64,000 nt of DNA. It comes from Octopus vulgaris (Eukaryota). The notes beneath the pieces were generated by a model. The model worked only from the letters and a program-made list of their open reading frames with translations. It was not told the origin of the DNA and made no database searches. The DNA lies in the NCBI GenBank assembly GCA_951406725.2, contig OX597824.1, forward strand, positions 54,994,001-55,058,000, written 5' to 3'. Positions 1-64,000 of the stretch are shown one piece after another (position 1 is the stretch's first letter; each line of letters starts with the position of its first letter). A program made the position numbers and the translations under genes.

Positions 1-23259: not shown

Positions 23260-26200
23260 GCTACTTTCAAGCCTTCGCCATAACTTGATTTATCTTTCTA
23301 TCTCTCTCTCTACAAAATTTAACCTTAGGCTAGGCTACCTCAAGCCGTAATCCCATCTCTTCCCATCTCTTCCCATCTTTCAGCCATTGGCGGTCTTTTT
23401 TTCCTCCTCTTACCATTACGATTCTACAATTTAAATTCCCAATTCAACTAACTTACTTCTTCAATTTCAACTCCCGATCGATGTCCGCAGCAAGTTCTTT
23501 AAAAATTTATCTTAATATTTCTATTCGTTGTTACTACGTTTATTCATACATTGTTACGAAAATTTAACCTTTTAAGGCTACTTTCAAGCCTTCGCCATAA
23601 CTTGATTTATCTTTCTATCTCTCTCTCTACAAAATTTAACCTTAGGCTAGGCTACCTCAAGCCGTAATCCCATCTCTTCCCATCTCTTCCCATCTTTCAG
23701 CCATTGGCGGTCTTTTTTCCTCCTCTTACCATTACGATTCTACAATTTAAATTCCCAATTCAACTAACTTACTTCTTCAATTTCAACTCCCGATCGATGT
23801 CCGCAGCAAGTTCTTTAAAAATTTATCTTAATATTTCTATTCGTTGTTACTACGTTTATTCATACATTGTTACGAAAATTTAACCTTTTAAGGCTACTTT
23901 CAAGCCTTCGCCATAACTTGATTTATCTTTCTATCTCTCTCTCTACAAAATTTAACCTTAGGCTAGGCTACCTCAAGCCGTAATCCCATCTCTTCCCATC
24001 TCTTCCCATCTTTCAGCCATTGGCGGTCTTTTTTTCCTCCTCTTACCATTACGATTCTACAATTTAAATTCCCAATTCAACTAACTTACTTCTTCAATTT
24101 CAACTCCCGATCGATGTCCGCAGCAAGTTCTTTAAAAATTTATCTTAATATTTCTATTCGTTGTTACTACGTTTATTCATACATTGTTACGAAAATTTAA
24201 CCTTTTAAGGCTACTTTCAAGCCTTCGCCATAACTTGATTTATCTTTCTATCTCTCTCTCTACAAAATTTAACCTTAGGCTAGGCTACCTCAAGCCGTAA
24301 TCCCATCTCTTCCCATCTCTTCCCATCTTTCAGCCATTGGCGGTCTTTTTTTTCCTCCTCTTACCATTACGATTCTACAATTTAAATTCCCAATTCAACT
24401 AACTTACTTCTTCAATTTCAACTCCCGATCGATGTCCGCAGCAAGTTCTTTAAAAATTTATCTTAATATTTCTATTCGTTGTTACTACGTTTATTCATAC
24501 ATTGTTACGAAAATTTAACCTTTTAAGGCTACTTTCAAGCCTTCGCCATAACTTGATTTATCTTTCTATCTCTCTCTCTACAAAATTTAACCTTAGGCTA
24601 GGCTACCTCAAGCCGTAATCCCATCTCTTCCCATCTCTTCCCATCTTTCAGCCATTGGCGGTCTTTTTTTCCTCCTCTTACCATTACGATTCTACAATTT
24701 AAATTCCCAATTCAACTAACTTACTTCTTCAATTTCAACTCCCGATCGATGTCCGCAGCAAGTTCTTTAAAAATTTATCTTAATATTTCTATTCGTTGTT
24801 ACTACGTTTATTCATACATTGTTACGAAAATTTAACCTTTTAAGGCTACTTTCAAGCCTTCGCCATAACTTGATTTATCTTTCTATCTCTCTCTCTACAA
24901 AATTTAACCTTAGGCTAGGCTACCTCAAGCCGTAATCCCATCTCTTCCCATCTCTTCCCATCTTTCAGCCATTGGCGGTCTTTTTTCCTCCTCTTACCAT
25001 TACGATTCTACAATTTAAATTCCCAATTCAACTAACTTACTTCTTCAATTTCAACTCCCGATCGATGTCCGCAGCAAGTTCTTTAAAAATTTATCTTAAT
25101 ATTTCTATTCGTTGTTACTACGTTTATTCATACATTGTTACGAAAATTTAACCTTTTAAGGCTACTTTCAAGCCTTCGCCATAACTTGATTTATCTTTCT
25201 ATCTCTCTCTCTACAAAATTTAACCTTAGGCTAGGCTACCTCAAGCCGTAATCCCATCTCTTCCCATCTCTTCCCATCTTTCAGCCATTGGCGGTCTTTT
25301 TTTCCTCCTCTTACCATTACGATTCTACAATTTAAATTCCCAATTCAACTAACTTACTTCTTCAATTTCAACTCCCGATCGATGTCCGCAGCAAGTTCTT
25401 TAAAAATTTATCTTAATATTTCTATTCGTTGTTACTACGTTTATTCATACATTGTTACGAAAATTTAACCTTTTAAGGCTACTTTCAAGCCTTCGCCATA
25501 ACTTGATTTATCTTTCTATCTCTCTCTCTACAAAATTTAACCTTAGGCTAGGCTACCTCAAGCCGTAATCCCATCTCTTCCCATCTCTTCCCATCTTTCA
25601 GCCATTGGCGGTCTTTTTTTCCTCCTCTTACCATTACGATTCTACAATTTAAATTCCCAATTCAACTAACTTACTTCTTCAATTTCAACTCCCGATTTAT
25701 CTTTCTATCTCTCTCTCTACAAAATTTAACCTTAGGCTAGGCTACCTCAAGCCGTAATCCCATCTCTTCCCATCTCTTCCCATCTTTCAGCCATTGGCGG
25801 TCTTTTTTTCCTCCTCTTACCATTACGATTCTACAATTTAAATTCCCAATTCAACTAACTTACTTCTTCAATTTCAACTCCCGATCGATGTCCGCAGCAA
25901 GTTCTTTAAAAATTTATCTTAATATTTCTATTCGTTGTTACTACGTTTATTCATACATTGTTACGAAAATTTAACCTTTTAAGGCTACTTTCAAGCCTTC
26001 GCCATAACTTGATTTATCTTTCTATCTCTCTCTCTACAAAATTTAACCTTAGGCTAGGCTACCTCAAGCCGTAATCCCATCTCTTCCCATCTCTTCCCAT
26101 CTTTCAGCCATTGGCGGTCTTTTTTTCCTCCTCTTACCATTACGATTCTACAATTTAAATTCCCAATTCAACTAACTTACTTCTTCAATTTCAACTCCCG

Positions 26201-29173
26201 ATCGATGTCCGCAGCAAGTTCTTTAAAAATTTATCTTAATATTTCTATTCGTTGTTACTACGTTTATTCATACATTGTTACGAAAATTTAACCTTTTAAG
26301 GCTACTTTCAAGCCTTCGCCATAACTTGATTTATCTTTCTATCTCTCTCTCTACAAAATTTAACCTTAGGCTAGGCTACCTCAAGCCGTAATCCCATCTC
26401 TTCCCATCTCTTCCCATCTTTCAGCCATTGGCGGTCTTTTTTCCTCCTCTTACCATTACGATTCTACAATTTAAATTCCCAATTCAACTAACTTACTTCT
26501 TCAATTTCAACTCCCGATCGATGTCCGCAGCAAGTTCTTTAAAAATTTATCTTAATATTTCTATTCGTTGTTACTACGTTTATTCATACATTGTTACGAA
26601 AATTTAACCTTTTAAGGCTACTTTCAAGCCTTCGCCATAACTTGATTTATCTTTCTATCTCTCTCTCTACAAAATTTAACCTTAGGCTAGGCTACCTCAA
26701 GCCGTAATCCCATCTCTTCCCATCTCTTCCCATCTTTCAGCCATTGGCGGTCTTTTTTTCCTCCTCTTACCATTACGATTCTACAATTTAAATTCCCAAT
26801 TCAACTAACTTACTTCTTCAATTTCAACTCCCGATCGATGTCCGCAGCAAGTTCTTTAAAAATTTATCTTAATATTTCTATTCGTTGTTACTACGTTTAT
26901 TCATACATTGTTACGAAAATTTAACCTTTTAAGGCTACTTTCAAGCCTTCGCCATAACTTGATTTATCTTTCTATCTCTCTCTCTACAAAATTTAACCTT
27001 AGGCTAGGCTACCTCAAGCCGTAATCCCATCTCTTCCCATCTCTTCCCATCTTTCAGCCATTGGCGGTCTTTTTTTCCTCCTCTTACCATTACGATTCTA
27101 CAATTTAAATTCCCAATTCAACTAACTTACTTCTTCAATTTCAACTCCCGATCGATGTCCGCAGCAAGTTCTTTAAAAATTTATCTTAATATTTCTATTC
27201 GTTGTTACTACGTTTATTCATACATTGTTACGAAAATTTAACCTTTTAAGGCTACTTTCAAGCCTTCGCCATAACTTGATTTATCTTTCTATCTCTCTCT
27301 CTACAAAATTTAACCTTAGGCTAGGCTACCTCAAGCCGTAATCCCATCTCTTCCCATCTCTTCCCATCTTTCAGCCATTGGCGGTCTTTTTTTCCTCCTC
27401 TTACCATTACGATTCTACAATTTAAATTCCCAATTTACTAACAACTCAAAATTTATCAATATTTCTTTCGTTGTTACTACGTTTATTCATCTTGTTACAA
27501 ATAACCTTTAAGGCTACTTTCAAGCCTTCGCCATAACTTATTTATCTTTTCTCTACTTCAGGCTACCTCAAGCCGTAATCCCATCTCTTCCCATCTCTTC
27601 CCATCTTTCAGCCATTGGCGGTCTTTTTTCCTCCTCTTACCATTACGATTCTACAATTTAAATTCCCAATTCAACTAACTTACTTCTTCAATTTCAACTC
27701 CCGATCGATGTCCGCAGCAAGTTCTTTAAAAATTTATCTTAATATTTCTATTCGTTGTTACTACGTTTATTCATACATTGTTACGAAAATTTAACCTTTT
27801 AAGGCTACTTTCAAGCCTTCGCCATAACTTGATTTATCTTTCTATCTCTCTCTCTACAAAATTTAACCTTAGGCTAGGCTACCTCAAGCCGTAATCCCAT
27901 CTCTTCCCATCTCTTGGCGGTCTTTTTTCCTCCTCTTACCATTACGATTCTACAATTTAAATTCCCAATTCAACTAACTTACTTCTTCAATTTCAACTCC
28001 CGATCGATGTCCGCAGCAAGTTCTTTAAAAATTTATCTTAATATTTCTATTCACTACGTTTATTCATACATTGTTACGAAAATTTAACCTTTTAAGGCTA
28101 CTTTCAAGCCTTCGCCATAACTTGATTTATCTTTCTATCTCTCTCTACAAAATTTAACCTTAGGCTAGGCTACCTCAAGCCGTAATCCCATCTCTTCCCA
28201 TCTCTTCCCATCTTTCAGCCATTGGCGGTCTTTTTTCCTCCTCTTACCATTACGATTCTACAATTTAAATTCCCAATTCAACTAACTTACTTTACCAACT
28301 CCCGATCGATGTCCGCAGCAAGTTCTTTTAAAATTTATCTTAATATTTCTATTCGTTGTTACTACGTTTATTCATACATTGTTACGAAAATTTAACCTTT
28401 TAAGGCTACTTTCAAGCCTTCGCCATAACTTGATTTATCTTTCTATCTCTCTCTCTACAAAATTTAACCTTAGGCTAGGCTACCTCAAGCCGTAATCCCA
28501 TCTCTTCCCATCTCTTCCCATCTTTCAGCCATTGGCGGTCTTTTTTTCCTCCTCTTACCATTACGATTCTACAATTTAAATTCCCAATTCAACTAACTTA
28601 CTTCTTCAATTTCAACTCCCGATCGATGTCCGCAGCAAGTTCTTTAAAAATTTATCTTAATATTTCTATTCGTTGTTACTACGTTTATTCATACATTGTT
28701 ACGAAAATTTAACCTTTTAAGGCTACTTTCAAGCCTTCGCCATAACTTGATTTATCTTTCTATCTCTCTCTCTACAAAATTTAACCTTAGGCTAGGCTAC
28801 CTCAAGCCGTAATCCCATCTCTTCCCATCTCTTCCCATCTTTCAGCCATTGGCGGTCTTTTTTTCCTCCTCTTACCATTACGATTCTACAATTTAAATTC
28901 CCAATTCAACTAACTTACTTCTTCAATTTCAACTCCCGATCGATGTCCGCAGCAAGTTCTTTAAAAATTTATCTTAATATTTCTATTCGTTGTTACTACG
29001 TTTATTCATACATTGTTACGAAAATTTAACCTTTTAAGGCTACTTTCAAGCCTTCGCCATAACTTGATTTATCTTTCTATCTCTCTCTCTACAAAATTTA
29101 ACCTTAGGCTAGGCTACCTCAAGCCGTAATCCCATCTCTTCCCATCTCTTCCCATCTTTCAGCCATTGGCGGT
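23260..29173 (+). repeat. Tandem satellite, ~317-bp monomer, ~19 copies, derived from the RTE 5' UTR
   Basis: GCTACTTTCAAGCC recurs at 23260, 23577, 23893, 24210 and onward; monomers are almost identical. The monomer is homologous to 31511-31547 + 31986-32263. Confidence 0.95.
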
Positions 29174-30131
29174 GCGCCCGCCCCTCCACCCCCACCACCA
29201 ATACCGATGAACACTGTTCTCACCCCCACCACCAATACCGGTGAACACTGTTCTCACCGCCAACACCACCAATACTGGTGAACACTGTTCCTCACCCCCC
29301 ACCACCAATACCAGTATACCCTGTCCTCACCATCTACACCGGATACGCCTTACTCATCTACACCGGGTACGCCCTACTCCCTCCTCCTCCCCCACTACCC
29401 CCTTCTCCTCATATGCTTTCACTGTGAAAAGACAAGCTGCTAGCGCCATAGCTCATCAACTGCCCACCGATCTTACGCTTCCTCCTGACACTGCTTCATT
29501 CCGACTATCCCCCTTTAGCACCCTCCCGCCTCGTAATATCCTACGTTTTTATTTCTTAGGAACCTACACCAACCCTTCCTGCCATCGTTCCTCCTTACCC
29601 CAACCTTCCCCACTGGTTGCTCCCTATATTACCCACCTCAACTGGACCCCCCTCCCAACTCAACTCTAGAATATCTGTATTCTTTCCTCTACCTAATAAC
29701 GTTACTCAGTGACGATAACGAATGTCTTTATTTCTTAGGAACCTACACCAACCCTTCCTTACTCAGTGACGATAAATGCTGTGACTACAAAGACCCGGGC
29801 TGCTTTCTGCAGCAATTCCACATACCCCCTACTCATTCTAAGTACCCCGGATCCCCAAAGTACCCTGGATCCCCAAAGTACCCCGGACCTCGTTGCCCCC
29901 GTGCCGCTGACACGTTAAAATGCTCGAACCGATCGTGACGATGCCGGACCCTCCGGCCCCTGTGGGTGGCACGTAAAGCACCCAATCCACTCACGGAGTG
30001 GTTGGCGTTAGGAAGGGCATCCAGCCGTAGAAACTCTGCCAGATTCAGACTGGAGCCTGGTGCGGCCCCCTGGCTTCCCAGACCCGGTCAAACCGTCCAA
30101 CCCGTGCTAGCGCGGAAAGCGGACGTTAAAC

Positions 30132-30167
<36 letters not shown>
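29173..30167 (+). mobile_element. Non-autonomous internally deleted RTE derivative (5' UTR fused to 3' end)
   Basis: 29173-29726 matches 32263-32901 and 29777-30167 matches 36047-36459. Almost the whole ORF is missing; (GAT)n tail present. Confidence 0.9.
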
Positions 30168-30192
30168 ATATATATATATATATACATACATA

Positions 30193-30580
30193 GGCGCAGG
30201 AGTGGCTGTGTGGTAAGTAGCTTGCTAACCAACCACATGGTTCTGGGTTCAGTCCCACTGCGTGACATCTTGGGCAAGTGTCTTCTGCTATAGCCCTGGG
30301 CCGACCAATGCCTTGTGAGTGGATTTGGTAGACAGAAACTGAAAGAAGCCTGTCGTATATATGTATATATATATATGTATGTGTGTGTCTGTGTTTGTCC
30401 CCCTAGCATTGCTTGACAACCAATGTGTTTATGTCCCCGTCACTTAGCAGTTCGGCAAAAGAGACCGATAGAATAAGTACTGGGCTTACAAAGAATAAGT
30501 CCCGGGGTCGATTTGCTCAACTAAAGGCGGTGCTCCAGCATGGCCACAGTCAAATGAATGAAACAAGTAAAAGAGTAAAA
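30193..30580 (+). mobile_element. tRNA-derived CORE-type SINE (octopus OK/OR-like)
   Basis: A box TGGCTGTGTGG, B box GGTTCAGTCCC, CORE-like CTTGGGCAAGTG, internal TA/TG tract, LINE-like tail GGCGGTGCTCCAGCATGGCC...AAACAAGTAAAAGAGTAAAA. Confidence 0.85.
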
Positions 30581-30581
30581 G

Positions 30582-30631
<50 letters not shown>

Positions 30632-30750
30632 TAGATATATATATATATATATAGATATATAGATAGATATATATATATAGATATATAGATAGATATATAT
30701 ATATACATATATATATACATATATACATATATATATACATATATATATAT

Positions 30751-31151
30751 ATTGTTGTATTTAGGAATGGTCATTTTGCCAGTTTAGCCAATAAAAACAC
30801 ACGCACTATATATTTGGTCTTACTTTGCTTCAGTGCTATTTATTTTTTACATTAATCTTAATCTTATTTCGGAGACAACTCAAGGAAGGTAAAAGCTCAT
30901 CGATTCTGTACCAACACGCCGAACAAGAACACGGGGGATCAATCAATAACATAGAAATTAAAATATTATCCACACATAGATCAGATGCAACAATTAGACA
31001 AATTACAGAAGCTACACACATAATAGAAAACAAACCTAGCCTGAATAGAAAACTAGAATGGAGCACTAACACACACCACAACATATGACGATAGAGAGAT
31101 CCTGAAAACATAATAAATACACAGATAAATAAATAAATTAATAGAAATAAA

Positions 31152-31210
<59 letters not shown>

Positions 31211-31512
31211 TTTTTTTTTCGATTCAATTTATTATTATTATTACTAGTATTGTTGTTATACATACATACATACATACATACAAGCATATGTAATGATAAT
31301 AATGGGTGGATGTAAACACATGAACAAAATAAGAATAAACAAAAACAACAAAAACAAAAAACAAAAAAAACAAAAAAAACAAAATACAAATTACATGAAC
31401 ATATAAAATTACAAATTACATGAACATATATAAACAGAAAATACAAATATTACAGGCATCCCCCACATACACACATTAAATAAACATAAACGCACATAGA
31501 GATATATAAGCA
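30751..31512 (+). mobile_element. PLE family 2 remnant: inverted pLTR piece (30751-30872), GIY-YIG C-terminus (30873-31088) and 3' UTR
   Basis: LKEGKSSSILYQHAEQEH..EATHIIENKPSLNRKLEW as in 46041-46470. 30751-30872 matches ~45403-45524 in the orientation opposite to the ORF. Confidence 0.85.
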
Positions 31513-31579
31513 ATTCAACTTACTTTCTTCTTCAATTTCAACTCCCGTACATATATATATATATATATATACATATATC

Positions 31580-31735
<156 letters not shown>

Positions 31736-31737
31736 CA

Positions 31738-31977
<240 letters not shown>

Positions 31978-32277
31978 CATATATGTCGATGCCCGCAGCA
32001 AGTTCTTAAAAATTTATCTTACTATTTTTATTTTTCCATACATAGCGCGACATACATTCATTCGTTGTTACTACGTTTATTCATACATTGATAACTTGAT
32101 TCGTCTTACCCATCTCACTCCCTACGAAAATTTAACCTTTTAGGCTACTTTCAAGCCTTCGCCATAACTTGATTTATCTTTCCTATCTCTCTCTCTACGA
32201 ATTTAACCTTAGGCTACCTCAAGCCGTAATCCCATCTTTCCCCATCTTTCCGCCATCGGCGGTGCGCCCGCCCCCCA

Positions 32278-32465
32278 CCCCCACCACCAATACCGATGAA
32301 CACTGTTCTCACCCCCACCACCAATACCGATGAACACTGTTCTCACCCCCACCACCAATACCGGTGAACACTGTTCTCACCCCCACCACCAATACCGGTG
32401 AACACTGTTCTCACCGCCACCACCAATATCGGTGAACACTGTTCTCACCCCCACCACCAATACCA
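32278..32465 (+). repeat. 33-bp minisatellite in RTE 5' UTR (~5.5 copies; ~4 copies at 29190-29315)
   Basis: CCCCACCACCAATACCGRTGAACACTGTTCTCA tandem units. Confidence 0.85.
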
Positions 32466-32930
32466 GTATATCCTGTTCTCACCATCTACACCGGATACGC
32501 CCTACTCCCTCCTCCTCCCCCCACTACCCCTTCTCCTCATATGCTTTCACTGTGAAAAGACAAGCTGCTAGCGCCATAGCTCATCAACTGCCCACCGATC
32601 TTACGCTTCCTCCTGACACTGCCTCAATCCGACCATCCCCTTTTAGTACCCTCCCGCCTCGTAATATCCTACGTTTTTATTTCTTACGAACCTACACCAA
32701 CCCTTCCTGCCATCGTTCCTCCTTACCCCAACCTTCCCCACTGGTTGCTCCCCTATATTACCCGCACCCTCTACTATCTCTCCCTCTCTTTCACTGGTGA
32801 AACCTTTCTCAACTGGACCCCCCCCTCCCCAACTCAACTCTAGAATATCTGTATTTCTTTCCTCTACCTAATTACGTTACTCAGTGACGATAACGAATGT
32901 CCACTGCTAACACCAGCTCCTGCCCACGGC

Positions 32931-35900
32931 GTGGTCAGGTTGGAAGAGAGATCAAAAGAAAAATACCACGAAAACTATCACCACCACAACAACCCTCCTC
33001 TTCTCAGGCGCCGAATCCCCCCCGTCCCCCCCATTTCCTTCCCAGTTTTCAGAGTTGGCACTATCAATGTTGGTACATTGACAGGCAAGTCTAGTGAGAT
33101 TGTAGAGATGCTAGAGAGAAGACAGGTTGATGTATGCTGCATACAAGAGGTAAGATGGAGAGATGCTTCGGCTAGGGTCCTCACGGGCAAGGCACTTAGG
33201 TACAAACTCTACTGGCAAGGTAACGCGGAAGGTGTAGGGGGTGTAGGCATTCTCCTTGCGGAGGAATGGGTGGATAAGGTCATAGAGGTTGTCAGGGTTT
33301 GTGATAGAGTGCTTAAGCTCAGGTTGGTCCTACAGAGTGGCACAGCTATGATTATCTCAGCCTATGCCCCACAAGCGGGACTACCAAATGATCAGAAGGA
33401 CAACTTTTATGATACCCTTCTGCAGGCTACTTCAAAGACTAGTAACAAGGACCTCATCTTTGTAGGTGGAGATTTTAATGGGCATGTTGGGCGGGAATCG
33501 GGTATCTTCACTGGGGTACATGGTGGCTATGGTATTGGCACCAGAAATGATGAGGGAACTAGACTGCTGGAATTCTGTGATGCATGTAACCTTTCAATCT
33601 GCAACACTAACTTCAAGAAGCCAGTCTGCCACCTTATAACTTATCAGTCAGGAGACTCCGCTAGCCAAATAGACTTCATCCTCACCAGACAACGGGATGC
33701 AGGGTTGCTCTTGAATACAAAGACCCTCCCGGGTGAAGAATGTATCCCTCAGCATAGACTAATCATCAGTGACTTTAAGCTTGAGGCCAGAAGGACTCCA
33801 AGAAACAAACCAATCCAGAAAAGAAGGATTTGGAGGCTAAAGAACCCTTCGCATGGTCAGAAATTTAGGGACATACTCATCAAGAAATTTGATGAGAGGG
33901 AGGAGGAGCTTCAGACGTCAGACATAGAAGGTAGCTGGGAATTCCTACGGGACAGCTTGCTGAGTGCCACAGACCAAGTCTGTGGATGGTGCAAAGTCCC
34001 TTCCAGACCTAGAATTACGTGGTGGTGGAATAGTGCAGTAGATAAAGCCATCTGTGAAAAGAGACGGGCCTGGAAAGCCTGGAAGGATGGGGGCAGCAGG
34101 GAACTGTACCAGATAGCCAAAAGGGAGGCTGGGCGGCAGGTATACATTGCCAAAGATGTAGCAGAAAAGAAGAAGTTTGCCAATGTCCAGCGTCGCGAGG
34201 ATCAAAGAGCTGAAGTATTTCGGATTGCCAGACAATGTGTCAGAGAAAATAGCGATGTTATAGGAGAGAAATGTGTCCGCATGGATGATGGGGCACTTGC
34301 TTTTACTACTAGTGAAAAGAAAGAGGCTTGGAGAAGCCATTATGAAAGACTGCTGAATGAGGAGAATGAATGGGAGGAGGAGAGCCTGCCAAATGTTGAC
34401 CCAGTAGAGGGACCAGCTACCCGAATAGACAGCTCCCTTGTAGATAAGGCAATTAAGGATATGAAACCAGGCAAAGCCCCTGGCCTATCAGGAATCACTG
34501 CTGAGATGCTTAAAACAGCTGGCTATGTGGGCTATGCCATAGTCACCCGCATTGTAAACCAGGTAGTTCACAATGGAGTCATACCCAATGACTGGTGCAG
34601 CAGCACCATAGTCAACTGCTACAAGGGTAAGGGTGATGCTCTAGATAGAAATAACTACAGAGGTATCAAACTGTTGGACCAGGTGATGAAGGTCTCAGAG
34701 AAGGTCATAACCAATCTCATTAGGGAGAGAATTTGTTTAGATGAAATGCAGTTCGGTTTTGTACCAGGTAGAAGCACCACTGATGCTATATTCCTGGTCC
34801 GACAACTGCAGGAGAAGTACCTAGCTAAAGATAAACCCCTCTACATAGCTTTTGTAGACTTGGAGAAAGCCTTTGACAGGGTTCCCCGTTCCCTTATCTG
34901 GTGGTCGATGCGGAAACTGGAGATTGAAGAATGGCTAATAAGGGCTGTACAGGCTCTATACAGAGAGGCTGTCAGCAAGGTTAGGATTGGCAACGAATAT
35001 AGTGAAGAATTCCGGGTAGAAGTAGGTGTGCACCAGGGCTCAGCCCTCAGTCCCCTTTTATTCATCATAGTCCTTCAGGCAATAACAGAGGAATTCAAAA
35101 CGGGATGCCCCTGGGAGCTCCTCTATGCCGATGACCTAGCTCTCATAGCAGAATCACTACCGGAACTAGAAGAGAAATTTCGGGTGTGGAAGCAAGGGTT
35201 GGAATCAAAGGGCCTTAGAATAAATGTAGCAAAGACCAAAGTATTAGTAAGCAGCAAGAGGTACTCAGCACACACCCCCTCGGGTAGGTGGCCCTGCTCA
35301 ACCTGTAGGAAAGGTACAGGTAGAAACTCCATAAGATGCACCCAATGTAAGTTATGGACACATAAGAGGTGCAGCAACATTAAAGGGAAATTAACAGATA
35401 AGATAGCTTTCATGTGCGGCAGATGCACAGGGACAATAGACACAACAGACACTCAGAAAACAGATTCCATCACACTCCAGGGAGAGAAACTAGAAGTAGT
35501 TGATAGTTTCCGCTACCTGGGTGACCAAGTTAGTAGCGGAGGTGGATGCACAGAGAGTATCACCACTAGAATACGAATAGCCTGGGCAAAGTTCAGAAAG
35601 CTCCTACCCCTACTGGCAACAAAAGGTCTCTCCCTCAGAGCAAAAGGTAGATTGTATGATGCATGTGTGCGAACTGCCATGCTTCACGGTAATGAAACAT
35701 GGGCTGTGACTGCAGAAGACATGCGTGGACTTGAAAGAAATGAAGCTAGCATGATCCGCTGGATGTGTAGTGTCAGTGTGCACGCAAGACAGAGTGTAAG
35801 CATCCTGAGAGAAATGCTGGATATAAGAAGCATCAGATGTGGTGTGCAAGAGCGACGCTTGCGATGGTATGGTCATGTGCTGCGGATGGATGAAGAGAGA

Positions 35901-36125
35901 TGTGTGAAGAAGTGCCACTCCCAAACAGTTGAAGGTATCAGGGGGAGAGGTAGACCCAGGAAGACATGGGATGAGGTAGTCAAGCATGACCTCAGAGCAT
36001 TGGGCCTCACTGAGGCAATGGCGAAGGACCGAGATCTCTGGAGATATGCTGTGACTACAAAGACCCGGGCTGCTTTCTGCAGCAATTCCACATACCCCCT
36101 ACCCCCTACCCCCTACCCATTCTAA
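32931..36125 (+). CDS. RTE-clade LINE polyprotein: APE endonuclease + reverse transcriptase with inserted PHD-type zinc finger (1064 aa, uninterrupted)
   Basis: EN: GTINV, CIQEVRW, SAYAPQ, GDFNGHVG, QIDFIL. RT: NYRGIKLL, QFGFVPGRSTTDAIF, FVDLEKAFDRV, GVHQGSALSPLLF, YADD, FRYLG. RTE-type C-terminus RRLRWYGHV..RGRGRPRKTW. The start codon is uncertain (GTG). Confidence 0.93.
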   Translation: MVRLEERSKEKYHENYHHHNNPPLLRRRIPPVPPISFPVFRVGTINVGTLTGKSSEIVEMLERRQVDVCCIQEVRWRDASARVLTGKALRYKLYWQGNAEGVGGVGILLAEEWVDKVIEVVRVCDRVLKLRLVLQSGTAMIISAYAPQAGLPNDQKDNFYDTLLQATSKTSNKDLIFVGGDFNGHVGRESGIFTGVHGGYGIGTRNDEGTRLLEFCDACNLSICNTNFKKPVCHLITYQSGDSASQIDFILTRQRDAGLLLNTKTLPGEECIPQHRLIISDFKLEARRTPRNKPIQKRRIWRLKNPSHGQKFRDILIKKFDEREEELQTSDIEGSWEFLRDSLLSATDQVCGWCKVPSRPRITWWWNSAVDKAICEKRRAWKAWKDGGSRELYQIAKREAGRQVYIAKDVAEKKKFANVQRREDQRAEVFRIARQCVRENSDVIGEKCVRMDDGALAFTTSEKKEAWRSHYERLLNEENEWEEESLPNVDPVEGPATRIDSSLVDKAIKDMKPGKAPGLSGITAEMLKTAGYVGYAIVTRIVNQVVHNGVIPNDWCSSTIVNCYKGKGDALDRNNYRGIKLLDQVMKVSEKVITNLIRERICLDEMQFGFVPGRSTTDAIFLVRQLQEKYLAKDKPLYIAFVDLEKAFDRVPRSLIWWSMRKLEIEEWLIRAVQALYREAVSKVRIGNEYSEEFRVEVGVHQGSALSPLLFIIVLQAITEEFKTGCPWELLYADDLALIAESLPELEEKFRVWKQGLESKGLRINVAKTKVLVSSKRYSAHTPSGRWPCSTCRKGTGRNSIRCTQCKLWTHKRCSNIKGKLTDKIAFMCGRCTGTIDTTDTQKTDSITLQGEKLEVVDSFRYLGDQVSSGGGCTESITTRIRIAWAKFRKLLPLLATKGLSLRAKGRLYDACVRTAMLHGNETWAVTAEDMRGLERNEASMIRWMCSVSVHARQSVSILREMLDIRSIRCGVQERRLRWYGHVLRMDEERCVKKCHSQTVEGIRGRGRPRKTWDEVVKHDLRALGLTEAMAKDRDLWRYAVTTKTRAAFCSNSTYPLPPTPYPF

Positions 36126-36457
36126 GTACCCCGGATCCCCAAAGTACCCTGGATCCCCAAAGTACCCCGATCCCCAAAGTACCCCGGACCTTGTTGCCCC
36201 CGTGCCGCTGACACGTTAAAAGCTCGAACCGATCGTGACCGATGCCGGACCCTCCGGCCCCTGTGCAGGTGGCACGTAAAAAGCACCCAATCCACTCACG
36301 GAGTGGTTGGCGTTAGGAAGGGCATCCAGCCGTAGAAACTCTGCCAGATTCAGACTGGAGCCTGGAGCGGCCCCTGGCTTCCCAGACCCGGTCGAACCGT
36401 CCAACCCGTGCTAGCGCGGAAAGCGGACGTTAAACGATGATGATGATGATGATGATG

Positions 36458-36990
<533 letters not shown>

Positions 36991-37002
36991 CATACATATG
37001 TA

Positions 37003-39755
37003 GTTGATGTAGTTGTGTGTGCTACATATCGCCCTCCAGATGCCCCAAGTCATATGGGCAAATTTGAGGACTGCCTTTTAAAATTAGAAGAAGTTCTAAC
37101 CACATTAGAACAACACATAAGTGTACTTCTCATGGGAGACTTCAATCTACCGAATGTCAGATGGCCCGAGGGCCTTTCTCTCCCAGGAATGACAAGATGT
37201 GAACGAGGACAGGTTAGGTCCCTCCTGAACCTCATCAACACCCTGTACATGGAGCAAGTAATACTCCAACCAACCAGAGCAGGTAACACACTGGATCTCT
37301 GCTTCACAAATAATATGGATCTCATCCATAATGTGAAAGTGACACCGACACTACTCTCGGATCACAACATGGTAGAGCTGACCATGTACGGGCCAAAAGA
37401 GAGCACGGACATGCAGCCTACAAGAAACCCTCAGAATCTTTCCAGCTTGAACTTCAATAAGGCAAACTGGAAACAAATTGAGAAAGAGATCCTCAAACAA
37501 AACTGGCCTGAATGTCTCTCCTCGCCGGACATCGACAGGATACTTCAACAATTCATGTCTGTAATGCAAGCCATATGCTACAAATGTGTCCCAGAGAGAA
37601 AGGCCACTGTACACAAGAACAAAATCCCCAGAGAGAGGAAAATTTTAATGAGACGGCGTACAAAAATTTCAAATCGCCTAAACAAACAAATTGAAAGCAG
37701 TGAAAAGTCCCGCCTGAAAATAAAACTGTTGGAAATTGAAAATTGTCTGCAACTCTCCCATGAGAAGGAAAGAGCAGACAAAGAAGCCTGGGCTATAGAC
37801 AACATAAAAACTAACCCCAGAGCTTTCTACAGGTATGCCAAAGAAACAGCTACGGTGCACTGTAGGATAGGGCCACTCCTTGAAAAGGATGGAACACTCA
37901 CAGGAAAACCAATGAGGGTAAGTGAAATACTGAATGAACAATTCAAGAGTGTTTTCACTCCACCCCTTGGGCATTTCCAAATCAGCAATCCAACTGACTT
38001 CTTTACCACTGCAGATATAAAATCAGAGGCGGCGACGATAAATTACATCGATATAAAGGAAGACGATGTAATAAAGGCTATAGATGAAATGAAAATAGAC
38101 TCAGCTATTGGCCCCGATGGATTCCCGGCAATCCTCCTAAAAGTATGTAAGAGAGTCTTAGCAAGACCACTGCAGTTCCTCTTTCAGAGCTTCCTTGCAG
38201 CTGGCAAACTTCCAAGAAAACTGAAGGAAGGTAAAATATGCCCTATTCATAAAGGAGGTAGCAGAGCGGAGGCCAAGAACTACAGACCTATCTCTCTGAC
38301 CTCACACATCAGCAAGGTCATGGAACGAATAGTCAGAAGGAAACTAATCACCTTCCTTGAAGAAAATGACTTGCTGCCTGACACCCAACATGGTTTCCGA
38401 CCAGGAAGAAGCTGCTTAACTCAGCTCCTGCAGCACTATGACTGGGTGCTGAAACAACTGCTCAACCACTCAAATGTGGAAGTCATATATCTCGACTTCG
38501 CAAAGGCCTTCGATAAAGTCGATCATGGAATGATATGTCACAAACTGCGTGATCTTGGCATAGTTGGAAAACTAGGAGAATGGCTTCACGACTCTCTAAA
38601 GAATAGAAGCCAGGTGGTAGAAGCCAATGGGGCCACTTCCATTAGCACACAAATAGTGAGCGGTGTTCCACAGGGCACTGTTTTGGGACCACTACTGTTC
38701 ATAATGGCCCTCTCAGACATGCCCTCAGCCACGCGGAGAGCCACGATCACAAGTTATGCAGATGATACAAAAGTTTCACAGGCAATACAGAACCCTGAAG
38801 ACACTAGGCACCTGCAATATAAGCTGGACGAAATATACAAGTGGGCTGAAAAGAATAGCATGCAGTTCAATGCTGAAAAGTTTCAAGCTTTATACTATCA
38901 GCATGCAAAACTGAATGCAATACCCAAGGAATACACTGGACCCGGAGGGATTGCAATCCCAGAGGCACAATCAGTGCGTGACCTGGGTATTCACATGAGT
39001 GATGACGCGACCTTTCATGTACATGTTGCTAAACTGACAATGAAATGCAGACGGCTGGCTGGATGGATTCTTAGAACCTTTAGAACAAGAGAACAAGAAA
39101 CCATGATGGTCCTCTGGAAGACACTTGTCCTAAGCCACTTTGACTATTGCTCTCAGCTATGGTCACCATCCAGTGTCAAGTTGATCACAGAACTTGAGGC
39201 GATCCAACGAAGCTACACGAAGAAGATAGCCTCTATGCAGAATGTAAGCTACTGGGAAAGACTCAAGAGATTAAAATTATATTCCCTGGAGCGTAGGCGG
39301 GAAAGATATGCCATAATATACATCTGGAAGATCCTGGAGGGAAGTGTCCTGAACTTTGGCATCGAGAGTTACGCAAATGCCAGAACTGGGCGCCACTGCG
39401 TGGTGCCTAGGACTCCAAACTTGCCATCAAGATGTAGGACAAGATTCTGTGATAGCCTGGGCTTCCGAGGCCCACAGCTCTTCAATATCCTCCCGAAGAA
39501 CCTGAGAGACCTGCATGGGGTGGATACAGATGTCTTTAAAATGGAGCTGGATCTCTTCCTGTCAGGTGTCCCAGATGAACCAACTTCACGGCAGGAGGGG
39601 CAGATGAGGGCAGCTGCATCGAACTCTCTCATGCACCAAATAGCAGTTGCTAGAAAGCCTCCATGAAGTGAAACCAAGTAGCAACACCAAATGGCGGTGC
39701 CCCAGCATGGCCACAGCTCATAAGCTGAAACTAGAATCAATCAATCAATCAATCA
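37003..39755 (+). mobile_element. CR1/L2-like LINE subfamily A, 5'-truncated, open ORF2 37015-39666 (partial EN + RT)
   Basis: [27 protein letters not shown]; RT motifs including YADD; (AATC)n tail. Confidence 0.92.
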
Positions 39756-39868
39756 TATATATATATATATATATACATATATATATACATATATATATAC
39801 ATATATATATACATATATATATATATACATATATATATATACATATATATATATACATATATATATAC

Positions 39869-39924
<56 letters not shown>

Positions 39925-39926
39925 GC

Positions 39927-39975
<49 letters not shown>

Positions 39976-40039
39976 CATATATATATATACATATATATAT
40001 ACATATATATATACATATATATATACATATATATATATA

Positions 40040-41425
40040 CACAGAACCGGAGTGGCAAATATACGAATTCAATCACTTACCGTTAATAGCGGACATATGT
40101 TTCTGGATCGCAAACGTGGAAACAGTTTGAATTCCGTCATCGGCGCTATATTCGATAGTTTTACTAAATGCCACTAGCCCTCACTTCTGACCCAGCGACA
40201 TCAGATAGTGGGGGGAAAGTGCAGATGTTAAAACTAAGTGGCGACTGGGAACGTAAATTTTCCCTCCAAAATTCTGCCATGCGCGCTTTCTGGTTAATCG
40301 TAATGGAATGAGGAATCCACATGGTAATTCAATAAAAATGGTAAATAATTTTCCTGTGGTTTATCATGTAACCAACAATTATTTACCGGTAAATTTCGGT
40401 ATGTAAATACGACAAATTAATTGTCAAGACCTTTGTAAGGTTCAGTATATAGTAAAGAAAAAATAAGAAGGCTAACAGCAGGCTGTTTCACCTCATACCG
40501 AAGGAATTAGAAATGGCAGTCAAAGACCGTTTTTCCAATTTCTATAAGTGGAGAATCCAAAAACGAAGGCCCTTACGGCTCACATACACAAAACCGGAGT
40601 GGCAAATATACGAATTCAATCACTTACCGTTAATAGCGGACATATGTTTCTGGATCGCAAACGTGGAAACAGTTTGAATTCCGTCATCGGCGCTATATTC
40701 GATAGTTTTACTAAATGCCACTAGCCCTCACTTCTGACCCAGCGACATCAGATAGTGGGGGGAAAGTGCAGATGTTAAAACTAAGTGGCGACTGGGAACG
40801 TAAATTTTCCCTCCAAAATTCTGCCATGCGCGCTTTCTGGTTAATCGTAATGGAATGAGGAATCCACATGGTAATTCAATAAAAATGGTAAATAATTTTC
40901 CTGTGGTTTATCATGTAACCAATAGAAATTGGAAAAACGGTCTTTGACTGCCATTTCTAATTCCTTCGGTATGAGGTGAAACAGCCTGCTGTTAGCCTTC
41001 TTATTTTTTCTTTACTATATACTGAACCTTACAAAGGTCTTGACAATTAATTTGTCGTATTTACATACCGAAATTTACCGGTAAATAATTGTTGGTTACA
41101 TGATAAACCACAGGAAAATTATTTACCATTTTTATTGAATTACCATGTGGATTCCTCATTCCATTACGATTACCCAGAAAGCGCGCATGGCAGAATTTTG
41201 GAGGAAAATTTACGTTCCCAGTCGCCACTTAGTTTTAACATCTGCACTTTCCCCCCACTATCTGATGTCGCTGGGTCAGAAGTGAGGGCTAGTGGCATTT
41301 AGTAAAACTATCGAATATAGCGCCGATGACGGAATTCAAACTGTTTCCACGTTTGCGATCCAGAAACATATGTCCGCTATTAACGGTAAGTGATTGAATT
41401 CGTATATTTGCCACTCCGGTTTTGT
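40040..41425. repeat. 547-bp unit repeat: ~1.6 direct copies (40040-40921) plus an inverted copy (40922-41425)
   Basis: AACCGGAGTGGC at 40045 and 40592; reverse complement begins at 40922. Confidence 0.9.
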
Positions 41426-41458
41426 GTATATATATATATGTATATATATATGTATATA

Positions 41459-41541
<83 letters not shown>

Positions 41542-41707
41542 GCATATATATATATATATGTATATATATATGTATATATATATGTATATATATATATATG
41601 TATATATATATGTATATATATATGTATATATATATATGTATATATATATATGTATATATATATATGTATATATATATGTATATATATATGTATATATATA
41701 TATATAT

Positions 41708-42066
41708 ATGATTGATTGATTGATTGATTCTAGTTTCAGCTTATGAGCTGTGGCCATGCTGGGGCACCGCCATTTGGTGTTGCTACTTGGTTTCACTTCA
41801 TGGAGGCTTTCTAGCAACTGCTATTTGGTGCATGAGAGAGTTCGATGCAGCTGCCCTCATCTGCCCCTCCTGCCGTGAAGTTGGTTCATCTGGGACACCT
41901 GACAGGAAGAGATCCAGCTCCATTTTAAAGACATCTGTATCCACCCCATGCAGGTCTCTCAGGTTCTTCGGGAGGATATTGAAGAGCTGTGGGCCTCGGA
42001 AGCCCAGGCTATCACAGAATCTTGTCCTACATCTTGATGGCAAGTTTGGAGTCCTAGGCACCACGC
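41708..42066 (-). mobile_element. Inverted duplicate of the LINE A 3' end (39398-39755)
   Basis: Appears identical by eye, including the private variants AGCCTCCATGA and CAAATAGCAG. Confidence 0.9.
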
Positions 42067-42137
42067 TCGTAACTAGCGGATCTTCGAAAGGGTATGTTCT
42101 TACTTTCAGTGTTTCCAAATCCAAACCAAGGAGTTTC

Positions 42138-42189
42138 TGAGCTGAAGATAGAAATGTTGTTTTGACTAATCTTGAAACGTACGTTCTCA
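42138..42189 (+). ncRNA. Minimal type I hammerhead motif within repeat 42067-42478
   Basis: TGAG-CTGAAGA-t AGA...TCT t-GAA-ACGTACGT-T-CTCA; palindromic stem III. Confidence 0.55.
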
Positions 42190-42479
42190 AATAACCTTAG
42201 CATTTGATTTTTTAATGTCCTTACCCCCAAACTTTTGTGAGTTGAATCAAGCAAACACTATATATGAGAGAGATTTTCTTTAAGTATTAGAAATAGCTTT
42301 AAAAAAGTTTTTTAGCTGCTATTTCTAATGAGTTCAGTATGCGGCAAAGTAATTTATTTTACTAAGCCCTTTTATATAATGTAATAATTTGAATTCGCCT
42401 TAAATGGTCCCTTTGCATACTGAACACTTGGTGAAATTGATTAATAATTAATTAATTTTACCCTCAATTGTTGAAATCA

Positions 42480-44940
42480 TATATATATATATATATGTAT
42501 ATACATATATATATATATATATATACATGCGCATGCGTATGTATGCATACATACCCACACACTCGCATGCATCCCTACCCACATACATACACGCACACCT
42601 ACTCACACACACACATACACACACACACATACCCGCACACACACACACATACATACATACACACACATACCCACTTCAGACATACACACACACAGACATA
42701 CACCCATACACTCACACTCACACGCATACACACACACACATACACACGCACGCGTACACATACACACACACACACACCTACATACATACATTACACTTGT
42801 ATACACACACACTTACATTCATACACACACACACCTACACAGCCATACCCTCACTCAGACACACACACATCTACCTACACACACACACAAACACACACTG
42901 ACACACACCCATACATACATACATCTACACATTCACGCCTACACACATACATACACACATACATAAACACACACACATACACATACACACACATACGCAC
43001 ACACGCATATACTTATACACATGCACACACACACACACACATACATACATACACCCATATACATACACACACACATACCTATATACTCCTATACGCACAT
43101 ACATACACACAGACATACACACATACACACTCACACAAACATACACACACACATACTTACACACACACTCACCTGCACGCGCACACACATGCATGACAAA
43201 CACCCATACACTCACACTCACATACGCACACACCAACATAAACACGCACACGCACACACACACCTACACTCCCACACACATACACACGCACCTACATACA
43301 CACACGCACGCATACACACGCATACACACATACATTACACACGTACACACACACCTACATACACATGCATACACACACACACAAACATGCACGGACACAC
43401 CCAGACATACATACATACACCTATATACACACGCCCACACACCTACATACACACACATATACACACGCCCACACAGCTACATACACACACATGCATACAC
43501 ACACATACACGGACACACCCATACATACTTACATACATACACCTATACACACACGCCTACACACCTACATACACACACATGCATACACACACACACATGT
43601 ACGCACATACACACACATATACGCACATACATATATACCCACACACATGCACACACACATACGCACATGCATGCATGCATGCATGCACACGCGCACACCT
43701 ACACGCATACACACACACACACGCACGTACACATACATACATACACACACGCATACATACACCCATACACATACATGCATCCTACACACACATACATACA
43801 CACTCACACATACATACACACACACACACTCACTCACACACCTGTATGTTCGCGCACACACATGCACATACACACACTTCCCCACACCCACACGTACATA
43901 CATACACACTCATACACATACACACACACACACACACACGGACATACATCTATGCACACACATATATACACACATACTCACATACATTCATCGGACACAC
44001 TGCCACCCAGACATACACACAGACACACTCACACATCCACACACACACATACTTACGCGCACACTCGCAGGCGCGCGCACACACGCGCTTGCGCCGGTTC
44101 GCGCACGCATACGCGACGCATGCACCTCGCCCTTGGACCCGACGAGACCTCCCGCCCGTTCCTGGGATCGTCGCTTGTCGTTGGGTTTTCCCACGCCCGT
44201 CTCCGCGGGACCACTCTTCCATCTTCCCCTCAGCTGGAATCCTTTTCCTTAACCCCCCCCCCCCTTTTTCGTTACACACACGCGCACACATATAAACACA
44301 TTGCTTAAATATATACATTACTCTTACACACATTCAATCTACTCGCCATTAATACTACCACGACACTGGACACACACACACACTACTACTCAACACACGC
44401 TGGCACGCTACATACGCCCCCACCCCTTCCCTCCCTCCCTCCCTCCCTTCCTCCTTCCTTCCTTTTCTTACTACTGACCTTTGTCTGCTATGCTGCTGCT
44501 ATGCTGACCACCGTCTCGCCCTACCTCACACGCCTACACACAGACGCACACACTAACACATACATATATTTTTTGTTTTTTTATCTCGCCTCACACACAC
44601 ACATACACACACGCACACGCACACACTCACACATACACACACATCTGTTGCGTTACCAACCTTGTCTCCACTCTTTTGCCTTTAAAAACCCACTTTGCTC
44701 TTGTTATCGTAAACATCCGCCTTTCACCATGTGTAACTCGTAAACACCAGTCGTTTTTTTTCTCTATCCCCGTTGCCCGCTCTGGGATCTTTCTTTCCTC
44801 TCTTCCTTCTTTATGTTTCCGACGAAGAGCTCCGCTCGAAACGTCATACCTCCCTGCTTCCATTTCCTGAGCGCCTATTAATAATAATACTGTAATTGTT
44901 CCATTGTTGTTGTTTTTTTGTTTCCCGTTTGGATTAAAAT
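42480..44940 (+). repeat. Degenerate (CA)n-rich tract ending in a unique pLTR-like segment
   Basis: ~1.6 kb of cryptic CA repeat, a GC-rich island at 44080-44260, and a unique tail at 44640-44940 carrying a hammerhead-like motif. Confidence 0.6.
44815..44849 (+). ncRNA. Degenerate minimal hammerhead-like motif
   Basis: GTTT-CCGACGA-a GAGC tcc GCTC-GAA-ACGT-C-ATAC; U4C core change and one stem I mismatch. Confidence 0.4.
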
Positions 44941-45331
<391 letters not shown>

Positions 45332-45344
45332 ATATGTATATATA

Positions 45345-46485
45345 TACGTTTAAATATTTGTTGTGCAAGATTTTTTATGTGAAGTCGTGTGTTGAAACAG
45401 ATATTGTTATATTTCGGAATGGTCATATTGCCAGTTTAGCCAATAAAAACACACGCACTATATATTTGGTGTTATTTTGCTTCAGTGATATTTATTTTTT
45501 ACATTAATCTTAATCTTATTTCGGCCAAAGTTCTTTCGTCACACTCCTGTGACCGCATCAGTGGTCCTTTGTTTTCTTCTCACTTACTTGTGTCTCTCCT
45601 TACTAACCGTCAGCCATTTTGTATTTCTATTGTATGTCTTCATTTGCGCATGCTTATATCTCTATGTGCGTCTATGTTTATTTAGTGTGGGGGGGGGATG
45701 CCTGTAATATTTGTATCTTCTGGTTATATACATTCTTGTAATTTGTATTTTGTTTTTGTTGTTGTTGCTTTTGTTCTAATTTTGTTCATGTGTTTACATC
45801 CACCCATTATTATCATTACATATGCTTGTATGTATGTATAACAACAATATTAGTAATAATAATAATAAATCTAATCGAAAAAAAAAAAAAAGAATATACA
45901 TATACATATATATATATACATACATATACATATACATATACATATATATACATATATACACACATATATACACATATAGATATTCATTTCTATTTCTTTA
46001 ATTACCTGTGTATTTATTATGTTTGCAGGATCCACTATTGTCATATGTTGTGGTGTGCGCTATTGCTCCATTCTAGTTTTCTATTCAGGCTAGGTTTATT
46101 TTCTATTATATGTGTAGCTTCTGTAATTTGTCTAATTGTTGCATCTGTTCTATGTGTGGACAATATCTTAATCTCTATGTTATTGATTGATCCCCCGTGT
46201 TCTTGTTCGGCGTGTTGATACAGAATCGATGAGCTTTTACCTTCCTTGAGTTTTCTCCAATGTTCATTCACCCGCTCACCAATGCTTCTTGCAGTTTCCC
46301 CTACGTATGTTACTGTCTTGTTACTGCATCGTCCCTCTATACATCTTATACTATAGACCACATTTCTGGCTTTACAGTTCGTTTGTGGGCTAAATCTACA
46401 TACAGTGCAATAGTTATCCGTACAGAGAGTTCTACTAAAAGGATAGCTTCTACCAATTATAGATCTGATAGGGTTGCCTGGGTGG
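45345..46485 (-). mobile_element. PLE family 2, 5'-truncated: Cys-rich linker + GIY-YIG endonuclease (stop at 46041), 3' UTR and pLTR
   Basis: CTDNYCTVC..NCKARNVVYSIRC..C..TYVGETARSIGERVNEH..H..EH..E..I..P.LNRK, i.e. a GIY-YIG with PLE CCHH residues. The Cys linker is Neptune-like. Confidence 0.88.
45523..45567 (-). ncRNA. Hammerhead-like motif in PLE family 2 pLTR
   Basis: GGACCA-CTGATGCG-GTCACA ggag TGTGAC-GAAA-GAAC-TT-TGGCC; perfect 6-bp stem II, variant A9 position. Confidence 0.5.
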
Positions 46486-50384
<3,899 letters not shown>

Positions 50385-50461
50385 GTATTAATTGAAGGTA
50401 TATAATTCGACCCCCTTTTTTGATAACTATATATATACATATATATATATATATGCATATA

Positions 50462-50597
<136 letters not shown>

Positions 50598-50788
50598 TGG
50601 CACGTAAAAAACACCCACTACACTCGCGGAGTGGTTGGCGTTAGGAAGGGCATCCAGCTGTAGAAACACTGCCAGACTAGACTGGAGCCTGGGGCAGTCC
50701 CGAGCTCCCCAGACCCCGGTCGAAACCGTCCAACCCGTGCTAGCGCGGAAAACGGACGTTAAACGATGATGATGATGATGATGATGAT
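50598..50788 (+). mobile_element. RTE 3'-end fragment with (GAT)n tail
   Basis: Homologous to 36270-36459. Confidence 0.85.
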
Positions 50789-50792
50789 ATAA

Positions 50793-51696
<904 letters not shown>

Positions 51697-51700
51697 TATA

Positions 51701-53522
<1,822 letters not shown>

Positions 53523-53578
53523 TTAGTGAATTGAAGAAATGGAGTTGGACGAAGATTGAACAGAAATCGTTTTATTGC

Positions 53579-53660
53579 ATTCTACACGTGTTTCGAAAGC
53601 CACAATTTACCAAATTCCAATTGAATAAGGAGACCATATTGTGTCTTTCTCTTCAGGAGT
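53579..53660 (-). ncRNA. Hammerhead-like motif with long stem II
   Basis: ACTC-CTGAAGA-GAAAG a CACAAT...ATTGTG g CTTTC-GAA-ACACGTGT-A-GAAT. 53561-53588 recurs inverted at 53731-53758. Confidence 0.5.
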
Positions 53661-53760
53661 AAATCCGTTGGAAAAAACAAAAACAGAACAGAGGCGGAGC
53701 AAAACAAATGGAACGAGGCTCCTAAGAGCCCGTGTAGAATGCAATAAAACGATTTCTGTC

Positions 53761-54566
<806 letters not shown>

Positions 54567-54869
54567 TATATAGAAGGGAGCTTCTACAGGACTAGAACTG
54601 TTTCATTCAAGAGAAATCATCAGGAAGCTAGTTAACAAGAATTGTTTTGGCATTTATACATTTAGGCAGGTTTAAAGGGGTGGTGGTGGGGGACTTTTTT
54701 GGGGTAGGCATAGCGCAAAAATATCATACTTAGGGGAGTTGTCAAGGAGTCAGTGGTAAAGTAGATAAAAGAATAAATAAAAGAATAAAAAAATAAATAG
54801 AAGAATAGAGTTTTAGGTAAATAAGGAGACTCTCCCTTATACATATACACATATGTATATATATACACA

Positions 54870-55681
54870 CATATACATAAAGCAATGTTGTCAAATTTAG
54901 AATGTTTATATAAGTTTGTGTATAGCAAAGCATATGTATTTGTAAGCATGCGTATCTGTGTATGTGTAAGTGAAAGTATGCTTGTGCTTAAGCACGCATA
55001 CACACGACGGTATGTATATGTATCAATTCAAACTTGTGTATGTATACTGGCCTCTATAGATGCCAATAATATCGCTACAAGTTTTTCCCCACCCCTCCTT
55101 CGTTCCTTTTTCTCTCTTTCCCTTTCTTTCGTTCCCCCTCCTTGCTCAGTATATGAGAATTGCTACATAGATGAATTTTAGCTTGCGTGCGAGACGGTTT
55201 GCGTGAATATATGTACACATGCTTTTATGTGTATAATTTAGATTCATATTCATACGTCTGTATATGTATGTATGGCGTTTACGCGCATCCTTTTGTGTAT
55301 GTTGATATATATATGTGGATTTTAATATTAATATGTATTGCAGTATTTATAACAGGTTTAATTTCTATGCATTAATTTGTACTGTCTTCATTAACGGCAA
55401 TAGGTTTTTTCCTCGGTTTTTTCCTCGGATTTTATAATTTTCATAAGTTTTTTTATATATATATACATATATTTTTGACCTTTTTGTTTATCGCTCGAAG
55501 ATTGACCGTTTTTTCTAAAGGGCCAATCAAACAAGTCCATTTCTTTTTAAAGGTGTAGCGTTTGTAAGAGTATAGATTGAATTAGTATATATGTTCCATT
55601 CTAGCAAAAACTGTCTGATGAACGGCAACGAGAAACTCAGAGTAACAGATTTTGTTGAATTTTCTGCTGCTTAAAATAAAG
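54870..55681 (+). mobile_element. Nested non-coding repeat with hammerhead H3 (55611-55648)
   Basis: 55187-55681 matches 63487-63980; CTGT-CTGATGA-aCG GCAA CGa-GAA-ACTC a GAGT-A-ACAG. Confidence 0.75.
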
Positions 55682-56427
55682 TATATATATATATATACAT
55701 GTATATATACACACACGCCCACACATACATATACATACAAATATATACATACACACACATACACATACACACATACACACACATATATACATACACAAAT
55801 GCACACACATGTCCATATATACACACATATATATATATATATACATATGTGTACCTATACATACCTACACATACACACATATACATACACATACAAACCC
55901 ATTCCCTTATTTTAATTTTATTATTATCTTCATTTATTACTTTTGTTATCTTTGACCGCGGTCACAAGCATCTTGGCTATCGTCCCCCTGGGGACGACAG
56001 CAAGTCCATTTATCTTTCTACTCGAACACAAGCACTCACTCACGCACGCACACTCATTCGCACGCACACACACTCATTCGTACACTCATACACATACACG
56101 CACGCACGCGTTATATTCATACATACATACATCTACATACATTCACATATATACACAGACGTACGCGTACCTACAGATTCATGTCTACACACTTACACAT
56201 ACATACCTCAATACACCCACAGAAGACTAGTCCATACATATACACCAATAAATATATATACACATATACATATACACCTACATACACATACACATATATA
56301 TACGTATATATACATACATATACATACACCTATACATATATACATATATACACATACACACACCCACACATATACATATACATATATATACACACATACA
56401 TACACATACATATATATATATATATAT

Positions 56428-56468
<41 letters not shown>

Positions 56469-56950
56469 CACACACATACACATATACATGCGTACACATA
56501 CACAGACACACACGCGCATCCATATGTACACATAAGTACACACATGCTTAAAAGTATACCTATATTTATACATATGCTTACACATACACACACACACACA
56601 CGCGCCTCCTTATGTTCATATACTTACATGCATACTCAAAAAATAAATAATAAAAAATATATACGTGCAGTTATTCATATACATACATGCATACTCAAAA
56701 AATAAATAATAAATATTAAATATATATACGTGCAGTTACCTATTCTACAGACGGATACATACATATAAACTTACACGTATATACCTATTTACACATATGT
56801 ATATATACATACATACATAACTCTACATACCTACATATACATAAACACACGAGCGTACACGTATATGTACATATACATATATACATACACACACATATAC
56901 ATATATATACATATACATATATATACATATATATATATACACACACACAA

Positions 56951-56985
<35 letters not shown>

Positions 56986-57062
56986 TACACACACATACAC
57001 ATATATACATATACATACAAGCAAACATATACACACTTACACATACATATATACACACACTT

Positions 57063-57109
<47 letters not shown>

Positions 57110-57224
57110 CACACACATTCACATATATATATATATGTATACACACACATACACATACACACATATATATATACATACATATACACACATACACACACAT
57201 ATATATATATACATATATACACAC

Positions 57225-57257
<33 letters not shown>

Positions 57258-57568
57258 CATATGTGCGTATACATACATACATACTCATACACACACACAT
57301 ACACACATATATATATACACGTATATACACATAAGTACATACATGCATAAATGTATACATATTTCTATACAAGTGCATACACATACACACACTCACGCGC
57401 CACCTTATATACATAAATACATACATGCACACAAACGCATACTCAAGTAATAAATAATAAGTAATAAATAATAAATAATAAGTATATATACATGCAGTTA
57501 CCCTCTATACAGACGGAAACATTCATATAAACATACACATATATATATATATATATACTCATATATAC

Positions 57569-57601
<33 letters not shown>

Positions 57602-57666
57602 CACCTATCTACACATATGCACATATACACACATACATGCACATACGTATAACTCTACATACCTAC

Positions 57667-57713
<47 letters not shown>

Positions 57714-57838
57714 CATCTACACATCTGTATATACACACACATACATGCATATACACATAACTCTACATACCTACATATACATCGACACACTAGCGTACAC
57801 TTATATATATATATATACATATATATATACACACACAT

Positions 57839-57872
<34 letters not shown>

Positions 57873-58103
57873 GCACATATACATATATATATATACATAT
57901 ATACACACACACACACACATACATATATATACATACATACACACACACATAATACATGCGTATATTCCTACTATACCCATACATTTCTATACATATATAC
58001 GATACACATATACAAGCGTACACATACAATATGTGAAAGGTCTTAGGAGAAAAGGTAATCGGGGGTGCTAGGGGAACGGTGGGATTGGGGGGGGGGGGGG
58101 TCG

Positions 58104-59505
58104 TCAATCTGGTTGCCGGGTAGGTCTATAGTTCTTGTAGTTTGCATAAATCTTATGCATGCAATTTGGGGAGTGTTCTGAGATCTTGTTGAGGAGAGGG
58201 CCTTTGGCGAACAAGATCTCTAGGCTCTCCGAAATGCAAAGGTCACAGCAGGTATGGCCTCCTGTGTACGAACGCGCCTTCTGTAGTAGTTTCCACTTGG
58301 TCTTGAAGGGGATGGAGTTCCTTTTAAGGTACCAGATGTGGGCGGCGAGGGTAGTTTGGTTGGATTTATCCGGTCGCCGGAACGAGTGTGTGTGGGCGTT
58401 CCAGCGGGTCTTAAAGCTGTTTGACGTCATTCCGATGTACGATTTTCTTTTATCATCAGGGCCTGATCTTACCTCGCATGTATAGACGAGGTCCCTCTGT
58501 AGGCAGTTGTTGTTGAGGGGGCAAGTGGTTTTATCAGGGCAGTTGCAATTGCTATCGGATGTTGGATGGGCCTTAGAAAAAGTAGATATATTAAGTTTTT
58601 TCACATTGTTGTTGGCTAGGTTCCTGTCTAGATTGGGCGTGGTAGAGTAGGAGAGTCTAATGGTGTTCTTATTTAGGATAGTATAGTACTTATGTTGGGT
58701 GGGGAAGTGTTTCTGTAGGAGAGTGAAGAAGATTTTAGCTACAGGTGTAGCGACCTCACGGTTGAAGGGGGGGGTTGTACCAGCTAATGTGTCTTCGTCT
58801 ATTTTTCCTGGGTTGGCGTGGGGCTATACTAGTATAGGTGATCTTATCTTTAAAGCCACTGCGGGCCTGGGCCTCGTTGTAATAGGGGGCTGCGGCCTTA
58901 AAGATATCTTCCGTGGCGGACAGGCTAGAAATTCTAATTGAGACACTTTTTACTAGGTTGTCTAATATATTTTTGGGGTGGTTGGAATTAATGTCTGTAT
59001 ATCTAAGGGATTCATTTGGTTTGTGGTACGGGTAATAAAGTGAGGTTTTTAAGTCGAGGGTAACGTCAAGGAAGTTAGCTTTGGTTAAGTTGGATTCTAA
59101 GGTAATCCTAAGGCCTAAGTTTTTAAAGAAAGTGTAAAGATTTTTCCGGAACCCATCCGTGGTCCTGGGGTTTATTTTGTGGAGGGCAAAAAGGCCGTCA
59201 TCGCGGTAAAGACCACCGGAGAGGCCTGTGAATAGGGTCTTCAGCCTATGGAGGATGAAAAGGCCCACTAGGTCACTTATTTCAGCCGAGTCGCTAGCAC
59301 CCATGCTGACGTCGAAGGGGGTCACAGATTTTTTGTTGATCCAGTGGGATCCGTCGTGGAAAAGAAAAGTCTTACGTGCGTGGAGGATCACATCTTGCTC
59401 GGCCTCGGTGATGGTGGAGGACCTCCTAGCGAAGTTAATCGCGTCGATCAGCAAACTCTCCGATATGGAGGCGTAGTAATCCTCGATATCCAGTTGTAGG
59501 AATCG
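58104..59505 (-). pseudogene. PLE reverse transcriptase + C-terminal GIY-YIG endonuclease, 5'-truncated, one frameshift in a G8 run (58767-58774)
   Basis: FLQLDIEDYYASI, FDVSMGASDSAEISDLVG, GLYRDDG, NFLDVTLDL, YHKPN..SNHP, WYNPP/FN, CNCPDKTTCPLNNNCL..VY..YIGMT..FKTR. Confidence 0.9.
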
Positions 59506-59827
59506 TGAGTGAGTGCTTGTGTTCGAGTAGAAAGATAAATGGACTTGCTGTCGTCCCCAGGGGGACGATAGCCAAGATGCTTGTGACCGCGGTCAAAGAT
59601 AACGAAAGTAATAAATGATGATAATAATAAAATTAAAATAAGGGAATGGGTTTGTATGTGTATGTATATGTGTGTATGTGTAGGTATGTATAGGTACACA
59701 TATGTATATATATATATATATATGTGTATATATGGACATGTGTGTATGTATATATGTGTGTGTATGTGTGTATGTGTGTGTATGTATATATTTGTATGTA
59801 TATGTATGTGTGGGCGTATGTGTATAT

Positions 59828-59866
<39 letters not shown>

Positions 59867-60194
59867 GTATATGTGTGTATGTATATGTGTGTGTGTGTGT
59901 GTGTATATATACATATGTGTATATGTATAAGTGAGAGTCTCCTTTATTTACCTAAAACTCTATTCTTCTATTTATTTTTTTATTCTTTTATTTATTCTTT
60001 TATCTACTTTACCACTGACTCCTTGACCACTCCCCTAAGTATGATATTTTTGCGCTATGCCTACCCCCAAAAAGTTCCCCACCACCACCCCTTTAAACCT
60101 GCCTAAATGTATAAATGCCAAAACAATTCTTGTTAACTAGCTTCCTGATGATTTCTCTTGAATGAAACAGTTCTAGTCTTGTAGAAGCTCCTTC

Positions 60195-61467
<1,273 letters not shown>

Positions 61468-61470
<3 letters not shown>

Positions 61471-61913
61471 ACATGTTCACTGACAAAGTCCGTGCTGCAT
61501 CTAAGAAAGTAACAGTTAGTTCGTCATATATATGTACGTATGTATGTGTGTATGTATGCATACATGTGTGTATGTATGTACGTATGCATGTACGCACATA
61601 CGCCTGTGTATGCATGTATGTATGTATGTATATATGTATGTGTGTGTGTATGCACGCACATACACTCTTTAAAACATAAAGCTATAAACCTGTAGCTTTA
61701 TGTTTTATAGAGTGTATGTGCGTGCATATACACACACATACATATATACATACATACATACATACATGCATACACAGGCGTATGTGCGTACATGCATACG
61801 TACATACATACACACATGTATGCATACATACACACATACATACGTACATATATATGACGAACTAACTGTTACTTTCTTAGATGCAGCACGGACTTTGTCA
61901 GTGAACAGGTCGC
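61468..61913. repeat. Near-perfect foldback palindrome (~217-bp arms, 8-nt loop)
   Basis: ...AAAACATAAAGCTA taaacctg TAGCTTTATGTTTT...; arms end GCGACATGTTCAC / GTGAACAGGTCGC. Confidence 0.9.
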
Positions 61914-62112
61914 GGATTTTAGCGACGAAAATAATATTTTGACAAATTAAACTTAAATGTTGAAGTGAATCGAACGGCTTTTGTGTGTTTCTTAAATGGC
62001 TTATAAACACCTTCCACGCTGCAATTGTTTTCGTTTCAGCACACAATCTCAGATCAAATTACTTGCTATGCGAGTACATCTCCGTAATATATATATATAT
62101 ATATATATATAG

Positions 62113-62310
<198 letters not shown>

Positions 62311-62450
62311 CATTCTGGGTGTCAGTCATTTTCTTCAAGGAACATGATTAGTTTCTTGCGGACTATTCGTTCCATGACTTCGCTGATATGTGATGTCAGA
62401 GAGATAGGCCTATAATTTTTAGCATCTGCTCTGCTTCCTCCCTTATAGGG
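62311..62450 (-). mobile_element. CR1/L2-like LINE subfamily B internal RT fragment
   Basis: Encodes [39 protein letters not shown]; homologous to 13440-13577. Confidence 0.8.
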
Positions 62451-62485
62451 CATACTACCCACTCTTTCTATTTGACTGGGGGGCT

Positions 62486-62549
<64 letters not shown>

Positions 62550-62571
62550 ATGTTACATTACTCGGTAGTCA

Positions 62572-62634
62572 AGATAAAACTCTGAGTTTCAGATGCCGAA
62601 GTGGAAATCCACAACACCATCTCTTCGGTTATCT
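62572..62634 (-). ncRNA. Hammerhead-like motif in repeat 62545-62895
   Basis: AGATAA-CCGAAGA-GATG...CATC t-GAA-ACTC a GAGT-T-TTATCT; perfect 6-bp stem I, U4C core. Confidence 0.55.
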
Positions 62635-62913
62635 GGCTATTTGAAAACGTTATGAAAAAATACCGTTAAAAATGAAGGGAAATTACTCTGTTATAACTCT
62701 GCTTTGCCTGCGTACTTATACATCGCTCGCATTTTTCGTCATAAAAATTATATAAAAATACATAAAAATATATAAAAATATATAAAAATATATAAAATCT
62801 TCTTGGGATATAACACAGAAAGCATGTTCTATCCGTTTTCTTTAGGGGACCAAAAACGTAACAGAAATTTAGTCACATGTGGGCATGATCCGAAATATAT
62901 ATATACACATATA

Positions 62914-63980
<1,067 letters not shown>

Positions 63981-64000
63981 CATATTACTCTACCACTGGT

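Follow-up and report, generated by a model that had tools for sequence, protein, structure and literature searches.

A long tandem array of a 317-bp unit leads directly into a LINE-derived body in the genome of Octopus vulgaris, and the locus raises the question of whether such an array is the amplified internal promoter of a LINE family or a nascent satellite caught at its birthplace, the two branches offered by the initial annotation. The analysis was based on a stretch of 64,000 nucleotides from contig OX597824.1 (hereafter the window), whose positions are used below, and on contigs from public runs.

The tandem array and its unit

The array and its borders are composed of the following features:

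23160..23259, no strand: 100-N scaffold gap; the left end of the array and the left target-site flank are missing
23260..29173, + strand: tandem array of the 317-bp unit; 20 units (one partial, 14 full and five with deletions)
28857..29173, + strand: last, complete unit; 35.6% GC, 10 CpG (observed/expected 1.33)

Cut at the unit end, the assembled sequence 23260-29173 gave 20 units and 19 head-to-tail junctions, with a length of 18.7 unit-lengths (5.9 kb). The repeat array of about 19 near-identical 317-bp monomers described in the initial annotation was thereby confirmed, while the count is corrected to 20 units or 18.7 unit-lengths; the length of at least 5.9 kb also stands for the assembled sequence, as the left side is open at the gap, which cuts a partial unit of 135 bp. 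Fourteen of the 20 units are 316-318 bp long and carry zero substitutions, the sole variation being a T-run of 6, 7 or 8, and the five deletion-bearing units measure 189, 237, 299, 308 and 310 bp. The junction text CCATTGGCGGT|CTTTTTT is present at 18 of the 19 junctions, in agreement with the constant unit end and restart noted earlier, and one unit lacks the 17 bp directly 5' of TTGGCGGT. The last unit runs via GCGCCCG into the LINE-derived body, likewise as first described. Homogenised and built of head-to-tail units of more than 100 bp, the array has the form of satellite DNA.

The last unit contains two GGCT-N6/7-AGCC palindromes, which come from an old internal duplication, and an Inr-like motif (YYANWYY) is located at unit position 47. 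The composition of the unit is not that of a CpG island, being AT-rich, and the mouse YY1 motif GCCATCTT is absent from it, with only two GCCAT cores present. A search of metagenome_contigs and viral_contigs for the exact 23-nt unit motif yielded 0 matches, which is unsurprising for DNA of an animal.

A ribozyme or structured-RNA reading of the unit or 5' UTR (retrozyme, HDV-headed LINE) was considered and dropped. No ribozyme family was found among 33 Rfam matches (E<=5), which consisted of AT-repeat noise and a sub-threshold snoRNA match; approximate descriptors of the HDV and hammerhead cores gave no match, and folding was no better than that of shuffles (z = 0.59 and 0.02).

The ORF-less derivative and the neighbouring LINE

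The body that follows the array consists of three parts:

29174..29726, + strand: non-repeated, tether-like rest of the LINE 5' UTR, homologous to 32264-32901
29727..29775, + strand: internal-deletion junction, which replaces the whole ORF
29776..30167, + strand: LINE 3' end, homologous to 36046-36459 with 1.1% substitutions; (GAT)12 tail at 30132-30167

The first part opens with 34-bp minisatellite units and stops 2 nt past the ATG of the upstream ORF, and the junction holds two short re-copied pieces of the 5' UTR, resembling template switching. The array is therefore attached to a non-coding LINE derivative, as had been proposed: the 5' UTR is joined to the 3' end and the ORF is absent, which is the structure of a bipartite non-autonomous LINE.

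The neighbouring LINE lies downstream and is autonomous:

31502-31509, + strand: candidate left target-site duplication ATATATAA, followed by one extra G (31510) before the LINE
31511..32263, + strand: single 5'-truncated unit (positions 46-317) heading the LINE, with a TA tract inside
31548-31985, + strand: TA tract of ~438 bp interrupting this unit
32264..32896, + strand: remainder of the 5' UTR
32897..33094, + strand: upstream ORF of 65 codons, in a different frame from the main ORF, which it overlaps
32844..36125, + strand: uninterrupted frame, 1093 codons stop to stop, with AP endonuclease, reverse transcriptase and a PHD-like finger
36126..36467, + strand: 3' UTR with a (GAT)8 tail at 36436-36459 and a candidate right target-site duplication at 36460-36467

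The initial annotation had traced the unit to the 5'-most part of this element (31511-32263) and had named a lack of relatedness to the LINE 5' end as a possible refutation. The comparison upheld the relatedness: unit positions 46-317 match 31511-31547 and 31986-32263 with 244 matches, 9 substitutions (3.6%) and 10 gap events, positions 1-45 being missing from the neighbour, and the first 160 bp of the unit reached a local score of 169, whereas 500 shuffles scored 50 at most.

A short overlapping upstream ORF and a short 3' UTR ending in a microsatellite are traits of the RTE clade. Microsatellite ends are also reported in PMC6007223. The neighbour has both traits, together with one long ORF that combines AP endonuclease and reverse transcriptase as in RTE-clade LINEs, and it likely belongs to this clade; clade names were present neither on the 120 listed of 226 reverse transcriptase homologues nor on Atlas clusters. 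The family appears young, with an intact ORF and 1-5% substitutions between the two window copies.

The 5' end of the neighbour gives a hint of a transcription start within the unit. The element starts at unit position 46, behind the candidate 8-nt target-site duplication and the extra G, 1 nt before the Inr-like A, in one copy. In favour of the hint, only 3.2% of unit positions lie equally near an Inr-like motif, and of 5760 occurrences of ATATATA in the window 49 have A as the next base. The hint is post hoc and comes from AT-microsatellite terrain.

Tandem units in public datasets and their explanation

Four public runs (X1, X2, X5 and X19; 4 of the 24 listed, from four studies, contigs only) were compared, one of which is possibly the source of the assembly. 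The mean ratio of unit to 5'-body depth was 8.9, 7.8, 4.9 and 27.3, respectively. These depths, summed over contigs, should not be read as copy numbers, and a high density of variants raises them. The lowest unit bin exceeded the highest body bin in all four runs, with a depth step at the unit end, and depth at 28848 was 84-100% of that at 28858. Contigs with T-run indels directly behind the junction require an anchor in the preceding unit, so their depth is a lower bound for the junction; summed, it reached 4.1, 7.8, 2.4 and 3.9 times that of the unit-to-body exit bin. None of the 32 pieces listed, out of a set with 119,750 more, spans a head-to-tail junction by 31 letters per side. In X5 the tail/unit depth ratio was 927, compared with 26-75 in the DNA-like runs; that X5 is RNA is a guess, and the ratio proves nothing.

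Joints between units implied shorter units of ~278 bp (depth 1243), ~170 bp (3831/1034) and ~137 bp (138). Alleles of the neighbour are frequent among the pooled contigs, with 28912 A>T, for example, reaching 51-70% in three of the runs, and X19 has near-fixed private alleles (28873 T>C at 100% vs 0-5% elsewhere; 29110 T>C at 99.6% vs 0-3%). Tandem units are thus a genome-wide feature of the LINE family and not peculiar to 23260-29173, as head-to-tail junctions outnumber unit-to-body exits in 4/4 runs, several unit lengths occur and in one run a variant of its own is nearly fixed. This argues against a birthplace at the locus, so the nascent satellite of the initial annotation was not borne out, and also against a pure assembly artefact.

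The runs also contain candidate traces of such derivatives. An exact contig in X2 covers the first deletion junction at depth 2188, with 29 letters on the short side and thus below the threshold of 31, and four other listed contigs there have depths of 19-51. Further skips from 5' UTR to 3' end (29534>29828, 29595>29826, 29605>29839 and 29668/9>29917) suggest that derivatives of this form were born repeatedly.

The amplified internal promoter is the preferred branch. With moderate confidence, we regard the 317-bp unit as the repeating head at the 5' end of a LINE family (likely RTE), which probably acts as an expandable internal promoter like that of mouse L1, and the locus as a long-headed ORF-less derivative. 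Transcription by Pol II would begin within a unit, around position 46-47. A new insertion would therefore carry a truncated unit at its start and would inherit the downstream units as its own promoter. Heads would be re-lengthened at the DNA level by unequal exchange or slippage, sometimes to many kilobases, and homogenised, the longest grading into satellite-like blocks. Internal deletion in reverse transcription would yield an ORF-less derivative with a head and a 3' recognition end, for whose copying the enzyme of an intact relative, for instance the neighbouring LINE, would be used.

Besides the lack of a junction-spanning piece among those listed and the ambiguity of summed depth, the following observations speak against a promoter head. 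In the one autonomous copy observed, the head falls short of a whole unit, the two copies in the window carrying <1 and ~19 units, and the unit is AT-rich, not a CpG island and without the mouse YY1 motif.

A bolder proposal, which we put forward tentatively, is that a mollusc RTE-type LINE arrived independently at a monomeric promoter, phased and additive, that resembles the one of mouse L1, and that many-kilobase heads on ORF-less derivatives, homogenised separately per lineage, form a continuous series from LINE promoter to satellite.

It is less probable, but still a serious competitor, that the LINE-5'-derived unit now resides mainly in a few large body-less arrays without an additive promoter role, the locus being the edge of such a block joined to a derivative. 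Summed depth looks alike for many medium heads and for few huge free arrays, and the open left end, the 14 substitution-free units and the single partial unit on the one intact LINE all agree with this explanation, as does the commonness of such satellites (available text of PMC9659126). The ratio of 27 and the private alleles of X19 are what concerted evolution would give; however, sweeps of LINE-head subfamilies would fix variants too. Moreover, the two window copies pass from the unit into the body at exactly the same base, and the last unit shows no decay but is perfect. LINE heads can reach such lengths, as the L1Md promoter with 50 monomers demonstrates (available text of PMC6454616).

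The reverse direction, in which a pre-existing tandem repeat or the repeat of another mobile element was captured as the new 5' end of the LINE, is improbable. A switch of the 5' end has been reported from RTEs of plants (bioRxiv 10.1101/2022.11.04.512097), composition changes abruptly at the exit, from 36% to 52% GC, and X2 has an alternative 20-nt sequence ahead of unit position 16 (3 contigs); however, the window contains no unit copy outside the LINE context, and nothing else favours a separate origin. A captured 5' end would be compatible with later promoter use.

That the locus holds one to few units, with the contig end extended through repeats from elsewhere or over-polished, is very improbable: the array does lie at a contig end, its deviant units differ nearly by deletions only (unit 14: 16 deletions, 0 substitutions) as noisy long reads would, and differences may have been lost in polishing, but head-to-tail junctions and T-run variants are abundant in 4/4 runs from four studies, the units bear private deletions ordered along the locus, and such an artefact could alter the local count alone, not the family-wide tandem state.

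Comparison with known systems

The A-modules of TRE5-A were considered as a second precedent for tandem promoters and dropped: the literature consulted confirms the A-module as the plus-strand promoter, but not its tandem state. Monomeric LINE promoters have been described mainly from rodent L1, and neither monomer arrays at the 5' end of RTE elements nor the octopus repeat turned up in the openly searchable literature (outside Repbase, Dfam and subscription papers). If the preferred promoter reading is true, monomeric promoters, then present in a different LINE clade and phylum as well, would be a convergent answer to 5' truncation, and a comparative test of head regrowth would become possible. 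As the family is apparently young and arrays differ between datasets, it could serve to watch a promoter array become satellite DNA. The surprise is moderate, because each ingredient has a precedent (PMC6454616, PMC9022269, PMC5786205).

According to the available text of PMC9115989, RTE-2_OV of the same species is an RTE-clade element with one ORF of ~1100 aa (EN, RT, zinc finger) and UTRs of several hundred nt, in all of which proportions the neighbouring LINE resembles it. Identity of the two was ruled out: each of the 4 published primers compared differs from the neighbour at 6-8 of its 20 nt, and the neighbour therefore represents another family. A curated O. vulgaris library comprises 176 RTE and 80 satellite families (PMC13282606). 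Tandem repeats are not mentioned in the available text of that paper, nor were unit motifs found in its supplements (outside files 5-8 and two more).

Bov-A, RTESINE1/2, WALLSI3 and MAR4_MD likewise keep the 5' and 3' parts of an RTE-type LINE after internal deletion, and such bipartite elements are likely transcribed by Pol II (PMC5786205, available text). The word 'tandem' is absent from the main text of that paper, and in Bov-A2 it is whole units that form a dimer, which differs from an array of monomers at the 5' end.

Satellites derived from transposable elements include the cetacean common satellite (L1 3' end), 18HT (HeT-A), PisTR-A (Ogre 3' UTR) and ENSAT1 (En/Spm 5' UTR), and like the octopus array they are homogenised tandem repeats homologous to a non-coding transposon part (available text of PMC9659126). 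However, the LINE-derived ones among the table rows considered come from the 3' UTR or ORF2 and not from the 5' end, and, unlike them, the octopus array is still in register with the body of its element.

A further likeness is with mouse L1Md (A, Gf and Tf), in whose available descriptions tandem units also precede a non-repeated tether, with a variable unit number and a truncated 5'-most unit. The octopus derivative has this layout, with tandem units at the extreme 5' end and then a tether, and the resemblance to rodent L1 promoter arrays seen in the initial annotation holds in this respect. Its claim that the array is far longer than theirs does not: mouse promoters typically have 2-4 monomers, but one with 50 monomers (11.3 kb) has been published (available text of PMC6454616), and the rare giant arrays are ascribed to unequal crossing-over (PMC6454616, PMC9022269, PMC5381506, available text). 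The unit is ~200 bp in mouse and ~650 bp in rat (same sources), compared with 317 bp in the octopus, and the pooled unit/body ratio of 5-27, a rough value, lies above the mouse average of 2-4. The octopus element differs in LINE clade and phylum, in its AT-rich unit without the GCCATCTT site, and in that the array heads an ORF-less derivative and its promoter role is putative. Having one long ORF and only a 65-codon upstream ORF, it is an analogue and not a member of L1Md.

Array structure and relation to the neighbouring LINE

The initial annotation claimed about 19 near-identical monomers at 23260-29173, and splitting the array at the unit end gave 20 units with 19 head-to-tail junctions, one of the 20 being a partial unit cut by the 100-N gap. 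Fourteen of the 20 units are 316-318 bp long with zero substitutions, and deletions are present in five. The T-run at the junction is 6 nt long in 6/19 cases, 7 in 12/19 and 8 in 1/19. The deviant units differ almost exclusively by deletions (in unit 14, 16 of them and not one substitution). This resembles long-read error left uncorrected, and polishing may therefore account for part of the near-identity among the other units.

The proposed homology to the 5' end of the neighbouring LINE was confirmed. Unit positions 46-317 align with it (9 substitutions in 253 aligned columns, 10 gap events), and positions 1-160 score 169, where shuffled sequences reach at most 50; positions 1-45 have no counterpart in the neighbour. 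Neither a ribozyme nor a stable fold was found in the unit and 5' UTR. The unit also contains an older internal duplication (29017-29126; alignment score 32, shuffle maximum 24) with two GGCT-N6/7-AGCC palindromes, both retained in the neighbour at 32143 and 32212, which are candidate factor-binding sites.

Features of the array, the ORF-less derivative behind it and the neighbour (forward-strand coordinates)
23260-29173: array of 317-bp units
From 29174, derivative, 5' part: LINE 5' UTR through 2 nt past the upstream ATG
Derivative, middle: two short re-copied UTR pieces
Derivative, 3' part: final ~390 bp of the LINE
31511-36459: neighbour LINE; its 1093-codon open frame contains AP endonuclease, RT and a PHD finger (weak match)
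Neighbour upstream ORF: 65 codons, overlapping the main frame
Neighbour tail: (GAT)n

The neighbour presumably belongs to the RTE clade, whose typical features it matches. Its identity with RTE-2_OV was ruled out, since all 4 of the primers tested differ from its sequence at 6-8 of their 20 nt. The array copy and the neighbour copy leave the unit at an identical base. With its joined 5' and 3' parts and missing ORF, the derivative has the structure of the bipartite non-autonomous elements described for RTE (PMC5786205).

A (TA)n tract of ~438 bp with scattered CA (31548-31985) splits the neighbour's 5' end between unit positions 82 and 83; the absence of a TA seed there in related copies suggests microsatellite insertion rather than growth by slippage. 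The window is animal DNA, taken to be octopus from its SINE motifs, and it abounds in LINEs, SINE-like repeats and microsatellites of the (TA)n and (CA)n types. One repeat, SINE-like by its cephalopod SINE motifs, lies at 30190-30582 within a TA tract directly after the derivative's tail. Two long ORF fragments of a second LINE family, 37000-39666 (EN + RT) and 19083-21422, are 5'-truncated and adjoin TA tracts, and 23028-23159, left of the gap, resembles a further endonuclease fragment of this kind. A 1150-bp inverted repeat within 39398-42066 (39398-40545 vs 40922-42066, 98.5%) spans a LINE 3' end and a TA tract, encloses a direct duplication of 339 bp (40037-40375 vs 40584-40922) and is either a fold-back inversion or an assembly artefact.

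Tandem units in public sequencing runs

Four of 24 listed runs (X1, X2, X5 and X19; four studies, all Logan contigs), one perhaps the assembly's source, were compared over 28810-30130. Mean summed depth of the unit relative to the 5' body, the derivative's non-repeated 5' UTR, was 8.9, 7.8, 4.9 and 27.3, respectively, summed contig depth not being equal to copy number, and the lowest unit bin exceeded the highest body bin in 4/4 runs. Depth immediately left of the junction was 84-100% of that immediately right. Contigs with T-run indels right behind the junction are, we infer, necessarily anchored in the preceding unit; by themselves these contigs exceed the unit-to-body exit bin by factors of 4.1, 7.8, 2.4 and 3.9 and the body median by factors of 2.5, 2.1, 1.6 and 13.5, so T-run variation is also present in short-read data. 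None of the 32 pieces listed, a minority of the whole, bridged the junction by 31 letters per side.

Neighbour alleles are frequent in the pool; in X1, X2 and X5, A>T reaches 51-70% at positions 28912 and 28917. X19 has near-fixed alleles at 28873 (T>C, 100% vs 0-5% in the other runs) and 29110 (T>C, 99.6% vs 0-3%). Joints imply further unit lengths of ~278, ~170 and ~137 bp, at depths of 138 to 3831. In X2, a contig of depth 2188 runs without mismatch across the first of the derivative's deletion junctions, its short side of 29 letters being just below the tool's threshold, and four further 5'UTR-to-3'end skips were seen. Tandem units are thus family-wide and turning over, and the same probably applies to ORF-less derivatives. 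With several unit lengths and run-specific alleles across the family, the locus is a long example and not evidently the birthplace of a nascent satellite, as had been suggested.

In X2, three contigs at 28872 carry an alternative ~20-nt sequence with a CCGCCATT core ahead of unit position 16, which may be a different subfamily's non-tandem 5' end. The LINE's last ~150 bp (29980-30130), found also at 50598-50789 and 22113-22375, reach 26-75x unit depth in three runs, so this tail also belongs to a family of short elements with a very high copy number.

Possible promoter role of the unit

The sequence ATATATAA occurs on both sides of the neighbour (31502-31509 and 36460-36467), with one extra G ahead of its first base; the length of this candidate duplication, 8 nt, falls within the 7-15 bp that PMC6007223 gives for RTE. 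The first base corresponds to unit position 46, 1 nt ahead of the A in a YYANWYY motif, and with five such motifs per unit 3.2% of unit positions are so close to one. Within the window, ATATATA is followed by A in 49/5760 occurrences, and one of four (GAT)n tails is followed by ATATATAA. These post hoc observations on one copy hint at a transcription start within the unit near position 46.

We lean towards the unit being a repeated internal promoter. Initiation at a presumed start inside it would give insertions beginning with a truncated unit, whose heads might be regrown and homogenised by unequal exchange at the DNA level, at times to kilobases, and intact relatives would mobilise the ORF-less derivative in trans. 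A unit that is mostly free satellite is a less likely alternative. Capture of a pre-existing repeat by the LINE is unlikely, and local assembly inflation of the array more so; the initial annotation held that a depth of 1-2 monomers would speak against the array, and the unit stood at 4.9-27.3x the body in 4/4 runs, a pooled family signal and not a local count.

Comparison with known systems

The literature search found no paper on 5' monomer arrays in RTE elements, and repeat libraries, outside that search, may already include the family. Tandem 5' UTR motifs are catalogued for several mammalian L1s (PMC5381506). TE-derived satellites are numerous, and the LINE-derived ones among the table rows of PMC9659126 examined stem from the 3' UTR or ORF2. 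The unit differs from mouse L1 monomers in its GC content of 35.6% and in lacking, in a motif scan, the GCCATCTT motif known from them. According to PMC9022269 and PMC6454616, young mouse L1 subfamilies have on average 1.5-3.7 monomers, with ≤10 in 99% of promoters, and the longest promoter has 50 monomers over 11.3 kb, attributed to unequal crossing-over. Thus the array lies in the tail of the known monomer-number distribution, not beyond it. The earlier interpretation is partly supported: the homology to a LINE 5' end stands, and neither a birthplace at this locus nor a length far beyond rodent L1 arrays is supported.
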